Virus record (IMG/VR): IMGVR_UViG_3300015050_000913
Location: 5,385-69,384 of that record
Reading direction: 5' to 3' (one strand)
Origin: a virus
Lineage: Duplodnaviria; Caudoviricetes
DNA length: 64,000 nt
Shown here: positions 1-64,000 of the stretch, piece after piece
Layout of the letters: each line of letters starts with the position of its first letter
Numbering within the stretch: the first letter of the stretch is position 1
Notes under the pieces: generated by a model
Database searches by the model: none
The model's input: the letters and a program-made list of their open reading frames with translations, nothing else
Told to the model about the DNA's origin: nothing
Made by a program: the position numbers and the translations under genes

Positions 1-45
1 GAACTAAACGAAATTAATTAACCACCATTTAAACCAAAAAACAAA

Positions 46-474
46 ATGAAAGACAAGTTAAGAACCCCATTACTTGATTCACTTCAAAAACAACCAATTA
101 TGACAAAGAAAAAAATGTTCCGAATAGAACTAACACGCAGCAATACACTTGCACAGGATATTTGCATTATGGCATCCCTTTCAAATGGAAGTGGTAAGTA
201 CATATCCTTAACCGATATGGAAAGCATTGTAAAGGTGGAAATAATAAGATACCCTTCCCTTAACGAAGGCATATCTGTAACAGTAACAGACAATGTACTG
301 ACCATAGACAGAAAGGATGAAAACATACTGACCATTACAGAAGTGGAAATAATGCAAATGGACAAACCACAGTTATCCAACGAAGAAGCAAAAGCTATCA
401 TAGGAGTACCAACCATTGACCAATATGCAGGTACGGGCATTGCAGATGAAAGCAACAAGGAATTATTGAATTAG
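46..474 (+). CDS. Hypothetical protein; last ORF before the first attC-like site
   Basis: 142-aa ORF with A-rich leader. The stop TAG (472-474) abuts the GCGTATAAC inverse core. Confidence 0.7.
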   Translation: MKDKLRTPLLDSLQKQPIMTKKKMFRIELTRSNTLAQDICIMASLSNGSGKYISLTDMESIVKVEIIRYPSLNEGISVTVTDNVLTIDRKDENILTITEVEIMQMDKPQLSNEEAKAIIGVPTIDQYAGTGIADESNKELLN

Positions 475-601
475 CGTATAACGCCTGCGGCTTGGCGATG
501 TTGCCGAAACTGATGCTCAAAAAAGAACAAAAGTTGAAGTTACAATGTCAAGCCAAATTGAAAAACTAAACGGCAATATTGCCAAACCGCTTGTTAGCGG
601 C
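474..601 (+). mobile_element. attC-like recombination site 1
   Basis: GCGTATAAC (474-482) ... GTTAGCGGC (593-601). Inner arms 487-506 and 571-590 are complementary at 17/20. Confidence 0.8.
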
Positions 602-619
602 GGATACGGTAAATTATAA
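545..619 (+). CDS. Putative 24-aa leader peptide encoded inside attC-like site 1 (MSSQIEKLNGNIAKPLVSGGYGKL)
   Basis: ATG at 545 in the hairpin loop. It reads through the right arm and stops 3 nt before the ATG at 623. Confidence 0.35.
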   Translation: MSSQIEKLNGNIAKPLVSGGYGKL

Positions 620-622
620 AAT

Positions 623-1117
623 ATGTCACTGATAGCAACAAATTGGGAAAACGATATGCTGGCAGAACCGGAAGATAAAGTAATTGAGTTTATGCAAAAG
701 TATAATTCAGATTACGAGCTAAAATTATTATCTGGCTTACGTCATAGAGATATGGAAGATATAAGGGATAGCCTTAGAAATTCAAGAGTAATAATTATGC
801 AGCCCTCTTTATTGGAGAAAGAACAGGTTGTTAATATGGTTAAAAATATCAGCCACCCTATTCATGTAAATCTAAATGGAGCAACCCGTAATTATGACAT
901 AAGAGATTTTATTTTTCTTTCATCACATCCTTTTGAAGATTTGTGTCAAATTAAAGAATGGTGTCGTGGCGTTAAAGATGGATTTGATACAGGCGATGCT
1001 TTAACTAAAATACTGACAAATTGTGAAATACATTTTTACGGTTTTGCAGGGGAACATTATGAAATGAAAAGAATTGGATATTTCAGTGGCGATATTTACG
1101 CTGCCCGATATAAGTAG
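623..1117 (+). CDS. Hypothetical protein, cassette 1 cargo
   Basis: 164-aa ORF bracketed by GTTAGCGGC (593-601) and GCCGCTAAC (1130-1138). Confidence 0.8.
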   Translation: MSLIATNWENDMLAEPEDKVIEFMQKYNSDYELKLLSGLRHRDMEDIRDSLRNSRVIIMQPSLLEKEQVVNMVKNISHPIHVNLNGATRNYDIRDFIFLSSHPFEDLCQIKEWCRGVKDGFDTGDALTKILTNCEIHFYGFAGEHYEMKRIGYFSGDIYAARYK

Positions 1118-1129
1118 GGTGTAGTATTT

Positions 1130-1329
1130 GCCGCTAACGAACAGGGCTTGGCGATGGTTTGGAATAGATATTCGTCAGCCGATAACAAACGATTAATTAA
1201 TAACTAAAAGTTGAAAATATGAGTAAAAGTAAATTAGGGAGATGGGTTCCGTTACAGGAGCTTGGTATTGTACCAGAAGTTGAAGATACTTCCGTCAACC
1301 AAACTGTTGCCAAACCTAATGTTATAAGC
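1130..1329 (+). mobile_element. attC-like recombination site 2
   Basis: GCCGCTAAC (1130-1138) ... GTTATAAGC (1321-1329). Arms 1144-1162 and 1299-1317 pair at 14/19 plus 4 G:T. Confidence 0.8.
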
Positions 1330-1557
1330 AGTGTTGCAAGCACTATCGCTGATGGTAGCATTGTTTGGATAAAGGACAATATGCAAGTTCATTGCGGTCA
1401 AGTTCGTAAAGTTTATGCTGATGATAAGCAAGCCCTTGTTATGAACTTCGATAAATGGTCTGATTGGTTGGTAGACTTCGATAAGATTATAAGAGTTGGG
1501 GTGTCGTATTACACAGACGATTATAGGCACTACAGTTCACAGCAACATTGCTTATAA
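1219..1557 (+). CDS. Hypothetical protein, cassette 2 cargo; its N-terminus is encoded inside attC-like site 2
   Basis: 112-aa ORF. The stop TAA (1555-1557) lies inside the inverse core GCTTATAAC. Confidence 0.75.
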   Translation: MSKSKLGRWVPLQELGIVPEVEDTSVNQTVAKPNVISSVASTIADGSIVWIKDNMQVHCGQVRKVYADDKQALVMNFDKWSDWLVDFDKIIRVGVSYYTDDYRHYSSQQHCL

Positions 1558-1684
1558 CGGTTGGCATATTGCGAAGTGGTGGCGGCTTTGCAATATCGCT
1601 CAAACAACTGGTGATGCTGGGCTTTGCTAATAGTCGAAGTTTTGAACGTCAAGCTACCATTTTGCAAATGCCGTTGTTGGTGGC
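1550..1684 (+). mobile_element. attC-like recombination site 3
   Basis: GCTTATAAC (1550-1558) ... GTTGGTGGC (1676-1684). Arms 1563-1583 and 1653-1672 pair with one extrahelical A (1568). Confidence 0.8.
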
Positions 1685-1725
1685 TGTATGGTAAGATTAA
1701 TTATTAACTGTCAAAATAAAAAACG

Positions 1726-2169
1726 ATGAAAATTTTAAAGGATTATGTACACTTTTTTTTAGGCTGCCAATTTCAACTTTTTTGGAGAAATGATGATGGC
1801 ACTACTGAATATGAAAGGGATGGCGAATTGGTAACTATAAGGCCGCAAGATAAAGATACACACGGCTTAGTTTTTAGATGTAAAACAAAGGGCGGTAATT
1901 TTATAGAAATGGCTTATCCTTTTGAAGATGTAAAACCAATATTTAAGCCGCTTTCTGATTATAAAGAAATTAGCAGCGAAGGCTTGAATGATATTAATTG
2001 CGACCTGTCAAATCAAATGGAGATTGTTGACCTGGCGAATAAGCAACTACATTATTCATCAGCAACATTTGAAGCCGTAAGGCTTTGTTTAGAAAACAGA
2101 GTTGATGTTTTTAATCTGATTGATGAAGGGCTTGCTGTCAACGCCACCGAATTGAAGGCTGCAATATAG
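1726..2169 (+). CDS. Hypothetical phage protein, cassette 3 cargo
   Basis: 147-aa ORF bracketed by GTTGGTGGC (1676-1684) and GCCACCAAC (2169-2177). Confidence 0.8.
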   Translation: MKILKDYVHFFLGCQFQLFWRNDDGTTEYERDGELVTIRPQDKDTHGLVFRCKTKGGNFIEMAYPFEDVKPIFKPLSDYKEISSEGLNDINCDLSNQMEIVDLANKQLHYSSATFEAVRLCLENRVDVFNLIDEGLAVNATELKAAI

Positions 2170-2200
2170 CCACCAACTCTATGATTTACGCAATTTATAA
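2169..2200 (-). mobile_element. attI-like terminal half-site
   Basis: The core GCCACCAAC is not followed by an attC hairpin. The minus strand reads TTATAAATTGCGTAAATCATAGAG|TTGGTGGC. The role is inferred. Confidence 0.45.
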
Positions 2201-2217
2201 TAACTAATTGAATTACA

Positions 2218-2505
2218 ATGGAATTACACGAATTAACCATAGACCATACACGACAATACATGGTCGATGTACACGGTAAAAAATATCCGATAAAGCAACA
2301 GCGTGGCAGATATTACATCCAACATTCAAAAGGTCAGTTAACAGTAACAAGTAAGGTTAATGAATATACTGATTGGTGTTTTGATTATGTATTTGGTGGT
2401 TTATTTCAGCGTTATCCATGCCCTGTCATTGATTATTTTATTTATAGGCATAGACTTGGTAACAGAGTAAGTGCAATAGAATATAAAAAACAGTTTCTTA
2501 AATAA
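2218..2505 (+). CDS. Hypothetical protein
   Basis: 95-aa ORF followed by a terminator. Confidence 0.65.
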   Translation: MELHELTIDHTRQYMVDVHGKKYPIKQQRGRYYIQHSKGQLTVTSKVNEYTDWCFDYVFGGLFQRYPCPVIDYFIYRHRLGNRVSAIEYKKQFLK

Positions 2506-2538
2506 ATAAGGTGGTTTATAGTTTTGGTTTTAAAGGTT

Positions 2539-2567
2539 AACAGGGTGGTTTGGCTGCCCTGTTTTTT
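2539..2567 (+). terminator. Intrinsic terminator between convergent gene blocks
   Basis: AACAGGGTGG-TTTG-GCTGCCCTGTT hairpin followed by a T-tract. Confidence 0.65.
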
Positions 2568-2572
2568 ATTTA

Positions 2573-2881
2573 TCACACTTTTGTTTTTTCGTACTCATAT
2601 AATCTTTGGGCAAATTCTTCCACAAAATCTTCATTGTACTTTAACTTATGACGTTTCATGCTATCCAAAATCATATGGGTAAGTTCATGGTAAAAGGTCT
2701 TTTCCTTTTCAGGTTTTTTTAATTTTACGCCGTCATACCTGTTACACAATGTGATTATCTTTTCTGTAAAATCAGCCTCCCCGTAAAATTTATTATCCTG
2801 ACAGTAATCATCATCAATAATAACCTTAATCAGTTTTCCTGACAGTTTAAAGGACTCTGGTATGATGATGCTGCCGTTCAC
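2573..2881 (-). CDS. Small HExxH zinc-metallopeptidase-like protein
   Basis: FYHELTHMILD motif. Confidence 0.6.
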   Translation of the reverse strand: MNGSIIIPESFKLSGKLIKVIIDDDYCQDNKFYGEADFTEKIITLCNRYDGVKLKKPEKEKTFYHELTHMILDSMKRHKLKYNEDFVEEFAQRLYEYEKTKV

Positions 2882-3105
2882 TTCTTTGGGTATTTATTCC
2901 GTGTTACATCAACCGCCTTTGTGATTCTAATACTGTTTTCCTTCCTTATTTTTTTACTTAGTTTCTCCAGTTCCCGTAACTGCTGTGACGGGGTAAGCCC
3001 CGACAGTACTTCAAGTATTTTATCCTGAATACTCATATTGAGTAATTTGTAAGTGTTTATTGAGTAATTTGTTTTTTTCTGATTGGCTGATGTGAGGTCT
3101 TTCAT
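2878..3105 (-). CDS. Hypothetical protein
   Basis: 75-aa ORF overlapping both neighbours by 1-4 nt. Confidence 0.55.
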   Translation of the reverse strand: MKDLTSANQKKTNYSINTYKLLNMSIQDKILEVLSGLTPSQQLRELEKLSKKIRKENSIRITKAVDVTRNKYPKK

Positions 3106-4166
3106 TACTTAGGTGTTGATAGTAGCAAATGACGTTTCTGTTTTATGTTTATACTACTTAATCGTTTCCTACCAGTAGCACCACAATTATCACAACGTAA
3201 AAGTACAAATTTATTGGCTGTCGTTACATATTCCTTACCCTCGTCTTTTAATTCATTACTTCCACAAGTAGGGCATCTTTCCTGACCTTCATCAAGTAAA
3301 AATAGCCCACAGTTAGGATGTGGCTTTATCCAGCTTCTTATTCGCAAATATGTTTCTTCCAATATCTTAACGTCTGTTATGTTGTATGCTAACATTTTTT
3401 TCAGGCTTTCTTCATTACCATTGTAGCAACCCTCCCAAAGTTTAAAACCCCCTGTATCTTGTTTTCGTTCTAAATTCAATAGTTTGTTAACGTAATCAAG
3501 TTTATTGCTTGTAAAGCCAAACTGCCTCCTGATATGCTTTAGCGTGTCAATGCTTTGGTAAGGTAATGGAGGGTTAAGTCTGTGTTGTATAAAACGGCTG
3601 TTAAGTTTTGGTATATCAAATTTTTCCCCGTTGTGAGCAATTACAATATCTGCTTCATTCATCAACGCCCAAATACTTTTAATTATCCGACTATCATCCT
3701 GCTTTAATGCTTCTTTCCCTGTTAGCCTTGCTGAATAAACTTTGTCCTCAAATAACCATTTAGCAGCCCAAGTAAAACAAAACCAATCAGCCTGTATCAT
3801 GTCTATACCCACGTTCTGTTGCCATATACCCCACACATAGGCTTTTATTGGGGCAGTTTCAATATCAAGTACCAATATTTTTGCTTCCGTATTAATTACC
3901 TCTTTGAATGGTCGGTAATTAGATGTATCGTATGTGGTTGCCACATACATTGATTTGTCCTTATTATTTTTTCGTGATATTTCACCATTAGTTCCAAGTA
4001 TATTATTTATATACGCCCGTCTAATGTGTTCAGGAGATTTTAGGGCAGGGAATTTTTTGTGGTTTTCAATAAATATTTTTTTTGCAAGCGTTAATTTTTT
4101 TAATGCAGGATAGTACTGTTTACAGTATTCCTCGCACAATTCCCTTTCGGGAGATTTTTTACGCAT
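3105..4166 (-). CDS. RNase H-like (DnaQ/PolB-type) 3'-5' exonuclease with C-terminal Zn ribbon
   Basis: VLDIET, AHNGEKFDIP, SIDTL and YNITDV motifs; CPTCG...CDNCG. Confidence 0.75.
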   Translation of the reverse strand: MRKKSPERELCEEYCKQYYPALKKLTLAKKIFIENHKKFPALKSPEHIRRAYINNILGTNGEISRKNNKDKSMYVATTYDTSNYRPFKEVINTEAKILVLDIETAPIKAYVWGIWQQNVGIDMIQADWFCFTWAAKWLFEDKVYSARLTGKEALKQDDSRIIKSIWALMNEADIVIAHNGEKFDIPKLNSRFIQHRLNPPLPYQSIDTLKHIRRQFGFTSNKLDYVNKLLNLERKQDTGGFKLWEGCYNGNEESLKKMLAYNITDVKILEETYLRIRSWIKPHPNCGLFLLDEGQERCPTCGSNELKDEGKEYVTTANKFVLLRCDNCGATGRKRLSSINIKQKRHLLLSTPK

Positions 4167-4174
4167 ATATTTTA

Positions 4175-4639
4175 TTAAGTTGGTGACTTATCGGAAATCG
4201 TAACCCAGCAATCTCCTAATTTCTGCCGTTCTAAAACTAAGGTATTTAAGTCATTCATGGCAGATTTATCGTTTACCAATCTGTTACTATTCTCCCCTGC
4301 AACATCATGGTAGCTGATAATTGGGCATCCTGCGGAAGATAATTCAGTAGTTCCATTGTGTACCCTTATACCCTCAAAGTCAGGTACGCCAAATATGCCC
4401 GTTAATAGCCTTTTAAACCTTCCTGACCATGTGGATAGTACTTTATACCTTCCGTATGGTATGGCTGTTTTACCGTACACCTTTACAGATGACTTCCATT
4501 CCCCCGGCTTTGCCCTTACCTTGTCCTCTATAACGTGGCTAAACCACTTCCATTTACCGTCAGGCTGTTGTATGTACCAATTACCTTCGGTTGAATTTTC
4601 ATTCAATATTTTACGCCATAGCCAAAATTCTGTGTTCAT
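4175..4639 (-). CDS. DUF5675-like protein, candidate endolysin
   Basis: TAIPYGRYKV, GIRVHNG and SAGCPII motifs (His...Cys pair); located in the lysis cassette. Confidence 0.65.
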   Translation of the reverse strand: MNTEFWLWRKILNENSTEGNWYIQQPDGKWKWFSHVIEDKVRAKPGEWKSSVKVYGKTAIPYGRYKVLSTWSGRFKRLLTGIFGVPDFEGIRVHNGTTELSSAGCPIISYHDVAGENSNRLVNDKSAMNDLNTLVLERQKLGDCWVTISDKSPT

Positions 4640-4648
4640 ATTACGATT

Positions 4649-5089
4649 TTATTTAAGAAATATATAAGCTGCAATACCTAATCCTGCTGTACCGATTATT
4701 GCTATTGTGGTTTTTCTTTTTTGTCTTTTTAGTAACTTGTTTTGGTGCTTCATTTCTTTGGTGGCTAAATCTCTTTGCTCTATTAAATTTGCCACTTCTG
4801 ATTTGTATGTTTCCACTATCCTTGCTTGTGCTGTGTCCTTTTGTCCATGTATGGAAATGATGCTATCCTTTATGGATATACGTTGGTTCAGGAAAGTTAT
4901 CTTTTCATTCAGTAACTCTACTCTTTGCTCACATATTTTTCCTTTCTCAATTAACTTAGCTGCATCTCTTAACTTAGCGTTTGGTACTAAGGTTGCATCA
5001 ATAGTCGTTGGTTGGCTGTGGCTCAAGTGAGTTAAAGTAGTTAAGCAAACCAACATCATCAAGCGTATTAATTTCTTTTGCTTTTTCAT
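4649..5089 (-). CDS. Spanin-like exported coiled-coil protein with C-terminal TM
   Basis: Signal peptide ending HS|Q, coiled coil, C-terminal hydrophobic helix; next to the endolysin candidate. Confidence 0.55.
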   Translation of the reverse strand: MKKQKKLIRLMMLVCLTTLTHLSHSQPTTIDATLVPNAKLRDAAKLIEKGKICEQRVELLNEKITFLNQRISIKDSIISIHGQKDTAQARIVETYKSEVANLIEQRDLATKEMKHQNKLLKRQKRKTTIAIIGTAGLGIAAYIFLK

Positions 5090-5399
5090 TGTATTTTTTT
5101 GGTAGGCTGTTTATCCTGTTATCAATGAGTAAATTATTTATGGCAATTAAACTATCCTTTATGTGCAAAGTGTATATCTGTACATCTAATTCCTTTTCTC
5201 TTACCTCCCACAATTGCCTTAACTTAATTATTTCCTGTCTTGCATCCTCTTTTAATTTCATTTCCAACTTTACCAAGTCAAGTGTATGGTCTTTCTTTAA
5301 CCCTTGTATGAACAAATAAATAACCAAAAAGGAAAGTAAGAATATACCAACTATTGAAAGCTGATACTTATATTTTTTAATTAAATTAAATACCTTCAT
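4998..5399 (-). CDS. Inner-membrane spanin-like protein
   Basis: N-terminal TM plus coiled coil; overlaps the downstream spanin-like gene. Confidence 0.55.
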   Translation of the reverse strand: MKVFNLIKKYKYQLSIVGIFLLSFLVIYLFIQGLKKDHTLDLVKLEMKLKEDARQEIIKLRQLWEVREKELDVQIYTLHIKDSLIAINNLLIDNRINSLPKKYNEKAKEINTLDDVGLLNYFNSLEPQPTNDY

Positions 5400-5412
5400 A
5401 ATTAATTATTAA

Positions 5413-5505
5413 TTACCCAACAATCAATGCCACTACAATAATAAGCAGCAATGCTAACCATACATACTTTACTTGCTTTGGGAGATTTGGTTGCTGTGTT
5501 ATCAT
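5413..5505 (-). CDS. 30-aa single-TM micropeptide (MITQQPNLPKQVKYVWLALLLIIVVALIVG)
   Basis: Translated by hand. ATGA overlap with the upstream micro-ORF. Confidence 0.55.
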   Translation of the reverse strand: MITQQPNLPKQVKYVWLALLLIIVVALIVG

Positions 5506-5588
5506 GGCTTAAAAATTAAATAAAGAATAACCACTACCAATGCTATGATAAGGTTGTTCTTTGTGAATATTTTATTGAAGTCTATCAT
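5502..5588 (-). CDS. 28-aa single-TM micropeptide (MIDFNKIFTKNNLIIALVVVILYLIFKP)
   Basis: Translated by hand. ATGA overlaps at both ends. Confidence 0.55.
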   Translation of the reverse strand: MIDFNKIFTKNNLIIALVVVILYLIFKP

Positions 5589-5845
5589 GGCTTTGGTGCT
5601 TCATCTTTGGTTGTATTGCCACCCCTTACAATGCTTACTATCTGTGCCACCGTTGCTACACCTGACATTATAAGTACAAATATCATAGTACTGTTGATTA
5701 ATGCCTGTCTTGCTGTATCGGTACTTGCTCTTGTTATGGCAAATATAATACCCCATGCAAGTACTCCTGCAATAGAAATAGCAATCCATCTCTTAGATGA
5801 ACCTTGTCCGTTTTCGCTGAAAAACCCTTTAATTAATTCCCACAT
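5585..5845 (-). CDS. Putative holin (2 TM)
   Basis: 86 aa, two hydrophobic helices, charged C-terminal tail, lysis context. Confidence 0.6.
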   Translation of the reverse strand: MWELIKGFFSENGQGSSKRWIAISIAGVLAWGIIFAITRASTDTARQALINSTMIFVLIMSGVATVAQIVSIVRGGNTTKDEAPKP

Positions 5846-5857
5846 AATTAATAATTT

Positions 5858-6451
5858 TTATTGTTTTAAAAATACCTTACCTGTTATATTTACGATGTTA
5901 CCTTCATCATCCCTTCTTATGTGTGCTATGTATGTGGCAGGGATTTCTTTGCCATGTCCTCCATACATAATTATATAATCCCTTGTTATTTCGTTGTCTG
6001 TTTCTATGGCTTGTTCAAATACTTCTCTTTCGTGGTCAGCGTTCTTTATGAAGTTAAGCCATCCGTAACCGTACATTTGATTGGGTGTACTTCCAAACAG
6101 TTTACACAATGCACCATTTGCCCTTATGCACTTGCCTTCTGAATCATTCTCAAACATTGCCGCATCATTCAAATCTATCATTGCCGTTTGCCTGTTACCA
6201 ATAATATCTACTTTTTTAATTAACCCTGACTGTCCATCCCGAATTTGCTTTACTAAATCTTTGGTACTACTGCCTCCATTAAACTCTAATTGTTCGGCAG
6301 CATTTTCCATTTTCTTAACCCATCCTTTGATTGGCACAAAGGCATGAAAGTAAAACTTCTTCCCAATAATAAACAGCCCCCAAATGCCAACCAATAACCC
6401 ACCAATATCCTTCCAATTATCAATGACTGCTTTTAATATTTTGTTTTCCAT
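5858..6451 (-). CDS. Membrane-anchored PAS-domain protein
   Basis: N-terminal TM and NGGSSTKD linker. PAS signatures FENDSEGKCIRANGALCKLFG, GYGWLNFI and RDDEGNIVNITG. Confidence 0.7.
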   Translation of the reverse strand: MENKILKAVIDNWKDIGGLLVGIWGLFIIGKKFYFHAFVPIKGWVKKMENAAEQLEFNGGSSTKDLVKQIRDGQSGLIKKVDIIGNRQTAMIDLNDAAMFENDSEGKCIRANGALCKLFGSTPNQMYGYGWLNFIKNADHEREVFEQAIETDNEITRDYIIMYGGHGKEIPATYIAHIRRDDEGNIVNITGKVFLKQ

Positions 6452-6668
6452 TTTTACGCCTTATAGATAATATTGCTAATATAATAAATAAAAAGGAATA
6501 TTGTGCAATCGTTTTAAAATATACTATCATACCCACTATACTTGCAGCAATGATAAATACTTTCATGTTGGCTAACATTGATTTGGTTTGTGCTGCCCTA
6601 TCAATGTTTAACATCAAAGCAGTGCATAATAGAACGAATGTAATTACCTCAATTATTAGCTGTACCAT
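6420..6668 (-). CDS. Small multi-TM membrane protein (about 3 TM)
   Basis: Three hydrophobic segments and a basic C-terminus. Confidence 0.6.
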   Translation of the reverse strand: MVQLIIEVITFVLLCTALMLNIDRAAQTKSMLANMKVFIIAASIVGMIVYFKTIAQYSFLFIILAILSIRRKNGKQNIKSSH

Positions 6669-7014
6669 TTTTTATTTTTTTTGTTTCTATATATCTACTT
6701 ATCAGTAATGAATTTGCACCGATAAAAGTAAAGGTCAAAATGTTTACGTTAGTCCAATTTGAGGGGTCTCCTGCAAATTCCATATATAAAAACCCACCAC
6801 CAAAAGAAAATATTGCAGTACTGATGTAATGCAAAAACCTGCTGCTATTACAAAGAACAAGGCACAATCCCAAGTTCATCATCATAAAATAAACCGATAC
6901 ATAGTACAAGTTTATTATCTTAATTTGCTGCCAAAAGAAGTACCCAAATAGATGAAATACAAGGCTTATAAAAATAAGTGCTGATTGTATATTTTCTACT
7001 TTCTGCTTTGTCAT
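6649..7014 (-). CDS. Membrane protein (about 4 TM)
   Basis: Four hydrophobic segments. Confidence 0.65.
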   Translation of the reverse strand: MTKQKVENIQSALIFISLVFHLFGYFFWQQIKIINLYYVSVYFMMMNLGLCLVLCNSSRFLHYISTAIFSFGGGFLYMEFAGDPSNWTNVNILTFTFIGANSLLISRYIETKKIKNGTANN

Positions 7015-7202
7015 TGTCTGTCTTTTGGTCTGCCAACTCTACATTCACCTTCACCCGTTGCTGTTAAATAAGTGGCAATAGCTGCTGCATCAGGAAAAGA
7101 TAAGTTGCTTATAGCATCCTCAATACCTGACCATTCAACAGGACTTTCAGTTTTAAGCCATACATCTGTTCCATCTTTAAATACTCCGTAATTGTTTTGC
7201 AT
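7011..7202 (-). CDS. Small hypothetical protein
   Basis: 63-aa ORF with ATGA overlap to the downstream membrane gene. Confidence 0.6.
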   Translation of the reverse strand: MQNNYGVFKDGTDVWLKTESPVEWSGIEDAISNLSFPDAAAIATYLTATGEGECRVGRPKDRQ

Positions 7203-7258
7203 ATTTTTAGTTTTTTTTAGTTAATAATTTCCCTGTCTGTTACTGGTTCCATTGGTTG

Positions 7259-8188
7259 TTAATAAATTAAATAATACCTATTTACATTAGTTTCAATATC
7301 TTCCCTGTTTGGTGTAAAATCTGTACCCCACATTATAATCTCTTGAATATATCCAACTAAATACGAAGTGCCTCCCGCCGGGGCATTGTTCATCCCTATT
7401 CTGAAAGATGAAGCAACACCTGATAATGCAGTGTTTGTTGTCATCGACTTACTTGAACTAAGTGAATTATTAATATACTGATACCATGTGCCTGTTGTAG
7501 ATGGTTTTGTAACAAACTGTAAATTTTGTAATTGCAGCCTGTTTATACGCCCCAAAGCATCCCCATATTGACTAACACCTATTGCATCGCCTCCAAAAGC
7601 CGCATCATCTCCATAAGCTAAAAATACTGCACTTCCTGTTGATGCTTGCCCGTAATTAATTATTATTCTATATTGATTTAATGCTAATGTTGCTTGTGTG
7701 TTATAAGTAACAGTAACATAAGTAGCCACCCCTGTTGGAAGCCCATCATCAACCGTGCCTAAATTATCCCCTCCATCAAAGTACGTTGTAACTTTGTTAT
7801 TTAATCTTTCAACAGTACCCGAATTTATAATTCGTGGTTGTGCTGTTGTTGTAGCCTGTGTTACATCTCTATTGTTACCTGATTGGTCATACCAAGTAAC
7901 AACAAAACCATTATTAGCCCCGACAAATGTTTTCATTGAAGTTGTATCCAAATCGCCACAAGTTCCGATAAAACCGATGTCCTGTTCTGTATTATCACTT
8001 GAACGCCTAACCCTTATTGCTGAACCTGTATAATCACCGTCTAATTTTCTTAATGAATAAGCTGCCGAGGCACTTGTATAAGTGTCAAGTATTAACCTGC
8101 ACCCGTTATTCCCAATCAGTTTAAACATTGGTGATTGAGCCGATGCAAATACAGGTAATAAGAATAATATTAATAGTAGTTTACGCAT
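7259..8188 (-). CDS. Exported concanavalin-A/LamG-like lectin-fold protein (fibre/adhesin-like)
   Basis: Signal peptide MRKLLLILFLLPVFASA|Q. Motifs AAYSLRKL, IRVRRSSDN and VTWYDQSGN, seen in phage lectin-like proteins. Confidence 0.65.
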   Translation of the reverse strand: MRKLLLILFLLPVFASAQSPMFKLIGNNGCRLILDTYTSASAAYSLRKLDGDYTGSAIRVRRSSDNTEQDIGFIGTCGDLDTTSMKTFVGANNGFVVTWYDQSGNNRDVTQATTTAQPRIINSGTVERLNNKVTTYFDGGDNLGTVDDGLPTGVATYVTVTYNTQATLALNQYRIIINYGQASTGSAVFLAYGDDAAFGGDAIGVSQYGDALGRINRLQLQNLQFVTKPSTTGTWYQYINNSLSSSKSMTTNTALSGVASSFRIGMNNAPAGGTSYLVGYIQEIIMWGTDFTPNREDIETNVNRYYLIY

Positions 8189-10548
8189 ACCCATTTATTA
8201 TTTCCGTAAGAAGATGTTGTGTAGTATTGCAGTATCACCGTTAGCGTTGCTGTGGTTACTGTTGTTGTGGGCAGCGTAACTGTACTACTCACAAATGATG
8301 CACCCCACGTTATTGCCCTTGCCGCTGTCCCGGTTACCTGTATTTCCAAAATATCACCATCCCCCGGTGTACCTGAAAGGTTAGTTGTGAATGAAGTAAT
8401 ATCTGCTGCCTGTGCTGTAAGTTTGTAGATATCCACATCGTCTGTGTTTATTGTTGGTGTGGCACTTGATGTGGTACTTCCAACTCTTGCTGTCCATCGT
8501 TTGTTTGTAAAAGTTTGAGCAGCATCAAGATTAGCAACTGTTCGCCTTGTTGGAGTTGAATTTGTGTAAAATAAATCTGTACCGTTGTACTCTACTGCCC
8601 CCGCTTCTGCCGTTGTTAAGTTTGTGCCTGATGTAAATTTTAATGGTGCTGTGTTGGCTGATGCTGTACCTGCTGCTATGTGAACTTTGGCGGTTGCGGT
8701 TGTAGATATATCACCAAAATAAGTAGGTACTGCAAAACCATTTCGAGTTGAATACATAAGTGCGTAAGCTGTATTGTTCATTCCAAACCAAATAGGCACG
8801 TTTTTTACATTTAAAATTCCAAGACCCTGTGTTGCGTTGCCTTGACTATATAAATATGAATACCCTGCATCACTTGTTTTGCTTGGTATATTGGTTATAT
8901 AATAGTTACTTGCGAATGATGCACCATTAACAAGCATACCCATATGGTTATTTGCCCAATCCCCTGTACTTGCTGAGTTTGACAACGTAAACCCCGCCCT
9001 GCCTGTTGCTTGGTTATTATCCATATGCAACAGATTATTCAATGGCGTAGCACTCCCTAAAATCTTCATTGCTGTTGTTTGTGCAGTACCGCCCAATGAA
9101 CGGTTAGCATCACTTACCATTAGTGCTGTGCCGTCTGCTGTGTTATTGTTTACTATGGCAGATGTAGCAAATGTTGGCGTTGTAAGCGTAGGGGAAGTAC
9201 TGAACACCACATTCGTACTTGCCGTACCTGTTGTACCTGTGGCAGATGATAAATACCCTACCTGCGTTGCCGTTGTAGTTGCGTGTGTTGGCACTCCATT
9301 GGCATCTGATATTAATGCACGGTTGGCTGTTATGGCTGCGTTATCCGATAACTGGTTTGAGGCATTACCTACTGCTATTCGATATTGCGTTAATGATGGT
9401 GTACCTCCCCCCGCCGTTGTATCTGCATAGGTAATTAAGCCTGTTATGGTATCTATTCGTAGTGCCTTTGTACCCACACCACTTGCTGCATAAGGTAAAT
9501 ACACCTGACTATTCAGATACAGCCTTTGATTAGCTGCTGTGGCATCCTGTGCGCCGTAGATTATTGCCTTTGTTGTATCACCAAGTTTATTTGTACGGTT
9601 TAAAGAGTTAAAAATAAGCCTGTTTGATTCTGATGTTAAGTACCTGCCTGAATGCGCCCCAACCGCAATATTACCTGAACTTGTTGATATGCTTAAACTA
9701 CCCTCACCAATAGCTGTATTATCACCTCCATTCGTTACCGCAGATAATGTGGATGCTCCAATAGCAACATTCCCGACGCCACCTGTTATAGCATTTGCAC
9801 TATTATAACCAATAGCCACGTTTACGCCTCCTGTTGTATTTGATGTTAAGGAATTTTCCCCTAAACTTGTATTACCATTTACTATATCAATATACCCCGC
9901 CTGAACATTATTAACCTTAAACATCAGCCCCACATTATCTGTCGTTCCGATAAAATTAGTACCTGCTACTGTGGAGGCGTTGCCCGTTAATGACCATCCA
10001 CTTCCACCACCACCACCGCTACCATACCAATACCCATAATTCCATGCTTTAGTAGTGGGGTTAAAAGTCATTACCTTATTAGCTGCCGTATCCGATACAG
10101 AACCAAGCAAACCTAATCCTGTGGAATCTAATACTACCCTTGTCAAATCCCTTGTTTTAAACAATATCCTATTACTGCTTCTTGCTCCAAAGGTTAAATC
10201 ATCTACATCATTTGCCCATGTATTACCACCAATAACCCATGCGTAACCACCACCACTACCACCACCTGCGGGTAATACTTGCCTCCAAGCCATATAAGAT
10301 GAATCTCGCCACCACAAAGCGTTTGGACTTAAAGTTTTTATCTGTGAGCCATCATAAAAATCTAATTGGGATAAGTTGGCAGAAGTAGTATCAAAAAATA
10401 CTCTATTAATTAATCCTGCCCTTAAACCACCATTTGCAGGTACTTGCACTAATGTATTAGCGTTCCCAAGATTTTGTGTAATTCCAAACTGACCATAAGA
10501 AAAAATAAAACTAAAAATAAAAACTAAAGAACATATTAAACTTTTCAT
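8170..10548 (-). CDS. Fibre/adhesin-like protein with signal peptide and YadA-like head repeats
   Basis: MKSLICSLVFIFSFIFSYG|Q; WSLTGN..FIGTTD motif; NxAIG repeats; Thr/Gly-rich. Confidence 0.7.
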   Translation of the reverse strand: MKSLICSLVFIFSFIFSYGQFGITQNLGNANTLVQVPANGGLRAGLINRVFFDTTSANLSQLDFYDGSQIKTLSPNALWWRDSSYMAWRQVLPAGGGSGGGYAWVIGGNTWANDVDDLTFGARSSNRILFKTRDLTRVVLDSTGLGLLGSVSDTAANKVMTFNPTTKAWNYGYWYGSGGGGGSGWSLTGNASTVAGTNFIGTTDNVGLMFKVNNVQAGYIDIVNGNTSLGENSLTSNTTGGVNVAIGYNSANAITGGVGNVAIGASTLSAVTNGGDNTAIGEGSLSISTSSGNIAVGAHSGRYLTSESNRLIFNSLNRTNKLGDTTKAIIYGAQDATAANQRLYLNSQVYLPYAASGVGTKALRIDTITGLITYADTTAGGGTPSLTQYRIAVGNASNQLSDNAAITANRALISDANGVPTHATTTATQVGYLSSATGTTGTASTNVVFSTSPTLTTPTFATSAIVNNNTADGTALMVSDANRSLGGTAQTTAMKILGSATPLNNLLHMDNNQATGRAGFTLSNSASTGDWANNHMGMLVNGASFASNYYITNIPSKTSDAGYSYLYSQGNATQGLGILNVKNVPIWFGMNNTAYALMYSTRNGFAVPTYFGDISTTATAKVHIAAGTASANTAPLKFTSGTNLTTAEAGAVEYNGTDLFYTNSTPTRRTVANLDAAQTFTNKRWTARVGSTTSSATPTINTDDVDIYKLTAQAADITSFTTNLSGTPGDGDILEIQVTGTAARAITWGASFVSSTVTLPTTTVTTATLTVILQYYTTSSYGNNKWVCVNYY

Positions 10549-10557
10549 ATAATTATT

Positions 10558-11085
10558 TTAAATAGGGAATAGTCCAAAAATTTCACTTGTACTTGCTGCT
10601 GGGTAACAAACAAAACTACCTGTTGCCTTTGTCCATGAGTAGTAACTTCCTGAACCATCATCTGTTGTGTTTTGAGTTATCCCACCACGTACAAAAATCA
10701 AGTTATATCCTATAAATGCAGTAATAGTTTTAGATGATTGCCCATCAATAATAAACGATGTCGCTGCATCTACTATGAACTGATAAGGACTTGGTGTTGT
10801 TGTGGCTATTGTACCGCTAACCGAACCTGCTATCTGAATTATTGATTGAGCCTGTAATACAAACCTGCAAATACTATAAAGGTATGCTGACGTTTGTTCT
10901 AATGTGGTATCAGATGGGTCAGAATCATACTTGTATTGAATAGATGTTTTTAGATTGTATATCTTTTGTGGTAAATCTATTGGAATACCTGCTGCATATA
11001 AGCCACCTTTTTTTATTGCTACCAATGCAAGGTATTCGCAAATATCCGCTATTGAAAGTCTTTGAGCAACAGTAAGTACAGCCAT
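10558..11085 (-). CDS. Putative virion structural protein
   Basis: 175-aa ORF in the structural block. Confidence 0.55.
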   Translation of the reverse strand: MAVLTVAQRLSIADICEYLALVAIKKGGLYAAGIPIDLPQKIYNLKTSIQYKYDSDPSDTTLEQTSAYLYSICRFVLQAQSIIQIAGSVSGTIATTTPSPYQFIVDAATSFIIDGQSSKTITAFIGYNLIFVRGGITQNTTDDGSGSYYSWTKATGSFVCYPAASTSEIFGLFPI

Positions 11086-11088
11086 TAT

Positions 11089-11625
11089 CTATGAATTTCC
11101 GTTAAATAAATATTGTGCAGCTAATCTTATATCAGTAGCTTCGTCATAACATGATTGAGCATTAACCAAATCAGAAGCCCTTGTTATAGCCTTATTGCCT
11201 GAATCTATTGCAGCCCTTAGTTTACTCTTATTGCCCCAAAAATTATTGTCATTAATAAGCAATTTGTTAGCACTCATTAAGGTTGTTTGTTCGTAGTCAA
11301 ATTGTTCATTAAATTCAGTAAAACCAATAGCATCTATTGTATAATCATATACAACTACATCACTTACATTTAGCCATTGTACGGTTATTCTACAAGCTGT
11401 ATCGGCAGAAAGTAAGTCTAATGTAATATCAGTTGCTAACGGTAATGCCCATACCTCATATTCAGTCGTTGTTGCATCTTCAACTAAAAAATTACCTTTA
11501 CTGTCAGCAACATAAATTCTACGGGACGTAATTGTTCCATCACTCCCCGTAGACGTATCTGAAAATAATATCTGACTTGGCTCTCCTGCCACACTTGACG
11601 CTGTAAAAGAAACGGTTAATGCCAT
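11089..11625 (-). CDS. Putative virion structural protein
   Basis: 178-aa acidic, beta-rich ORF with an upstream TACCTTTG box. Confidence 0.55.
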   Translation of the reverse strand: MALTVSFTASSVAGEPSQILFSDTSTGSDGTITSRRIYVADSKGNFLVEDATTTEYEVWALPLATDITLDLLSADTACRITVQWLNVSDVVVYDYTIDAIGFTEFNEQFDYEQTTLMSANKLLINDNNFWGNKSKLRAAIDSGNKAITRASDLVNAQSCYDEATDIRLAAQYLFNGNS

Positions 11626-11658
11626 GATTATAATTTTAATAAGTAAAAGGTAGAACTA

Positions 11659-11666
11659 CAAAGGTA
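11659..11666 (-). promoter_or_regulatory. Bacteroidota-type -7 promoter box (TACCTTTG)
   Basis: Matches TAnnTTTG in an intergenic region upstream of 11625. Confidence 0.45.
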
Positions 11667-11722
11667 GCCATCCACCGTCATGGATTAATTTACTAACCAA
11701 TCCAATCAACAATCAAAAAAAC

Positions 11723-12631
11723 TTAAGCCACAGCCCCTTTCTTTTCTTTTACAAGCTGTGTTATTTTCTTCAATGCTTCTTCCGCTTTTGTTCCTCCTGT
11801 GTGCAAATATTCTGCGAACTTTACGATTTCAGATTGCTCACCTGATGGACTTAATACGGTTATGGTTTGCTTATTCCCTGCCCATGTGATTTTGTATTCC
11901 ACAGGGTCATAAGCTATAATTTCCCTATCTAATGCTTGTTTAACTATTGCCCTTATTTCAAAGGTCTTATTAGACACTAAATCGTTTAAAAATTTAGGGT
12001 CATCATCAGCTAATTCTTCTGCAAGGTTTCTTAACACAACAGGGTCTTGGGTACTGTCCCAATTCATAGCATCTGCAAACTGGATTAACGATTTTTCATC
12101 CATATCTGCTACTGCATTTGCTGCTTTACGCTTTTCTGCCCTTTCTTCTGTTTGTGTCCTTGCTTCCTGCACATCATCCACCCTATTTATAAGAGGTCTT
12201 GTATCCTTGTCGGCAAACATACCGCCACTTAATTTTGGATGCAATTCAATGAGCATACACTTAGCAATATCTTCGGGTGTTTCAAGGTTTAATCTTAATT
12301 GCCCTCTTGCTGTTGCAGGAACTCTTATTTTAATGAACTCTGTTTTGTAACCACCTGTGCCATTACTTTCGTGGCTCTTGATTAATGCAATCTTTTTGAA
12401 CTTTGATTTACCTGCCCTTTTTTCATCGTTATCCGTAATATTAAATACTGCGGGTCTTAGGGTGTAAATGCCGGGGAATATTGTTTTCCCGTTGTAAAAT
12501 GTTTTGTCAGGATTTTCTTGTTCAATATCGAAACGGTATTTTACTACCTTCCCAAATGATTCAATTTTGTCCTGTAATTTTTTTAATAATTCGGGTGAAA
12601 GGTCGTTGTACTCTGCAATTTGTTGTAACAT
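11723..12631 (-). CDS. Conserved-looking protein immediately downstream of the major capsid gene
   Basis: 302-aa ORF; function unknown. Confidence 0.7.
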   Translation of the reverse strand: MLQQIAEYNDLSPELLKKLQDKIESFGKVVKYRFDIEQENPDKTFYNGKTIFPGIYTLRPAVFNITDNDEKRAGKSKFKKIALIKSHESNGTGGYKTEFIKIRVPATARGQLRLNLETPEDIAKCMLIELHPKLSGGMFADKDTRPLINRVDDVQEARTQTEERAEKRKAANAVADMDEKSLIQFADAMNWDSTQDPVVLRNLAEELADDDPKFLNDLVSNKTFEIRAIVKQALDREIIAYDPVEYKITWAGNKQTITVLSPSGEQSEIVKFAEYLHTGGTKAEEALKKITQLVKEKKGAVA

Positions 12632-12660
12632 AATTTTTGTTTTTTGATTGTTGAAAATAT

Positions 12661-12690
12661 AGGAGAGAGGCTTAACACCTCTCCCCTTTT
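12661..12690 (-). terminator. Hairpin after the major capsid gene
   Basis: GGAGAGAGG/CCTCTCCCC stem immediately 3' of the capsid gene stop. Confidence 0.45.
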
Positions 12691-12699
12691 AAAAGAACC

Positions 12700-14055
12700 T
12701 TATACTATTTGATACTTTTGGAAATGCTTAACTGCCAAGCACTCCAATCCCTGATTTGTTTCCCAGTTTGTTTGCAGGTACATTACATCAGAAGTTGGAA
12801 TTTCAGCCAAAGCACCTAACCTCCACTCTGTTACCATACCGTTAGAACTCATGTTAGCAGAACTTCCGCTAAATGGTTTTGGCAGGTAACGTATTTGCAT
12901 ACGTGGTTGGCTTCCGTTATCAACGGTATCTACATTGTCTTTTGGAACAAGGTAAAGTGAACCGTTTACATCAGAACGCAATGTTGCACTGAATAATTGT
13001 GGTTGGTCAAAGATTGGAATATGAACGAAATCGAAGGTGTAACCACCGTACTTCAATGATTCTACATTGAAATCCATATCCTTACCATCCAAATTAATTC
13101 TTCCTGATACGATACTTGCAGAAGGCAAAGATTTCAGGAACTTGCTGATAACACGATAAGCCCTGCTACCCATGAATACCATGTAGTCAGTAGGTGCTTT
13201 GTTAGCAATAAAGTTGTCAATGATTTCATCCAATTCGGTGAAGTCAAAAGTTCCTAATACTGCTGCACTGTCGCTGATACCATAAGTGGTAACATACCAA
13301 TCCAAACCACCTGTTGTTTGTACAGGCAGGTTATTTGTACCATCAGTTAAGAATGGGTTAGTATCAGAATACAAAGTAGTAGATTGAACACCTGCTAACA
13401 TTTGTACTGAAATATCACCTTTTAACTTAGTGTATTTTTGGATTGTTTGGTAAGGCAGGATAGAATAAGTACCACCTACATTAACTTCGATTTTAGATAC
13501 CTTCTGAATATCAGTAATTTCATCCACTTCACGGAAAATCTGTGTTTGGTTGTAATACTTGGTTAAGCCATAACGCCTGTTGGTTGGTGCAGATGACTTT
13601 TCAGAGAAAGCGTTAGAAGAAAACGCAACGGTATCGCCAATGGTTACATAGAAAGGGGCAGAATTACCACCTACTGAACGTGCTGTGATAGCTGCTGTAC
13701 CTGAACCGAAAGTTACTGCCTGAATACGTGCTTGTCTTCCTACGTTATTAGAGTTAGAAGACATAATCAAATCACCCACACGAGGGAAAGTTGACGCTGT
13801 ATTGATTGTGAAAACGGGGGCTGCTGTACCTGTGGTGGTAACAGCACTGATTGTACCTATTTCATACACATCGTTGTTAACGAAGTTATGGTATGTAGGC
13901 ATTGTGCAGGGCTTGGTACGGGAAACGATTTTCATAATATCGGTAAAGTCCCTGTCCCTGCTTTGGTCATAGATTGAAGGGTCTATGTCCCTTTGGTCTA
14001 AAAAGTCAATAGCCGATACAAACGACTTATTAACTACTCCTTGTGATACTGCCAT
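12700..14055 (-). CDS. Major capsid protein
   Basis: 451 aa; YNQTQIFRE and TTGGLDWY segments resemble crAss-like/HK97-fold capsid proteins; follows scaffold and portal. Confidence 0.75.
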   Translation of the reverse strand: MAVSQGVVNKSFVSAIDFLDQRDIDPSIYDQSRDRDFTDIMKIVSRTKPCTMPTYHNFVNNDVYEIGTISAVTTTGTAAPVFTINTASTFPRVGDLIMSSNSNNVGRQARIQAVTFGSGTAAITARSVGGNSAPFYVTIGDTVAFSSNAFSEKSSAPTNRRYGLTKYYNQTQIFREVDEITDIQKVSKIEVNVGGTYSILPYQTIQKYTKLKGDISVQMLAGVQSTTLYSDTNPFLTDGTNNLPVQTTGGLDWYVTTYGISDSAAVLGTFDFTELDEIIDNFIANKAPTDYMVFMGSRAYRVISKFLKSLPSASIVSGRINLDGKDMDFNVESLKYGGYTFDFVHIPIFDQPQLFSATLRSDVNGSLYLVPKDNVDTVDNGSQPRMQIRYLPKPFSGSSANMSSNGMVTEWRLGALAEIPTSDVMYLQTNWETNQGLECLAVKHFQKYQIV

Positions 14056-14114
14056 GATTATAAAATTGTAAGATTAATTAATATTGTTTCTTACAACCCT
14101 AACTTCATTTTATC

Positions 14115-15332
14115 TTAACCACCTGTCCTTCGTACTCCTTGCTTTGCCATTAATGCCGCAGCATTTGTTGGTAATGGGTCTGCTTTGGATGATGTACTAT
14201 TTTCAGGCGGTTTGGCGTTATTTATCGGTTCAATGACTTCTTTCCCTCCTAAACCTTTGAAATGTAAAGCATACGCATCTAAAAAGTTCTTTCCGTGTTT
14301 GGCTACTGTTGCTATCAATAACTGATGTTCTGTCTTAATAGCCCCTTTATCGTCAAACATTGTTTCTGCCCATTTTTCTCCGTTACTTAGAACGTCAATC
14401 AGTTCTTCGGGGTCAACAGGGAATGAGAACTTTTCTTTGCCTTCTCCAAGTGTGAACTTTTTGTCGGCTATGATATTTTTTGTGTAGGGGTCTTCTTTCA
14501 AAGTCCTAACGTAATTTTCTACATTTTCTTTAGCCTTTAGTTCTGCCGTGTTATCGGCTACTTGTTCGGCTTTTGGTTCAGGTGGCTTTGGTAGCAGAAA
14601 TTTATCCTGATTGGCAATAAGCGTGTCCCTGTATTTATCGGCTTTTACATCAAGTAAATCCCGTCCATACTCTACTTCTTCATCAGAATAGATTTCAGGG
14701 TCAATCTTATACCTTTCAACTACCTCTGCTTTGTAAAGGGCTTCAAGCTGCTTTGGAGTGGCTTTTGGGTACTCTTGCCTTAGTTGATGTCGCATCACTT
14801 CTTCGGCTGTCATCTTTGAGTAATCCGTACTTAACTCCTTAACATAATCCCCTAACGTGCCATCCTTATAAGCCTGAATGATACCTACCATTTTAGGGTC
14901 AATATCCTTCAATTCGCTTACAAGTGCTACCTTGTCGTCATCAAACCCTAACGCTTTAAAAATCTGTTCGGGTTGATTTGTTTTAAGAACTTCTTCCAGC
15001 GTTTGTGTTTTGGGTGTTTCTGCAACTATTGGTTGCTTTTCTTCCACCTTTGGTACATCTACGGGAACTTCTGTTTTTTCTTGTGAGGTTTCAGAAGCGG
15101 GTTTTTCATCTGTTGGATTTTCCTCCACCTTCGCAGTGGCAGGTTCATCAACGGTTGGTTTTTCAACTTCTTTCTTCTCGTTTATGTCAACGGGTGCTTC
15201 CACCCTGTTTTCATCACTTTTGCTGCCGTGTTTAGCCATAGCTTCTGCTGCACTCATTTGGATTGGTTCGGCTACTGCTGCTTCACCACCGCCTTCATCA
15301 ACGGCTGTTTCATAAAATTTTCTTATGAACAT
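14115..15332 (-). CDS. Putative capsid scaffolding protein
   Basis: Acidic low-complexity N-terminal half; directly upstream of the capsid gene. Confidence 0.55.
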   Translation of the reverse strand: MFIRKFYETAVDEGGGEAAVAEPIQMSAAEAMAKHGSKSDENRVEAPVDINEKKEVEKPTVDEPATAKVEENPTDEKPASETSQEKTEVPVDVPKVEEKQPIVAETPKTQTLEEVLKTNQPEQIFKALGFDDDKVALVSELKDIDPKMVGIIQAYKDGTLGDYVKELSTDYSKMTAEEVMRHQLRQEYPKATPKQLEALYKAEVVERYKIDPEIYSDEEVEYGRDLLDVKADKYRDTLIANQDKFLLPKPPEPKAEQVADNTAELKAKENVENYVRTLKEDPYTKNIIADKKFTLGEGKEKFSFPVDPEELIDVLSNGEKWAETMFDDKGAIKTEHQLLIATVAKHGKNFLDAYALHFKGLGGKEVIEPINNAKPPENSTSSKADPLPTNAAALMAKQGVRRTGG

Positions 15333-15356
15333 AAATATACTTTTTGATTGTTATAA

Positions 15357-15384
15357 CAAATATAATTACTTTTTTAATACTCAC
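15357..15384 (-). promoter_or_regulatory. Late-promoter motif, copy 1 (GTGAGTATTAAA-N8-TATATTTG)
   Basis: Same 28-nt geometry as 36300-36327 and 44394-44421. Confidence 0.6.
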
Positions 15385-15914
15385 TTTTTAAGGTATATCT
15401 CCACATTATTCAGGTTACGGTGCTGCTGTTTTCCTGTGGTACTATCGGGGTAATATGGCTGTCCTAATAACCTATGTTTGTTATCTTGTACCACTATGGT
15501 CTTATTGGCTACCATGCTATCCAAAGTCTTTTTTAATAACTTACTGCTACCCTGATTTAACCACTTTGGAGGTTCATTGAATTTTGGAATACCAAACACA
15601 CTTTTCAGGAAATCATTTGCCCTTACAAAGCCATTTTTACCTTCAAGGAAGTTTTCTATTTTTTGTTCTATTGTAAGGTTATCATCAAATACGGTATTTA
15701 TTGGCTCTACTACTTTGATTGGTTCAGGCACTTCTGACTTCTTTTCTTCCACCTTTTCCACTTCCTTAACTTCTTCCAATGTTACTGATGGTGGTTCATC
15801 TCCAATTTTAGGGGTTTCCACTATTTCAGCTAAACTATCAGGTGTTTGTGCCATTTGTGCTACCTGTGGTTCTTCCACTACATCTACTTTTTTTGTTCTT
15901 GTTGCTTTTGCCAT
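15381..15914 (-). CDS. Hypothetical protein (acidic N-terminus)
   Basis: 177-aa ORF with upstream TATATTTG box (15933-15940, minus strand). Confidence 0.65.
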   Translation of the reverse strand: MAKATRTKKVDVVEEPQVAQMAQTPDSLAEIVETPKIGDEPPSVTLEEVKEVEKVEEKKSEVPEPIKVVEPINTVFDDNLTIEQKIENFLEGKNGFVRANDFLKSVFGIPKFNEPPKWLNQGSSKLLKKTLDSMVANKTIVVQDNKHRLLGQPYYPDSTTGKQQHRNLNNVEIYLKK

Positions 15915-15932
15915 GATTTATAAATTTTATAC

Positions 15933-15968
15933 CAAATATACGAAATTGTTTATTATTCACTATATTTG
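15933..15968. promoter_or_regulatory. Back-to-back TATATTTG -7 boxes (divergent promoters)
   Basis: CAAATATA at 15933-15940 and TATATTTG at 15961-15968. Confidence 0.5.
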
Positions 15969-15990
15969 TACCTGTATTCTCGTTAACATA

Positions 15991-16072
15991 ATTGCAGTAT
16001 GATAACGGGTGTAAAAATCCAAAATGGGGTGTTTAAGTGCTGCAATCGCTTAAATATCCCAATTTTTATTTT
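15991..16072 (+). promoter_or_regulatory. Structured 5' leader (A-B-A'-B' plus U-tract)
   Basis: 15991-15999 pairs with 16038-16046; 16026-16039 pairs with 16047-16060; U-rich run up to the ATG. Confidence 0.45.
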
Positions 16073-16711
16073 ATGGAAAATTTACCAAGCCTCGTGGGTA
16101 GAAAATTCGGCAGACTAACCGTGTTATCATTTAGCCATTCATCAAAACATAAAAGATACTGGAATTGCGAATGTGAATGCACTTTAGGCAAGGTGGTACA
16201 AAAGCCCACAGGCTCGCTAACATCTGGAAAAGTTAAGAGTTGTGGATGTTTAGGTATTGAGCATCAAAAAAATGGGAATGTTACTCATGGGCAAACAATA
16301 GGTGGTATTACATCGGAATATGAGGCATGGCAAGGTATGTTTAAAAGATGTTATAACCATAATACTGTACGATTTGAAAATCACGGTGGCAGGGGAATCG
16401 AAGTATGCGAAAGATGGAAAAAATTTGAAAACTTTTTTGAAGATATGGGTAAAAAGCCAACTCCTAAACATTCTTTAGATAGGATTAATAATGATGGTAA
16501 TTACGAACCGTCAAATTGTAGATGGGCTACTCCAAAAGAACAATGTTACAATAGGCGTAGCACAAGGTTTATAGAGTATAATGGAGTTACTAAGATATTG
16601 CAAGAATGGTCAGATTTTTTTGGGTTAAGTAAGTCAAGTACACTAAGCTATTATATAAAAAAACATGGCGTAGAAAAGGCTATGCTTCACTACGCCAATA
16701 GGAATAAATGA
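16073..16711 (+). CDS. HNH-type homing endonuclease
   Basis: GRKFGRLTVL, GGRGIEVCERW and HSLDRINNDGNYEPSNCRWAT motifs. It runs antisense to its neighbours, and its stop abuts the portal stop with a 0-nt gap. Confidence 0.8.
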   Translation: MENLPSLVGRKFGRLTVLSFSHSSKHKRYWNCECECTLGKVVQKPTGSLTSGKVKSCGCLGIEHQKNGNVTHGQTIGGITSEYEAWQGMFKRCYNHNTVRFENHGGRGIEVCERWKKFENFFEDMGKKPTPKHSLDRINNDGNYEPSNCRWATPKEQCYNRRSTRFIEYNGVTKILQEWSDFFGLSKSSTLSYYIKKHGVEKAMLHYANRNK

Positions 16712-19084
16712 TTATGCTTCCGCTTTCTCTTGTTTTTGATTAGCAATAATTTGCTTCTCTTTCTGATGAACCCCTGTTATTTCATTAGAAACTATTTTAG
16801 CTTGCCCTGTTATTTCTGCTACACTTGTTTTAGCTTGGTCATTACTCAACGCAATACGTTCTTGGCTCTCTATTTTCATCTGTGTTATAGCCACCTCCTT
16901 TTGTGTTTCTATTTGTAGCTTCTTTAACTCATGGTCATATTCCATTTGTTTTTGTTGGGCTTGCAGTTGTGCTGCCACCTGCGCCGCTTGAGTGCTTCCG
17001 TCGTTATTAGCCTTAATTGTTTCTAACTGATTATTTTGTAACTCTTTCTTTTGTTTCTTAACACGATAAGCCAGCAAGGTCATTGCTTGTTTTGCGTTCA
17101 TGGTAGATATAACAGCAATGGCATCACTTGTGTCTAAGAATCCATTTGCTATATCTGCCTGCACCATTTGGAATATCCAGTTCTTTTCTTGTTCTGTTGT
17201 TCTTTTTTGTAATTCAATACCATAATCTCGTAGAGATAATTTTTCATCTACCTCTATAAACCTTAGTGTATTTACTCCTAAAGCACCACTATACGGAACT
17301 GACCCTGATATTTTCCCCTTCCGCACTCCTTGTTGGATACGACTAAAAACATCTTCCGCTAATCTTAAACTTAGGCTTTCTTCTGCGTATGCTAAAGGGA
17401 ATAAGGCTTCATTTGTTGATTGGTTTGCCATTTCGTACCCCGGCACAAGTGTCTTTGGATTAGGATTACCACTTGTAATATCATTGTACCCTGTCATTTT
17501 TTCAATAGCCATTACTGTATTTTGCAGGTCTTGGAAGAAGCCTACTAATTCAGACATAATTGAATTTTGCATGGCAATAATTGGCTGTGTATTTCCTTGT
17601 ATTGGTTCGCCTACATCATTGAGTGAACGTCCAAATGCTATACCACTATCTAAAAACATTTGTAGTATTTCCTGTGGTGTCATGTTTTCTCCACCTTTGT
17701 TCTTGGCTACGTTTTCCAATTTATCCATATCAATCCACCATCCACTTGGTACAGCCCTGTTCTTAAAGTTCTGTATTTTAAGCATGGTTAATTGGTAGTC
17801 ATCAATGTAAGGTATAAGCCTTTCCATAAAACCCTGCGCCCTCATTTCATAGAAGTTATAAGCCACTAATTGTATTGGTAATCTTGTTAATGCTTTTTTG
17901 CTGTAATCTTGTTTTCTTTTTTGGTCATAGCATTTACCCCAATCATAACATTTATCAGTACCAATAATCCACTTGCATTTATAAACGTATTGTATTCTTT
18001 TACGGGTGTATCTTTGATTGGTTAACTCACCCCTTCCACTTACTTCCATTCTGAATTTAACATTACCATTTGTATCACTAACATTTGTATAGGTTTCTTC
18101 ATCGTATGAATAGAAGTACATATCAAGTACTTTGCATTTAAACTTATCGTATGGTTTAATTAATGCTGTGGTAGAACCCATGCCAAATTCTCTTGGATTA
18201 CCAAACTTACCTGCAATGCTACCTGCAAATTCCTGTAATTCTTTTTCATCAAACATTGGTGAACCATCTTCATTAGTAACCAATGCAAGGTCAACCAATG
18301 ATACATCTCTTACCACCCCTGCGTGTTGCATATCACTAAATGTACCGTCTTTGGCATAACTACATATTACACTTTCGGGGTTAACTCTTTCAAACCTTGC
18401 TTTGTTGTCATCGCCTAAACATTCAAGATACCCTGCTACTCCATAATCAAAAAGGTCTTCATACCATGCTTTTCTTACTGCCTTATAATTATTTTCATAA
18501 AATCCTAATTCAATAGCCATTTCAGCATCCATAGAACGGTTAAACTGCTCTCCATTCATTACTCTCATTTCCAATTCTTCTAAATCCATTGGCTCATTAC
18601 TTTCAAGAGATACTAATGGGTGGTTTGCAAGTTCTGAATTTTGTTGTGCTAAAATATCACGCATGATAATCTTAGTCCGTATCTTATTGTAAAATTCTTC
18701 TGCCTCTGATTTACTTTGGCTATCCACAGGTGTTGCCACAATGGAATAATCTTCTTTCATTAAACGGCTTATCGCTTTATCCCTGTAACCACTAACCACT
18801 GCTCTTATCGTCCAATCCACTACCAACTGTGTATCAAGAGTAGCCATATCTACTCCTAACATTTTTTTATATTGGTTTACAGGTTGCTTACCAAGTGCGT
18901 ACATACGGAACTTCTCATAATCTCCACCGTTACCATAAAATACTCCTTTCGGATATGCTGTGGTAAAGTCATAATACGCTGCTTTAGCATACGCCATACA
19001 CCATTCAGAATTTTTTTTATCTGCTGGTACATTTTGGTTAGGATAACTATATGAGCTACCATTATTTAGTGATTGATACTTCAT
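16712..19084 (-). CDS. Portal protein
   Basis: 790 aa with helical/coiled-coil C-terminus; lies between terminase and the scaffold/capsid genes. Confidence 0.75.
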   Translation of the reverse strand: MKYQSLNNGSSYSYPNQNVPADKKNSEWCMAYAKAAYYDFTTAYPKGVFYGNGGDYEKFRMYALGKQPVNQYKKMLGVDMATLDTQLVVDWTIRAVVSGYRDKAISRLMKEDYSIVATPVDSQSKSEAEEFYNKIRTKIIMRDILAQQNSELANHPLVSLESNEPMDLEELEMRVMNGEQFNRSMDAEMAIELGFYENNYKAVRKAWYEDLFDYGVAGYLECLGDDNKARFERVNPESVICSYAKDGTFSDMQHAGVVRDVSLVDLALVTNEDGSPMFDEKELQEFAGSIAGKFGNPREFGMGSTTALIKPYDKFKCKVLDMYFYSYDEETYTNVSDTNGNVKFRMEVSGRGELTNQRYTRKRIQYVYKCKWIIGTDKCYDWGKCYDQKRKQDYSKKALTRLPIQLVAYNFYEMRAQGFMERLIPYIDDYQLTMLKIQNFKNRAVPSGWWIDMDKLENVAKNKGGENMTPQEILQMFLDSGIAFGRSLNDVGEPIQGNTQPIIAMQNSIMSELVGFFQDLQNTVMAIEKMTGYNDITSGNPNPKTLVPGYEMANQSTNEALFPLAYAEESLSLRLAEDVFSRIQQGVRKGKISGSVPYSGALGVNTLRFIEVDEKLSLRDYGIELQKRTTEQEKNWIFQMVQADIANGFLDTSDAIAVISTMNAKQAMTLLAYRVKKQKKELQNNQLETIKANNDGSTQAAQVAAQLQAQQKQMEYDHELKKLQIETQKEVAITQMKIESQERIALSNDQAKTSVAEITGQAKIVSNEITGVHQKEKQIIANQKQEKAEA

Positions 19085-19085
19085 T

Positions 19086-19625
19086 TTATGCTATTTTTAA
19101 ATGTTTCCAAAATTTTCTATTTACTACTCCGTGTGCGTGACCTGAAGATATATTAAACTTATCAGCTATCTCTTTAAATGAAAATCCACCAGTATTATAT
19201 AGTGATATCATATTCCTAACATCTGATTCTGTTAGTTTTGCAGTCCCACTATTTTCCCCACTCTGATTAAATCCCAAATTCTCTCTTGAATGTTTCATAT
19301 TACCTACGCCATCAGTCCAGTTTAGATTGCTTCTTTTATTATTAGACTTATCCCCATCTATATGATTAACCTCTGGATATTTTTTAGGATTACTTATAAA
19401 ATACTGTGCCACTATCCTATGAACATACATTCTCTTACACCCTCCATTATTCCTAAGTGCTACCATACAATAATTTTTCCCTGCACTGTATGGTTTTAAT
19501 ATAATATCAACACCAGATTTAGATGACATGATTCTACCCATATTACTTACTTTATACCCTTTGTCAACTCCTTTTATATCTTTCCATATCTCATAACTCC
19601 CGTTGTTTAATGCCTGATATTTCAT
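19086..19625 (-). CDS. NUMOD4-HNH homing endonuclease
   Basis: EIWKDIKG, YKVSNMGRI, VHRIVA and VNHIDGDKSNNKRSNL motifs. Confidence 0.85.
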   Translation of the reverse strand: MKYQALNNGSYEIWKDIKGVDKGYKVSNMGRIMSSKSGVDIILKPYSAGKNYCMVALRNNGGCKRMYVHRIVAQYFISNPKKYPEVNHIDGDKSNNKRSNLNWTDGVGNMKHSRENLGFNQSGENSGTAKLTESDVRNMISLYNTGGFSFKEIADKFNISSGHAHGVVNRKFWKHLKIA

Positions 19626-19645
19626 GGTTATCTATTTTTTAATTT

Positions 19646-21727
19646 TTATACAGCCTTACGGTAAGGCATGAAATCTTGTAATGTTTTTTTATTGTCTGAT
19701 TGTAATGCGTATCTTTTGTTCTTCGCTGCTATAAACGCAAACCCACTACTCATTGCATCATCGTACTTTTGAGTATTGGCTACTTCAAATCCAAGCCATC
19801 CTGAATCTAACCCTAATAACTCTTTAAAATAAACCTTATGTACACTTTTTTCAATATAGGATTCTGTATAATCACATATAGATTGTACTACATTACCCTT
19901 ACCATCTGTGTATATACCAAATTCAACTTCGTTTGGTAGCCACATTAAAAACCCTGCACACTTCTTTGATTGAAAATATTTCTTTGGACTTTCCCCTATA
20001 TTTCTTTCTATTAAAACCTGACAACTACAATACCATGCCATCTTTAAAACATTTTCGTACTGTAAATCTGTTGTAGATGGTCTTCCTGAATACCTCATAA
20101 CAAACATATCATTATAAGGGTCTTCTGCGTTCATTAAGTCCTCCATTTGATAAGCATACGTTGCACATGATGACTTTCGTATGTCCTTTGTTTTATCATA
20201 TTTGAAAGGGTCACATCCTATCCTTATGGCATAATTTGAATTAGGGAAAAAGCTGCCGTTTTTTTGATATACATTATTTTGTTCTTTTGGTTTCCACCCT
20301 TTTACTTTCTCGTAAATTCCATTGTTATTAGGTGTCCAAATAAGTTTGCCTACTTTTACATCTATACTACCGTCAGGATTTACAACCTGCTTGTAATATT
20401 CATCTTGATTTTCCCAAACTAAGTTGCCACGTTCCAATACATCATTATAACTAAGCCAATCTAATTGGTCATTTAATTTTATTTGGTCATACAAGCACCC
20501 CACATTAGCCAACTGAAACATTTCCTTTTCATCAAAAGGGTTCATCCTTATTTCTTCTTCAAGCTGCGCCCCTTCTAATTGAACTCTGCGTTGTAATAAA
20601 TATTCTCTTGCACCTAATCTTATATCATCTTCTGATAAGTCACCTGCGCCTACAAAGTTTTCTACTAAATAAGCATATTGTTCTTCTGTTGGTGGGTCAA
20701 TAACGCTTTCTCCATACCTTCCAATAAAACCATAATACCCATCGTATGCAGGGGTAAAATATTTTACAAGCCTGTTTGGTGTCCTATCGGTGTATTTTAA
20801 TTGGTTTGCATTATCCCAAACTATTTTAAATTCTTCACCACCATTAGTCATGGCATTAGTTGTGGATGGACATTCTAAAAAACCCACTCTCTTAGCACCC
20901 TTTACCAATGTTTTACTTACAATGGAAATAAATGTAGAAAATGGTACTTCTTTTGCCCACTTAGAACCCTCATCAACCAAGCAGCGTGAAAGCCTACCGG
21001 AATCATACGCATTTAATGAAGGCGCACGATAATCAACTTTACTACGGTGTCCTGTATCCGTATCTAATGCACCACCTTTACCACCTTTTATATCAACTGT
21101 CTTATGTGCAAACACTAACTCGCTTACACTATCCTTGTTGTTTAATTGTTTTGGTTTTAAGAACACAGGTAATTGCCTATACCCAAAAGAAATCATGTTT
21201 GTAAATGCAGATTTAGCATCTACCTGACTTTTGCTCGTAAGTCCACAAAAACTATTCTTAAAAAATATACACTCGTAAACAATATTAGATGTAGCTACTG
21301 ATGTAGCCCCCTGCCTTCTTTTCTTACCAATTAAAGCACCCAAGCACCATGAAGTATTTTCCCAATGATTAAGGAATAAAAAATACCTTCTGTCTAAGTC
21401 ACGATATTCAGGGAAAATATCATCTTCTAATTTCCAATGTTGTAGGTAGAAGTAATTTTTGCCTGTTATAAATGTTGGTTTACCACAATTCATAAACCAA
21501 AAACCTTCCTTGCACCTTCTTACTTCTTCTAAAGCGTATTCTCTTTGTTGGAAATTAAGTAGTGCATTACCATCCTTATCGTACTCTACTTCATTAAAAT
21601 AATTAGGCAATGGCAACCTTCTCCAATATTGCATCTTTGGATTATCTGCATACCCCCAATCTTCTACCTTTTCAGGTACATCAGGTAGTGATACCTTTGC
21701 ATTAAATATTTCAATTACTTTACTCAT
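19646..21727 (-). CDS. terL: Terminase large subunit
   Basis: KKRRQGATS (Walker A-like), LVDEGSKW (Walker B), IGCDPF and YDDAM nuclease motifs; adjacent to portal. Confidence 0.85.
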   Translation of the reverse strand: MSKVIEIFNAKVSLPDVPEKVEDWGYADNPKMQYWRRLPLPNYFNEVEYDKDGNALLNFQQREYALEEVRRCKEGFWFMNCGKPTFITGKNYFYLQHWKLEDDIFPEYRDLDRRYFLFLNHWENTSWCLGALIGKKRRQGATSVATSNIVYECIFFKNSFCGLTSKSQVDAKSAFTNMISFGYRQLPVFLKPKQLNNKDSVSELVFAHKTVDIKGGKGGALDTDTGHRSKVDYRAPSLNAYDSGRLSRCLVDEGSKWAKEVPFSTFISIVSKTLVKGAKRVGFLECPSTTNAMTNGGEEFKIVWDNANQLKYTDRTPNRLVKYFTPAYDGYYGFIGRYGESVIDPPTEEQYAYLVENFVGAGDLSEDDIRLGAREYLLQRRVQLEGAQLEEEIRMNPFDEKEMFQLANVGCLYDQIKLNDQLDWLSYNDVLERGNLVWENQDEYYKQVVNPDGSIDVKVGKLIWTPNNNGIYEKVKGWKPKEQNNVYQKNGSFFPNSNYAIRIGCDPFKYDKTKDIRKSSCATYAYQMEDLMNAEDPYNDMFVMRYSGRPSTTDLQYENVLKMAWYCSCQVLIERNIGESPKKYFQSKKCAGFLMWLPNEVEFGIYTDGKGNVVQSICDYTESYIEKSVHKVYFKELLGLDSGWLGFEVANTQKYDDAMSSGFAFIAAKNKRYALQSDNKKTLQDFMPYRKAV

Positions 21728-22014
21728 TTTCTGTCAGAAGCTATTGTTTCAACAAATGGTTTATTTTCATGCTCGGACGCATCCATTTTTAATATCCCTG
21801 CTGTTTGCCCCAATGCTTTTGTTGCCTCTGCTACCTTTGCAGCACTATCCCATAATACTTTAAGCCTTTCAAATGACTTATCTTTTGAATCTGTAATATC
21901 CAAACTCTTTAAATTAGTGGCATTTAATAGCTGTGCCATTTCTACCATTTTTTTATTTAAAGCGTGATATAACTGTTCTGAACCGCTTTGTTCTAATTTT
22001 TCTTCCATAATCAA
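21724..22014 (-). CDS. Small helical protein, possible terminase small subunit
   Basis: Position and 4-nt overlap upstream of terL only. Confidence 0.4.
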   Translation of the reverse strand: MIMEEKLEQSGSEQLYHALNKKMVEMAQLLNATNLKSLDITDSKDKSFERLKVLWDSAAKVAEATKALGQTAGILKMDASEHENKPFVETIASDRK

Positions 22015-22247
22015 TAAATATGTTCACTTTTTAATGATTCAACAGGTTCACTTATTTGCCCCATTTCGTAAGCAAGTTTAGCTGCTTCTTTACGGTCTAA
22101 AAACATTCCATTGCTTGTTACAAATCCTTCGATTCCGCCTTTACGTATGTTTAAATGCTTTGGTTGGGACATAACTATATCCTTGTGTCTGTGTCCTTTG
22201 TAAACTATACCATTGTTCCATATTGCTGCTTGTACTATTGGTTTCAT
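22011..22247 (-). CDS. Hypothetical phage protein
   Basis: 78-aa ORF with GHRH and GFVTSNGMFLDRKEA motifs. Confidence 0.65.
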   Translation of the reverse strand: MKPIVQAAIWNNGIVYKGHRHKDIVMSQPKHLNIRKGGIEGFVTSNGMFLDRKEAAKLAYEMGQISEPVESLKSEHIY

Positions 22248-22250
22248 TGG

Positions 22251-25200
22251 TTAATAGCTTGATGTTGTTTTTCTTTTTTTAATAGCTTCTCTTAAAGTTT
22301 GGTTCTTCTTTGATTCTTTTTTGTCTTGTTGTTTTTCTGTATAAGTTTCGGGTGCTGCAACGTATTTAGGGAACTCTTTTAAGAATAACTCTTTACCTCT
22401 TTTAAACCCTTCATCATAAATAATGTCAAGATTTTTTAATTTTTCTTCTTCTTTTAGTTGGCTGTAAACTTTATAATCACCTTCAAATTTAGCCATGTCA
22501 TTAACGTATGGTGCAAGTAAGGCTTTGCGTTGCTGCCCTACAAGTTCTTCTAATCTGTATGCTTCTTTAACAGGTAGTTTTATTGTTTCTCTACCATTAT
22601 TTATTTCGGGTTTAACTGCACTTGGGAAAAACTTTGTGTTGTCTGTTTTTTTATAGTCTTCATAAATTGGTTGTGCAAAATTATCGTCATTGGCTTTGCT
22701 AAATCCAAATAACTTTTGCACCATATTCCCTTCTTTTTCTATTTTATCTCCCCAAATGCTTATTTTACTTGGAGGGTATTGACCACTTGCTTTCCTTAAC
22801 CATGATGAACGGGTAAGCATTGCATTTTTAAGTTCTTCGCCAAAACTATCTGCTTTTGTCTTTGTGTAGTATGGTAATTGTGCTTTTGATACTTGGGCAA
22901 ATGCGGCAGGGTGAATAATGTTTGTAAACATATTCATTGTGTTTACGCCCCACCTTTGCATATCTACACCACCCCTATTCATAGCTGTTATTAATGATGA
23001 AGTATTACCTAATATACCTTGTTCTAAGGCAGGTAAAAATGATTCATCCATATTGGCTAACATTTCACTCCAATAACTATCTCTGTTTGCTTTTTCTTCT
23101 GCTGTCATTTCTTCTTCACGCTTGGCTATGGTATTACCAACACTTCCGAAATGTCCAAACCACCTATTTTGAACTACTAAGCCACCCTTTATCTTACTTG
23201 GGTCTTCACCGTTAACGTATGCCCATAACTTATCTACATTTACTGTACCTTGATTTTCATAGAATGATTCGCCTTCCCTTTCTTTCTTTGTATCATCCTG
23301 TGTGTTAGATGAACGGAATATACCTGCACCCACCAAAGATGTTATTACAGCCCTTGTAGCAAATCCTACAACGGCATGAGCCATCCAATACTTTGCTTCG
23401 TTTAAGTCTTTTGCTGCTGTGCTGTTAGATTTATCAAAACTAAACTTAGTATCGTACTTACTTTTTGCAAAAGCCTTTGCCCCGTATATAGCTGATTGTA
23501 AAATTGCAACTTCGGGGTTAACAATATTAAAGTAACTCCAATAGGCATTGGCAGGTATTTTTATGTATGGTGATATTACCGTTGCTTTCGCTAAACCACC
23601 AATACCACTTTCTTTACCACCAAATATTCTATTTAAAATATCGTTTGCGAAATTATCTTGTTGGAATGTTGACCTTTCCCCCTCCTTTACAATAGTATCT
23701 TTTACATAATCTGCTTTCTTAGCTGCTTCTGCATCTGATAACCCCTTTTCTTTATAAGCCCTATATGCTTCTTCTCTTGGGAACTCAATAAATAATTCGT
23801 ACCTAATATCTTTTAATCCTAACCCCTTTGCAAATGCTGCTGCCTGTGCGCCTTCTGCTGCAAATCGCATTGGCTTATCCCCTAAATTCAATGTACGGGC
23901 AATAATCTCTGCTGTCCATCCTTGCGGTAATGCCTGTAATAATTTATCTATGACTTGCTTTTTGCTTAAATTTCTTTCGCCTCTACTGTATTCCCATAAT
24001 TCCTTCATTGATGTAATTGGACGTATCTGCTGACCATGTAGTTCTTTCTGCGTGTAATCCATCCTATTAAGACCTGTTAAGAACTGACCTAAAGCCTCTC
24101 GGCTACCTAAACCTAATTTTCTAAAAAATTCTTTTTGCACTTGTAGTGAAAAAACATCTGTTTCAGGCTGTATATCTTTGCCAAATAGTTTACCGACACC
24201 TTGTATAACCCTGTCACCAATGGTTTTAATTACCCCAACGGGTACTCTAATGCCTAACTGATTTATAACATTATAAGTAGGGTTATTTACCAATGCAGCT
24301 ATACCTAATGTATTTAACTGCAACATAGACGTAAGTCGCTTCGTTATATTAGGACGGTTGTACAATAATGTATTTAACTCCCTTGTGGCTGCACCTGCTT
24401 TAGTTTGTGCAATCCTGTAATCTCTTAAAGATTCGTATGTTTCTTCTTCCCTTGCTTTTTTAGCTGCGTCATCTACTTTATTTGTTTCAGCAACTAACTG
24501 CTTTAATTTTACGGCTTCTGCATCTGTCATTTCTCCACGCCCTGTAACGTCAGCAATTATCTTTCTAAAATCGGCATAATCTAAGCCACCACTTTCAACT
24601 ATCTTTTGGAATGACTTTCTAACTACATCTTCTTTTTGCTTATCGGATAACCCTTTTAATTTATTCCTAAACCTGTCAAGTATTTTGGCTTTTACTTCTT
24701 CATCTGTAAGTTTTTTCTTTTCAGGCTTATCTTGTAGTTTTTCTTCCCACTCTTTTCTGAATTTTTCTTTATCCCATGATGCACCACCTAATTCATTTGA
24801 AATGTAATCAATAGCATCTTCAACAAGTTTAGCTACTTTTTCCCCTGCATGATAAGCCTTTTTCATGCCTTCTAATGCAGTAGTAATTACTCTTGGTGGT
24901 ATTATAGTAGAATACGTTGCACCACCTTTAAATTGGTCTTTTGCCTTATCAAAAAATTCATCCACTTTTTTAATCCTTGCTGCCCTTGCTTCTGACCTTT
25001 CCTGTTTCATCCCCTCTTTTACCTGTTCTTTAATGATAGCATCAAATTCAGGTTCTTTTACCATTTCATCAAAAAACTCTTTCCATGATTTATCTTTTGG
25101 CTTTGCAAATTCCTCGAATTGCTCCTTTCTTTTTGCGTTCTCCATCATTTGAATACCTAATGGAGATTTTTTGTAAAAATAGTTTATGGCAGAACTAAAT

Positions 25201-26015
25201 CTACCACCTTTTCTACCTGCTTCGTCGTACTTAATGCCTACTTCTGCAAACTGTTTTGCAATGGATATTCTTTCTTCGGGTGTCTTAGCTTCTGCTTCAA
25301 ACTTGCCTAAACGGTTAAGGCTTTCGGCATATATTAAAGAATTTACGTCACCGTCAAACTTTTGTGCTTCTGCCAATAAAACTGCATCTTCAATACCATA
25401 TTCATCTATAATGGATTTAGCTACATCTTCGGCTTCTTTTTGGCTCTTGGTTTCATATTTTAAGCCTTTCTCTTTAAACCCTTCTTTGGATGCTTCGGGA
25501 ACTTTATCTGCCGTTACCAAATGGTTTAATATACCCTTGTCATTCAGCCTGTCTTTACCCTTACCTTCCCCTACTTTTCCTGTTGGTTCGCTTGGAGGTG
25601 GTTTTTTGCCACCTTCTTTTCCTTCTCCTGCTGTAAGTGTAGCTTCACTAATTTCAGGTTTAGGAGCGCTATCTCCCTCTTTCTTGTCAGGAATTTCGGT
25701 GGCTTTTGGTTCTTCATTTTTTATTTCGGTTTTTGGTTCATCTTGTTTTTTTGCTTCTTCAATCTTAGCGTTATATGTGTCTGTTATCTCTTTTAATTTG
25801 GCTGAATTATCGGGGCTTACATAGGTTTTTTGGTCTTTGGTTAGTTTAACTCCTATGGATTCTTTGAATTTATTTAGTTCATTAAAAAGTGTTTGGTGTT
25901 CTTCCGTTGCAGCTTTTATGGCAGCTTCTCTTTCTGCCATACCTTCCCCTATAAGGTCATTGTACCTTTTCTTTACGCTGTCTGATGCGTGTGCTTCTAT
26001 GCAGGGATTACTCAT
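22251..26015 (-). CDS. Large (1254 aa) putative internal virion/ejection protein
   Basis: Helical, charged, very large; located in the virion block. Confidence 0.6.
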   Translation of the reverse strand: MSNPCIEAHASDSVKKRYNDLIGEGMAEREAAIKAATEEHQTLFNELNKFKESIGVKLTKDQKTYVSPDNSAKLKEITDTYNAKIEEAKKQDEPKTEIKNEEPKATEIPDKKEGDSAPKPEISEATLTAGEGKEGGKKPPPSEPTGKVGEGKGKDRLNDKGILNHLVTADKVPEASKEGFKEKGLKYETKSQKEAEDVAKSIIDEYGIEDAVLLAEAQKFDGDVNSLIYAESLNRLGKFEAEAKTPEERISIAKQFAEVGIKYDEAGRKGGRFSSAINYFYKKSPLGIQMMENAKRKEQFEEFAKPKDKSWKEFFDEMVKEPEFDAIIKEQVKEGMKQERSEARAARIKKVDEFFDKAKDQFKGGATYSTIIPPRVITTALEGMKKAYHAGEKVAKLVEDAIDYISNELGGASWDKEKFRKEWEEKLQDKPEKKKLTDEEVKAKILDRFRNKLKGLSDKQKEDVVRKSFQKIVESGGLDYADFRKIIADVTGRGEMTDAEAVKLKQLVAETNKVDDAAKKAREEETYESLRDYRIAQTKAGAATRELNTLLYNRPNITKRLTSMLQLNTLGIAALVNNPTYNVINQLGIRVPVGVIKTIGDRVIQGVGKLFGKDIQPETDVFSLQVQKEFFRKLGLGSREALGQFLTGLNRMDYTQKELHGQQIRPITSMKELWEYSRGERNLSKKQVIDKLLQALPQGWTAEIIARTLNLGDKPMRFAAEGAQAAAFAKGLGLKDIRYELFIEFPREEAYRAYKEKGLSDAEAAKKADYVKDTIVKEGERSTFQQDNFANDILNRIFGGKESGIGGLAKATVISPYIKIPANAYWSYFNIVNPEVAILQSAIYGAKAFAKSKYDTKFSFDKSNSTAAKDLNEAKYWMAHAVVGFATRAVITSLVGAGIFRSSNTQDDTKKEREGESFYENQGTVNVDKLWAYVNGEDPSKIKGGLVVQNRWFGHFGSVGNTIAKREEEMTAEEKANRDSYWSEMLANMDESFLPALEQGILGNTSSLITAMNRGGVDMQRWGVNTMNMFTNIIHPAAFAQVSKAQLPYYTKTKADSFGEELKNAMLTRSSWLRKASGQYPPSKISIWGDKIEKEGNMVQKLFGFSKANDDNFAQPIYEDYKKTDNTKFFPSAVKPEINNGRETIKLPVKEAYRLEELVGQQRKALLAPYVNDMAKFEGDYKVYSQLKEEEKLKNLDIIYDEGFKRGKELFLKEFPKYVAAPETYTEKQQDKKESKKNQTLREAIKKRKTTSSY

Positions 26016-26016
26016 T

Positions 26017-26283
26017 CTAAATAATTGTTGTTTTTAAACATAATTGCACTATGGCAATAATTTGACTATCTTCTATTGCTATTTTATTCTTGTCTTCTTT
26101 ATCTAATTGTTCATGTCTGCCTCCGTATGTTTGGCTATATCCTCCTCCCCCACCACCTCCGCTTGGTGGGTTTGGTGGTACATCTGTAAAGTTTAAATAA
26201 CCTGCAACGGCAATTACAAGTGCTACTTTTGTAGTCTTTTTTAAATACCCATCCGTAGCTATCTTTAAACTATTGAGTGCCAT
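26017..26283 (-). CDS. Hypothetical virion-associated protein
   Basis: 88-aa ORF with Pro/Gly linker. Confidence 0.55.
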   Translation of the reverse strand: MALNSLKIATDGYLKKTTKVALVIAVAGYLNFTDVPPNPPSGGGGGGGYSQTYGGRHEQLDKEDKNKIAIEDSQIIAIVQLCLKTTII

Positions 26284-26285
26284 AT

Positions 26286-27155
26286 TTACGTTCTTTGTAA
26301 AGTACTAATTGTTTCTCCATCACCACCTATTGTAATGTCTATTCCTGATGCTGTTCTTGATGTTGGTGTTATGGTAACAGGTGCATCCACATCAAGCCCT
26401 TGCAAACGATGAAGTTCATCAACAAGTGTTTGTATCTGTGATAATATACCACCTGCTTCTGTTGATAAATAACTTCCGGGCAATGTTGCACCCCAAGGGT
26501 CACCTGCTGCACTTGCTGCATTTAGTTTTGCACCCATTGTACCTGCTGTATTGAAACTTGCTGCTATTGAGTTCCATACTGCTGCTGCTAAGTTTTCAGG
26601 ACTTAATGTAGATGATGAACTAATGTCTGCACTCAAAGATGCTGTACCAAAAAAAGTTCCCTCTGTCGTACCACTACCTGTTAATTCAGAAACAACAAAA
26701 GCTATTAAACCTAATGATGCCGATATATCTCCTTCCCCTGCTAATGCAGAAGCCATTTCTAATTTACCTACTAATGATGCAGATATAGTTCCTGATGCAA
26801 GAATATCACAAGCAAGTTGTATTATAAGAGAAAGGCTACCTGATATAGTCCCGCTTCCTGTTAATGATGATTGTGCAGCTAACCCCATAGCCATTGCAAA
26901 TGTATTTGCAGATGTACCAGATATGGTTGTGGTGGCACTTAATAAAGCACCTTTATCTCCCATTATTAAACTGTAAGGGATATTTGTACCTGTTGGGAAA
27001 CCATCTCTTTTTATTTGCTCTATATTATCATCATTTTGTGATTTGCCATAGTACCCTCTCATAACATGAGGTCTTATAAATTTGCATGGGTTTGTTATGC
27101 CACTATGATTATGACCACAAATCTGATTGATATATGAGTAGTTCGCTATTAACAT
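26286..27155 (-). CDS. Ser/Gly/Ala-rich structural protein
   Basis: Repetitive beta-type segments. Start placed at MLIANY, just after the upstream stop. Confidence 0.6.
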   Translation of the reverse strand: MLIANYSYINQICGHNHSGITNPCKFIRPHVMRGYYGKSQNDDNIEQIKRDGFPTGTNIPYSLIMGDKGALLSATTTISGTSANTFAMAMGLAAQSSLTGSGTISGSLSLIIQLACDILASGTISASLVGKLEMASALAGEGDISASLGLIAFVVSELTGSGTTEGTFFGTASLSADISSSSTLSPENLAAAVWNSIAASFNTAGTMGAKLNAASAAGDPWGATLPGSYLSTEAGGILSQIQTLVDELHRLQGLDVDAPVTITPTSRTASGIDITIGGDGETISTLQRT

Positions 27156-27156
27156 A

Positions 27157-28332
27157 TTAACCCCATAAAAATGTAAGCATACCTGAAATGGCAGATGAAG
27201 CAGGGGTGGCAACACCACTACCTAATGCAAAGTATAATGCAGCACCATCATAAATTCTTGGCATAGACGGGTACTCAAATAAAAAGTTCCTTTCACTTGC
27301 TAAACCCAATGTACTTAATGGGAATCTGCCAATCTCCTTAACTAACGCTACCGTATAAGTTCCCGATACATAGTTTGTTGAATTTTGAATAGTATTAATC
27401 TCTGCAATACCACTGTCACCTGATTGCAAAGGCATCATAAAATTATATTTACCAGTTCCCGTTGCACCTGTGTAAAGTATATGACTGTTTGATGCTGCCG
27501 TTTTACCAATAGGCAACACTGTTGGAGTAGCCCTTGATGCTGTCTGTGCTGAATTGGTATAGCCCAATGAAAGGTTAGGAGTAGCTGCACCCATCGCTGT
27601 TGCAGCAGGATTGAAAAATATAGCTTGTACACCTGCACCATTTGTATATCTTGGTAAAAGCCATGTTACGGTATGTGTTCCCGTTCCGGCATCGGTAATA
27701 TTAATTTGTGTACCTGCAATGGCATTAGCATAAGAGGTAGCCAATTCAAATGTTCCATCACTCATTCTTATTACATAGTAATCGGTTGCTGTTGCTAATG
27801 GTGCAGGTAAAGTTGTTGTTGTTGTAAGCCTTACCCTTGTACCTGTTAAAATATTACTTGGCAAACTTGTTACACTTGTATAGGTCATTAAATCCGTTCC
27901 TGCATCTGCTGTAAAAGTTGCACTACGTCCTAACGTATTGGTGGTAGCTTGTGCTGATGTGGTAGTAACGGTAGTTACCCGATAAAATCCTATTACATCA
28001 AGCAAAGCTACTGTGCAAGGAACAACCGTTGCTGCCGCAGAAACAATATGACCACTTAACAGAAACTTATAAAAACTTGATGCCTGTACGTTACCGCCGT
28101 GTTGTAAACAACCTGCACTTGCCGTTGAATCTTCTACTGCCTGAAACGTAAGGTTAGCCCCTGCATCAAAGATAGCATCTGCCGCAGGATTACCAGCCCC
28201 CCTTGCCATCATGTGCCATTCATTAGCTACTGCTGCTGCTGTTGGATTAAAGTTTTTACCAAAAGAAGCATCCCATTTTTGACCTAAACTAAGTGCGTTT
28301 ATTATTTGGTCATTACTTGCAAAACCTGCCAT
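27157..28332 (-). CDS. Structural protein, paralogue of 28353-29213
   Basis: Shares MAGF start, LPRYT.G.GVQ, YTNS and LQ.GDSG. Confidence 0.65.
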   Translation of the reverse strand: MAGFASNDQIINALSLGQKWDASFGKNFNPTAAAVANEWHMMARGAGNPAADAIFDAGANLTFQAVEDSTASAGCLQHGGNVQASSFYKFLLSGHIVSAAATVVPCTVALLDVIGFYRVTTVTTTSAQATTNTLGRSATFTADAGTDLMTYTSVTSLPSNILTGTRVRLTTTTTLPAPLATATDYYVIRMSDGTFELATSYANAIAGTQINITDAGTGTHTVTWLLPRYTNGAGVQAIFFNPAATAMGAATPNLSLGYTNSAQTASRATPTVLPIGKTAASNSHILYTGATGTGKYNFMMPLQSGDSGIAEINTIQNSTNYVSGTYTVALVKEIGRFPLSTLGLASERNFLFEYPSMPRIYDGAALYFALGSGVATPASSAISGMLTFLWG

Positions 28333-28352
28333 AATTATTTATTTTAAATTGT

Positions 28353-29213
28353 TTAACTCCAAATTACTTTTAAATCCCCTCGAAGTACTGTTGCTGCCAA
28401 AGTTCCCAAAGGCAAACATAACATTCCTAAAAAGGCATCATCATATATTCTTACTAAATCTGTTGTTGGTACTAAATAGTCTTTCTCGTATGGTACGGTT
28501 ACTTCCCTAAAACAATGCTGTGCCAATGGCTTAATCAATACCAAAGCAAATAGCCCTGTATCAACTCCTAACATGGTAACGCTTTCAATGCTTCGTACAC
28601 CACTATCTCCTAACTGTAACCCAATAAACGGATTTGAAGCATTTACTATTGCAGTATTACTTCCAATCACATTACCTACAACTGTTGATGTATTCATGGT
28701 AACAGTTTGGCTTGTCCTACCTGCAACTCCATCTGAATTGGTATAAGTAAAAAAGAATTGCTGCCCACCTGTTCCTGCATTGGTTAATATTGCCATTACC
28801 TGCACACCTTTACCGTCCGTATATCTTGGCAACGTATTTACATTGGTCATTGTTTGTGCATCTGTTGTTCCCATATCCACAAAAGGATAAAACAAAAGAT
28901 AATCACAAAGAATAGTATTCATTGGCAAAGCTGTTACTGCATTAGCCATTGTGGTCATACACCTTAAATACTTTTCAGAAGGAGATACATTAGCCCCATG
29001 ATACAAACCTCCATCTGTTGATTGCTTTAATTGCGTAGCTGTTGTAATTGCACCAATATAGTACTGTGGTGGTGGCATACCGGGGGACATAGAAGTATCA
29101 AACCATAATCCTGATATGGTAGTTTGAGATGGAGTTTTACGCCAAATATAATTTCTTACATTGCCGTTAATTTCAGCATCAATAACTTCCCCTATGGTTT
29201 TAAATCCTGCCAT
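28353..29213 (-). CDS. Structural protein, paralogue of 27157-28332
   Basis: Same shared motifs. Confidence 0.65.
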   Translation of the reverse strand: MAGFKTIGEVIDAEINGNVRNYIWRKTPSQTTISGLWFDTSMSPGMPPPQYYIGAITTATQLKQSTDGGLYHGANVSPSEKYLRCMTTMANAVTALPMNTILCDYLLFYPFVDMGTTDAQTMTNVNTLPRYTDGKGVQVMAILTNAGTGGQQFFFTYTNSDGVAGRTSQTVTMNTSTVVGNVIGSNTAIVNASNPFIGLQLGDSGVRSIESVTMLGVDTGLFALVLIKPLAQHCFREVTVPYEKDYLVPTTDLVRIYDDAFLGMLCLPLGTLAATVLRGDLKVIWS

Positions 29214-29217
29214 TAAT

Positions 29218-29367
29218 TTATGCTTTTATACCACCACTTGCTCTTATTACAGTAGCTTCCATGTTGGCAATTATTGTTGCATCTTCGCATTTACAAGCCT
29301 TTATTGGCTTTTCATTTGGAATAACTATTACAGCTAAACCACATTTACTACATGAGTATTTTTCCAT
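29218..29367 (-). CDS. 49-aa Cys-rich microprotein (CSKC...CKC)
   Basis: Translated by hand; fills the gap between two structural genes almost exactly. Confidence 0.55.
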   Translation of the reverse strand: MEKYSCSKCGLAVIVIPNEKPIKACKCEDATIIANMEATVIRASGGIKA

Positions 29368-29369
29368 TT

Positions 29370-29780
29370 TTAACTTTCAGTTGCGGTCAATGATGAAATA
29401 GCAAACTGGGCTTGAATACCCGTAGAAATATCTCTACTTGAAGTCAAAGCACCAAAGTAAATTAGCTGTCCCGCCCCACTTGATGCTGTTCCAATAGCCA
29501 CATACGTTACGGTATTTGACCCTGACGAACATTCGGGGAACTGAATAAGCCCCGTATTAGCCGTTGCTCCTGCTGCTGCTGCTGAAAAACCAGTTGCTGC
29601 TGTAACTGCTACCCTTGCATACGAACCAAAGGTAGCCTCATTGGTTGTTTGGTCACCTGCTGCTCCCGGTGTCGCAGTATGCAATGAAACGTATCTTGTT
29701 GCCCCACTTCTCCACGCAGGGTCAACTGCCCGTAATAGGGCATCTATTGTGTCGTTTGCTGTTGTTTGTCCTTTTGGCAT
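29370..29780 (-). CDS. Small tail/fibre-associated structural protein
   Basis: YVSLHTATPG, SYARVAV and IQFP motifs typical of small phage tail proteins. Confidence 0.6.
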   Translation of the reverse strand: MPKGQTTANDTIDALLRAVDPAWRSGATRYVSLHTATPGAAGDQTTNEATFGSYARVAVTAATGFSAAAAGATANTGLIQFPECSSGSNTVTYVAIGTASSGAGQLIYFGALTSSRDISTGIQAQFAISSLTATES

Positions 29781-29785
29781 ATTAT

Positions 29786-30223
29786 TTATTTTTTATTGTT
29801 TATTAAATTAGCTTGTTTATAATTTACTTTTACTGATTCTGTCGCCCCACCATACGACTTTACTAATGTGAATGTATCAGGTAATAATCTGTTTTCCAAT
29901 GCCTCAATTACCTTGTTATTGCTATCCACTATTTCTTTGCATAATTCTTGCACCGAAGCTACGAAATCTTTTGGGTTTAATTCTACGTTTACCTGTGGTT
30001 TTTCTTGCTTTTCGTGCTTTGGCATATTTTGGATTGCCGTAACCAATTCACCAATTTTACTACCTTGACCATTAATAGCCTCTACTATTGCACTATCATC
30101 TTTACCTGACATAGCAGTAGCTAACTTAACTAATAAGCCTTTTAGTTCATTATGCCTTCTTTGTTCAAGTAAGGCTTCAAACTTTTCATCTTCTATGTCT
30201 TTTTCTTTTCCCATTATAGACAA
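29786..30223 (-). CDS. Hypothetical coiled-coil protein
   Basis: 145-aa ORF. Confidence 0.6.
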   Translation of the reverse strand: MSIMGKEKDIEDEKFEALLEQRRHNELKGLLVKLATAMSGKDDSAIVEAINGQGSKIGELVTAIQNMPKHEKQEKPQVNVELNPKDFVASVQELCKEIVDSNNKVIEALENRLLPDTFTLVKSYGGATESVKVNYKQANLINNKK

Positions 30224-33200
30224 TCTATGAGTTTTCTAATTTGCTTATACCTTTCCTTTAATTCATTGTGTTTTTCCCTGTTACCTATTGGGTCTTTGGA
30301 ATTAACCAAATCTTCGGTTTTAACCAATTCCAATTTTAGGTCAGGCTTACTTACCTTATCTATCTCTGCATCTCTTTCCGCTTCAAGTTTGGCTATTAGT
30401 TTGATTGGTTGTTCTACCTTACCTTCTTGGGTGGGTAGGAGTTGTTCTACTGCTTTTACAAGTTCAGGATTTGTACCGTCTTTCTTCGCTTTGTGGTAGG
30501 CTTCGGCAATATTTTTAGGGTTAACTTCTTTAATGGCAGAATTATCTAACACTATAAAGCTATTCGGTTTTGCCTCATAATACTTGCCGCCGCCTTGTGG
30601 ATGATATGGCTCATATATAATCCCATCAAACCCATTCGCCTTTAGTGCATCACTAACTTTTTTTGGTATTTTCCCATTTAATTTATGGGCATTGATTGAA
30701 ACACTTTGGACTTCTTGTTGTTTATTCCCATCCTTATCATAATAATCATAACTACCATACTCTTTTTCTAATTTCAAATCAGTTATTAATTTATTAACAG
30801 CGGCAAAATTCGGGTCGTCTTTCCACCATACACCCTGCGTTAAATTCAACGGATTTTTAAGGTCAATAATGGCAGCATATTTTTTACCATTATCCCCTGT
30901 ATAAAATGATGCGTAATCTTCACTTGTAAAGTGTGTGCCAAAATCAAGCTGCATATTTGATTTTCTGTCTTTACCTTCTTTTGGCTTACCAAATATCAAT
31001 TCCTTATTCTTACTCCCATGAAAAGAAACATTGGGCATCTTACTTAAATCGGCATTTTCAAGTGCTTTAGCAGTTGCTTCCACATCTCCCCCTACCCCAC
31101 TACCTTTACCTTCTACTACATTAGATGGTTGTTCTTTGGGTTTGTTGGAAACTATAAATTCATATTGACTACTCCTTTCTTTAGTAAAAAAGCCATCCCC
31201 ATAAATAGTGTTACGAATTGCTATTATATCGTCAAGCGGTATTTCTTTTTCTATAATTTCATATTTATCTGTTTTTTCTCCAGCTAAATCAGGTCTATCT
31301 CTAAAAGCCTCTGCTACCGATTTACGAGATGTCCAAGAACTTGCATCCGATTTATCTTCCTTACCTTTAGTTTTTGCCCTATATAATTTTATTGTATCCT
31401 TACCTGTTTCTTTTCTTATTTCCTCAATAATAGGCTTAAAAGCAACTTTCATTTTATCTAAATCCCTTTTAAACGAATTAGCCTCAATAACCACCCCTTC
31501 GGAAGAAAGTTGTTTATCTATATCTTCTATTTTATTATACAAATCCCCATCTTCATTAAACAGCCTGTCCTCAACTTTATTGAATTTATCTACTACATCA
31601 CCTACTACATTAGGCTTTTCAATTTTTCTAAAAGTTACTCCATCTTCTACTCCAAAGGATTCAAAGTCATAATCTGTTTCGTACCCTGCTTCTTCAAGTT
31701 TTTTATTAAATTCTGTTTTATCGTTGGCTTCCCCATATTTATCTACAATATCTTTTACGTTTTGTGGTAAATCTTCGTAACCAATATTAGCTTCTTCTAC
31801 ATTTTTAGTTTCGGTAGGTGGTGGTACATCTTTACCTATTGGTACTCCTTGTTCATCAATTTTTCCACCTGCGAAGTTTTCGGGTAATGGTTCGGATAGT
31901 TTGGTATCTTCTACTTTTGGTGCAACTTTGTTTATTGGATTGCCTGTTACTTCGTCTATTTCGTATTTTAACGGGTCGTTGGTTTCGGTTATTTTTTCAA
32001 TCTGTTTATTATACGCTTCAATCTTTTGTTCGTAAACTGCTCTTTGTGTAGGGTCTTTGGTAGCCATTTCTGCTGCTACATTATCCCTTGCTTGAATTAA
32101 TCCTGCTACTGATGCTTGTGTTTCGGGTTTTAATCCATCGGCTGTTTTGGCAAGTGCCACTTTATAACCTTCAATATCTGCAATGGTTTGTTCTGCTACT
32201 TCGGGTGGTATTCTACCTGCTTCTACATTGGCTTGAAGTGCTGTTTTAATTTCAGAAGTGGGAGTATCTTTTAGTGCATACTTCATTGCTGATTTTATAA
32301 CTTTTGGCAAAGTATGTACGCCACTAATAACACCGTTCAATATTGCACCTGCTGTTGCATTTTCAGTAAAAGCAGTTGTTATTTCATCTATGGCTTCATC
32401 AGTTTTTACATTATATCCTTCTAATTTTCTTTCGGCAATTTTTGCTGCTGTTGTACCTGACATTATACCACCTAAATGAACGGCACTTGAAGCCACACCT
32501 TTCATGTAATTGGTCAGTACATCTTTTGATTCTTTTGCTATTGGTAATTTTAAAGTGGTTGTAAATGCAAGTGCTTCTGCTGCACCTAATATACCACCTG
32601 ATATTTCCCCTTGTTGTGCTATCCTCATTAAATCTTCATCATTAGACAAAGGATTTTCCTGCTTTAACTGCTGATACCTTGTCAATATCTCATCCTTTGC
32701 ACCTTGCTTTATCATATCGGGTGCTGTAAGTAATACAGTAAGGACAGGTGCTACTCCTACCAATGATGCACCACCTGTTTCGGGTGCTGCTATACCTGCT
32801 GCTGTGGCTAACGTACCTGCTGCTGCTGCCTTTACTAAATAAGGGGCTGCACCGCCTAACAATTCACCAACTCCACCACGTTCTTCCATGTATTCTGTTG
32901 GCTTACCTTCCATTTGCTTATTGGCATACTCTACCTTTTGCTTGGTATCCATTTCTGCAAAGGCATTGGCTTCATCTTCCCCTTCTACGGCAGTATTGAA
33001 ACCTTTTCTTATCCCTTCCAAAAATCCTAAATTCCTATCCAATCCAATATTACCATCTTTATCTTTATGGTATGTGGCTTCTGCACCATTAATAACAATA
33101 CCACCTATCATGGTAGGCTTTGTTTTTGCTTCAATCTTTTTTCTTTCTGCTTCGTAATATGGTGAACCTTTACCTGCTACAATACCTTTTTGTTTTAATA

Positions 33201-33660
33201 CCTTTAAGGTAGTGTTATCAATAGCCGTTTCCATATCAATCTTATGCTGCTTCTGTCTTGCTATTGCTTCATTGGCATCAATATCTGAAATTGGTTTTTC
33301 AATTTTGGTTTGGTCAAGTATCGGAGTTAAAGGAATTTTCCTTAGTGGAGTTTTTATCTGTTCTGCAATGGCTTCTTTTTTCTTAGTATCTGACAAATCA
33401 AGTCTTTCAGCTTCTAATTTTGGAGGCTGATTAAATTGTTGTCCTATTGCAAATGGATTGTCTTTTGGATTTGGTGGCTCAATAGATACGCTTGATTGGG
33501 CTTTGGAACTTCCAACTACGCCACCAGTACCACCACCAATCTGTGCTGTTGTACCACCTTTTTTTTTTACAGGTTCGTCAGAAAAAAAAGATTCCTCTAC
33601 TACTTTTGTAGATGATGATTCAAAAAAATCTTCGTTTACCTTTTTAGAAGGATGCGCCAT
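30214..33660 (-). CDS. Large polyvalent/ejected protein with two ADP-ribosyltransferase-like domains
   Basis: KLYRA..SSWTS..VAEAF..QYEFIV and FHGS..GTHFT..KNPL..GFDGIIY motifs. Confidence 0.6.
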   Translation of the reverse strand: MAHPSKKVNEDFFESSSTKVVEESFFSDEPVKKKGGTTAQIGGGTGGVVGSSKAQSSVSIEPPNPKDNPFAIGQQFNQPPKLEAERLDLSDTKKKEAIAEQIKTPLRKIPLTPILDQTKIEKPISDIDANEAIARQKQHKIDMETAIDNTTLKVLKQKGIVAGKGSPYYEAERKKIEAKTKPTMIGGIVINGAEATYHKDKDGNIGLDRNLGFLEGIRKGFNTAVEGEDEANAFAEMDTKQKVEYANKQMEGKPTEYMEERGGVGELLGGAAPYLVKAAAAGTLATAAGIAAPETGGASLVGVAPVLTVLLTAPDMIKQGAKDEILTRYQQLKQENPLSNDEDLMRIAQQGEISGGILGAAEALAFTTTLKLPIAKESKDVLTNYMKGVASSAVHLGGIMSGTTAAKIAERKLEGYNVKTDEAIDEITTAFTENATAGAILNGVISGVHTLPKVIKSAMKYALKDTPTSEIKTALQANVEAGRIPPEVAEQTIADIEGYKVALAKTADGLKPETQASVAGLIQARDNVAAEMATKDPTQRAVYEQKIEAYNKQIEKITETNDPLKYEIDEVTGNPINKVAPKVEDTKLSEPLPENFAGGKIDEQGVPIGKDVPPPTETKNVEEANIGYEDLPQNVKDIVDKYGEANDKTEFNKKLEEAGYETDYDFESFGVEDGVTFRKIEKPNVVGDVVDKFNKVEDRLFNEDGDLYNKIEDIDKQLSSEGVVIEANSFKRDLDKMKVAFKPIIEEIRKETGKDTIKLYRAKTKGKEDKSDASSWTSRKSVAEAFRDRPDLAGEKTDKYEIIEKEIPLDDIIAIRNTIYGDGFFTKERSSQYEFIVSNKPKEQPSNVVEGKGSGVGGDVEATAKALENADLSKMPNVSFHGSKNKELIFGKPKEGKDRKSNMQLDFGTHFTSEDYASFYTGDNGKKYAAIIDLKNPLNLTQGVWWKDDPNFAAVNKLITDLKLEKEYGSYDYYDKDGNKQQEVQSVSINAHKLNGKIPKKVSDALKANGFDGIIYEPYHPQGGGKYYEAKPNSFIVLDNSAIKEVNPKNIAEAYHKAKKDGTNPELVKAVEQLLPTQEGKVEQPIKLIAKLEAERDAEIDKVSKPDLKLELVKTEDLVNSKDPIGNREKHNELKERYKQIRKLIDCL

Positions 33661-33664
33661 TTAT

Positions 33665-35233
33665 TTATTTTTGCAATGTTACTGTTGTACCGTCCTTTGC
33701 CTTCCATGTAATACCATCAGAACTTGTATAAGTTTTACCGTCTTTGCCTTTTCTTGATTGTAGCTGTGGTTTTGCTTCTACCTTACCACTTCTATTAGCT
33801 TCTCCTTGCTTAACTACTTCTACTTTGGTTGCTGTGTTTGGTTGCTTTGGTAAATTTGTTCCAACAAATGAAAGTGTAGCTATTTCGTTGTCAGCATTTT
33901 TAGGCAATAGTTTACCATCTTCTGCTTTGTAAATCTTATATTCATTTCCATCTTTAGACAAATAAATATTAGCCCCACCTTCTGCAAGTGGATAACCTGC
34001 GTTTTCTACTGTTTGCTTAATAATAGCTTGTTCATCATTTGCCAAAGTACTAAATCTTGCAGCACCAAAGCCTTTTTCAATTTCTGCATCTATCTTTTTA
34101 CCAATCCTTCCGTACAAGTCATTTATATCAACTTCTTTTGCGCCACCTACTCTTATGTTGTTATTGGTTATGTTCTTTGGTGGCAATGGCTGGATATCCC
34201 TCATCTTTGGATTAAATGCACTACCATCAATATTTGATTCTTTTACCCACTCTAATGCGTATGCTTTTTTTAATGTTTGTTTTGCCCTGCTATCAAGTTT
34301 AGTGGGGTCAATATTACCTTTTCTTAAATGCTCACGAAACATTATATCAAATTCTTTTTTCGCTGCGGGGGTTTGTGTAAGTATGCCAAATTCATCATCA
34401 GGCATAACTTCTGCATAATTAGTAGTTCCGTCAGGGTTGTTGCCTAATGGTACTTTTTCTGATTTGTACTTTAGCCCCTTTATTATGTTTGTTTCAGGGT
34501 CTATATCTTGTTCAACAAACACGCTACCTTGACCCGTAAAACCATTATACCTTAACCTGCCATCCTTCCCTCTTACGTCTTCTGATTTGCTTATATTCGG
34601 GGTTGGTAATTTTTTTATATTATCAGCTAATGCCCCACCTAACTTAAATACCGTACCTAATGATTCTTCATCATCTTCTATTTCGGCAATGTAATTTTTG
34701 TTTTTGGGTATTACCTCAAAGTCTTTATCTTTTACTATTGCCCCCTTTTCATCTCTTTCAAAAAGGTCGTCTGCAAGTTTTTTGTAAGCCTTGTTTCTAT
34801 ACGCTGCAATGTCAACCCCGTTACCATAAGTTTTTTCAACATCTACAAGTCCTTTATCTATTTGGTCTTTATAAGACTTAGTCAACTTTGACGTTTTATC
34901 CAACTTTGGCAAAACATTCATTGCGTATATTTCAATATCCTTCAATGTTTTACCTTGATTCTGCATTTCAAGCATTTTATTTTGCTCTCGCAGTAGCATT
35001 GTATCATCCCATGTATCTACTTCATTTATTCCCGTAGGGTCGTTCTTTAACCCTGTTATATAATCTGTGGCATCCTTACCTTCTTTTTGTTTGGCTGTTT
35101 GTTGTTGCTGCTTTTGTTGGGCAGCTAATTCCTTATCTCTTTGGTAATAGTTTGCAGCCGCTAACTGTGCATCTTGCGTTTGCACCGGAATTGTTGGCCC
35201 GTAATCTTGTAGTATGCTTCCCCTGCGTGACAA
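33665..35233 (-). CDS. Putative internal virion protein
   Basis: 522 aa, Gln-rich N-terminus, in the ejection-protein block. Confidence 0.55.
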   Translation of the reverse strand: MSRRGSILQDYGPTIPVQTQDAQLAAANYYQRDKELAAQQKQQQQTAKQKEGKDATDYITGLKNDPTGINEVDTWDDTMLLREQNKMLEMQNQGKTLKDIEIYAMNVLPKLDKTSKLTKSYKDQIDKGLVDVEKTYGNGVDIAAYRNKAYKKLADDLFERDEKGAIVKDKDFEVIPKNKNYIAEIEDDEESLGTVFKLGGALADNIKKLPTPNISKSEDVRGKDGRLRYNGFTGQGSVFVEQDIDPETNIIKGLKYKSEKVPLGNNPDGTTNYAEVMPDDEFGILTQTPAAKKEFDIMFREHLRKGNIDPTKLDSRAKQTLKKAYALEWVKESNIDGSAFNPKMRDIQPLPPKNITNNNIRVGGAKEVDINDLYGRIGKKIDAEIEKGFGAARFSTLANDEQAIIKQTVENAGYPLAEGGANIYLSKDGNEYKIYKAEDGKLLPKNADNEIATLSFVGTNLPKQPNTATKVEVVKQGEANRSGKVEAKPQLQSRKGKDGKTYTSSDGITWKAKDGTTVTLQK

Positions 35234-35258
35234 TATTTTATTTATTTATGGTTTAAAT

Positions 35259-35825
35259 TTACTTTCCACCCATTCCACCGCCACCCATAGAACTTAGTCC
35301 TGCCCCCCATTGCGAAATGCTATCTCCCCCACGAGTTCTCATTTTATACTGTGTCATTGCGGTATTTACTTGGTCTTGCCACCTGCGTACACTATCATCA
35401 AAAAGGTCTTTGTGTTCGGTTGTCATATCCCTATTTGCACCCATTAAATTTTGTTGCTTCATGGCAGCGTCTTGTGCTTCTTGCATGGCTAAGTCATTGA
35501 ATTGTTCGCCTTCTTGCCCTTGAATACCTGCCATCATAGCCAACGCTTGACTACTGTCGGTTACATTTCTTCCAATCCCTGCCCTTGCGTTTGCACCAGA
35601 AGATTGGATATTTCTTTCCCTTGCCGACATCCCCGCCATGCGACTGTTTAAAAGTTGCTGTGCAATACCTAAGTTATTCGCTGCGTATGGCGAACTTGTG
35701 TAAGTAGGGTCTGTCTTTAACAGCTTATCTAATTTCTTGTCAGCTTTGATGCCTGCAATGGCACTAAAGATGCCACCAACTGTGGACATAGCTGTGTTAG
35801 TAATACCGCCTATCATTCCTGCCAT
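35259..35825 (-). CDS. Gly/Gln/Met-rich pilot/ejection-type protein
   Basis: Gly-rich amphipathic termini and helical core. Confidence 0.55.
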   Translation of the reverse strand: MAGMIGGITNTAMSTVGGIFSAIAGIKADKKLDKLLKTDPTYTSSPYAANNLGIAQQLLNSRMAGMSARERNIQSSGANARAGIGRNVTDSSQALAMMAGIQGQEGEQFNDLAMQEAQDAAMKQQNLMGANRDMTTEHKDLFDDSVRRWQDQVNTAMTQYKMRTRGGDSISQWGAGLSSMGGGGMGGK

Positions 35826-35828
35826 GAC

Positions 35829-36302
35829 TTAATTTTTTATTTGGTTATTGTAACATTTCATTCCGTTGCTCATATCCTGCAAAAACTTAAACCCACATTT
35901 TTCAAAAAGCCTTTGTGAAGCTAAATTATCCTTTGCTATACTTGCACATACATGGTTTATATTGTTGTATGCTGTGGATAATCTTACCAATCCGTTTACT
36001 GCTTCTGTACCAAATCCTTTGTTCTGAAATTCTTTTTTTGTATAGATAAATACTTCTACTACTTTATGTTCTGTTGGTGGGCAAATATAACCACATTCTA
36101 AAACTTCTTCACCTTCGTAATAGCCTACCCATGATGTGTACCAATTTCTATTCTTTTCATCGTTTTTCATTGGTATCAGGGCATACTTTATAAAGTTTTC
36201 CTGTTCTTCCACATTGGTTATCATACCCGAAAAACTATATACCCTGCTTACTAACTGCTCGTAACTTAATGGTACTATATGTAGCCTCTCTGTCCGTATC
36301 AA
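35829..36302 (-). CDS. GNAT acetyltransferase (RimJ/RimL-like)
   Basis: RTERLHIVPL, FQNKGFGTEAV and NLASQRLFEKCGF motifs; TTG start. Confidence 0.75.
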   Translation of the reverse strand: MIRTERLHIVPLSYEQLVSRVYSFSGMITNVEEQENFIKYALIPMKNDEKNRNWYTSWVGYYEGEEVLECGYICPPTEHKVVEVFIYTKKEFQNKGFGTEAVNGLVRLSTAYNNINHVCASIAKDNLASQRLFEKCGFKFLQDMSNGMKCYNNQIKN

Positions 36303-36327
36303 ATTTACATTACTTTTTAATACTCAC
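36300..36327 (-). promoter_or_regulatory. Late-promoter motif, copy 2 (GTGAGTATTAAA-N8-TAAATTTG)
   Basis: Same 28-nt geometry as copies 1 and 3. Confidence 0.6.
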
Positions 36328-36331
36328 ATTT

Positions 36332-39300
36332 TTACACATTAGGATTACCCGTTGATGCCGTAAACGTGATATTTAAAAATTTAAGGTTTGTGGCATTGCT
36401 TCCTGTGGGTGCAAATTCGTACATAAACCACATAGCCACACTTCTCATCCTTTCCCCTGTTAAACGACTTGTACTTGTAAATCCTGTGGCTGTTGGTTGT
36501 AGGATATTCCTGTAAAATGTAGCGTTCCATATCCCTTCCAAATTGCCATATTGAAAATCTGTATCAACCAAATCACTTTCCTGTATGTATGGGTAATCAT
36601 TATAAAGCAAAACATATATGGGTGATTGGTTACACTCTACTGCTGTTGCATTATAAGACTTGGGTACGTTAGGGAACATATTAGAAACAGGCATAATCTT
36701 AGCTGTATATTGTGTGCCATAAAAATAGCATTGTAAGTCAGCTTGGTTATGGATATATGTTTGCCCTTCTTTAAATGAATACAAGTTATTTTGTAAGGCT
36801 GCAAATCCTTCGGGGTTAAACGAATAGCTACCACGCCATGTATTTGAGATAAGGTCGTACACAATGGTTTTACCCTGATAGTCCAAAATATCAAATGGGT
36901 AAATAATATACGCTTGTTGGTCAGGTGTTAATGGTTCTACTCTATAATCTGCAATAAGTCCTTTGGGTGACGTTTCAGATAATTTTGGTATGGAAAATAA
37001 TAGTTCATCATGGAATGGGTCAACATCACTAAACACAAATGGTCTGCCACCCAATACCTCAATTTCTGCTGCTGTCATGGATAAAAACTTCTCGCACCAA
37101 TTCTTCCAAAACCTTGTCATTTTATAGTTTGAAATCGGGAAAAGTCCGTTGCTACTGTATTGTATTACCCTTCCATTATTCATATCCAACCAATATACAT
37201 TACCACGATACTCAACAACGCTTTCAGGATTCCTTGTACCAAAACTACCTTTAAGTACATTTATAGTCCCTATTACGTTTGGTGCTGATGCTATAAAAGC
37301 GTTCTGTGCTGCACCTACTAATTGTACTTCTCCTAAATAACATGATGCAGTTTCTTGTTCACCAATGGCTAACATTACGTTACCTTGTTCTTCTACTTTG
37401 GAAGTGTTTTGAAGTTTACTTAGCTTACCTAAATCCATTGGTAACACCTTCTCATCAAGTGCATCAAATGTGCTTAGTCCGTTAGTTTGACTACCTTGAA
37501 TTATTACGTTACTCCATCTTACTGCTGTGTATTTTGTTACTTCTTCTGAATTAATAACGAAGTTTGCCTCACCTGAATTGGTATTCCATTGCTTCCAATA
37601 TTTAGGTATTGGTGACATATTTTCTGCCACATAAGTTCCTGTTGGTGAAAATCTGTTAAACCTGTAAACATCCCCATAAATAGAACCACCTAATGAACTA
37701 TATATCCTTCCTGACTGTGTTGGATTGGTAACTGAATACGTTTCCCCTGTGGTATAAAATGCTTCTGAAACTGATTCTTTGTAAGGGGTGTATATTTCGT
37801 AAATAATATTTGGTTGTGTGGGTGCAAAATTACCCAAATCCTGTAACTTACTGATTATATAATTACCTTCCTGACCAATGACCGCCAATGAATATCTTGT
37901 AGCACTTAGTTCTTGTATAACTTGTAATACGTCATTGCTACCTTCTTTATACTCATAACCAATGCCTTCTGCTGTCATAAGACTTGCATTAAAAGCCAAT
38001 CCATAAGCAGAACTTACATAGGTATCTGTGTATGTTATAACCCCACTAACAGGGTCTTTAATGGCATACTTCATACCACCTGACTTAGCCTGAAAAAAGA
38101 ACCTTGTTTTAAGGCACTTGGTCATTACAAACTCATAGTAATATGCTGTATCGGGTATTTCTGTTGCTGCTGCTGCATTGGATAAGGTTAATGCCGCATA
38201 GTGGGTATATGGTACGTCTGTATAAGTCCTTTCAGGTACTTGGAAACGCATGGTATCATTGGTAAACACATTGCCAATTACACGCTTGTACCTATCCCTG
38301 AATATTATTCCTACCTGATAAACACCACCACTTTTAAATGATGGGTTTTGGAAAGGGGTTTGGTTGCTTGTCGTAACCAATGATACTGATAAAGAACTTA
38401 TTGTAGGCGTATCAAATGATTCTGTGTTATGTCCTAAAAACAATCTGTTTAAACCTGTTTCAATGGTCTTGGAAAAACGTGGTACACTATCAAATGGCTT
38501 AACTGAATAAGCATCATCCAATGCAATACCAATTCTATCGTTAAGGAAAGTATAGCTAAGTGCATCTACCCCTGCATTATGTAGTGCTATTTCTGCTGCA
38601 TCTGCTGCTATTCTTTTATCCCATGTTTTAATTATGAAGTAAGATGGGTCGCCTGCATACCGTACACAAAAATCAACTGTTTGTACGTCTTGTGATATGT
38701 GTGGGGCGTTACCAAATGTATCTATTGCTGAAACCACTACTGAATCATAAGTGTCACCAACCGTATTGTAATTTATTAAATTTGAAGGTGATGAAAGCAC
38801 ACTTATTTCATTATCTCTAAATGTAAACCTCCATGCAAATTGCCCTGCAAAATCAGTTATGTTATTAACCGTAACAGTACCCAATGTTGTTTTAAGTGCA
38901 AAAGGTGCAAAGTTTGGTGGTCTCCTTATAATGGTTATTACATCGGATTCAAGTGGTGTGGTATAGGCTGCTTCATCTGTTGTGTATGATGATTGGTTTG
39001 TTTTAATGGCAGCATCAATATTTAGTTTTCTTGGCTCATTTAAAAAGTCTGTCCAATAAACCACGCCATTAACCACCCTCCCATGAATAGGATAATTCTT
39101 GTTGAAATTTAAACCACCATCTACTTGACTTGATACTAACATTAAATACATTGTATCATCATCGTATGACCAACATTGTATCTTGTGCTGACTTGTATTT
39201 ACGTTATAAAGAAACTCAATTATCCTTCTTCCAACCACATCAACTACTTTGCCAATATTAATAAACGTAACCGATGGAGATAATGTAGATAACCTTCTTG

Positions 39301-39475
39301 TACCACCAATGCTTTCCAATACACCTGTAACACCTTTATCTGTACTTCCCGACCTGAAATTACTAAGGTTTACCCACTGATTAGTGCCAATGGCAAACGG
39401 ACTATCGTCAGAATTACAAAATCCTGCGTTCTCTCCTGTTCCAGCAAAATATTTTTTTTCTTTCTGAATTGCCAT
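36332..39475 (-). CDS. Tail stabilisation/nozzle-like protein
   Basis: 1047 aa, beta-rich, downstream of ring-protein-like genes as in podovirus/crAss-like gene order. Confidence 0.6.
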   Translation of the reverse strand: MAIQKEKKYFAGTGENAGFCNSDDSPFAIGTNQWVNLSNFRSGSTDKGVTGVLESIGGTRRLSTLSPSVTFINIGKVVDVVGRRIIEFLYNVNTSQHKIQCWSYDDDTMYLMLVSSQVDGGLNFNKNYPIHGRVVNGVVYWTDFLNEPRKLNIDAAIKTNQSSYTTDEAAYTTPLESDVITIIRRPPNFAPFALKTTLGTVTVNNITDFAGQFAWRFTFRDNEISVLSSPSNLINYNTVGDTYDSVVVSAIDTFGNAPHISQDVQTVDFCVRYAGDPSYFIIKTWDKRIAADAAEIALHNAGVDALSYTFLNDRIGIALDDAYSVKPFDSVPRFSKTIETGLNRLFLGHNTESFDTPTISSLSVSLVTTSNQTPFQNPSFKSGGVYQVGIIFRDRYKRVIGNVFTNDTMRFQVPERTYTDVPYTHYAALTLSNAAAATEIPDTAYYYEFVMTKCLKTRFFFQAKSGGMKYAIKDPVSGVITYTDTYVSSAYGLAFNASLMTAEGIGYEYKEGSNDVLQVIQELSATRYSLAVIGQEGNYIISKLQDLGNFAPTQPNIIYEIYTPYKESVSEAFYTTGETYSVTNPTQSGRIYSSLGGSIYGDVYRFNRFSPTGTYVAENMSPIPKYWKQWNTNSGEANFVINSEEVTKYTAVRWSNVIIQGSQTNGLSTFDALDEKVLPMDLGKLSKLQNTSKVEEQGNVMLAIGEQETASCYLGEVQLVGAAQNAFIASAPNVIGTINVLKGSFGTRNPESVVEYRGNVYWLDMNNGRVIQYSSNGLFPISNYKMTRFWKNWCEKFLSMTAAEIEVLGGRPFVFSDVDPFHDELLFSIPKLSETSPKGLIADYRVEPLTPDQQAYIIYPFDILDYQGKTIVYDLISNTWRGSYSFNPEGFAALQNNLYSFKEGQTYIHNQADLQCYFYGTQYTAKIMPVSNMFPNVPKSYNATAVECNQSPIYVLLYNDYPYIQESDLVDTDFQYGNLEGIWNATFYRNILQPTATGFTSTSRLTGERMRSVAMWFMYEFAPTGSNATNLKFLNITFTASTGNPNV

Positions 39476-39732
39476 TATAATAAAGGTTCTGTTCCTGAAA
39501 TATGTTCTTCTCTTAATTTATAAAACTTCTGACCACTAATAATCATAAAAGGTACTGCATTTTTTATATCAAACCAAACTGACTGTCCCACTGTTACCAA
39601 ATCACATAGGTCGTTAATTGATTGTACTGTACCAAAGTTCAAACCAATTTCATCTGATACAATACCCAATGTACTATCAGACAGTATCACTACTATCTCT
39701 CCTTTATTTAGTATTAAATCACTTAATGCCAT
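39475..39732 (-). CDS. Small hypothetical protein
   Basis: 85-aa ORF coupled to its neighbour. Confidence 0.55.
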   Translation of the reverse strand: MALSDLILNKGEIVVILSDSTLGIVSDEIGLNFGTVQSINDLCDLVTVGQSVWFDIKNAVPFMIISGQKFYKLREEHISGTEPLL

Positions 39733-39735
39733 AAT

Positions 39736-40899
39736 TTATGCGTCTATATCTTTAACTAAAATACCACTAAATCTACAACTTGCAAAAGTATCATTAGTAT
39801 CTGTGGTTGCCTCAAAATATAAAACACTTTTTTCGCCAATAATAAATGGTTGTGATGGTTCTATGACTTGTGCATTTTCAACCGTTGTATCCATTAAAGT
39901 ATTAAATACTAAAAAAGCTGCATTTGCAACCGCACTAAATACCCACCCTTTAAAACGTACTTTTGGAGATGAACCACCTGATGTTTTTTCTGAATTTATT
40001 GCTAAAAAGTCAGCTAAGTATTGATGATTGTTTGCAACAAAATATATACTTTGCTGTGTTGTACCTTCTCCTATTGGCATTTGTGCCTGTAATGTAGAGC
40101 CTCCACCCGTAGCAGTAGCCGAAATAACTCCTGCATTTGTCTGACCTGTCCCTGCCAAATAAATTGCCATTCTATTCACGCCTAACCATGTGCCACTTGT
40201 AATAACGGGTGTTGTTCCATCTAATGTTACCACTTCCGTTTGAGTATCCCAATTTGCATCAACACCATAAATAATAACAGAATTTGCACCTGTACTACCG
40301 CTATCGTCTGCAATAGAAGTAGATACTACACTTAGGGTGGCGGCTGCTGTCATTTTACTAAATGTACCACCTGCACTCCAAATAGTTTCAGTACCTATAT
40401 CAATATCTGCATTATAACCAAACTTATTCCATGTTGTAGCCCCTTGCCTTCTACCCAAAGCAACTTCATAATGATAATCAGTTGGTCTTGTAACGATAGC
40501 ATCATAATCTTGTGCAAGTACAGCATCCGTAGGTGCATTTAAAGCTGTCTTTTGCCCGTACATTGTTTGCAGCCTTAAATATGTTTGATTGGATGCACTT
40601 GTATTGGTAAAAACAACCCTTACATATTTACGGGCAATCGTAAATCTATGTGGTGCTTCAATCTGACTTGTTCTGTAATACCTTGTTAGTACCGAATCCC
40701 AATTAGTGCCATCATTAGAAAATTGAACTGAATAAGTACCATCTTGGTCTGTCTTTACTGCCACAATTACTGAATCATAAGCACTCACATCTTCTGCTGT
40801 ACCTGTAAATACTGCTGCTGCGTTCAACAATGTAGATGTTGAATTTAAGGTGGAAATCTTATTCCCTAATTGAGTATTTTGTGGTACTACACTTTGCAT
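39736..40899 (-). CDS. Putative structural/tail protein
   Basis: NKFGYNADID..ETIW motif; Thr/Ser-rich beta protein. Confidence 0.6.
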   Translation of the reverse strand: MQSVVPQNTQLGNKISTLNSTSTLLNAAAVFTGTAEDVSAYDSVIVAVKTDQDGTYSVQFSNDGTNWDSVLTRYYRTSQIEAPHRFTIARKYVRVVFTNTSASNQTYLRLQTMYGQKTALNAPTDAVLAQDYDAIVTRPTDYHYEVALGRRQGATTWNKFGYNADIDIGTETIWSAGGTFSKMTAAATLSVVSTSIADDSGSTGANSVIIYGVDANWDTQTEVVTLDGTTPVITSGTWLGVNRMAIYLAGTGQTNAGVISATATGGGSTLQAQMPIGEGTTQQSIYFVANNHQYLADFLAINSEKTSGGSSPKVRFKGWVFSAVANAAFLVFNTLMDTTVENAQVIEPSQPFIIGEKSVLYFEATTDTNDTFASCRFSGILVKDIDA

Positions 40900-40901
40900 T
40901 T

Positions 40902-41702
40902 TTATACTCGTTGGTATTTAAAATTAGGTTTTAAAATATAATACATAAATGTACTATATTTCATATTTGCACTTTCTGCTGCTAATCTTATTGTCTTATA
41001 TTTAACTCCTGTTTCTGTATCAATAATAGATACGTTACTTTCCCTATCCGACAACTTCATTTTTAGCTTACTTTCATATGATGCTTTTTTGCCTATATTG
41101 GCTTGCCTTAGTTTTTCTTTGGTTACATCAGATACTTTTCTACCCATTAGTCCTGCACTTATACCTATACTCATTTTCAATCTTCGCTCTGGCGATATTC
41201 CATACATTTTTTGGGAATCACTCATCTTCTTTTTTGATTCTTCGGTTCTTTTAGAACCAGTATTAAAATGTATTTTACCTCGTAATCTATTTTGCTGACT
41301 AACTTTCATTCTTGCCTTCGTTTCTTCTGTCCTTTTTTTGCCTAAATTGTTTTTATTCCCCTTTTTTAATTCACCTATTTTTCTCTTAGTATCTTCTGAA
41401 TGACGACCATGACTACCCCCATCTCTTATATTCAACATCTTTGCCCCACTTTCTTTGTATTGGCTTATACAAAATATCTCATATTCATCAATTTTTCTCT
41501 TACTTATATCTACGGGCAATTCGTGTATAATTTCTATTTTATGTGCATCAAATCCATATTTTAATATAGAATTAATAATACCGCTTCCCCCTTTTTTATG
41601 ACAACTCCTATACCAATAAATCCTTCTTACTAAATTTATTGTTTGCCCAATATATATATTATTATTAGGAGAAGTTATTTTATATATACAAGCTGTTGCC
41701 AT
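40902..41702 (-). CDS. GIY-YIG homing endonuclease with NUMOD3-like repeats
   Basis: CIYKIT..IYIGQT; repeated HSEDTKRKIG/RTEETKARM/RTEESKKKMS. Confidence 0.85.
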   Translation of the reverse strand: MATACIYKITSPNNNIYIGQTINLVRRIYWYRSCHKKGGSGIINSILKYGFDAHKIEIIHELPVDISKRKIDEYEIFCISQYKESGAKMLNIRDGGSHGRHSEDTKRKIGELKKGNKNNLGKKRTEETKARMKVSQQNRLRGKIHFNTGSKRTEESKKKMSDSQKMYGISPERRLKMSIGISAGLMGRKVSDVTKEKLRQANIGKKASYESKLKMKLSDRESNVSIIDTETGVKYKTIRLAAESANMKYSTFMYYILKPNFKYQRV

Positions 41703-41706
41703 AGTA

Positions 41707-41991
41707 TTAAGAAATGCTGAAGTAGTAGTCACACGCCCCCGAAACCACTAAATGAATACTTCTATTTGCCATTACCAAAACCTTTGTATCTGAAACGTAT
41801 GCTTCCCCTGTTGCCAATGAAATTTGGTAAGGCATAATTGCCACTTGTGCCACTCCTGTTTCCACTATATAAACCGAAACAGTTATTGAACCTGCTGTTT
41901 TGTTTACCAATGTGTACGAAATAATTTCAGATGGTATATTTGCAACCACCTGACTTATTGAACCACTCGTATTACCTGCTACAACGGGCAT
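41707..41991 (-). CDS. Small structural-type protein
   Basis: 94-aa beta-rich ORF. Confidence 0.55.
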   Translation of the reverse strand: MPVVAGNTSGSISQVVANIPSEIISYTLVNKTAGSITVSVYIVETGVAQVAIMPYQISLATGEAYVSDTKVLVMANRSIHLVVSGACDYYFSIS

Positions 41992-42239
41992 TATGTACCA
42001 AATATTGAATTAAGCAAAGCAAGGGCATCAGTTAAAGTAGTAGCCCTTGTAGCCGTTACTTTTACATCTCCAAATGGTATCTGATAATTGTCATTACCAA
42101 CGGTTATGTTTACATAAAGTCCATCGCTACTTGGATTGAATTTTCCATTTGCCAATGCAGTAGCAGCGTAGTACTTTGGTAGCCCTGCTGTTTGGGTTAC
42201 TATAAGTACTCCGCTTACTTTTGTGAATGTTGTGAGCAT
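41991..42239 (-). CDS. Small hypothetical protein
   Basis: 82-aa ORF. Confidence 0.55.
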   Translation of the reverse strand: MLTTFTKVSGVLIVTQTAGLPKYYAATALANGKFNPSSDGLYVNITVGNDNYQIPFGDVKVTATRATTLTDALALLNSIFGT

Positions 42240-42244
42240 TTTAT

Positions 42245-43012
42245 TTAATTTTTAGGTGACGCTGAATATGAACGAAGGAATAAGTTTCTTATATCTGCAA
42301 TAGTTATGGGATTTAATAAAGTCCTTAACCTTCTTTTTTGATTATAAAAAGCCCTTGCTTCGGGGCTATATTCGTTGTTTCTGTTTGGACTTGCTTTCCA
42401 TTCCTGCCATGCCCTGATTGCCGAAAAAGCCATATAATCAATCTGTGAGGCATTATCTACACTTTGTCCATTGGAAATATATTGAAGTACTATACTTGTC
42501 TGTCCTGTGGAATCAACAAAGTCATCTGTCATTTGTATTTGCCTTCTTTCCTTGACTACTTTGTAGCCTGATGTAGTGCCACCACCACCACCGTATTGAC
42601 CCCCTGTCGCTTGTCCGTAAGCATCTACATTCCAATAATAATTATAGCCAAATGGTAAACTCCATACTGTATTATCTTCTGCATCTGTACTTTGTGTGGC
42701 ATAAGGTACAAACTCTCCACTTGTAGTATCGTGGATTCTTAAAGGGGTCAGCCAATTCTGTTTTGGTAATGGCAAAAGCGCACTTCCTATTGGTAAGCAT
42801 ACTGCTATATCATCTGAAAAATCATCGGGTAAATCGGCAGCACCATATTCGTTGACAGGCAAATTTGCCGTATTCACAATCTTTAGCGTATCAAAGTTTA
42901 ACTCCCTTAAACAATTTGCTGCATGGTTAAGGTATTCAAAATAGAAATGAATACTAACATTGTTGTCTAACAACGCCCTTCTCGTAATCTCATCTATGGT
43001 TGCCAATTTCAT
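42245..43012 (-). CDS. Putative tail ring/tubular protein
   Basis: One of three similarly sized consecutive genes upstream of the stabilisation protein. Confidence 0.5.
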   Translation of the reverse strand: MKLATIDEITRRALLDNNVSIHFYFEYLNHAANCLRELNFDTLKIVNTANLPVNEYGAADLPDDFSDDIAVCLPIGSALLPLPKQNWLTPLRIHDTTSGEFVPYATQSTDAEDNTVWSLPFGYNYYWNVDAYGQATGGQYGGGGGTTSGYKVVKERRQIQMTDDFVDSTGQTSIVLQYISNGQSVDNASQIDYMAFSAIRAWQEWKASPNRNNEYSPEARAFYNQKRRLRTLLNPITIADIRNLFLRSYSASPKN

Positions 43013-43704
43013 TACAGACTTTGTTTTTGTTGAGCAATCGGTAATCCTTTATTTTCGGTATTGGAACTATCCACCACGTTATCTGCAATAGGTTCTTCAC
43101 TATACATCTTAACCACTTCTTGCTTAATTTGAAATTCCATTTCAGGTAATATTGGTAATGGGTCAAAATCTCCATACTGTGATACATCCATTATAGCCAA
43201 TCTCATAGCTAATACCACATCAGGGAACAGTGATTTTATATCTTTGGATAATACAATATCTGCCCCAAAGTTCTCGTAACTAACCTGTCCAAGCATCCCA
43301 TTTAATAATGGCTGTGATTTTATTAAAGCACCTTGCCCCATCTGCACAGGTATAAATTCATTATCAAAATCGTAATTACCATTTAATTCATATTTTGGAT
43401 ATATGCCCCAAACCCCCATATTTCTTGGCAGCTTTATAGGCTTTATTGGTAACGTACATTTGCTTTTCCCATTCCACGTGGAAACCTCAATATCCTCATA
43501 AAATCCTAATACCGTACCATTGGGTATAATTTCGCCCATTTTAAGGTTAACAGTGAAGTACTCCACTTTAAGTAAGCTATTGGCTACCTGACCTATGGCA
43601 ATCTTAATTTCAGCCAAACTTACATTGGTTGCAGCATCTATCTGACCTCCATTTAAAATCCTTAGTATTTCCTCACTCAAACGATATATAGTTGGTGCTG
43701 CCAT
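43012..43704 (-). CDS. Putative tail ring/tubular protein
   Basis: Context; helical N- and C-termini around a beta core. Confidence 0.5.
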   Translation of the reverse strand: MAAPTIYRLSEEILRILNGGQIDAATNVSLAEIKIAIGQVANSLLKVEYFTVNLKMGEIIPNGTVLGFYEDIEVSTWNGKSKCTLPIKPIKLPRNMGVWGIYPKYELNGNYDFDNEFIPVQMGQGALIKSQPLLNGMLGQVSYENFGADIVLSKDIKSLFPDVVLAMRLAIMDVSQYGDFDPLPILPEMEFQIKQEVVKMYSEEPIADNVVDSSNTENKGLPIAQQKQSL

Positions 43705-43705
43705 A

Positions 43706-44377
43706 TTATAACCTATTTACGTTTTGGTAATTTTGAGCCGTTTTAGCTGCCGAAAAAGCCGATATATCTTCTGCCCTTAAATTTATACCCGCAGCCTCTA
43801 AACTCTTTAAAATTACGCTTGAAATGTACGGGTCTGACCATTCTAATTGTGTTGAAGTATTTGGGTCATAAACGATTACCCTGCCTGATATTACAGAATA
43901 TCCAAATACAGGCTTTATTGGTCTGCGTAGGTAAGTTACGTTTCCATTGTATGCCCCAACAGGGTAAAGCCTAAATGTTCTTGGTGCTGTTTGTTCACCT
44001 ATTGGACTTGTTATGGTAGGTGGTTCTATTTGGGAATTTAGCCTTTCTGCCCTTGCATCTTCATTTATCATTGCCACAGGGTAGTAAATTGTCCTGTTGC
44101 TTATTTGGAAGTAAATCTGCAAATCCAATAAATCAAGGTATGTGGTATCGGGTACAATTACATATCCTGATACTTGTGTGGTAAAGTTGTATGTTTCTCT
44201 GAAAGGGGATAGGGCATCTTTGGAAAGCTGTGATGTGGCGTACTTTGGCTTTAGGTCAGAATACAATCCCATCTGCCCAATATCAATTAGGTTTTCCAAC
44301 TCTGGTATAGAATAGAATGAGCCGGTAAACTTATTAATGTAAAAATTGAGTTCGTTAAAAACGTCCTGTAAGTTCAA
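43706..44377 (-). CDS. Putative tail ring/tubular protein
   Basis: YLRRP motif, context, TTG start. Confidence 0.5.
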   Translation of the reverse strand: MNLQDVFNELNFYINKFTGSFYSIPELENLIDIGQMGLYSDLKPKYATSQLSKDALSPFRETYNFTTQVSGYVIVPDTTYLDLLDLQIYFQISNRTIYYPVAMINEDARAERLNSQIEPPTITSPIGEQTAPRTFRLYPVGAYNGNVTYLRRPIKPVFGYSVISGRVIVYDPNTSTQLEWSDPYISSVILKSLEAAGINLRAEDISAFSAAKTAQNYQNVNRL

Positions 44378-44393
44378 TGTAAATAAAGTTTGC

Positions 44394-44421
44394 CAAATTT
44401 AACCAAAACTTTAATACTCAC
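44394..44421 (-). promoter_or_regulatory. Late-promoter motif, copy 3 (GTGAGTATTAAA-N8-TAAATTTG)
   Basis: Same 28-nt geometry as copies 1 and 2. Confidence 0.6.
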
Positions 44422-44424
44422 ATT

Positions 44425-45054
44425 TTACACTTCCCTGCCTAATACCTGATGTTGTTGAAGGATTATAAATGGCTTATCGTTTATTTGGTAAGGTATTGGA
44501 ATGTTTGGTGAGAAGTATATATTGTCGCCTTGTTTTGCTTGAATTGGGTTTTTGCCTTCTCTTGGGTTTCCTATGTGCATTATTTTGGATGACTTTACCC
44601 CTTTCATTTTTTTGGATTTGGCTGTGGTAAAAATCAGGTCTTTCTCAAATGGTTCTGCCATAACATAGCCATTTATCATCTTAATTTCTCCATCCCTTAT
44701 GACAGCATATATCTTTGTTATGTCTGCCATCCAAAACTCTTTACCCTGTATGGAAATTAAGTTCTTATACAAAGGGTCACCCATGTGGGTATTCTGATAC
44801 CAATCATAGACTATGTTAAAGGAAAATATTGCTGTATCTCCTACTTTAATATCTTTGGTTGTAAACCCTTCATGCCATTTATCATTGGAAATGGATTTTG
44901 GAATTGAAACTACTTCCCCGGTGATTTTCACGAGGTCTTCGAGGTGTACACTTGCATTATCTGCAATAGCTGCACGTTTGGCTATGTCTGAAAAATTCTT
45001 GCAATATTTTGTGCCAATACTAAGGATTACTTTGTTCTGTGCTGATTGTATCAT
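44425..45054 (-). CDS. Tandem GroES-like co-chaperonin
   Basis: Two units: GEVVSIP..IKVGDTAIF and KIMHIGNP..KQGDNIYF..QHQVLG. Confidence 0.55.
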   Translation of the reverse strand: MIQSAQNKVILSIGTKYCKNFSDIAKRAAIADNASVHLEDLVKITGEVVSIPKSISNDKWHEGFTTKDIKVGDTAIFSFNIVYDWYQNTHMGDPLYKNLISIQGKEFWMADITKIYAVIRDGEIKMINGYVMAEPFEKDLIFTTAKSKKMKGVKSSKIMHIGNPREGKNPIQAKQGDNIYFSPNIPIPYQINDKPFIILQQHQVLGREV

Positions 45055-45367
45055 TTGAAATTTTGAATTTAGAATATTTTTTGGGTTCTGTCATTACCCT
45101 TTGATTTAAAAACCATGTAGCCATTTCCCACATAGTATGTGTTATATCATCTATAACTGTATTGTATGAAGGTACATAGTTACCATGTATGCAGCCGACA
45201 AAATTCACATAAAGATTATACCCACCAACAGGCGCACTTGCTAATGTATCAACCATCTGTCCTAAGCTGACTATTCCGACATAGTTCGGGTGTGCTTTTT
45301 GGCAAATATAATAACACAATCTACCCTCTGAATCCATTTCCCGAAAAGTTATAAATTGCTGTTTCAT
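45020..45367 (-). CDS. Hypothetical protein
   Basis: 115-aa ORF. Confidence 0.6.
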   Translation of the reverse strand: MKQQFITFREMDSEGRLCYYICQKAHPNYVGIVSLGQMVDTLASAPVGGYNLYVNFVGCIHGNYVPSYNTVIDDITHTMWEMATWFLNQRVMTEPKKYSKFKISNDTISTEQSNP

Positions 45368-45918
45368 CCTCTATAAATATCTTTTTCCTGAATACCACAA
45401 CCAACTGTGTAGTTTACAATAGCATTATTATTTACTGACCACCCTGCTCTTTGTAAACAAGGGAATGGATAGCAAAAATGGTAATCCCCTTTTATATCAC
45501 ACATAGCTGTATCAATATGGTTATTCTTTGGTACTGCTAAAAATTGGTCATAGAACTTTTCAGCAATGATGTATAACTGAAAACCGCACACGATACTGTT
45601 TTGTAATGGAACGGTATGGCTTCCCCACAAATACAAATCAAAACTTTCAGGCTTATTATCCAAAAAATATTTCCACGCATTAGGACTTGTAAATGTACCA
45701 TCCTGTTCCATAATTATACATTCATTTATACCTCTGTCTTTATAATCTTGTACAATCATTTTATGGCTTGATGCAATGCTGTCAACAATCGGTTTATCTT
45801 TTAGTACTATGGCATCCCAAAATTTATAATCAGTTATACCTTGTTCCGCAAACTCACGGATAAGTCTTTCTTTATCCTGTGGCGTATGCCTTTCATCATA
45901 AATAATATTTATTTCCAT
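45364..45918 (-). CDS. GT25-like glycosyltransferase
   Basis: FWDAI, IASSHKMI, IIMEQD and HIDT motifs; glycosylation cluster. Confidence 0.55.
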   Translation of the reverse strand: MEINIIYDERHTPQDKERLIREFAEQGITDYKFWDAIVLKDKPIVDSIASSHKMIVQDYKDRGINECIIMEQDGTFTSPNAWKYFLDNKPESFDLYLWGSHTVPLQNSIVCGFQLYIIAEKFYDQFLAVPKNNHIDTAMCDIKGDYHFCYPFPCLQRAGWSVNNNAIVNYTVGCGIQEKDIYRG

Positions 45919-46232
45919 TAACTTCTTATTTCATCATTTTCATCGTAAGGCTTTGTTGCTACTCCAACTAATATACTTCCAGCTTCACAAACAAATCTAT
46001 GGTATGTTCCTTTTGGTACATTTACAATGTATGGAGCATCTAAGTTGTATAAAGTTCCTTCTCCAATTTGTAATTCTAAAAACTTACCATGTACTAAAAA
46101 AAAGTGTTCATCTTTTTTATTATGCAGGTGGTCGCCGATACTGATAGGTTCTTTTACAAAAACTACTTTATTGGATATTTCACCAACATTGCACCAGTCG
46201 TAAATCACCCTTCTGTTGTCTTCGTGTTTCAT
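45918..46232 (-). CDS. Cupin (sugar epimerase/isomerase-like)
   Basis: GDHLH.KKDEHF and VPKGTYH cupin motifs; adjacent to gmd. Confidence 0.65.
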   Translation of the reverse strand: MKHEDNRRVIYDWCNVGEISNKVVFVKEPISIGDHLHNKKDEHFFLVHGKFLELQIGEGTLYNLDAPYIVNVPKGTYHRFVCEAGSILVGVATKPYDENDEIRS

Positions 46233-47218
46233 TAAAAGTGTAATGTTTTATTGTTAAGTTGTTTCAGTTCATACTCCATCATTATTTTTACAAGTTCAGG
46301 AAACTTTACTTTAGCCTCAAATCCAAGTATTCTTTTACTTTTACTGGCATCCCCAATCAGTAAATCAACTTCGGCAGGTCGCATGAATTTGGGGTCGTAT
46401 TGAATGTACGATTCCCAATCTTCAATACCTATGTGCCTAAATGCTTCAATAACAAATTCTTTTACGCTGTGTGTTTCCTCTGTTGCAATTACAAAATCAT
46501 CAGGTGTTGGGTGCTGCATGATATTCCATATCCATTCAACGTATTCTTTCGCATAACCAAAATCACGCTTTGCATCTAAGTTCCCCAATGTTATTTTTTT
46601 ACGAAGCCCAACCGATATTTCAGCAACCGCCTTGCAAACTTTACGGCTAAGAAATTCAACACCACGCCTTTCGCTTTCATGGTTAAATAGAAAACCACAA
46701 TAAATTTTCATACCGTAGCTTTCCCTGTAAACTCTTGCCATGTAATACGCTGCCGCTTTACTAACTCCATACGGTGAACGTGGGTAAAATGGCGTAGTTT
46801 CTGTTTGTGGCACTTCTTGTACTTTACCAAACATTTCGCTTGAACAGGCTTGATAAATCTTACAGTCTAATTTCAAAGTCCTAACACTTTCTATTATCCG
46901 CAATAAACCCATACAGTTTACATCCATTGTCATACTTGGCACATCATACGACCATCTAACCTGTGACATACCTGCTAAATTGTATATTTCATCAGGATTG
47001 GATTTTTCAATAGCGGTATGAATACTTCCACTATCAGTCATGTCCGCAGGGTGCAATGTTATTCTATCAAGTAAGTGTGCTATATTTTCATGCAATGGCT
47101 GTGATGTTCTTCTTATAATACCATGAACTTCATAACCTTTTTCTAAAAGTAGTTCAACTAAAAAACTGCCATCCTGCCCATTTGTACCAGTTAATAATGC
47201 AACTTTTTTTACACCCAT
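46232..47218 (-). CDS. gmd: GDP-mannose 4,6-dehydratase
   Basis: TGTNGQDG, PDEIYNLAG, SSEMFG, FYPRSPYGVSK, FNHES and LGNLDAKRDFG motifs. Confidence 0.92.
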   Translation of the reverse strand: MGVKKVALLTGTNGQDGSFLVELLLEKGYEVHGIIRRTSQPLHENIAHLLDRITLHPADMTDSGSIHTAIEKSNPDEIYNLAGMSQVRWSYDVPSMTMDVNCMGLLRIIESVRTLKLDCKIYQACSSEMFGKVQEVPQTETTPFYPRSPYGVSKAAAYYMARVYRESYGMKIYCGFLFNHESERRGVEFLSRKVCKAVAEISVGLRKKITLGNLDAKRDFGYAKEYVEWIWNIMQHPTPDDFVIATEETHSVKEFVIEAFRHIGIEDWESYIQYDPKFMRPAEVDLLIGDASKSKRILGFEAKVKFPELVKIMMEYELKQLNNKTLHF

Positions 47219-47709
47219 TTTTCAATATTTATAAAGTTAGAAATAATTGTTGTATGTGGTTTACCTTTTGGTTGGTAATCTAATCTGTATTTAAAAGTGC
47301 TTAAAACTGCTTCCATGTGGTAAACATATTCAGCACCACTTTCTGTATCGTGAGCCACAATAACTTGTGCATCGTCTTTCCATTTTTCAATCAGGTCTTT
47401 TCTTATTTCTCCCGGAGCGCAATCAACAAACAGTAAACCTACTGCCCATGTGTCTTTAAAATAATCTTCAATAAATACGCTACCTGTTTTTTCTGCCCAC
47501 TCTTTATTGGTTTCATAACTAACAAAGTCTATATTCTTTTCGGAGCAGTATAGTCTTAAAAATGGAGTACTACCCATACCACTACCTAATTCACATACAT
47601 ACCCATCTGTATTTTTTAATGCTAACCATAAACATGGCTTGTGGCTATCCCAATCTGATTCACTTTCCCAATTTTTAGGACAAGGTATTTCTGTTACTAC
47701 TTTTGTCAT
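47209..47709 (-). CDS. SAM-dependent methyltransferase-like protein
   Basis: VCELGSGMGST, LFVDC and VAHDTE motifs. Confidence 0.55.
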   Translation of the reverse strand: MTKVVTEIPCPKNWESESDWDSHKPCLWLALKNTDGYVCELGSGMGSTPFLRLYCSEKNIDFVSYETNKEWAEKTGSVFIEDYFKDTWAVGLLFVDCAPGEIRKDLIEKWKDDAQVIVAHDTESGAEYVYHMEAVLSTFKYRLDYQPKGKPHTTIISNFINIEKWV

Positions 47710-48287
47710 GCTTTTTCATTTAAGTAAAATATAGCTGTTGCCCACGGATTTCCTGAATGGTCAGTATGGTCAGGCTGAATAAATCTTTCCATCCTTACGC
47801 CTTCCAATAAAACATCTAACGAAGGACACATAAAAACATAATCCTGTTGGTGGTTATCAATGATAAGTATTTCAGGCTTTAAAACTTTTACTGCGTATTC
47901 GGCACATTCGTACCTGTGTACCCCATCTACAATAACAATATTTGGCTTAACATCGTTTAAAAATACAGGCTTAACGTACCTATCTCTTTCGTCTGTATTA
48001 TCCCCCTCGTGCGTTTGAACGTACATATTTGTGCTTTTCCCTTCTACCCCATTTGATAAAAGCATTTGTCCAATAGATACCCACCATTCTCCATTATGGT
48101 CAACGGTATAAACGTACTTTGCTTTTTTGCACCACCACAATGTACTCGCCCCTCCACCATATTCAACTACTATTTTATCTGACAAATCCCATGTCTTTAT
48201 TTTATCCATTGCAGGGTTAGTGTACCACGGCTCTAAGATACCTAATTCGGGGTCTATTCGTTGACCAAAACACAGTTCTGTATTCAT
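47706..48287 (-). CDS. SAM-dependent methyltransferase-like protein
   Basis: VVEYGGGAST, VIVDG..R and LIIDN motifs. Confidence 0.6.
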   Translation of the reverse strand: MNTELCFGQRIDPELGILEPWYTNPAMDKIKTWDLSDKIVVEYGGGASTLWWCKKAKYVYTVDHNGEWWVSIGQMLLSNGVEGKSTNMYVQTHEGDNTDERDRYVKPVFLNDVKPNIVIVDGVHRYECAEYAVKVLKPEILIIDNHQQDYVFMCPSLDVLLEGVRMERFIQPDHTDHSGNPWATAIFYLNEKA

Positions 48288-49072
48288 AGTAGTTGTTTAT
48301 AAGCGTGATAGTATTCCCACATCCAATCTAAATTATCGTTGGGGTATTTTATTTTAAACAGTTCGTAAACTTTATTCATGTTGGATTCGTCAGTCAATGG
48401 TCTTGGTAAGTGAGAATCAACTAATCCGTCAGGATTAAAATGCCATCCGTCCCTATCTGCCCTACGTGTCGCAAACTGATTTTGTCCGTTTGTTCTGTTT
48501 ACCAAATCTACTTCAAACTCTAATCCACTCTCTACTATTTTTTTCTTTATATACCATTGGTCGTAGCACCATTGTTCGCCCCTTATATTTAATCCTTCTA
48601 TTGGGTCAATTAATTCTGAAATGTGTTCTTGATACGTTTTTGTTATCCCTAAAATATGTTTCCATCTGTATGCACTCATTTTTATAAAGCACATTGGGTA
48701 TTGGTCTGTTGGGGTTAAGTCAGCACCAATTACTTGCATGGTTTCCATGTCATTTAATAACTCATGTATCCCATCAAAAACGCATAAATCGCTATCCCCC
48801 GTTATTAACTGTTCATCACTACTTACCAATGGTATAGCTGCACCAAAAAGCCTTGAAACTTGGCTGTATGTGGGTATTCTTTTTTCTTCACAAACAAATT
48901 CAAAGAACGTAGCTTTTGTACCACAATATTTTTTTGCCAATTCAATTTTTGGATTATCGCCTTTTGGAATAAACACAATACAATCTACCCCTATCTTCCA
49001 CCAACTGTAAACAGCAAATGGTAAAGGCATTGCATAAAAATCATGTTCGGTTGCAGAAAGTACACTTATCAT
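48284..49072 (-). CDS. Putative glycosyltransferase
   Basis: ITGDSDL (DxD) and WCYDQ motifs; cluster context. Confidence 0.45.
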   Translation of the reverse strand: MISVLSATEHDFYAMPLPFAVYSWWKIGVDCIVFIPKGDNPKIELAKKYCGTKATFFEFVCEEKRIPTYSQVSRLFGAAIPLVSSDEQLITGDSDLCVFDGIHELLNDMETMQVIGADLTPTDQYPMCFIKMSAYRWKHILGITKTYQEHISELIDPIEGLNIRGEQWCYDQWYIKKKIVESGLEFEVDLVNRTNGQNQFATRRADRDGWHFNPDGLVDSHLPRPLTDESNMNKVYELFKIKYPNDNLDWMWEYYHAYKQLL

Positions 49073-49749
49073 AATGATTGTATAAAGAAAATTATTTTAT
49101 CGGGGTTATAACCTGTTCCTTTGTAGGAAACCATGTCATCCACTTTTTCGTTTTTTAATCCTAATTCCCAAATAGCTAAGTTAAGGCAACTTTGGTCTTG
49201 CCGGTGGAAGCGGAAACGTGGGTCTGCACTTTGGTTGTCATGTAACCTACTTCCTTTGCTTAACCCCATATCCATGTAGTACTTCCATCTTTCATAAAGT
49301 TTTTTGCCATTGGGATTATCGGTACGGATACCTACGCAACCACTTGCCCATTCAGTTTGATGTTCTGCTTCATCTCTTGTTTTTCCAAAGTGGTACAAAG
49401 CATTATCATTTACTGATTCAGCTAAATTATATCCACTACTAAAAAACCAAAATCCTTGCTCCGAAATTATATCAAACATTGGCATTGGATTCCTTACTGC
49501 AAAAAAACTTGCATCCACCCACAGTATATGAGTGTACCCTTGCTTAATAGCTTCTTCAAATGCAGCTATTTTAAGGTAGTATGGTATTTCATCGTGTGTT
49601 GGACAGTTTGGTGGGTAATCTTCCCACGTTAGTATTGAGCCTCCCCAACCTTCAAAATTTAATGTACGAATTAACCTACGCACTCCTGCGGGATACCAAC
49701 CACCTACACCTGCTGATATAATTACTGCTTTATTTTGTGTTAAATCCAT
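49069..49749 (-). CDS. Putative glycosyltransferase (GT34/GT-A-like)
   Basis: YYLKI..F..A, ILWVDAS and HRQDQSCL motifs. Confidence 0.55.
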   Translation of the reverse strand: MDLTQNKAVIISAGVGGWYPAGVRRLIRTLNFEGWGGSILTWEDYPPNCPTHDEIPYYLKIAAFEEAIKQGYTHILWVDASFFAVRNPMPMFDIISEQGFWFFSSGYNLAESVNDNALYHFGKTRDEAEHQTEWASGCVGIRTDNPNGKKLYERWKYYMDMGLSKGSRLHDNQSADPRFRFHRQDQSCLNLAIWELGLKNEKVDDMVSYKGTGYNPDKIIFFIQSL

Positions 49750-50329
49750 AACGTTCTTCGTGTGTGTCTTTTGGTTCGTAATTGTAATAATATAATTCTT
49801 CTTCAATATGGATTTCATCGGTTAAAAATGGTTTGATTGCCATGCTCCACTGCTCATCTTCGTTGTACCTTATATGTGGGAATGGTACTGACTTGGCTAT
49901 ATCAGTTCTTATTACATCTTTGTAGAACGGGCATCTTACGTATGAGTAACCATCAAAGTTATCCTGCCACTTTTCATACTTTATGGAATGGTTGGAACTC
50001 TTGTACTCCCCGTTCATCATGCACTGTTCCTTGAAAGTTATGCAGGGGATTTCAGGATTACTTCTTATAGCTTCAAGTATTAGCTGTATTGCGTTGGGTG
50101 CTAATTCGTCATCGTCATCAACTTGTATGCTGTATAATCCATTAGCTAACTGATAAAGTTTTTCTCTTTTTTCTCCAATAGTCATTTCTTTATTATCCTT
50201 TAACCTTGCGATTTCTACTTCTGTGTCTTGATGCTGATTTACCAAACTTGCATAAAGCCAATCAAATTCTTTCTCCCTCCCAACAACAGTAGGTATGAGT
50301 ATTGAAAGTAGTATTTTGTTTTCACTCAT
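49730..50329 (-). CDS. GT2-like glycosyltransferase
   Basis: LSILIPTV and QVDDDD motifs; FPHIRYNED. Confidence 0.7.
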   Translation of the reverse strand: MSENKILLSILIPTVVGREKEFDWLYASLVNQHQDTEVEIARLKDNKEMTIGEKREKLYQLANGLYSIQVDDDDELAPNAIQLILEAIRSNPEIPCITFKEQCMMNGEYKSSNHSIKYEKWQDNFDGYSYVRCPFYKDVIRTDIAKSVPFPHIRYNEDEQWSMAIKPFLTDEIHIEEELYYYNYEPKDTHEERYGFNTK

Positions 50330-51012
50330 AAATCAAAGTTTTTAGCTTTCCTTTTGTAGTAAGTTTCCATATCAACTGTATAGCCGATTTGCTGCTGTGC
50401 TTTAAATAAATCATCTTTAATTTCTTGGTATTCTTCGTATGCAGGGTTACGGTGTTCCATTATTGAATATGGCACGTAAATGTATCTACCTAAATGTTTT
50501 GCCGTTTCCATCTGTTCGTTGTCGCAAAATAATGAAATGTATGCAGGGTGGTAAATGTACCCAAACCTATCGTAGTATTTTTTATCACATACAGTCATTA
50601 CGCATAACGCTGAACCACTATCTTTTTCATGGAAGTGTAGGTATCCATCACCATCAGGAAAGTGTCCGTTCATTTCTGCTCTTATCGCTGAATCAAATCC
50701 GTATAGATTGAAAAATATATCATCACTTCCAATAACTATCACATCCCATTCTATATCAGGAATTGACCTGTTAACCGCATGGATTTTTGATTTAGATAAC
50801 CCCCACTCAATAGATATTTTGGCTTGTCTTGTTCGTAGCGTACTTATAAATGCTTCGTTGTTTACAGTATCATCATCGGTATCAAGCGTAAGGGATATAA
50901 AGGTATTTTCCCTGTCTTGAATATTATCAACTATGCTATCAAGTGCCTTTATTAATTTTTCAGGTCTTCCCCTTGATGGTAGCTTAACTAATATCTTTAG
51001 TGGCTTATGCAT
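50326..51012 (-). CDS. GT2-like glycosyltransferase
   Basis: LPSRGRP, GSDD and FCDNE motifs. Confidence 0.7.
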   Translation of the reverse strand: MHKPLKILVKLPSRGRPEKLIKALDSIVDNIQDRENTFISLTLDTDDDTVNNEAFISTLRTRQAKISIEWGLSKSKIHAVNRSIPDIEWDVIVIGSDDIFFNLYGFDSAIRAEMNGHFPDGDGYLHFHEKDSGSALCVMTVCDKKYYDRFGYIYHPAYISLFCDNEQMETAKHLGRYIYVPYSIMEHRNPAYEEYQEIKDDLFKAQQQIGYTVDMETYYKRKAKNFDL

Positions 51013-51646
51013 GTATTAATTTATTTTTAAAATGTTCTATTGCTTCGACTATCCCTTTTCTATTAATTTGATATTGTATTGCTGTTCCTGTAACTTTTAG
51101 TTCATCAGCCCACTGCTGCAATACCTTTCTTTCTCCGAGATATTCAATCCATACATTATTAGACCTATTTCTTGATTGCTGTTCACTTGTTGCCCATCTA
51201 CAATTTGACGGTTCGTAATTACCATTATTATCAATCCTATCTAAAGAATGTTTAGAAGTAGGCTTTCTTCCCATATCAGATAAAAAATTTTCATACCCAT
51301 TTTCACCTAACCATCTTTCACAAACAATTATTCCCCTTAACCCATACCTATAATACTTTTTATTATTAGGGTTATAGCACCTGTCTTGTATATGCGCCCA
51401 TGTTTTATACTCTGTTGTTTTTCTTGATTCACCATGTTTTCTGTTTGTAAATGGTCTTGATTCCCTATATATACAACCGCAACTTGTTGTTTTACCTGAA
51501 TTTAGTGCTGCTGAAATTACAGAATTTACCCCACCGCATATACAAACACAATCCCACTTACGTGAGCCATTTTTAGTAGGCAACCCTTCCCCAACAACAG
51601 TAAGCCTCCCAAATTGGTCTCCAATATTTATGACAGTACGTTTCAT
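51005..51646 (-). CDS. HNH-type homing endonuclease, paralogue of 16073-16711
   Basis: FGRLTVV, YGLRGIIVCERW and HSLDRIDNNGNYEPSNCRWAT motifs. Confidence 0.8.
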   Translation of the reverse strand: MKRTVINIGDQFGRLTVVGEGLPTKNGSRKWDCVCICGGVNSVISAALNSGKTTSCGCIYRESRPFTNRKHGESRKTTEYKTWAHIQDRCYNPNNKKYYRYGLRGIIVCERWLGENGYENFLSDMGRKPTSKHSLDRIDNNGNYEPSNCRWATSEQQSRNRSNNVWIEYLGERKVLQQWADELKVTGTAIQYQINRKGIVEAIEHFKNKLIHA

Positions 51647-51933
51647 TCTTTTATTTGTATTCCCCAAACATCTCCATTTTCCGTGAATGGTTTACCATTT
51701 ATCCATAAACAAGATTTCTTTTGGTAGTGGATGCTGCGACCTACCCCGTCACTTTCAGGGAATAATACTATATCCCCACGCTTATATCGGTTTGCCCATT
51801 CGTCAGAAACTTCAAGCACTTCTGCTTTTACCATTTCGTACTCCATTGCTACTATTCCACCTGCTGTTGTTGATTCTTCTTTTGGTAAAGGGAAAACTAT
51901 GAGCATAGCCCCTTCAGGTTTGATTGTTGTCAT
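51643..51933 (-). CDS. GroES-like co-chaperonin
   Basis: IKPEG..LIV, TTAGGIV, AEVLEV and KRGDIVLF motifs. Confidence 0.7.
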   Translation of the reverse strand: MTTIKPEGAMLIVFPLPKEESTTAGGIVAMEYEMVKAEVLEVSDEWANRYKRGDIVLFPESDGVGRSIHYQKKSCLWINGKPFTENGDVWGIQIKE

Positions 51934-51942
51934 ATTTTATTT

Positions 51943-52185
51943 TTAGTATTTGTAATGCTTTTTTATGTCTTTCCAATCGAATAATTCCTTTTCTTCTTCT
52001 TCTTTCTGTTGGCACTTTTTTTTGTACTTGTATTCCAAATCCCCAAGTAGTTCTATGTTTCTCCAAAGGGTTGCCCTGCTTACTTTTATCTTAATGGCTA
52101 TAATGTATATTGGAACACCATTAGATACCAACTCCCTTAACTTTTCAATTTGCTTTTCATTAATGCTTAACTTTTTTAATGGCAC
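51943..52185 (-). CDS. Small HTH DNA-binding protein
   Basis: GVPIYIIAIKIKVSRATLWR. Confidence 0.6.
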   Translation of the reverse strand: MPLKKLSINEKQIEKLRELVSNGVPIYIIAIKIKVSRATLWRNIELLGDLEYKYKKKCQQKEEEEKELFDWKDIKKHYKY

Positions 52186-52238
52186 TTATTAAGGGGTTTT
52201 ACAAAGGTTAGTGATTTTTATGTTATCCCAAAAATAAT

Positions 52239-52478
52239 TTAATTTAATCTTGCCTTATCAATGTCAAATTCATCAAATTCTTCACAAGTGCATATTGGCA
52301 ATACCAATACGTTTTCTTTAGTTCCTTTTTGGTCATCACCCTCATCTGTAAATTCAATCATTATTACTTCCACATTGGCAGCACAAATATCCTCTAAACT
52401 TTCATCTATACCCAATACCACAGGCATTGAATTTGGTAAGTCCTTAATGAGTTGTTTTAGTTTCCCTACTGTTATCAT
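52239..52478 (-). CDS. Hypothetical protein
   Basis: 79-aa acidic ORF with TVGKLKQLIKDLP start. Confidence 0.6.
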   Translation of the reverse strand: MITVGKLKQLIKDLPNSMPVVLGIDESLEDICAANVEVIMIEFTDEGDDQKGTKENVLVLPICTCEEFDEFDIDKARLN

Positions 52479-52919
52479 TTGCTTAGTTTTTGTAGTTTAC
52501 TTATCCATTGCTTTATTTCCGATATTTCCCAAAGTGGATTGGCTATGTAAGGGTTTGGCTCTTTCCATACCATCTTTAATCGTTGCTTGTACCTTTCTAT
52601 TAGTTCTTGTTCCACTTTTTTTTGTATTTTATTGGGTACTCATCGTACTTTTTGGTAAATAATTTCTGAATTAATAGTTTCAGAAAGGTAAGCATATTTT
52701 TCATTGGCATTGGTTGGTTTTTCAAAAAGTTTTTAAGAGAGGGAAGTATAAACCTCCCTCGTTTTAACCAAAACTAAAACTCTCGCTTATGAGAAGCATC
52801 TTTAAAAATTTATCTTATAGGCAAAGAACTAAGACCAAACCCTCCATCCCCTGTATTAGATTCATCGTTTAGTTCTTCTGCTGATTCAGCACCTTCTGAT
52901 GGATTCCATTTCATTGTTG

Positions 52920-53531
52920 TTATTGTTTTACTGTATTAAATTTACTTTCTACTATTTTTAACCTTGCTCTAAGGTCTATTAAAAGTTGTTTTAGTTCATC
53001 CCTTCCCCATTTGTAAGGTTCTCTTGATAGTTCGGATAACCTTTCTGCAAGTCCACTTTCTTCTTCATTTAGTTTTTTGGCAAAGATTATTAAATTGCCA
53101 CCTAAATTTTCATTGCAGTATTTACATGAACAACGGTTAGCTTTAAAGTCCCAACGGGTTAAGGTATTGGCTCTTGGAATAAAATGTGATAGTTGGCATA
53201 ACGTCCAATGCTGTAACCTACCACAAGTAAAACAATTTGCCAAACCCGTATTAGCATCTGCTGCTGTCATTCTTACTATACGGCTATGGACGTAATCAAG
53301 GTCATGTATTAGGTATTGCCTTTCTGCTTCATCATAGTTACCTTCTGCATATTCTTCATTCCTTAATTTAGATACGGTTTTCTTTATTGCACTCTTTCTT
53401 TTTTGCTTTAATTCCAACCTATCCAATACTTCTTTAGTAGCGTGTTGGTGAAAATAACCTTCAAAACCAATGGTCGGCATCATTGTGCATCCACATTTAC
53501 AGGTCTTACGGGTTATGCTACTATAAATCAT
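52920..53531 (-). CDS. ninG: NinG/Rap-family recombination endonuclease
   Basis: CFTCG, SHFIPR, TRWD and CKYCN..LGGN motifs. Confidence 0.7.
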   Translation of the reverse strand: MIYSSITRKTCKCGCTMMPTIGFEGYFHQHATKEVLDRLELKQKRKSAIKKTVSKLRNEEYAEGNYDEAERQYLIHDLDYVHSRIVRMTAADANTGLANCFTCGRLQHWTLCQLSHFIPRANTLTRWDFKANRCSCKYCNENLGGNLIIFAKKLNEEESGLAERLSELSREPYKWGRDELKQLLIDLRARLKIVESKFNTVKQ

Positions 53532-53733
53532 TTATAGCTTGTTTTACGTCATTCCAATATGATTGACCAAAATCAATTTTAGTCCTACCACTTTCACCAA
53601 TAGACACTTCATCCAATACGGCTATTACTTCATCCACGCATATTGCACAAGATAATTTTATATCAGATGGTGATGCGTGCCATTGCATTGAAAACCTATG
53701 AAACAACTGTAATGCTTTTTCTTTAGCTGTCAT
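53521..53733 (-). CDS. Hypothetical phage protein
   Basis: MTAKEKA..CVDEVI..YWNDVKQAI. Confidence 0.65.
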   Translation of the reverse strand: MTAKEKALQLFHRFSMQWHASPSDIKLSCAICVDEVIAVLDEVSIGESGRTKIDFGQSYWNDVKQAINDL

Positions 53734-53948
53734 AACGATAAAAATTCTTTAGTGATAGCCTCTGTTAAATAACCATCTTTTGTTTTGCCATAAACATAGT
53801 TTACAACGGTCTGAAAAGACACTCCTACATTTTTACCAATTTTCTTTGCGGCATCATTTAACCCTTTATCAATATAGGGGGCAGCAGCTTTCTTTAATTC
53901 TACAACCGCCTCTTTATGCCTCTGCTTTAATTGCTTCTTTGCTTCCAT
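53730..53948 (-). CDS. Small HTH regulator
   Basis: IGKNVGVSFQTVVNY; start placed at MEAKK. Confidence 0.5.
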   Translation of the reverse strand: MEAKKQLKQRHKEAVVELKKAAAPYIDKGLNDAAKKIGKNVGVSFQTVVNYVYGKTKDGYLTEAITKEFLSL

Positions 53949-54095
53949 AACACGAAGGTAATACTTTATTTGGAATAAAAAAATAAATATTTTATTTGGA
54001 ATTGTGAATAAAATGTTTTTACCTTTGTCCAGACTTACCAATGATACCACCTATTTAAACCAAACTTAATTACTAACCTTTAAAATAGATTTAAA

Positions 54096-54347
54096 ATGAA
54101 TTTATACCTATTATCACAAAATGAAAATAATAATTACGATACATTTGATAGCTGTGTTGTATGTGCTGAAAACGAATATGAAGCAAGAAATATAATGCCC
54201 GACTTTGAATCTGGTAAGCCATTTGAACCATCTAATTCATTTGGTACATGGGCTTTTAGTATAGAAGGTGTAGAAGTAGAACTTATAGGCATAGCAGCCG
54301 ATACTGTTAATAAGGGTATAGTTATAGCATCTTTTAACGCAGCATAA
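54096..54347 (+). CDS. Hypothetical phage protein
   Basis: 83-aa ORF. Confidence 0.65.
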   Translation: MNLYLLSQNENNNYDTFDSCVVCAENEYEARNIMPDFESGKPFEPSNSFGTWAFSIEGVEVELIGIAADTVNKGIVIASFNAA

Positions 54348-54378
54348 TTTTTACTAACCAATAAAACAAACAACAATC

Positions 54379-54732
54379 ATGGAATCAATTACTAACCGCT
54401 TAGACCGAGCCAAGAATGATTGGAGCAAGTGTCTTTACTATTTGATTTTAGACTACACAGCAGGTACAAATATGAAGAAGGTGCTTGGTCATAGCCCCCT
54501 ATTTTGGAAGTGGCAAACCCGTTTATCTGACCTTTGTAAGTACCATCAGGAACTAAGGGAAAAGCTAAATAAAACCCCTGTACCATTTAAAGACCCTGCA
54601 ACAGGTAAAGAAGGATACTACTTCCAATACACCTTCATCGGTAGCCACGCCTATCTTATAAACCTCTACAACAAGATAAACAAACTTGGCTTATACCGTT
54701 CACACAAGCCAAAAGTAGCTGCCGAAAAATAA
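54379..54732 (+). CDS. Hypothetical protein
   Basis: 117-aa ORF. Confidence 0.6.
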   Translation: MESITNRLDRAKNDWSKCLYYLILDYTAGTNMKKVLGHSPLFWKWQTRLSDLCKYHQELREKLNKTPVPFKDPATGKEGYYFQYTFIGSHAYLINLYNKINKLGLYRSHKPKVAAEK

Positions 54733-54745
54733 ATATTGAAAAATA

Positions 54746-54776
54746 TTTGGTGGTTTAAGAATTAGTTGTACTTTTG
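54746..54776 (+). promoter_or_regulatory. Bacteroidota sigma-70 promoter
   Basis: TTTG (54746-54749), 19-nt spacer, TACTTTTG (54769-54776). Confidence 0.6.
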
Positions 54777-54779
54777 AAT

Positions 54780-54910
54780 TGCAAAACGAATAAAATGATT
54801 CCAAAAACATCTTTTTCACATATCGGCTTGTTCCTGACTGTTAACCTATCTTACTACGTCCGTAGTTAATTCGTTTTGCAGCAGTCAGGAACGGGCTTTT
54901 TTATTTTATT
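54780..54910 (+). promoter_or_regulatory. Structured 5' leader (A-B-A'-B' plus U-tract)
   Basis: 54780-54791 pairs with 54869-54880 (12/12); 54826-54840 pairs with 54882-54896 (13/15 plus 2 GU); U-tract before the ATG. Confidence 0.6.
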
Positions 54911-55234
54911 ATGGCAATACCATCAGAACTAAGAAAAAGGTTCACGAATGTAGTAGTCAATAATTGGGAGTTAAATAATCACAATTTATCTGAAATATCA
55001 TGCGTATATGCTATGTTATCATTTGATATTTTTTCTAAAGAAACAGATATACTTTACATAGGAAGTACTACAAAGTTATTTTCAAGATACAAATCCCATA
55101 AAGTACCGGCTAAGATTCAGCAATTAGGTAAACTTAATTTAATGTATTTTTTACCCATGAACAAGGGTTTTTATGACTATGAAATTAAGCTAATAAAAAA
55201 ATTACAGCCAATATTTAATAAACAACATAAGTAA
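54911..55234 (+). CDS. Small GIY-YIG-like nuclease
   Basis: CVYAM..LYIGST..RYKSH..YEIKLIKKLQPIFN. Confidence 0.65.
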   Translation: MAIPSELRKRFTNVVVNNWELNNHNLSEISCVYAMLSFDIFSKETDILYIGSTTKLFSRYKSHKVPAKIQQLGKLNLMYFLPMNKGFYDYEIKLIKKLQPIFNKQHK

Positions 55235-55743
55235 TGGCTAAAAGACTAACTGATTCTGAAAAATGGAATGATGATTGGTATATATCATTAAGTAATGATT
55301 ATCGAATCATTTGGCAATGGTTATTAGATAATTGCAACCATGCTGGGATATGTAAAAGAAGTATGAAGTTGTTAAATATGATGTGCAATACTGTAATTTC
55401 AGAACAAGAAATGATAGAAAATATGAGTGGTAGAGTTATTGCAATAGATAATAACTGGTTCATTCCTAAGTTTTTAAAGTTTCAATATACAGGACTACAA
55501 AGTAACAAACCTGTTATAGTTTCAGTAGTTAAAGAGTTAGAAAAATACGGTTACGATAAATTAATTCCTGAATCTTTTGGCAATGATTATTTAATCATTA
55601 AGGATAAAAACAAGGATATAGATATATTAGTTAAACTAAACACAGAAAACAATGGAAAGCAATTCGTCAATTTTAAAACACAGGGGGAAGATTTATTCGC
55701 TAAAAGAGATAAAGAACATAGAAGTCAAGCTGACAAACTTTGA
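55234..55743 (+). CDS. Replication initiator/replisome-organiser-like protein
   Basis: MAKRLTDSEKWNDDW..WLLDNCNHAGI N-terminus; KDKNKD linker; upstream of primase-helicase. Confidence 0.55.
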   Translation: MAKRLTDSEKWNDDWYISLSNDYRIIWQWLLDNCNHAGICKRSMKLLNMMCNTVISEQEMIENMSGRVIAIDNNWFIPKFLKFQYTGLQSNKPVIVSVVKELEKYGYDKLIPESFGNDYLIIKDKNKDIDILVKLNTENNGKQFVNFKTQGEDLFAKRDKEHRSQADKL

Positions 55744-56143
55744 AGATAAAGTAATAGATGCTCGTTTAGATGGTTTATCTTTTAATCAAATAGATGAAAA
55801 TAAATTAAGGTGGCACGTTGACCAAATAATGTTGCGTGGGGCAGCTATAAGTGGGTGTGCTATTCCTGCTACAGAATTTTTTGCAGAAATAATAAGCGAA
55901 GAACTTACGGAATATATTTTAAACTATGGTTATAAGGAGTTAACTTATTCTGAAATTTTATTAGCATTAAGGATTAATTCAAAAGGGGGTTATAGGTTTC
56001 CTACTGGCATAGAATTAGAACCCGTTACGTTTTTTGGTAACTGTTTTAATATTGATTATTTTTCAAAAGTGATAAGTAATTACATGGCTATAAGGAATTT
56101 ATTGGATAGGAAATTACAAAACATAATAGACGGAAACGTATGA
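55652..56143 (+). CDS. Putative helicase loader/accessory replication protein
   Basis: Position between initiator and helicase. Confidence 0.4.
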   Translation: MESNSSILKHRGKIYSLKEIKNIEVKLTNFEDKVIDARLDGLSFNQIDENKLRWHVDQIMLRGAAISGCAIPATEFFAEIISEELTEYILNYGYKELTYSEILLALRINSKGGYRFPTGIELEPVTFFGNCFNIDYFSKVISNYMAIRNLLDRKLQNIIDGNV

Positions 56144-58212
56144 ACTGTCAAGCATTAAATGATATGGAAGGTTTACAGTTTGTTGCTGTAAACGCATTTA
56201 AAAGACCCATTGTTAAAGAATGGCAGTACACGATAAAAAAATATGACCTTACTGATGTAGTAGGAGTTGGATTAGTTTGTGGTACACCTTCTGGTAATGT
56301 AGAGTGCTTGGATATTGATTTAAAATATTCTCTTGACCCTAAATTATTTGATAAGTATAAAAAACTTGTTCATTCAGCAGATGATAAATTATTAAACAAA
56401 TTAGTAGTTCAAAAAACTAAAAGCGGTGGTTATCATTTAATTTATAGGTGCAGTAAAATTGGGGGGAATATAAAATTAGCGAATAGACCAACAACAGAAG
56501 AAGAAAGGGCAGATACTTATAAACGCACATACGATAAGGAAATATTAGAAAGTAAGCCTGATGATATTGCGAAAAAGATTGCAGAAAAAGCAGCTAAGAA
56601 CGACAAGGTTAGGGTATTATTTGAAACTAGAGGGATAGGCGGGCAGTTTGTGTGTCATCCAACAGAAGGTTATGAATTTGTGCATGGTGACTTATATGGC
56701 ATAAATGAAATAACACCAGAAGAAAGAGAGATAGTTTTAGGTGCTGCAATGCAATTCAATGAAGTTGTTAATGAAGTTGTAGTCCCAAAACAGTCATACC
56801 AAAACAAGATTAAGGGTGTATCTCCATTTGAGGATTATAACCAACGTGGGGATGTGGTTGGGTTACTACAAAACAATGGATGGAAAGTTGTGGCACAAAA
56901 GGGTAGTAAAACTGTTTTTCTTAGACCGGGGCAAACTACTTCACAGAGTTCAGGAAATTACGACCATGATAAAAAATGGTTTAGCGTATTCACAACAAGT
57001 ACAGAATTTGAACCACAGCACGCTTACCTGCCATACGCTGTTTATGCTATACTTGAATGTAATAAAGACTTTTCAGAAGCAAGTAAAAAATTGTATGAAT
57101 CAGGATATGGTGAACGGGAAGATTTAAAGCCAAAAGAAAAAGAGAAAGCACCAAGTACAAGGCAAATACCGTCAAGGGTTAATCCTAACGATGATGACTT
57201 TTCTTTTTTAGCAAAGCCCGAAGATTATGAGGAATATTTACAACAGGTAATAGACGGAACATTGCCTATGGGTTTAACGACAGGTTGCCCGTCATTGGAT
57301 GAACATTTTTTGCTTAAAGAAGGGAATTTTGTAATGGTAAACGGTACTGATAATGTTGGTAAAACTAAATTTATTTGGTATCTACAATTATTAGCTGCGA
57401 TGTATCATGGGTGGCAGGGTGTGATATTTGCAAGTGAAAATACATTGGGTAGTTTTATGAGAGCAATGATACAGTTTTATTGGGGTAAGCAATTAGCAAG
57501 AAACTCTAATTGGGGTATGAGTGAAACTGAATATAAGATAGCAAAGCAGTTTGTAGAATCACATTTTTTACAAATTAAAGCACAAGAAGATTTGTTTAAT
57601 TACAAGGATATATTGAACATGATTAAGAAAGTTAAAAACAAATATCCTAAGTTTAACCACGCCATGATTGACCCTTACAACTCACTGAAAATTGATTTAA
57701 GTGGATATAGTAAATTAAACACACACGAATACCATTACGAAGCGTTAAGTGAATTAAAGGCATACGGGCATCAAAATAAGTTTGGTTTTTTTATTAACCA
57801 CCACGCAGTTACAGCAGCAGCAAGGGCAAAAGATGGCGAAAAGAAATATCCATTAGCACCAAATAAAGCTGATACCGAAGGTGGTGTAAAGACAGCAAAT
57901 AAAGCTGATGACTTTTTGACCATACACAGGATTACACAACACCCGACAGATTGGATGATAACAGAAGTTCACGTCAGGAAAATAAAGGAAACAGAAACAG
58001 GGGGAAGACCAACTTCATTAGACCAACCCGTAAAGTTTGAAATGTATCGTGGTGGTACTGCCTTTTTAGAAAGACTTGAAATGGGTGGAACGCCTGTTGA
58101 CCCCGTACAGGCATGGCATAATAAAAGAGAACCAACACAGCAATCTATTGATTTACCACCAACAGTAGTAAGTACATGGAAGCCATATAAAGACAATGAC
58201 GTAAACTTTTAA
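56140..58212 (+). CDS. Bifunctional Prim-Pol primase / RecA-type (DnaB/Twinkle-like) helicase
   Basis: ECLDID, TKSGGYHLIY and ETRGIGG primase motifs; GTDNVGKT Walker A, MIDPYN and INHH. Confidence 0.8.
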   Translation: MNCQALNDMEGLQFVAVNAFKRPIVKEWQYTIKKYDLTDVVGVGLVCGTPSGNVECLDIDLKYSLDPKLFDKYKKLVHSADDKLLNKLVVQKTKSGGYHLIYRCSKIGGNIKLANRPTTEEERADTYKRTYDKEILESKPDDIAKKIAEKAAKNDKVRVLFETRGIGGQFVCHPTEGYEFVHGDLYGINEITPEEREIVLGAAMQFNEVVNEVVVPKQSYQNKIKGVSPFEDYNQRGDVVGLLQNNGWKVVAQKGSKTVFLRPGQTTSQSSGNYDHDKKWFSVFTTSTEFEPQHAYLPYAVYAILECNKDFSEASKKLYESGYGEREDLKPKEKEKAPSTRQIPSRVNPNDDDFSFLAKPEDYEEYLQQVIDGTLPMGLTTGCPSLDEHFLLKEGNFVMVNGTDNVGKTKFIWYLQLLAAMYHGWQGVIFASENTLGSFMRAMIQFYWGKQLARNSNWGMSETEYKIAKQFVESHFLQIKAQEDLFNYKDILNMIKKVKNKYPKFNHAMIDPYNSLKIDLSGYSKLNTHEYHYEALSELKAYGHQNKFGFFINHHAVTAAARAKDGEKKYPLAPNKADTEGGVKTANKADDFLTIHRITQHPTDWMITEVHVRKIKETETGGRPTSLDQPVKFEMYRGGTAFLERLEMGGTPVDPVQAWHNKREPTQQSIDLPPTVVSTWKPYKDNDVNF

Positions 58213-58215
58213 CCT

Positions 58216-58389
58216 ATGCGTAATAAATTTCTAAACATTGCATCTTTAAAGTTCCTTTATCGTATGGCAAGGATGAATATAAAAAGAAAGGCTAAACCAT
58301 TATCAAGACCAATGACCGATGTGGAATGGGAGTTGGCACAAAGTCAGTTGGAGGAAATAAAATTAGAACAAGGATTAAAAACATTTTAA
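58216..58389 (+). CDS. 57-aa hypothetical protein
   Basis: Translated by hand; fills the gap between neighbours. Confidence 0.5.
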   Translation: MRNKFLNIASLKFLYRMARMNIKRKAKPLSRPMTDVEWELAQSQLEEIKLEQGLKTF

Positions 58390-58392
58390 CTT

Positions 58393-58755
58393 ATGCCAGA
58401 GATAATCAAAGAAACCTTTAAAGACACTTCCTATAACCTTGCCAAAGCATTACACTTTGCAAATGTAAGTAGGCAGTATTTTGATTTATTGAAAATAGGG
58501 AGTTCGGGAGAAACTAAAAACTTATTCAATCAGTCAATTATGCGATTGGATTGGGTGTACCATAATATCTACGATAGGCTTAGTCAGAATAGTAGGGATA
58601 TTTTAAAGAAGGAAATGGCAGACAGTTTGGTCTTTGACGAAATATTAAATCGTCTTATCTTACTTGAACCAAACCAAAGAGAAATAATTGAAACCATTAT
58701 AACACAATTATCAAAAGGAGAAACCATTGAGTTTGTACAAAAAAATAATTATTGA
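58393..58755 (+). CDS. Hypothetical protein
   Basis: 120-aa ORF. Confidence 0.6.
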   Translation: MPEIIKETFKDTSYNLAKALHFANVSRQYFDLLKIGSSGETKNLFNQSIMRLDWVYHNIYDRLSQNSRDILKKEMADSLVFDEILNRLILLEPNQREIIETIITQLSKGETIEFVQKNNY

Positions 58756-59042
58756 TTATGGAAGACAAACACCAACTTGAAGACTTAAAAGGTATCTGTA
58801 ATTACAAAGGGGTTACCATTACTAAGCTAATTGGCAAAGGGTACTTGGTACTTGGTAAAAAGGTAGATAGTCCACATCAGGTGGATGAAGCTATTGAAAG
58901 GGCAGGGGAAGCCTTAAAAGAAAGCCTTGTGTACCCTGTTACTGTAAGAAATGGATTTAATTGCCAACAGACGCAAGGAAGTGCCGATATTTTGGCAGAT
59001 AAAGGTACTGGTGGCACTATGTATCCATGTGAGGGTATTTAA
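58752..59042 (+). CDS. Hypothetical protein
   Basis: 96-aa ORF. Confidence 0.55.
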   Translation: MIMEDKHQLEDLKGICNYKGVTITKLIGKGYLVLGKKVDSPHQVDEAIERAGEALKESLVYPVTVRNGFNCQQTQGSADILADKGTGGTMYPCEGI

Positions 59043-59078
59043 TGAAATTTGGGCAAAATAAAGAAAAATAATAATGTT

Positions 59079-59600
59079 ATGAATAGTAAAGATTTATTCC
59101 TTAAAAGCCTATCCGATTATTTGGATTTGGAATTTTCAGACTTTGACAAGAAAAGAATATTGGGTTATTTGGATGGGTATGTGGCAGAAGTAGTGGATAC
59201 CAAACCACAGGTAATAACCAAAGTAAGGACTGTTTACAAGTATGTGGGAGAGGATTTAAAGGAAAAATCACAAGCTGATACCAATGTTATTTTGGCAAAG
59301 CCATCTGAAATAATAGAACTTATAAGTGAATATACAAAAGTATCATACAATCAAATGGTAGGGAGAGATAGGCACTCAAAAAACATTGTGGCAAGGCACA
59401 CAGCCATGTATTTCATCAATAAAATTTGCCACCTTACCTTATCTGATACAGGTAGAATGTTTAACAAAGACCACACAAGCGTATTAAACGCAGTTAAGAA
59501 CGTAAAGAACATGATAGAGAGTGGAGATGCAAGGTATATATCTTTATTTGAGTTTGTATCGGGTAAGTTACCCACTTATGAATTTAAGAAAACAGCGTAA
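59079..59600 (+). CDS. Protein with DnaA C-terminal (domain IV) HTH
   Basis: VARHTAMY, LSDTGRMFNKDHTSVLNAV. Confidence 0.75.
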   Translation: MNSKDLFLKSLSDYLDLEFSDFDKKRILGYLDGYVAEVVDTKPQVITKVRTVYKYVGEDLKEKSQADTNVILAKPSEIIELISEYTKVSYNQMVGRDRHSKNIVARHTAMYFINKICHLTLSDTGRMFNKDHTSVLNAVKNVKNMIESGDARYISLFEFVSGKLPTYEFKKTA

Positions 59601-59627
59601 CCCAATTTGATACCACCACATAAAACC

Positions 59628-59658
59628 AAAGCCCGATGTAGAAACATCAGGCTTTTTT
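59628..59658. terminator. Probable bidirectional terminator
   Basis: AAAGCCCGATGT-AGAA-ACATCAGGCTTTTTT between convergent blocks. Confidence 0.7.
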
Positions 59659-59699
59659 CTTTACCCTTAAAACTAAAAACTAAGATTTAATATTTTGAT

Positions 59700-60017
59700 T
59701 TATCTTGACATCCAAACTTTAATATTTGTAGCAAGTGGTTTTTTCTTTTCATCAAGGTAACAAACAAATTGCCAGTAGTTTTCACAGTTCATACATAGCA
59801 ACCCCGGTTCATTGGTATATTTCTTTCGCACGTTTACTGTATATCCATTAAGGATAAAAACGATTGAGCCACCGGGGATATTGCTGTCATAAGATAACAG
59901 TTCACACTTAACAGTATCAAGGTTACCAACAGGAATGGTATCAGCCGCTTTTTCCCAAAAGACCTGCCCAAAACAAAATGTAGGAAGTATTGTTATAAAA
60001 AATAATAGCTTTTTCAT
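59700..60017 (-). CDS. Small exported protein
   Basis: Signal peptide MKKLLFFITILPTFCFG|Q; CxxC motif. Confidence 0.6.
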   Translation of the reverse strand: MKKLLFFITILPTFCFGQVFWEKAADTIPVGNLDTVKCELLSYDSNIPGGSIVFILNGYTVNVRKKYTNEPGLLCMNCENYWQFVCYLDEKKKPLATNIKVWMSR

Positions 60018-60039
60018 GTTATTTGTTTTTTTTAGTTGT

Positions 60040-60279
60040 TTAATATTTTGGATGGTCAGGGTCTCTTTTTGGATTTTCGCTTTTTAGGTTGGAATAAAAA
60101 TTAGCTGCCACTTCATTAAACATTTCCACCCCACGACTATAACTTATTTCTTCTTTATCCATAAGTTCCAATATATCCCTTACATTAGCTACTATGAATG
60201 GTTTATTTTTACCGTGTTTTGGAATGGATATATCGGTTGGGTTACTCCATTCATACGGGAAATCTCTATCGTCTGCCAT
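60040..60279 (-). CDS. Hypothetical protein
   Basis: 79-aa ORF. Confidence 0.55.
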   Translation of the reverse strand: MADDRDFPYEWSNPTDISIPKHGKNKPFIVANVRDILELMDKEEISYSRGVEMFNEVAANFYSNLKSENPKRDPDHPKY

Positions 60280-60337
60280 ATTTTTTATTTTTTAATGGTT
60301 AATGGTTTTATTTGGTTAAGTTGGATATTAGCATGGG

Positions 60338-60601
60338 TTATTCAACAATTAAGTCTTTTTTAAGTTCAAAGAAAAAAATACTACTTGGTTTTATTTTTGA
60401 TTTGTAATAAGTTTCACAACTTTTAATCTGTAAATCAAGCAAATAAGTAGCCTTTTTTCTTGTTTCTGCTTTAATAACTCTACCAACATTTGTTAGTGTT
60501 TTATCATTACCAACCTCAAAATAAGCGTACCAATATTTTGTAGGAATATCTATAAAAGAAGTGTTTAAAACAACAATAATAAATAGGATAAACTTTAGCA
60601 T
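60338..60601 (-). CDS. Hypothetical protein with N-terminal hydrophobic segment
   Basis: 87-aa ORF. Confidence 0.5.
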   Translation of the reverse strand: MLKFILFIIVVLNTSFIDIPTKYWYAYFEVGNDKTLTNVGRVIKAETRKKATYLLDLQIKSCETYYKSKIKPSSIFFFELKKDLIVE

Positions 60602-60716
60602 GGGTTAGGGTTTAAGATGTATAATATTTTACAATTCTACAAATCCTTCTTATTAAATATACATCGTGGTAAACGTGCATATTGCGAATAAATCTTAATT
60701 GTCGTTGTTTGATGGG

Positions 60717-61382
60717 TTATTTATTTGGTGGTGAGGGAAGGGGTTGCCAGTGGGTAATACTTTTTAAAAACATAGAGTTAATGCCTTTCCACCCATCGTC
60801 ATAAAAAGCAGTTTTTATATTGTTATACTTGTATTCACTGCCATAAACTAATACATCTTGTATATCATCCGGCAACCTATCATCAACGCTTATCCACGCA
60901 TCTGATGGTGCTGTGGGTGAGGGGTGGGCATAGCGTTCAAAATGGTCAATAATGATATTAGCAGATGATGGGTCTAATATCCTATTACCCATTAGCCATG
61001 AAAGTAAATTTTCTTTTAGTTCTTTACTATACCCACCTGTCTGCTCTTGGGATAGCCATTCGATAACTGTAAGTGAATAGGATATCTCAGAATTATCATC
61101 AACAGTGCGCCACGCAACATCATCTTCATTAACTCGTTTTAAGTACGCCCCAATTTCTTTACCACTTTCCCATTTCATTTTTACAAATACAGGTGTATCA
61201 TAATCCGGTAACATTTCACTTGCCTTTACCCATTGCCATAGTTCCCCACCTGTCTGCTGTGGTACTGGTTGCTGGGAGGCGTATTCTTCCATAGCGGAAA
61301 TTACATTATAATCATAAGTAGAAATTATGCCATCGTCAATATCTGTGTACTTTTTTAATATTTCTTCTGCTGTCTTTTCCAT
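60717..61382 (-). CDS. DUF551-like repeat protein
   Basis: WVKASEMLP and WISVDDRLP..ITHWQPLPSPP. Confidence 0.7.
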   Translation of the reverse strand: MEKTAEEILKKYTDIDDGIISTYDYNVISAMEEYASQQPVPQQTGGELWQWVKASEMLPDYDTPVFVKMKWESGKEIGAYLKRVNEDDVAWRTVDDNSEISYSLTVIEWLSQEQTGGYSKELKENLLSWLMGNRILDPSSANIIIDHFERYAHPSPTAPSDAWISVDDRLPDDIQDVLVYGSEYKYNNIKTAFYDDGWKGINSMFLKSITHWQPLPSPPNK

Positions 61383-61387
61383 GTTGG

Positions 61388-61732
61388 TTAGTTATATTGT
61401 GAATTAATAAATTTAATTGCATAAACACATTGTTCCCAAACGGTATTAATTGGTGCTGTAATGTAAAGATTAAGGACATCAACTTTATCCAATAACCCTT
61501 CGTATGGTTTCTCAATTAAAACGTAATCTTTAATTTTTGTTACCACAGGCATAAGCCAGTCCCATGATGTGTGGTATTTTAAATTTGTTTCAATCCAAGA
61601 ATCAGGGCGGCAATTTTCTTCAACACCAACAATATCTATTCCGTAATAAAATTTATAATAGCTACCCCCGTTATGTTTACCCCCCATAAATTCAGCTATC
61701 AGCTTATTACCTTTTATCGCTGTCTTTTCCAT
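61388..61732 (-). CDS. Hypothetical phage protein (alternative in-frame ATG at 61801)
   Basis: NKLIAEFMG and LKYHTSWDWLMPVV motifs. Confidence 0.65.
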   Translation of the reverse strand: MEKTAIKGNKLIAEFMGGKHNGGSYYKFYYGIDIVGVEENCRPDSWIETNLKYHTSWDWLMPVVTKIKDYVLIEKPYEGLLDKVDVLNLYITAPINTVWEQCVYAIKFINSQYN

Positions 61733-61826
61733 GTTTATCGTTTTGTTTTGTTTTGAAAAGCTTGTTGCTGGTCTATAAGCCGAATAATCCCATTGTGCCA
61801 TTGTATGTTTTTTTTATCGTTTTACT

Positions 61827-62147
61827 TTATACTGTGATTTTATTTTCTAAGTAATCAGCTACTTCTTCCCCAAATTGCGTAGTATCAAAATATCTATGGA
61901 AACATTCACCTTCCATTTTGTCAACAAAACATTCTCCATCATCCCCATTTTCAAGTTTAAATGTTCCGCATCCTTTACAATTAGCACAAATATTTTCATG
62001 TGGATATTCTGCATCTGTAAGCCTTACAGAACTCCATGCACTGCCATACATATTCCACAAATCACCTTCCATTTTAGTCATGGTTGGTTCTTCGGCATAA
62101 ATCACTAATTCGTCTTTATCTTTAAAAAAATCATCAAACAAATTCAT
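61827..62147 (-). CDS. Hypothetical Cys-containing protein
   Basis: CANCKGC motif. Confidence 0.55.
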   Translation of the reverse strand: MNLFDDFFKDKDELVIYAEEPTMTKMEGDLWNMYGSAWSSVRLTDAEYPHENICANCKGCGTFKLENGDDGECFVDKMEGECFHRYFDTTQFGEEVADYLENKITV

Positions 62148-62152
62148 GTTGT

Positions 62153-62338
62153 TTATCGTTTTGTTTTTAAATAACTATCAATAACATTCTTTGCCCCCTT
62201 AACCGTGGCCAGTGCCAGTACCGACAATTCACCGTCAATAACTACGCCTATCCACCGGCTGTTATATTCGCTGTAATTTACACAACAAATTTCAATGCCT
62301 TTGTAGGTTTCGAGTATTTTGTAGCGGTTGGTTATCAT
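62153..62338 (-). CDS. Hypothetical protein
   Basis: Start MITNRY has an ATGA overlap with the YopX stop. Confidence 0.5.
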   Translation of the reverse strand: MITNRYKILETYKGIEICCVNYSEYNSRWIGVVIDGELSVLALATVKGAKNVIDSYLKTKR

Positions 62339-62694
62339 TTCAGCAGGTCGGGGGTTTCGTAAATGTTGCCGATGATTTCCCATTCTGTTGAATAAGTTAC
62401 AAATTCATCATCTATATTTGTACCAAAAGAGGGGGCTTTATAAATTATAGGCTTGTTTTTGTTATGATAAGAAACAATATCCCCCTCATAAATATCTTTT
62501 CCGTTCTTATCCTGTAAGCCGGTGAATTGCATGAAAATAATATGTTGGTAATAATCAAGGCTGAATTTTGCCAGTTCGCCAAATAATACAACTTCGCCTA
62601 TTAAGGAAAACCCGCCTAAATTCGGGTACTTATACCCAAAAAGCCATTTACCTTCAAACTTATCCCATGCCCTAAATTTTATCTCTCTTTGCAT
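62335..62694 (-). CDS. YopX-family protein
   Basis: REIKFRAWD, MQFTGLQDKNGKDIYEGDIV and EIIGNIYETPDLL. Confidence 0.85.
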   Translation of the reverse strand: MQREIKFRAWDKFEGKWLFGYKYPNLGGFSLIGEVVLFGELAKFSLDYYQHIIFMQFTGLQDKNGKDIYEGDIVSYHNKNKPIIYKAPSFGTNIDDEFVTYSTEWEIIGNIYETPDLLK

Positions 62695-62699
62695 ATTTT

Positions 62700-62906
62700 T
62701 TATTTGTTAAGTTCGTTAATAAGAGCATTGGCACATTCAACAGCATACCTTGCAAGTACATCAACTACAACACCTTCAATTCCACAGGCTGAAATATGCC
62801 CCTGCATTGCCATAGCTGCAAAGTATTCACGTTTGGTTAAGCCTAAACCATAGGCAGTCATTGAACTGGAAGGTATTGCTGTGATTGGTTCTTTACCCTT
62901 TGTCAT
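62700..62906 (-). CDS. Conserved small phage protein
   Basis: GLTKREYFAAMAMQG..AVECANALINELNK. Confidence 0.75.
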   Translation of the reverse strand: MTKGKEPITAIPSSSMTAYGLGLTKREYFAAMAMQGHISACGIEGVVVDVLARYAVECANALINELNK

Positions 62907-62960
62907 ATTTTTTAAATTTAAGGGAGGCGGTTAATAATAGCCTCCAATTATTGTTTTTAG

Positions 62961-63161
62961 TTAATTAATCTCATCATAATTAAAGTCTTCCAAAGGGTAT
63001 AGTTCTCTTAATCTGTTTAGTACTAACATACAGTTGGTAAGGTTCATGGATTTGGCATTGTTAATTATTCCATTCCATACAGGTCTTCCACTTAATTCAA
63101 GATATTCCAAATAGTAAGTCCACCTGTTACACACCGTTTTGGTTATTGTATAGCCTGTCAT
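62961..63161 (-). CDS. Hypothetical protein
   Basis: 66-aa ORF coupled to the upstream HTH gene. Confidence 0.5.
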   Translation of the reverse strand: MTGYTITKTVCNRWTYYLEYLELSGRPVWNGIINNAKSMNLTNCMLVLNRLRELYPLEDFNYDEIN

Positions 63162-63583
63162 AGTTCTTTATTTTTGAGTTCTGCCCAAGTGTAGCAATCG
63201 TATTTAAGGTAGAAAGCCATTGTGTTTTCTTTTGGCTCATTTGAATTATGCTCTTTGGCAGGAATTGTAACCGATACCGTTTTACCCGCTACGGGTGAAC
63301 TAATAGGTTTTACTCCTAAAGTTGGCTTGTGTTCAAAAAATTCCATACCATTAACAGGCAACATTCCATCAGAAAATTCTTTAATCCAATTAACCGATAA
63401 TGGGTGTGGTTTTTCAGAAGCCTCCCACTTGTCAATTTTAAGCTGTGATTTTTTGGACAATTTTCTATCCCCTTTTAAGATTCCTGAAAGATTATTCTTT
63501 GGCAAACCAATCAGCTTTTCCAAATCCGATTTAGAATAACCTTTTTCCAAATCTGCTTCTAAAAGTGCTATGTAGTCAATCAT
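63158..63583 (-). CDS. XRE-type HTH protein
   Basis: SKSDLEKLIGLPKNNLSGILKG; upstream TATCTTTG box (63608-63615, minus strand). Confidence 0.6.
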   Translation of the reverse strand: MIDYIALLEADLEKGYSKSDLEKLIGLPKNNLSGILKGDRKLSKKSQLKIDKWEASEKPHPLSVNWIKEFSDGMLPVNGMEFFEHKPTLGVKPISSPVAGKTVSVTIPAKEHNSNEPKENTMAFYLKYDCYTWAELKNKEL

Positions 63584-63648
63584 TAGTTAATTTTATCGTT
63601 TCTTAGGCAAAGATAGTAGCTTTTAGTTAATGTCCAAATCTTTTTCAA

Positions 63649-63852
63649 CTATTTTAATGAATTTATACCTTCACTAAGCTGATTTAAGTAGTCAGATAGC
63701 TTTAAAAGTTGTGGTTTGGTGAACTTACTGCCACGTTTACGGTTGATTTTCTCTGAAAAAGTACCTGAATGGATGCCCAAATAAGTAGCTATCTCATTGT
63801 AACTCAACTTGTTTTTGATTATAAACTCTATGTGTTTGCTTTGTGCTTCCAT
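63649..63852 (-). CDS. Small Cro/XRE-type HTH protein
   Basis: LSYNEIATYLGIHSGTFSEKIN. Confidence 0.65.
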   Translation of the reverse strand: MEAQSKHIEFIIKNKLSYNEIATYLGIHSGTFSEKINRKRGSKFTKPQLLKLSDYLNQLSEGINSLK

Positions 63853-63903
63853 ATTTATTTTGTTAGAAGTATATTAAAAGGTTAAATAAATAATTTGATA
63901 CAG

Positions 63904-63970
63904 CAAAGATAAGGCATAAAGGAATATACTACCAAATAAAATTGGTATTATCTTTGCAACAATGTTGCAA
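63904..63970. promoter_or_regulatory. Divergent TATCTTTG promoter boxes with a palindrome
   Basis: CAAAGATA 63904-63911, TATCTTTG 63949-63956, TTGCAAC-AAT-GTTGCAA 63954-63970. Confidence 0.5.
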
Positions 63971-64000
63971 TACCTATGAAAGCCAATACAGTCTTACTTA

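Follow-up and report, generated by a model that had tools for sequence, protein, structure and literature searches.

A probable three-cassette array of an integron-like gene-capture system in the early region of a phage

Closest described systems

Integron recombination acts on folded single-stranded sites and is held to need the extra domain of the integrase IntI. In "inverted" integrons, such as that of Treponema denticola, a true IntI is encoded in the same orientation as the cassettes. Xer recombination also acts on folded single-stranded phage DNA when the attP of CTX phage is recombined at dif, and in Acinetobacter plasmids Xer sites bound the pdif modules; the CTX and pdif systems both use host XerC/XerD and dif-like 28-bp sites. 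In canonical integrons the ORF of a cassette precedes its attC site, is read away from attI and is antisense to the folding strand; the locus described here is arranged differently. Canonical attC hairpins carry their extrahelical bases on the arm opposite that of the AAC (PMC5027507). Phage-borne clusters of attC sites (CALINs) and phage integrons are already on record (Qi et al. 2023, PMC9892861), which puts out of date the statement in the initial annotation that no characterised phage-borne array was known. In T4-type phages, PeSL stem-loops bracket small accessory genes in a plastic region whose modules are shuffled (PMC2839356, PMC4122927).

The window analysed here is a 64-kb stretch of a phage genome, and its positions 474–2177 very probably hold three cassettes in an array that belongs to an integron-like gene-capture system common among Bacteroidota phages. 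In common with integrons and CALINs, the array has cassettes bounded by imperfect hairpins, AAC/GTT cores with two paired boxes, an apparent triplet crossover, core halves that each pair with the neighbouring site and strand-asymmetric folding; its relatives have a single fixed insertion half-site by a tyrosine recombinase, and arrays that lack a recombinase exist as CALINs. Despite these likenesses, it differs from integrons in that the enzyme of its relatives is Xer-like and lacks the IntI-specific insert, and in that the gene of a phage array follows its hairpin, is directed at the insertion site and in many cases begins inside the loop, with the coding strand as the folding strand. The 9- and 7-nt spacers are moreover partly paired, with the extra bases on the AAC arm, the outer stems are 14–17 bp long and the motif beside the half-site is of the TATATGTA type. 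As in inverted integrons, recombinase and cassette genes point the same way in this array family, but the phage array lies upstream of the 5′ end of the recombinase gene and its ORFs are on the site strand. The likeness to CTX and pdif lies in a Xer-family recombinase on a folded single-strand hairpin, or in gene modules between Xer sites, whereas neither system has a cassette array of offset-complementary cores or a dedicated recombinase by the insertion site. PeSLs, in contrast, are promoter/terminator motifs moved by homologous recombination, and they lack AAC/GTT cores, offset complementarity and an associated tyrosine recombinase. Our literature search found no paper on a Xer-type family whose phage arrays reverse the gene polarity of the chromosomal ones.

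Hairpin sites and cassettes in the window

Exactly three hairpin sites occur in the window, where 0.01 would be expected by chance. Counted over the full 64 kb, the left-core pattern GC-N4-AACG-N8-WTKGCGAWG matches at 474, 1130 and 1550, all on the + strand, and none of 100 shuffles reached three matches; the right-core pattern TTGCMAA-N7-GTT-N4-GC matches at 579, 1307 and 1662. The sites (S1, S2 and S3; 128, 200 and 135 nt) are laid out as GC-N4-AAC, a 9-nt spacer, stem, variable loop, stem, a 7-nt spacer and GTT-N4-GC, and this pattern search upholds both the positions and the shared geometry that the initial annotation had assigned to them. The features of the array and its downstream flank are listed here.

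474–601, + strand: site S1, with left core GCGTATAAC (474–482), 9-nt spacer, arm TTGGCGATGTTGCCG, loop, arm CGGCAATATTGCCAA, 7-nt spacer and right core GTTAGCGGC (593–601)
482–1137, + strand, 656 bp: proposed cassette 1, S1 hairpin plus ORF 623–1117 (164 aa), terminating in ...GCCGCTAA
1130–1329, + strand: site S2, with left core GCCGCTAAC and right core GTTATAAGC
1138–1557, + strand, 420 bp: proposed cassette 2, S2 hairpin plus ORF 1219–1557 (112 aa)
1550–1684, + strand: site S3, with left core GCTTATAAC and right core GTTGGTGGC; homologous site in locus L216
1558–2176, + strand, 619 bp: proposed cassette 3, S3 hairpin plus ORF 1726–2169 (147 aa)
2164–2177, + strand: terminal half-site ATATAGCCACCAAC, not followed by a hairpin; 13/14 complementary to the right core of S3
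2178–2217, + strand: weak attI-like right-half remnant, TCTATGATTTAC against the family motif NNNTATATGTA
2218–2505, + strand: 95-aa ORF in the position of the recombinase gene of relatives; not a recombinase
2539–2563: intrinsic terminator downstream of the 95-aa ORF

As in attC sites, S1–S3 are imperfect hairpins with AAC/GTT cores, two paired boxes and variable terminal structure, and of the RYYYAAC/GTTRRRY consensus their cores retain the AAC/GTT triplets only. They are sequence homologues of sites in the related loci G001, L119, L214 and L216, the counterparts of S1 being in L119 and L214. The + strand folds better than the − strand in all three (for S3, an RNA fold of −47.6 on + versus −27.6 on −), and in 93 of 120 chained sites the more stable fold is that of the strand whose 5′ spacer is longer. 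When S2 was compared with the G001 sites (four sites in all), compensatory changes were found at 6 of 25 stem pairs. G–T pairs in the stem are conserved on the + strand, an asymmetry that fits an RNA structure equally well because the folding strand is also the coding strand. We rejected the idea that the right arm is conserved because it encodes a protein repeat, since the frame of the arm differs between S2 and site B of G001. The extra bases on the AAC arm (a 9-nt versus a 7-nt spacer, with a 4 × 2 or 3 × 2 internal loop) indicate that the integron mechanism may not transfer unchanged.

The two cores of one hairpin do not match each other, as had been noted from the first inspection: their variable parts agree at 0–1 of 4 positions. 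Each right core instead matches, as its reverse complement, the left core that follows in the array. Thus GCCGCTAAC of S2 answers the right core of S1, GCTTATAAC of S3 answers that of S2, and the final partner is the half-site at 2169–2177; the left core of S1, at the distal end of the array, is partnerless. This offset complementarity between neighbouring sites, already claimed in the initial annotation, was recovered by an independent repeat search as inverted repeats at 593–607/1124–1138 (13/15), 1321–1337/1542–1558 (16/17) and 1676–1689/2164–2177 (13/14). At the four variable core positions, 23 of 24 comparisons across the window and G001 agree with the offset partner, and the same relation is seen in G001, L142, L119, L216 and many other loci. 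In-silico joining of the cassette ends restores full stems, with gains of 6.7, 11.4 and 10.3 kcal/mol.

Our data support the view that the early operon closes with three small genes that can be swapped as cassettes, each with one hairpin at its head. The array differs in composition from the upstream early operon. In cassette 2, the start ATG (1219) sits within the S2 loop and the stop TAA finishes precisely on the proposed crossover (TAA|C). The structural model of ORF 623–1117 (pLDDT 90) has an alpha/beta fold that yielded only generic alpha/beta matches in the PDB, with TM scores of 0.46 or lower; two further phage-like contigs encode homologues of this ORF as ordinary early genes that are tightly packed and have no hairpins. 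ORF 1726–2169 appears as a viral hypothetical protein in the Atlas listing. Pfam and PHROGs returned nothing informative for the three cargo ORFs, and no match at all for ORF 1219–1557, and the flanking genes, ORF 46–474 and ORF 2218–2505, had no relatives among the viral contigs. The half-site at 2164–2177 is the attI-like insertion end of the array; the stretch after it (2178–2217) has a weak similarity to the attI-type motif of the family and agrees with G001, in register, at 7 of 12 positions.

Breakpoints, polarity and the recombinase of relatives

Metagenomic relatives have single cassettes in common with the window beside different neighbours, with homology breaking at the AAC. Locus L214 matches 498–1153 at 91% and then has a different hairpin straight after the AAC, and L215 has only 618–1139 in common with the window, its homology stopping at the AAC at 1136–1138. 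L216 and L217 match both S3 arms and ORF 3 up to 2058 at 95%, with a different loop; upstream of its AAC, L216 has another core (GCCACTAAC) and another cassette, encoding an N6_N4 methyltransferase. The comparison of related phages for changes at the cores, proposed at the outset, thus revealed swapped cassettes with breakpoints at the AAC (L214, L215 and L216). A cultured example comes from two Polaribacter phages: between flanks identical to those of Freya_1, Freya_10 carries an additional 4,921 bp with about 12 small genes. This block is inserted exactly after ...GTTTACAAC, adjoining the integrase, and has its right junction at ...GTTGCTAAC.

These comparisons support a crossover at AA|C of the left core rather than at G|TT of the right core, although the exact cut within the AAC is a probable placement. 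The right-core G|TT crossover originally favoured is contradicted by L214, whose homology ends just past the S2 left core and not at 1321, and by the lack of an upstream partner. Such a partner, GTTATACGC, had been predicted; in the complete 69,384-bp genome we found no copy except the reverse complement of the site itself. None is expected, because the insertion end is the downstream half-site. A cassette would accordingly comprise a hairpin and its downstream ORF, and new cassettes would enter at 2169–2177.

The polarity of the viral arrays is consistent: in 11 of 11, each hairpin stands ahead of its gene, and the ORFs are directed toward the half-site and lie on the site strand. The chromosomal arrays that this site family forms in Bacteroidota have the classical polarity: their ORFs lie on the opposite strand, and the recombinase gene is followed by the insertion site and then by ORF and hairpin.

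As first reported for the window, where no integrase had been seen, we detected no tyrosine recombinase there, nor in the CheckV-complete 69-kb genome. The phage has three chained sites and no recombinase; a CALIN is defined by at least two attC sites in series without an integron integrase nearby. In related viral loci, the arrays stop 50–110 nt before a gene for a Xer-like tyrosine recombinase of 263–276 aa, and in 12 of 14 of these loci a half-site matching the last right core lies at that distance from the gene and is followed by NNNTATATGTA. The enzyme has 23 aa where IntI4 (2a3v) has 66, so that the insert that defines IntI is missing; it scores 186 bits against TIGR02249, for which the cut-off is 265, and its best model is the Xer-like NF040815. 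Of the features that mark the Xer-type family, our phage has the chained hairpin sites with a longer 5′ spacer, the terminal xxxxxxAAC half-site and ORFs on the site strand; it lacks the short insert-less recombinase immediately downstream, and the motif that follows its half-site is weak. Because the phage lacks a tyrosine recombinase, its array is either an inherited relic, immobile at present, or is served in trans by an enzyme that would come from the host, a prophage or a co-infecting phage. Of the original proposal of integron-like cassettes, the site-bounded cassettes of integron-like design are retained, whereas the polarity is reversed and the short Xer-like enzyme of the relatives speaks against IntI.

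The same observations make it improbable that the locus is a fragment of a canonical integron, that is, a CALIN with cassettes from a bacterial IntI integron and attC sites cut at G|TT by a host IntI. That reading has a precedent in published CALINs of lytic phages, some of them recombined by IntI1 (PMC9892861), and would account for the AAC/GTT cores, the two-box imperfect hairpins and the offset complementarity. It is countered by the missing upstream partner, by breakpoints at the left-core AAC in relatives with the hairpin moving together with the downstream ORF, by ORFs that point to the insertion site and start inside loops, and by the recombinase beside homologous arrays, which lacks the IntI insert and falls below the TIGR02249 cut-off. 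Complete IntI integrons are, in addition, almost absent from Bacteroidetes, and the cores fit only the triplet of the attC consensus.

Blastn of positions 1–3000 and tblastn of a 1254-aa protein against the phage collection returned no relative, and a search with the DNA polymerase exonuclease gene gave ten loci, none of them syntenic with the surroundings of the array. A loose 14-base DNA pattern run against the viral contigs gave mostly chance matches, those in L084, L119 and a few others being genuine, and tblastn of the cassette ORFs found no match in an initial set of loci. In Polaribacter phage P12002L, which carries a published CALIN, a pattern scan found no clean chained sites and thus no link to this family.

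Proposed mechanism, remaining alternatives and significance

In the reading that we favour, the unit of an integron-like system is one long imperfect hairpin site with one small gene, whose start codon sometimes lies inside the loop. A free circular cassette would contain one complete hairpin with a 14–17-bp outer stem. That stem would be split when the cassette enters a half-site (xxxxxxAA|C with a TATATGTA-type motif behind it), and this is why a right core now pairs with the next left core. The + (coding) strand would fold as single-stranded DNA, a Xer-like tyrosine recombinase would cut it at AA|C, and the junction would be resolved by replication, as in integrons.

About as improbable as a canonical integron fragment is repeat-mediated homologous recombination, in which the hairpin arms would serve as portable homology for general phage recombination, much as with PeSLs. 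Arms are indeed conserved between unrelated cassettes, L216 and the window have both S3 arms in common but different loops, and T4-type phages have documented PeSL-bounded modules and mini-circles (PMC2839356, PMC4122927). Exchange of this kind would not, however, yield a variable 4–6-nt core whose complement stands at the opposite cassette end, nor would it shift breakpoints away from the longest homology to the AAC, and it leaves the constant half-site and recombinase at one end of the array unexplained.

A further improbable reading is that the hairpins act only in RNA, as stems for mRNA processing or stability or for start-codon control without site-specific DNA recombination: although the coding strand, with its conserved G–U pairs, is the one that folds better, start codons lie within loops of the S2, G001 and L216 sites, and a right core could pair in RNA with the next left core across each ORF, no Rfam family reaches its gathering score in the window, and whole-cassette replacement with AAC breakpoints, the 4.9-kb insertion at AAC in Freya_10, the terminal half-site with its conserved motif by a tyrosine recombinase (12/14 loci) and the same-family chromosomal arrays with ORFs on the opposite strand are all left unexplained. 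An additional role of the hairpins in RNA, beside recombination, is possible.

The integron-like array family may, quite tentatively, have a broader meaning: Bacteroidota phages might run their own integron-like branch, in which a Xer-like enzyme without the IntI domain acts on folded hairpins, the polarity is inverted so that one coding-strand hairpin is both recombination site and translation-start module, and lytic phages that lack the recombinase still trade cassettes with an enzyme supplied in trans through co-infection or by the host. A large array family that follows the same logic with a plain Xer-like enzyme would challenge the requirement for the IntI domain and would bear on the origin of integrons from Xer recombinases. 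Since the Polaribacter phages Freya_1 to Freya_10 are in culture and differ at the site, the system lends itself to direct testing. With the window, the family gains a probable member that lacks the recombinase and has three datable cassette swaps, and with it comes the question of service in trans. For the phages themselves, the array family would be a dedicated route by which small early genes are gained and lost singly, methyltransferase cassettes among them in relatives, and such one-by-one gene capture helps to explain the hyperplastic early regions of flavobacterial phages.

An offset-complementary array at the end of the early operon

The window covers bases 5385–69384 of one virus record, 69,384 bp long; inverted terminal repeats are present and the record carries a completeness rating of "complete". 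The genome encodes phage proteins such as a DNA polymerase exonuclease subunit (phrog_403), and a search of deposited phages found no close relative of it. Small plus-strand genes follow one another from the left end of the genome as far as window position 2505 and are closed by an intrinsic terminator, with a long minus-strand gene block opposite. The three-site array occupies the extreme end of this early operon, and differs from the upstream part in GC content (0.35–0.41 versus 0.28–0.33), in its positive GC skew and in having no excess of A. The motif TAACCACC(A/C)...AAACC..., a possible early promoter of the phage or else a translation signal, precedes nearly every small early ORF in genome 1260–5420 (upstream of the window plus window 1–45) and is missing from the array.

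Features of the array, all on the plus strand:
474–601, hairpin site S1
623–1117, first cassette ORF (164 aa)
1130–1329, hairpin site S2
1219–1557, second cassette ORF (112 aa)
1550–1684, hairpin site S3
1726–2169, third cassette ORF (147 aa)
2169–2177, terminal half-site
2539–2563, intrinsic terminator

The three hairpin sites proposed in the initial annotation are confirmed, and the window holds no others. A window scan places the left-core (AAC-bearing) pattern at 474, 1130 and 1550 only, with 0.01 occurrences expected, and the right-core (GTT-bearing) pattern at 579, 1307 and 1662. Alignment with three homologous sites of another contig gives the consensus GC-N4-AAC-G-N8-[T/A]T[G/T]GCGA ... 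GC[C/A]AA-N7-GTT-N4-GC. Every right core is reverse-complementary to the left core that follows it (13/15, 16/17 and 13/14), and the variable positions differ between the two cores of the same site. When the ends of a cassette are joined in silico, outer stems of 14–17 bp are restored, with a gain of 6.7–11.4 kcal/mol. The plus strand folds better than the minus strand in all three sites (for S3 as RNA, −47.6 versus −27.6 kcal/mol) because several stem positions are G–T pairs; among 120 chained sites, 93 are more stable on the strand whose 5′ spacer is longer. In canonical attC, the cleaved AAC and the extrahelical bases are on opposite arms (PMC5027507), whereas the extra bases of the window sites are on the AAC arm.

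No family assignment was found for the three cassette proteins. The product of ORF 623–1117 is confidently modeled as an alpha/beta domain (pLDDT 90), for which we found no informative structural match; homologues of this ORF in two further phage-like contigs look like normal early genes, with YopX and Lar-type genes nearby. ORF 1726–2169 groups with viral hypothetical proteins.

Related arrays and their Xer-type recombinase

A pattern scan of viral contigs identified a related array (L084) in the 37.6-kb contig G001. Its three homologous sites show offset complementarity (GTTGTCGGC/GCCGATAAC, GTTGGCAGC/GCTGCCAAC and GTTATGCGC/GCGCATAAC), and its stem carries compensatory changes relative to S2, with covariation in 6 of 25 pairs. 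The array ends in a half-site without a hairpin, followed 89 nt on, on the same strand, by a 263-aa tyrosine recombinase with all catalytic residues present. The enzyme matches the Xer-type model NF040815 best (215.5 bits) and scores under the integron-integrase cut-off. It lacks the IntI-specific insert, as an alignment to IntI4 shows: 23 residues stand opposite 66 in IntI4. Because a large serine recombinase (Resolvase and Recombinase domains; L132:6442–8028) lies about 5 kb upstream of the G001 array, the Xer-like enzyme is probably not the integration enzyme of that element.

Relatives of the G001 recombinase occur in dozens of viral contigs (43–75% identity). A half-site matching the right core of the last hairpin lies 50–110 nt before the recombinase gene in 12 of 14 viral loci examined, followed by the conserved motif AAC|NNN-TATATGTA. 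One locus found by DNA pattern alone, L119, likewise has an array and then a recombinase of the G001 type. Loci with the motif just after the terminal half-site include L133, L135, L137, L138, L142, L144, L119 and L163, among others. A second motif, AATAAAATCAACA, is often present between half-site and recombinase start codon in the same loci, and a TATAT-type motif follows the half-site in chromosomal arrays. The motifs after the half-site probably give the insertion site its second binding element.

More distant relatives (35–49% identity) are spread across Bacteroidota genomes, where many adjoin chained arrays of ~124-nt sites. We compared chromosomal loci from Bacteroidota and their relatives (L226, L249, L250, L256, L259, L264, L269, L274 and L288) with 11 viral loci. 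In the chromosomal arrays, sites and ORFs are on opposite strands (9/9), and the array follows the 3′ end of the recombinase gene in the 7 of 9 with a terminal half-site found; in viral arrays, by contrast, the ORFs are on the site strand (11/11), and in every case with a recombinase the array comes before the 5′ end of that gene. The viral layouts fit classical integron geometry only when read from the recombinase side.

Cassette boundaries and crossover position

The initial annotation described attC-like cassettes recombined at G|TT by a host or off-window tyrosine recombinase, to be sought as an IntI/XerC-like enzyme. The integron-like kind of the system stands, and two parts of that reading are revised: the crossover is placed at the left-core AAC, and the enzyme family found beside related arrays is Xer-type without the IntI insert. 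Relatives of the window's own cassettes support, at the sequence level, a plus-strand crossover at AA|C, with a cassette consisting of a hairpin and the gene after it; the mechanism at the level of DNA strands is one that we infer. A 91% identical locus (L214) shares S1 and ORF 623–1117, and then has a different, shorter hairpin directly after AAC. In L215, ORF 623–1117 alone is shared, homology stops at AAC 1136–1138, and the two cores that flank it in that locus show offset complementarity with one another. L216, which itself has three chained sites, shares both S3 arms and most of ORF 1726–2169 (95%), and upstream of the AAC has another core and another cassette, encoding an N6_N4 methyltransferase. 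The predicted upstream partner GTTATACGC is absent from the whole genome; the leftmost core would be what was once the left half of the insertion site and would thus require no partner, which accounts for the failed prediction.

The methyltransferase cassette (L216:3179–4032) has its ATG within the hairpin loop and adjoins the homologue of the window's third cassette. Between window 1550–1684 and L216:4040–4190, the S3 arms and downstream ORF are ~95% alike but the loops are unrelated, so the terminal part of a site appears to be replaceable independently.

Flavobacterial phages encode distant recombinase relatives (31–38% identity) that carry the annotation integrase. The Polaribacter phages Freya_1 (L299/L300, MT732463) and Freya_10 (L298/L301, MT732472) share flanks of 100% and 99.8% identity around a site that reads ...GTTTACAAC|ACCCCTATAAC..., then integrase, in Freya_1. 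Freya_10 has an extra 4,921-bp block of ~12 small genes next to the integrase, inserted exactly after ...GTTTACAAC|, and reads ...GTTTACAAC|GGATATGG...(insert)...GTTGCTAAC|ACCCCTATAAC... This difference is the outcome expected of successive half-site insertions. Record lengths rise stepwise from Freya_1 to Freya_10 (43,978 to 48,920 bp), with a matching shift in where the integrase lies.

Novelty and present state of the array

Integrons and CALINs have been reported in phages, including IntI1-dependent recombination of phage attC sites (Qi et al. 2023, PMC9892861), so a phage-borne array is not in itself new and the earlier remark that no characterized one was known is out of date. IntegronFinder 2.0 reports almost no complete integrons in Bacteroidetes, and our full-text literature search returned no paper describing phages of Bacteroidota with an integron-like system whose enzyme is Xer-type and lacks the insert.

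The core pairs in the window are still perfect, and one pair in L214 has a 3-nt deletion; the perfect pairs are compatible with recent activity, short of proving it. The complete 69,384-bp genome contains neither a tyrosine recombinase nor a remnant of such a gene, the sequence after the terminal half-site bears a weak resemblance to the family motif, and an unrelated 95-aa ORF comes next. The array in this phage would therefore either be an inheritance that no longer moves or rely on an enzyme supplied in trans.

What the first reader, a model, noticed from the sequence alone, without database searches (positions are those of the whole stretch)
2164..2200. Array ends in an attI-like half-site at the downstream end, so cassette genes point toward the insertion site
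Seen in sequence: the last core GCCACCAAC (partner of 1676-1684) is followed by TCTATGATTTACGCAATTTATAA, which has no complementary arm downstream and lacks the conserved hairpin arm. On the minus strand it reads TTATAAATTGCGTAAATCATAGAG|TTGGTGGC, the form expected of a non-palindromic primary insertion site. Inference: new cassettes enter here, crossing over at the AAC side. That is the reverse of canonical integrons, where attI and Pc lie upstream of the cassette ORFs. The alternative is a truncated fourth attC.
Basis: partly seen in the sequence, partly recalled or inferred. Interest (0 to 1): 0.7.

Follow-up and report, generated by a model that had tools for sequence, protein, structure and literature searches.

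The report
Phage integron-like array's docking site
A 69-kb Bacteroidota-type phage carries three swappable gene cassettes, and the row ends in a conserved integron-style docking site, but every gene faces that site, the mirror image of bacterial integrons, and the phage has no recombinase of its own.

Summary
GCCACCAAC (2169-2177) is the exact inverse of GTTGGTGGC (1676-1684), and no hairpin follows it. A covariance model built from 95 related sites finds three sites in the whole phage (472-603, 1138-1331, 1548-1686, all + strand) and nothing after 2177.

- **Relatives:** ten loci carrying the downstream gene (2218-2505) keep the sequence 3' of AAC but have unrelated sequence 5' of it. Two backbones 99.4% identical downstream diverge about at the AAC.
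- **Site family:** I counted at least 313 sites in 98 viral contigs, and it also occurs in cultured Flavobacterium phages and Bacteroidota chromosomes.
- **Array ends:** arrays end on the same strand as ..TTGCnnnTAAC, six bases, then ATATACGCAA. The window reads TCTATG-ATTTACGCAA, one mismatch.
- **Recombinase:** in six viral contigs a short Xer-like recombinase gene, cut short in one, starts 43-52 nt after that AAC. In two bacterial arrays it lies just beyond.
- **Polarity:** phage cassette genes face the site (30 of 33). Bacterial ones face away (11 of 11).

The window's phage encodes no tyrosine recombinase, so any activity here must come in trans; that step is inferred. Phage attC clusters are already published (Qi 2023), but I found neither the docking site nor the mirror polarity in print. 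Earlier notes of this scan report the same system on other DNA.

The parts
474..482 (+). Distal core GCGTATAAC. It is the far end of the array and overlaps the stop codon of ORF 46-474. Proposed remnant of the original R box of the docking site.
   Evidence: No GTTATACGC partner lies upstream on the + strand (15 matches at <=2 mismatches against 20 expected by chance). It is 7 of 9 complementary to the L box at 2183-2191. It equals the family's common core TTGCGTATAAC.
472..603 (+). attC-like hairpin site 1 (cores 474-482 and 593-601).
   Evidence: R1 scores 81.4 bits. The 20-bp stem is shown.
482..1137 (+). Cassette A, the oldest by the integron model: hairpin 1 plus ORF 623-1117 (164 aa, no family hit), ending in ..GCCGCTAA.
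   Evidence: Core pair GTTAGCGGC 593-601 / GCCGCTAAC 1130-1138. No Pfam or PHROG hit.
1130..1331 (+). attC-like hairpin site 2. It is long (about 200 nt), and its loop holds the ATG at 1219.
   Evidence: R1 scores 41.5 bits, E 4e-7, and this site was not in the training set. Stem.
1138..1557 (+). Cassette B: hairpin 2 plus ORF 1219-1557 (112 aa; an in-frame alternative ATG lies at 1381).
   Evidence: Inverted arms 1321-1337 / 1542-1558, 16 of 17 complementary.
1548..1686 (+). attC-like hairpin site 3 (cores 1550-1558 and 1676-1684).
   Evidence: R1 scores 29.1 bits. Sequence.
1558..2176 (+). Cassette C, nearest the docking site and so the newest by the integron model: hairpin 3 plus ORF 1726-2169 (147 aa; weak hit of its C-terminus to phrog_10841).
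   Evidence: Exact core pair 1676-1684 / 2169-2177. PHROG hit.
2169..2193 (+). attI-like docking site: R box GCCACCAA|C (2169-2177, supplied by cassette C), 6-nt spacer TCTATG (2178-2183), L box ATTTACGCAA (2184-2193). The inferred crossover lies between A2176 and C2177.
   Evidence: One mismatch to the consensus ATATACGCAA at the fixed offset +7..+16. At most one mismatch is seen in 9 of 47 array ends against 2 of 2276 random AAC sites. Conserved in relatives. The same structure precedes recombinase genes.
2218..2505 (+). Conserved flanking gene ('gene X', 95 aa), function unknown. It marks the backbone side of the site.
   Evidence: 55 homologues, alignment A1. AlphaFold model with pLDDT 87 has no PDB fold match.

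Best explanation
Positions 2169-2193 are the primary insertion site (attI-type) of an integron-like cassette platform carried by this phage.

Read on the + strand, the site has three parts:
- an R box whose left part belongs to the last cassette (GCCACCAA|C);
- a 6-nt spacer;
- an L box (ATTTACGCAA), which is an inverted, imperfect copy of the family's R-box consensus TTGCnnnTAAC.

Each cassette is one hairpin followed by one gene and an inverse core. Cassettes enter by a crossover at AA|C, so the newest cassette (1558-2176) lies next to the site, and the old R box (GCGTATAAC, 474-482) has been pushed to the far end.

Relative to the site, the + strand corresponds to the integron 'bottom' strand. 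The phage genes are nevertheless coded on it. They therefore point toward the site, and each hairpin sits in front of its gene, the mirror image of bacterial integrons, including Bacteroidota chromosomal arrays built from the same site family.

**Shown:** the anatomy, the conservation of the site, its position next to recombinases in relatives, the breakpoints at AAC, and the polarity.

**Inferred:** the chemistry (which strand is cut, and where), and that a short Xer-like recombinase from a co-infecting phage or the host acts here in trans. This complete genome encodes none.
For: - **Anatomy.** Three hairpin sites and three exact inverse-core pairs; no fourth hairpin.
- **Relatives with gene X.** The core is variable, then AAC, then conserved sequence. 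L008 and L009 are 99.4% identical from the AAC core onward and unrelated before it.
- **Family size.** At least 313 sites in 98 viral loci, one strand per locus. Among the bacterial contigs that matched the search pattern, all the true sites lay in Bacteroidota.
- **Bacterial reference.** A Chitinophagaceae array of at least 32 sites ends GCCGATAAC|GTGTGT-ATTAGCGAAT, then a tyrosine recombinase follows about 140 nt on.
- **Viral contigs with a recombinase.** The arrays of L044, L061, L078, L093 and L115 each end in an exact lone inverse core, and the recombinase ATG lies 43-52 nt after the AAC; L131 has a 68-aa remnant at 51 nt.
- **Consensus of 47 ends.** T at +8 in 98%. At most 3 mismatches to ATATACGCAA in 19 of 47, against 28 of 2276 for background. 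The base after AAC is G in 226 of 235 hairpin sites but T or A at array ends.
- **Breakpoints of shared units.** 9 of 12 ends lie on the AAC side and 0 of 12 lie after a downstream hairpin. 6 of 12 starts lie at the AAC before the upstream hairpin.
- **Polarity.** Viral cassettes 30 sense, 3 antisense; bacterial 0 and 11. GenBank annotation of cultured phage mumin9-1 agrees.
Against: - This CheckV-complete 69-kb genome has no tyrosine recombinase, so nothing shows that the site is used in this phage.
- No empty site was found in any relative.
- Three of 12 shared units start at the GTT side, and two arrays break the core-pairing rule (L024, L016). Exchange is therefore not confined to AA|C, and homologous recombination between hairpins also contributes.
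- Folding energy favours the + strand only weakly: 117 of 169 viral sites and 36 of 61 bacterial sites, by about 1 kcal/mol.
- The associated recombinases lack the IntI-specific region. Transferring integron chemistry to them is an assumption.
- Conservation of 2194-2217 may simply reflect the start region of gene X.
Confidence: 0.75

Rival explanations
1. Relic site. The site is a true attI homologue inherited from an ancestor phage that had the recombinase, but it is no longer used. The array now changes only by homologous recombination or whole-array replacement.
For: - The genome has no recombinase.
- L131 carries a 68-aa remnant of the recombinase after its site, which shows that loss happens.
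- L008 and L009 differ in the whole array, not by one added cassette.
- Mosaic hairpins and core swaps are seen.
Against: - The L box is one mismatch from the consensus, and all three core pairs are exact or nearly so. That argues against long decay.
- Most viral arrays lack an adjacent recombinase yet keep the site.
- Recombinases of the same family exist in likely hosts and in other phages, so supply in trans is possible.
Confidence: 0.15
2. Modular shuffling without a site-specific recombinase. The hairpins are conserved intergenic repeats (possibly RNA or regulatory elements) that promote homologous recombination, as the promoter/stem-loop repeats of T4-type phages do. On this view the lone AAC is only the edge of the last module.
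For: - Hairpin loops are partly conserved across contigs.
- The hairpins lie on the sense strand of the phage genes and hold start codons.
- Some breakpoints lie inside hairpins or at GTT.
Against: - Cassette-specific inverse cores that differ from unit to unit are not explained by homologous recombination.
- The same sites fill bacterial arrays on the antisense strand of the genes, so a role in mRNA cannot be general.
- Array ends share a non-repeat consensus at fixed spacing and abut recombinase genes.
Confidence: 0.07
3. Truncated fourth attC. A deletion or insertion removed the hairpin that once followed GCCACCAAC.
For: A core with no hairpin is what a truncation would leave.
Against: - The same structure recurs in ten gene-X loci with unrelated last cassettes and in about 47 other array ends.
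- The base after AAC is not the G found in 96% of hairpin sites.
- The following 16 nt match a consensus that is absent from hairpin sites.
- No hairpin remnant is detected by R1.
Confidence: 0.03

Closest known systems
Classical integrons, especially sedentary chromosomal integrons (IntI, attI, attC cassette arrays)
   Same: - One-gene cassettes bounded by imperfect-palindrome sites with AAC/GTT cores.
- The core after each hairpin is the inverse of the core after the gene.
- Hairpin sites are homogeneous within the family, as VCRs are.
- One end of the array is a non-palindromic site with an R box, a spacer of about 6 nt and an inverted L box. This is the geometry I recall for attI1 (from memory, not tested here).
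- In relatives, a recombinase gene lies next to that site.
   Different: - The genes lie on the strand that corresponds to the bottom strand, so they face the site, and the hairpin precedes its gene.
- This phage has no integrase.
- The linked recombinases are 266-284 aa and Xer-like, and lack about 43 residues of VchIntIA 181-243.
- No upstream promoter-plus-attI arrangement is present.
CALINs (attC clusters lacking an integrase) in virulent phages, Qi et al. 2023, PMC9892861
   Same: attC-type sites between small genes in lytic phages without an integrase. One example infects a Bacteroidota host (Polaribacter phage P12002L), and the cassettes often encode DNA methyltransferases.
   Different: That paper does not describe an attI-type end in the virulent-phage CALINs or a systematic mirror polarity. 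For P12002L it notes only 'divergent directions'. Whether P12002L carries this site family was not tested here.
Integrons with inverted integrase (Treponema denticola / Chlorobium type; from memory)
   Same: The Bacteroidota chromosomal arrays found here have the recombinase co-directional with the cassettes and converging on the array end.
   Different: In those integrons the cassettes still point away from attI. In the phage arrays both the genes and the recombinase are flipped relative to the sites.
Xer/dif and archaeal XerA recombinases
   Same: They are the best sequence relatives of the linked recombinases: PDB 4a8e and 5hxy, and NF040815 at 160-211 bits, below its cut-off of 220.
   Different: Xer resolves dimers at a single dif site. 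Here the enzyme sits beside arrays of up to dozens of hairpin-bounded cassettes.

Membership tests
Integron (functional platform) | attC-type imperfect palindromes with RYYYAAC / GTTRRRY-like cores bounding cassettes | tested here: met
   Three sites, each with an AAC..GTT frame and a 17-20-bp stem. R1 hits of 81, 41.5 and 29 bits.
Integron (functional platform) | Cassette-specific inverse cores: the core at the start of a cassette is complementary to the core at its end | tested here: met
   593-601/1130-1138 and 1676-1684/2169-2177 match 9 of 9; 1321-1337/1542-1558 matches 16 of 17.
Integron (functional platform) | attI: a non-palindromic primary site at one end of the array, with the crossover in its R box and an inverted L box | tested here: met
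   By comparison only. The lone AAC, 6-nt spacer and ATTTACGCAA are one mismatch from the consensus of 47 ends. The structure is conserved in relatives and lies next to recombinases elsewhere.
Integron (functional platform) | intI gene adjacent to attI | tested here: not met
   No PF00589 match in six frames of the complete 69,384-bp record. tblastn with the Chitinophagaceae recombinase finds nothing in G000.
Integron (functional platform) | The integrase carries the IntI-specific additional domain (I2 region) | tested here: not met
   Tested on relatives' enzymes. L093 aligns to VchIntIA 16-180 and 244-318 only, with 20 residues in place of 63. TIGR02249 scores 94-183 bits against a cut-off of 265, in two stretches.
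Integron (functional platform) | Cassette genes point away from attI and are read from a promoter at the attI end | tested here: not met
   The window's ORFs all run toward 2177. Viral arrays are 30 sense to 3 antisense on the hairpin strand, bacterial arrays 0 to 11.
Integron (functional platform) | Recombinase-mediated insertion or excision at the core, by single-strand exchange of the folded bottom strand | not testable with these tools
   Indirect evidence only: breakpoints of shared units fall at AAC.
CALIN (cluster of attC sites lacking an integrase) | At least two attC sites in an array with no integrase nearby | tested here: met
   Three sites within 1.2 kb and no integrase in the genome. 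IntegronFinder's own attC model could not be run.
T4-type promoter/stem-loop mobile regulatory cassettes (from memory) | Near-identical repeats flank the genes and exchange is by homology, with no unit-specific inverse cores and no dedicated end site | tested here: not met
   Cores differ between units and pair in inverse across each gene. The end site has its own consensus.

The most novel reading that the evidence does not exclude
Bacteroidota phages run a mirror-image integron system of their own.

- The cassettes carry the hairpin in front of the gene, where it can supply the start codon and 5' leader.
- They dock at a conserved R-spacer-L site at the downstream end of an early operon.
- They are moved by short Xer-like recombinases that lack the IntI-specific domain.
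- Those enzymes can act in trans, so integrase-less phages such as this one still trade cassettes.

Because the polarity is opposite to that of host chromosomal arrays built from the same sites, phage and host would keep separate cassette pools while sharing the machinery.
Probability: 0.45. Interest if true: 0.85.

Novelty: new variant of a known kind. Interest (0 to 1): 0.74.

Why it matters
Integrons are the textbook system for capturing genes one cassette at a time. They are thought of as bacterial, dependent on IntI, and polar: the promoter and attI lie upstream and the genes point away.

This array shows the same site logic used in phages with the polarity reversed. Relatives link it to recombinases that lack the domain held to be essential for reading folded attC sites.

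If the site is active, three things follow:
- It gives a concrete mechanism for the rapid turnover of phage accessory genes. In relatives these are often DNA methyltransferases, which are anti-restriction functions.
- It raises the question of how an enzyme without the I2 region selects a strand.
- It is testable, because cultured Flavobacterium phages (Muminvirus and relatives) carry arrays of 11-12 such sites.

It also suggests that integron surveys that require a canonical IntI undercount Bacteroidota arrays. The only complete Bacteroidetes integron reported by IntegronFinder 2.0 is in Salinibacter.

Tried and rejected
The contigs of most of the 55 gene-X homologues could not be read, and no empty site could be sought there.
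- **Single-protein scans** of viral contigs with ORF 46-474 and gene X found nothing.
- **blastn of 1-8000 against phage records** gave only a 123-nt hit to Bacteroides phage DAC17.
- **Strand test by G.T wobbles.** My early hand count in the window favoured the + strand but did not generalise. G.T pairs are equal on both strands, and the hairpin strand is more stable by only about 1 kcal/mol (117 of 169 viral sites, 36 of 61 bacterial). Not used as evidence.
- **Upstream array ends.** My hairpin detector misses diverged hairpins, so its 44 'lone GTT' calls are mostly false.
- **Far-end core versus L box.** Testing whether the far-end core is the inverse of the near-end L box gave no signal in 8 loci (5.5 against 5.48 mismatches). 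It also fails in phage mumin9-1. The 7-of-9 match in the window is only suggestive.
- **A 12-nt shift of the junction in L008/L009.** Dropped once the consensus showed that those loci fit AAC-N6-ATATGTGAAA.
- **Gene X as a recombinase or DNA-binding partner.** A confident model (pLDDT 87) has no PDB match.
- **Public sequencing runs.**
  - Only small shares (0.06-0.13) were found, and contigs only.
  - Two joints had short sides (500->1196; 1684->2169).
  - One contig ended at 2177, and another began at 2175.
  - This is too weak to count as evidence.
- **nhmmer** proved less sensitive than the covariance model, so counts from my scripts are lower bounds.
- **tblastn of the window's cassette ORFs** found no copies in the fetched loci.

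Full report
**Setting.** The window is bases 5385-69384 of a 69,384-bp IMG/VR virus record with inverted terminal repeats, rated 100% complete by CheckV.
- The first 2.5 kb of the window continues a run of small + strand early genes.
- From 2573 a minus-strand block begins, and it includes a DNA polymerase exonuclease subunit.
- A six-frame search with PF00589 finds no tyrosine recombinase anywhere in the record, while the same search hits all 14 control genomes.

**The observation.**
- GCCACCAAC lies at 2169-2177, and its exact inverse GTTGGTGGC lies at 1676-1684.
- The text that follows (TCTATGATTTACGCAATTTATAA, 2178-2200) is as quoted.
- Two further pairs have the same form: GTTAGCGGC 593-601 with GCCGCTAAC 1130-1138, and 1321-1337 with 1542-1558 at 16 of 17.
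- Between the pairs lie three imperfect palindromes framed by AAC and GTT.
- A covariance model (R1) built from 95 related sites, run without filters over the window and the upstream 5.4 kb, gives exactly three significant hits: 472-603, 1138-1331 and 1548-1686, all on the + strand. The second was not in the training set. Nothing overlaps 2169-2300 even at E<=10.
- The stretch after 2177 does not fold beyond chance (z -1.1, against -2.8 for site 1).

**Relatives of the flanking gene.** The ORF at 2218-2505 ('gene X') has 55 homologues. Eleven loci that encode it were fetched.
- In all ten distinct loci the 40-60 nt before the start codon are conserved back to an AAC (TAC in L005/L006). Upstream of that the sequences are unrelated.
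- L008 and L009 are 99.4% identical over 678 nt starting about at the AAC core, and share nothing else.
- Wherever enough upstream sequence is held, it contains chained hairpin sites: L002, L005, L008, L009 and L010.

So the lone AAC next to gene X is a conserved array end, not a one-off truncation.

**The site family.**
- *Viral contigs.* A pattern taken from the arms (GGCTTTGYG..AAAACC..GTT) matched at least 119 viral contigs. Match lengths cluster at 113-118, which shows a real family. R1 then finds 313 sites in 98 viral loci, always on one strand per locus, in arrays of up to about 18 sites.
- *Cultured phages.* Seventeen records of cultured Flavobacterium phages carry the family. Phage mumin9-1 has 12 sites, and all annotated genes between them lie on the same strand as the sites.
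- *Bacterial genomes.* Among genome contigs, the true matches are all Bacteroidota.
- *Strand convention.* I call the strand that reads TTGCnnnTAAC-G-spacer-GGCTTTGYG...CAAAACC-spacer-GTTA the S strand. Its marks are a conserved C.A mismatch in the stem and a 5' spacer longer than the 3' spacer.

**Anchoring the polarity.**
- *Chitinophagaceae MAG.* It holds at least 32 sites over 52 kb, all with S on one strand.
  - The array ends ..TTGCCGATAAC|GTGTGT-ATTAGCGAAT with no hairpin.
  - About 140 nt further on lies the stop codon of a 325-aa tyrosine recombinase gene.
- *Viral contigs.* tblastn with that protein finds homologues in L044, L061, L078, L093 and L115.
  - In each, the array ends on the S strand in a lone core that is the exact inverse of the preceding GTT core.
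  - The recombinase ATG follows 43-52 nt later.
  - L131 has a 68-aa remnant in the same place.
- *Common side.* In bacteria and phages alike, the recombinase and the hairpin-less end lie at the 3' end of S. Read away from that end, the order is L box, spacer, G|TT core. That is the order at attI in classical integrons, so S corresponds to the integron bottom strand.

**A consensus for the end site.**
- Extending each array core by core gave 73 candidate ends. After dropping those that start with the G typical of hairpin sites (G follows AAC in 226 of 235 sites), 47 remain, 43 of them viral.
- Their consensus after AAC is TACTAG-ATATACGCAA, with T at +8 in 98%.
- Nineteen of 47 lie within 3 mismatches of ATATACGCAA at the fixed offset, against 28 of 2276 random AAC sites. 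Nine of 47 lie within 1 mismatch, against 2 of 2276.
- The window (TCTATG-ATTTACGCAA) has one mismatch.
- The genes after the site are diverse, so the motif belongs to the site and not to a neighbouring gene.
- The L box is an inverted copy of the R-box consensus TTGCnnnTAAC.
- In the window, the far-end core GCGTATAAC (474-482) is 7 of 9 complementary to the L box. That fits its being the original R box pushed outward, but this relation did not hold in other loci.

**Where units break.** I examined 12 segments at least 200 nt long and at least 80% identical shared between different viral arrays.
- Nine end at the AAC side. Five of those end exactly after AAC, where one partner continues into a hairpin and the other into an end site.
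- None runs through a downstream hairpin.
- Six start at the AAC before the upstream hairpin, and three start at GTT.

The gene therefore travels with the hairpin in front of it, as a crossover at AA|C predicts. The GTT-side starts and two broken core pairs (L024, L016) show that other exchanges also occur.

**Polarity of the genes.**
- Within single cassettes bounded by chained cores, viral arrays have the long ORF on S in 30 cases and on the opposite strand in 3. Bacterial arrays have 0 and 11.
- In the window all cassette ORFs are on S and run toward 2177.
- In phage arrays that have a recombinase, the order is genes, site, recombinase, all in one direction.
- In the two bacterial cases examined (the Chitinophagaceae array and L224), the order is recombinase, site, genes, again all in one direction.

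Relative to the sites, the coding content is flipped in phages.

**The enzymes.**
- The linked recombinases are 266-284 aa (325 aa in the bacterium).
- Their best NCBIfam match is the XerA/integron-integrase model NF040815, below its cut-off. They hit the integron-integrase model TIGR02249 only in two stretches.
- Against VchIntIA (PDB 2a3v), L093 aligns to residues 16-180 and 244-318, with 20 residues where IntI has 63.
- From memory, the missing stretch holds the IntI-specific helix that contacts the extrahelical bases.

So this system works like an integron but fails two membership tests: the enzyme type and the gene polarity. The window fails a third, because it has no enzyme at all.

**Literature.**
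- Qi et al. 2023 (PMC9892861) report attC clusters without an integrase in 17 phages, including virulent ones, and show that IntI1 can use some of them.
- They do not describe an attI-type end in those phages or a mirror polarity.
- IntegronFinder 2.0 found a single complete integron in Bacteroidetes.
- Two further full-text searches found no description of this family.
- Within this scan, earlier notes on other genomes describe the same system, including the inverted polarity. I reached my reading before seeing them, and they agree with it.

**Verdict.** The finding is right in both observation and interpretation. What is still inferred is the chemistry, and whether the site is still used in a phage that must borrow its recombinase.

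Noticed in passing
L252-L254 (G001:C6:1-60000), recombinase at L254:12591-13568 (-): A Chitinophagaceae MAG carries at least 32 hairpin sites of this family over 52 kb. The array ends beside a 325-aa Xer-like recombinase that scores below the integron-integrase cut-offs. It looks like a large chromosomal integron-like array of a kind that IntI-based surveys may miss.
   Followed up: partly
window 1219-1557; L008:881-1318; L009:309 onward; L255:5061-5903: Cassette ORFs often start inside the loop of the preceding hairpin, or at an ATG that overlaps the GTT core (..ATGTTA..). GenBank annotates the methyltransferase of phage mumin9-1 as starting inside a hairpin site.
   Followed up: no
L001:1266-1330, 2317-2365, 3318-3383, 3877-3926; window 1-45; inverted copy at window 2510-2545: A phage-specific intergenic motif (..TAACCACC..TAAACC..) precedes many early + strand genes. 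It recurs inverted just after gene X, where the two transcription directions meet.
   Followed up: no
L131:2963-3169 (-): A 68-aa ORF 51 nt after an array end matches the N-terminus of the phage recombinases. It appears to be a truncated recombinase, a likely intermediate toward integrase-less arrays like the window's.
   Followed up: partly
L024:498-847 vs L114:192-548; L016:7599-8028 vs L076:5149-5579: In two arrays the 4-nt variable part of a core has been swapped without its flanks, which breaks the inverse-core rule. This would fit exchange across a short overlap region rather than a single fixed cut.
   Followed up: no
alignment A1 (gene X homologues P0001-P0055): Gene X is itself mosaic. 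Some homologues share only the N-terminal half (for example P0030, P0033) and others only the C-terminal half (P0027, P0037).
   Followed up: no
L008:27-821, 1493-2248; L009:372-990; L044:1100-1690; L078:9660-10540: Cassettes in related arrays often read as DNA methyltransferases (DPPY and Dcm-type motifs seen by eye; GenBank product names in mumin9-1). That is consistent with anti-restriction cargo.
   Followed up: no
window 2175-2177: In public freshwater metagenome assemblies, one 605-nt contig covering 1674-2177 ends exactly at 2177 and a 151-nt contig begins exactly at 2175. Assembly graphs branching at the junction would produce this, but the evidence is weak.
   Followed up: partly

Follow-up and report, generated by a model that had tools for sequence, protein, structure and literature searches.

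Apparent capture of a portal gene start by a NUMOD4-HNH homing endonuclease at the terL–portal junction of a freshwater phage

Introduction

The closest described counterparts of the locus reported here are the mORF gene hybrids of fungal mitochondria, known from atp6 of Allomyces macrogynus and from atp6, atp9, cox2 and nad3 of Glomus sp. (PMC3630166). In these hybrids, as in the phage DNA analysed here (64,000 nt of IMG/VR record IMGVR_UViG_3300015050_000913, positions 5,385–69,384; hereafter the window), an endonuclease ORF brings along a diverged second copy of a gene end (PMC3630166), the native end but not the inserted one matches an endonuclease-free relative, the two copies are much closer in protein than in DNA, and no intron is needed. 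The mORF hybrids affect the 3′ end (C-terminus) of organellar genes and involve LAGLIDADG or GIY-YIG enzymes, whereas the window involves the 5′ end of a phage gene and an HNH enzyme; moreover, the displaced native piece is no dead relic in the window, where it gives the nuclease its start codon and first ten residues. The window cassette works like an mORF hybrid and is not a member of that set.

Among phages, the MobA element occupies the topoisomerase large-subunit gene of T4-like phages (genes 39/60; bioRxiv 10.1101/2022.08.31.505936; PMC2988022) and shares with the window the placement of an HNH homing endonuclease cassette within an essential gene. At MobA insertion 55–75 nt of the target were deleted and replaced by the homologous, polymorphic HomR, which holds the nick site, and the window resembles it in this respect; in both cases the insertions are of recent date, have happened repeatedly and have uninvaded relatives of nearly the same sequence. 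MobA splits its gene into two polypeptides with extensions and needs a translational bypass of 50 nt, which prevents nicking as well, whereas the window portal is one 790-aa ORF with no bypass, and the nuclease takes the gene's start. The free-standing Seg and Mob enzymes of intronless homing in T-even phages (PMC2988022, PMC2790892) would share with the window nuclease a gene outside any intron or intein, spread through repair of a broken neighbouring gene, in which flanking markers are co-converted, and dependence for expression on signals that the host genome provides upstream. Their genes lie between other genes and have their own start codons, in contrast to the borrowed start of the window HNH, and neither a fusion to the start of the target nor a duplicated gene end is described for them in these papers (PMC2988022, PMC2790892).

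The domain set of the window nuclease, NUMOD4 followed by an HNH nuclease, is that of I-HmuI from Bacillus phage SPO1 (PDB 1U3E). I-HmuI is a nicking homing endonuclease encoded by a group I intron within the DNA polymerase gene, and nothing precedes the NUMOD4 Trp in its chain, whereas no intron was found around the window HNH, which carries a borrowed prefix.

Results

Between terL and portal, the window holds a NUMOD4-HNH ORF that begins like portal itself (Table 1). The terL stop and the 20-nt spacer behind terL represent the ancestral arrangement. In a profile search, the portal protein covered profile positions 5–786 of 827 of phrog_6547, and it is 53–84% identical to the portals of 26 viral contigs. 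The source of the phage is freshwater, and the genome is a metagenome-derived virus record; a freshwater bacterium of the Bacteroidota is the probable host.

Table 1 Features of the terL–portal junction in the window.
Feature	Position	Strand	Details
terL, terminase large subunit	19646..21727	-	693 aa; phrog_6681, E 2e-81
NUMOD4-HNH homing endonuclease ORF	19086..19625	-	179 aa; Pfam and phrog_59 matches
Copy 1: native portal start codon and codons 2–10, now the HNH prefix	19596..19625	-	Assigned by position and HNH-free contigs
Spacer between HNH stop and portal start	19085..19085	-	1 nt (TAA A ATG)
Copy 2: replacement patch, portal codons 1–16	19037..19084	-	15/48 nt differ from native allele
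portal gene, whole, without interruption	16712..19084	-	790 aa; phrog_6547, E 3.8e-65

The HNH ORF opens with MKYQALNNGSY, followed by EIWKDIKG, and the portal ORF, which starts 1 base past the HNH stop, opens with MKYQSLNNGSSY. Over the first ten codons, nine residues are identical, seven codons carry synonymous changes only, and the single non-synonymous codon is an Ala/Ser difference. An earlier note on this DNA had drawn attention to the shared N-terminus, the 1-nt gap and the differences at wobble positions, all of which were confirmed in the sequence. There is no earlier HNH start, since an in-frame TAG lies two codons upstream of the ATG, and the next Met is residue 29, a start at which would cut into NUMOD4. 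The first 11 residues lie outside the NUMOD4 domain (Pfam, residues 12–58), and most of the 119 NUMOD4-HNH homologues compared begin M-x(1-3)-E-I/V-W. The HNH prefix was found in none of these 119 other proteins; the note would have taken NUMOD4 homologues elsewhere with the same N-terminus as a refutation of its reading, and this refutation fails. The portals of 27 related loci open with the same family motif as the window portal. Among 710 candidate starts in the window, HNH and portal are the sole same-strand pair at most 3 kb apart with at least 7 of 11 N-terminal residues alike. At the level of sequence comparison, a chance likeness of the two N-termini is excluded by this sole pair, by the homologues without the prefix and by the portal family motif. 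The sequence before portal encodes the conserved HNH C-terminus (K-F-W-K-H-L-K). A likeness of the 20 nt before the two ATGs was considered and rejected as AT-rich background without signal, and in a related locus (L032) the 20-nt stretches upstream of the two ATGs show no likeness.

The endonuclease ORF matched NUMOD4 (PF07463) at residues 12–58 over the entire profile (1–49 of 49; E 4.9e-9; 36.7 bits against a cut-off of 23.4), HNH_3 (PF13392) at residues 67–103 (E 4e-6; 26.8 bits against a cut-off of 24.8) and phrog_59 (E 1e-40), while its sole PDB match was I-HmuI (1U3E; E 1.9e-18), in an alignment spanning the HNH motif. Catalytic residues H88, N100 and H112 are invariant in an alignment with the five closest homologues (alignment A1). 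HTH-type Pfam matches at residues 131–169 fell below the cut-off (E 0.003–0.004), and a C-terminal helix-turn-helix is putative. By its NUMOD4, its HNH motif and its patchy presence at one site, the nuclease is classed as I-HmuI-type. The N-termini of the closest HNH proteins (P0002–P0004) look portal-like (MRY...).

Contigs with an HNH-free junction came from freshwater metagenome runs of three different studies (X2, X3 and X4); they are short, unitig-like pieces whose tie to the phage genome is flank identity over 142–308 nt only. The X3 contig (467 nt, depth 13) follows window positions 18895–19036 with 0 differences, continues with 17 other letters and resumes at 19595–19900 (8 differences and 1 gap over 306 nt), skipping 558 nt of the window. 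X2 is identical at 307/308 nt up to 19036, where it breaks at the same base as the X3 allele, and X4 is identical at 148/148 nt and breaks at the same base as X2; the loose ends of X2 (30 letters shown) and X4 (9 shown) open with the same letters as the 17-nt segment of X3. Portal flanks of the HNH-free junction are 99.7–100% identical to the window. On the minus strand the HNH-free allele is in frame and gives MKYQALNNGSSFPYPS, then QNVP..., the family consensus, and from portal codon 17 onwards it is identical to the window at 142/142 bases. Deletion from the window genome could not have produced the HNH-free form, because the 17-nt segment is absent from that genome, and this sets the polarity. 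At a likeness of 85%, no contig in runs X1–X4 covered the interior of HNH except a 35-nt piece in X3, and no conclusion about how frequent the HNH-plus allele is follows from this.

The HNH-free allele runs from terL through the copy-1 codons to portal codon 17, which makes the HNH prefix (copy 1) the native portal start wherever the two can be compared. Codons 7–10 are known base by base: the X2 loose end follows them letter for letter with the copy-1 wobbles, and copy 2 differs from the HNH-free allele at all four wobbles. Codons 1–6 are known by alignment, in which 4 of the 8 differences have no location. The distance from the terL stop to copy 1 is likewise the ancestral one (1–22 nt in HNH-free loci). 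The comparison with HNH-free relatives that the earlier note had proposed for recognising the ancestral 5′ end thus came out in favour of copy 1 in the contigs of the three studies.

Relative to the native allele, the patch formed by portal codons 1–16 differs at 15/48 nt (8 synonymous and 4 non-synonymous codons) and is sharply bounded, with 0/142 differences in the next stretch (Fisher p 1.7e-10). The amino-acid changes fall in codons 5–16, and one is a three-base codon change. With four amino-acid changes besides the eight synonymous ones, the patch looks like a diverged or foreign portal allele and not like a purely synonymous recoding. It is, on this comparison, a replacement delivered with the nuclease. 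No donor was found among the 27 related loci, whose best match to the patch (32/48 nt) did not exceed that to the native allele, and no portal 3′-end relic was found beyond the second HNH gene. The idea of a joint and a recoded stretch of about 11 codons consequently needs adjustment: a replaced, differently spelled 5′ end and an in-frame joint are upheld, while comparison with the HNH-free allele extends the replacement to 16 codons, adds the amino-acid changes and places the joint after codon 10. Tyr at position 11 may belong to HNH; the closest HNH, at locus L031, reads S-N-E-I-W in this region. The HNH-free contigs together with 22 HNH-free relatives back the proposed polarity of insertion, the in-frame takeover of the portal start and the renewal of portal by a differently spelled 5′ end.

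Those relatives are part of a set of 28 related loci, 22 of which have 1–22 nt between the terL stop and the portal ATG and no HNH, while six carry a NUMOD4-HNH at the terL–portal junction, which is, judged from these loci, an insertion hot spot. Start capture recurs, with sequences and joints different from those of the window, in L032 (11/11 residues identical to its own portal N-terminus, 6 codons synonymously different) and L034 (8/8 residues, 4 codons), both seen without an HNH-free near relative for comparison. The L034 joint lies within a D-I-N-G microhomology. Spacers between HNH and portal measure 0–3 nt in L032, L033 and L034, and in L033, L031 and L021 the nuclease occupies the junction without a prefix. 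Degenerate DNA patterns of the portal N-terminus retrieved no HNH-free near relative of the window or L032 from the viral contig collection, and a DNA search of the phage collection returned no near relative of the window, only short HNH-motif matches. Two further candidate signals were rejected: a local patch at the portal 5′ end of L021/L033, which are evenly ~78% identical, and extra wobble conservation at the HNH 3′ end as a portal initiation signal, conservation there being no higher than in the rest of the gene.

Discussion

We hold with good confidence that a mobile cassette entered portal by break-induced repair; it would have consisted of an I-HmuI-type NUMOD4-HNH gene and a diverged copy of portal codons 1–16. 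The native gene is kept to codon 10 and then fused in frame to the endonuclease, whose translation therefore begins at the start site that belongs to portal. Native codons 11–16 (17 nt) are lost in the window genome, and the portal 5′ end of the cassette, 1 base past the HNH stop, makes portal whole again with no need of splicing. From the footprint of the replacement, the enzyme would cut or nick HNH-free alleles inside or next to the replaced stretch, at native codons ~10–17, which encode the F/Y-P-Y-P motif conserved in the family. With 15 base differences in the patch, the invaded genome would be a poor substrate, and we infer immunity of copy 2 to cleavage. The left joint would have arisen at a short microhomology, and only in-frame joints would survive, because the nuclease would have lost its own start. 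Portal translation would now rely on ribosomes that terminate at the HNH stop and then reinitiate; the 1-base spacer suggests termination–reinitiation coupling of the two genes. The patch may stem from a foreign portal allele of a donor phage or from an allele long linked to the nuclease in the population.

Alternatively, the 5′ end could have been duplicated in situ, giving two identical copies that diverged afterwards with no foreign donor allele. The pressure to diverge would have come either from recombination between identical direct repeats, by which the nuclease would be lost, or from a need of copy 2 to evade the enzyme's own cleavage. In the pooled count of the three captures, 17/26 non-Met codons are synonymously different and 1 is non-synonymous, as expected if selection acts on how the DNA is spelled while the protein is constrained; the failure to find a donor lineage for the patch in the 27 related loci fits as well. 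However, the four amino-acid changes in the patch resemble ordinary allele divergence, and ordinary orthologue pairs at ~78% nt identity also have 11/11 N-terminal residues alike with 5 synonymous differences, so the pattern needs no special selection. Avoidance of repeats would, furthermore, equally favour changes in the unconstrained copy 1, which is still native where it can be checked. We regard divergence in situ as possible, if rather unlikely. We find it improbable that the protein identity of the two copies, seen in the 17 synonymous differences against 1 non-synonymous one, reflects selection, not youth, with the portal-derived prefix serving as a functional tag. Such a tag could dock the nuclease on the terminase–procapsid machinery; if so, HNH-free competitor genomes would be nicked at packaging, and start capture would be an adaptation, beyond a viable scar.

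In HK97-like phages, HNH proteins are encoded beside the terminase. The position of the window HNH between terL and portal, with both copies conserved in protein in three loci, would also suit a domesticated packaging accessory of the terminase–portal machine whose shared N-terminus is a functional tag and no invasion scar. Packaging HNH proteins of the HK97 gp74 type, however, are conserved beside terminase and are small and stand-alone, and the window HNH is neither: it is missing from 22/28 related loci and from freshwater junctions with near-identical portal flanks, combines NUMOD4 with HNH_3 like I-HmuI, and has counterparts in L031, L033 and L021 that lack the prefix, all of which makes this role very improbable. 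Scarcely credible, too, is a self-splicing intron or intein that interrupts portal after codon 10 and renders copy 2 irrelevant. HNH enzymes of I-HmuI type are intron-encoded in Bacillus phages, but positions 16000–22000 gave 0 Rfam matches to group I or II introns at E up to 1, Pfam found no Hint or intein domain, the HNH frame closes with a stop with portal in another frame, and portal has a full ORF behind an ATG of its own, with a profile match that begins at position 5. Chaining of two strain variants of the portal 5′ end during assembly, conceivable for a metagenome-derived record when both alleles exist in nature, is extremely improbable given the intact 540-nt endonuclease ORF between the copies and the same architecture, in other sequences, in independent assemblies from other samples (L032 and L034).

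For annotation, short duplicated starts of this kind can mislead gene callers and portal or terminase marker-gene comparisons. If a mobile cassette entered portal as proposed, an essential virion gene can be invaded right at its beginning by a homing endonuclease that has neither intron nor intein, takes the gene's translation start and supplies a spare 5′ end. The invaded and uninvaded states are both present in natural freshwater populations. The replacement is 48 nt long and sharply bounded and therefore indicates a candidate recognition and cleavage site. Repeated invasion with different joints would form a natural series of the passage from break repair to in-frame fusions, and of the influence that selfish nucleases have on where recombination boundaries fall within phage structural modules.

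Results

The virus record that holds the window (69,384 bp, of which the window covers 64 kb) is rated complete, with inverted terminal repeats, and near-identical DNA occurs in freshwater, lake and drinking-water metagenome runs. Its terminase shares ~29% identity with the terminases of the elemo group of Flavobacterium phages and of Cellulophaga phages, cultured podoviruses of both genera reaching only this level. The record belongs to a poorly known group of freshwater phages whose hosts are probably Bacteroidota.

Features around the terL–portal junction of the window
Feature	Position or length	Strand	Basis
terL	21727..19646	minus	phrog_6681, E 2e-81
terL–HNH spacer	20 nt	minus	sequence
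HNH ORF, 179 aa	19625..19086	minus	NUMOD4 residues 12-58, HNH_3 residues 67-103
HNH–portal spacer	one base	minus	sequence
portal	19084..16712	minus	phrog_6547, E 3.8e-65

Paired N-termini of endonuclease and portal

The HNH endonuclease, whose catalytic motif is intact, begins MKYQALNNGSY and the portal MKYQSLNNGSSY; of the 710 candidate starts in the window, no others form a pair with such N-terminal likeness. Of their opening ten codons, seven diverge at the third base only and one in amino acid, confirming the mostly wobble-divergent pairing described in the earlier note. No alternative HNH start is usable: two codons before the ATG stands a TAG, and the nearest later Met lies within NUMOD4. 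The prefix is not general to NUMOD4 proteins, being absent from all 119 other NUMOD4-HNH homologues compared (usual start M-x(1-3)-E-I/V-W), and the chain of the sole solved relative, I-HmuI (1U3E, E 1.9e-18), an intron-encoded, nicking homing endonuclease, starts directly at the NUMOD4 Trp. A portal start motif (M, K/R/Q, Y, a variable stretch, G, Y/F-P-Y-P) is common to 27 related loci. Of 28 loci, one being the window, 22 have the terL stop 1–22 nt ahead of the portal ATG with nothing between, so that the ATG at 19625 stands at the expected position of a portal start. Judged from these sequences, the HNH prefix is derived from portal.

The HNH-free allele

Contigs of four freshwater metagenome runs, from four studies, were aligned to window positions 17500–21000, and the HNH gene proved to be a presence/absence polymorphism. 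A 467-nt contig of one run (X3, depth 13) follows 18895–19036 with 0 differences, then 17 other letters, then 19595–19900 (8 differences, 1 gap), omitting 558 nt of the window. A second run (X2) matches 18729–19036 with 1 difference and continues into 30 loose letters opening with the same 17, while a third (X4) matches 18889–19036 with 0 differences and continues into the first 9 of them. On the minus strand this allele is in frame, comprising the ten codons that now open the HNH gene, six codons S-F-P-Y-P-S and portal codon 17 onward; its protein start, MKYQALNNGSSFPYPS, is nearer the family consensus than the window's Y-S-Y-P version. Its codons 1–6 are known from the X3 alignment only, and for codons 7–10 the X2 letters, AAC AAC GGG AGT, equal the HNH copy exactly, the portal copy having AAT AAT GGT AGC.

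The comparison proposed earlier for deciding which copy is ancestral therefore favours the HNH copy (by letter at codons 7–10), and the in-frame HNH-free allele bears out the proposed fusion of the endonuclease to the portal's own start. Because the 17 native bases do not occur in the window, the HNH-free allele cannot have arisen from the HNH-plus allele by deletion, and the HNH-plus state is derived. The event retained native codons 1–10, which until then served as the working portal start, removed native codons 11–16, and brought in the HNH starting at roughly residue 2, followed by a stop, a single base and 16 new codons of portal 5′ end.

The replacement patch

This patch (19037..19084) differs from the native allele at 15 of 48 bases, and the 142 bases after it are identical (Fisher p 1.7e-10); it thus belongs to the insertion and has sharp borders. 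The earlier reading of an endonuclease inserted ~11 codons into portal is thus supported with corrections, as the new 5′ end spans 16 codons and the supposedly synonymous recoding comprises 8 synonymous but also 4 non-synonymous codons. At 19049–19054 the portal has Y-S-Y-P against F/Y-P-Y-P in the native allele and most relatives, so that the patch changes a motif of the portal N-terminus that is conserved in the family.

The patch looks like a diverged portal allele, although no donor lineage was found in the related loci searched. Orthologue pairs at ~78% nucleotide identity likewise have 11/11 N-terminal residues identical with 5 silent differences, and the low amino-acid/silent ratio between the copies therefore needs no special selection. 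We consider it unlikely that the patch instead arose in situ, under pressure to escape self-cleavage or repeat-mediated deletion.

Recurrence at the terL–portal junction

An alignment of the nearest HNH proteins, used to search metagenome contigs, recovered five loci of the same lineage (41–57% identity), four of them located between terL and portal. In L032 both HNH and portal begin MRYEQISSGAQ (11/11 residues identical, 6 codons synonymous, 0 non-synonymous differences), and in L034 both begin MRYIDING (8/8 residues identical, 4 codons synonymously different). The fusion joints differ in each of the three genomes: that of L034 falls in microhomology, since portal D-I-N-G replaces NUMOD4 K-D-I-N-G, and that of the window is perhaps at the Ser codon AGT, present also in the closest HNH (L031, S-N-E-I-W). 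N-termini of three database HNH proteins (P0002–P0004, 56–61% identical) begin with portal-like residues. The nucleases of L033 and L031 have their own start at the same junction, as does a different NUMOD4-HNH lineage in L021 (3468–4019; 35% identity, start MKEIWKD). This makes the junction a hot spot, with at least three independent start captures.

Junction details vary: the final 19 nt of the L021 HNH gene overlap the portal start in another frame, a C-terminal extension of the L031 HNH (2990–3544) overlaps it by 29 nt, and in L032 (3029–3032) the stop of terL shares ATGA with the HNH/portal-type ATG, the usual spacer missing. X3 also holds a 35-nt piece like the conserved HNH core (window 19336–19370) with unlike flanks on both sides; it probably comes from a further member of this nuclease lineage present in that water sample.

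A second, unrelated HNH gene (16037–16711, plus strand; phrog_374, E 1.6e-70) is convergent with portal, the two stops abutting with zero bases between, and a 45% identical homologue occupies the same place behind the L032 portal (5977–6600). The 3′ end of portal thus appears to be a further hot spot for endonucleases; no relic of it was found beyond the second gene.

Discussion

From what is known of homing, the enzyme would nick or cut HNH-free alleles close to the stretch that is replaced, the right end of the break would invade a donor and copy its portal 5′ end plus HNH, and the left end would be rejoined at microhomology, only in-frame joints giving a translatable nuclease; the patch differences would then protect the invaded genome. 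The right border at codon 16/17 is as sharp as strand invasion from a break would leave it, and therefore marks a candidate cut site. The stretch lost from the native allele encodes the conserved F/Y-P-Y-P motif, and conserved motifs of this kind are typical targets of such enzymes. The HNH stop one base ahead of the portal start suggests portal translation by reinitiation.

An assembly artefact is countered by the same architecture in independent assemblies, and a packaging accessory role by the absence of the HNH from most relatives and from near-identical alleles. An intron or intein is rejected, with no Rfam intron, no intein domain and a complete portal.

Fungal mitochondrial mORFs arrive with a foreign C-terminus of the gene, and the native one is left over; in the hybrids it is the native end that agrees with the uninvaded relative, and the two ends resemble each other much more in protein than in DNA (PMC3630166). 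The window case is the mirror image, at the 5′ end, in a phage and with an HNH enzyme, and here the nuclease takes the displaced native piece as its own start. MobA, a T4-type element, deletes 55–75 nt of the topoisomerase gene and provides a homologous replacement region containing the nick site; it splits its target and requires translational bypass (10.1101/2022.08.31.505936). In T-even phages the free-standing enzymes Seg and Mob rely on expression signals upstream of them and co-convert their flanks (PMC2988022); start capture by them was not described in the literature reviewed. Nor did the search find start capture accompanied by a replacement 5′ end reported for any phage; this is weak evidence of absence, subscription journals lying largely outside the search. 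The value of the present case lies in a natural before-and-after pair of alleles and in a 48-nt footprint by which the target site can be tested directly.
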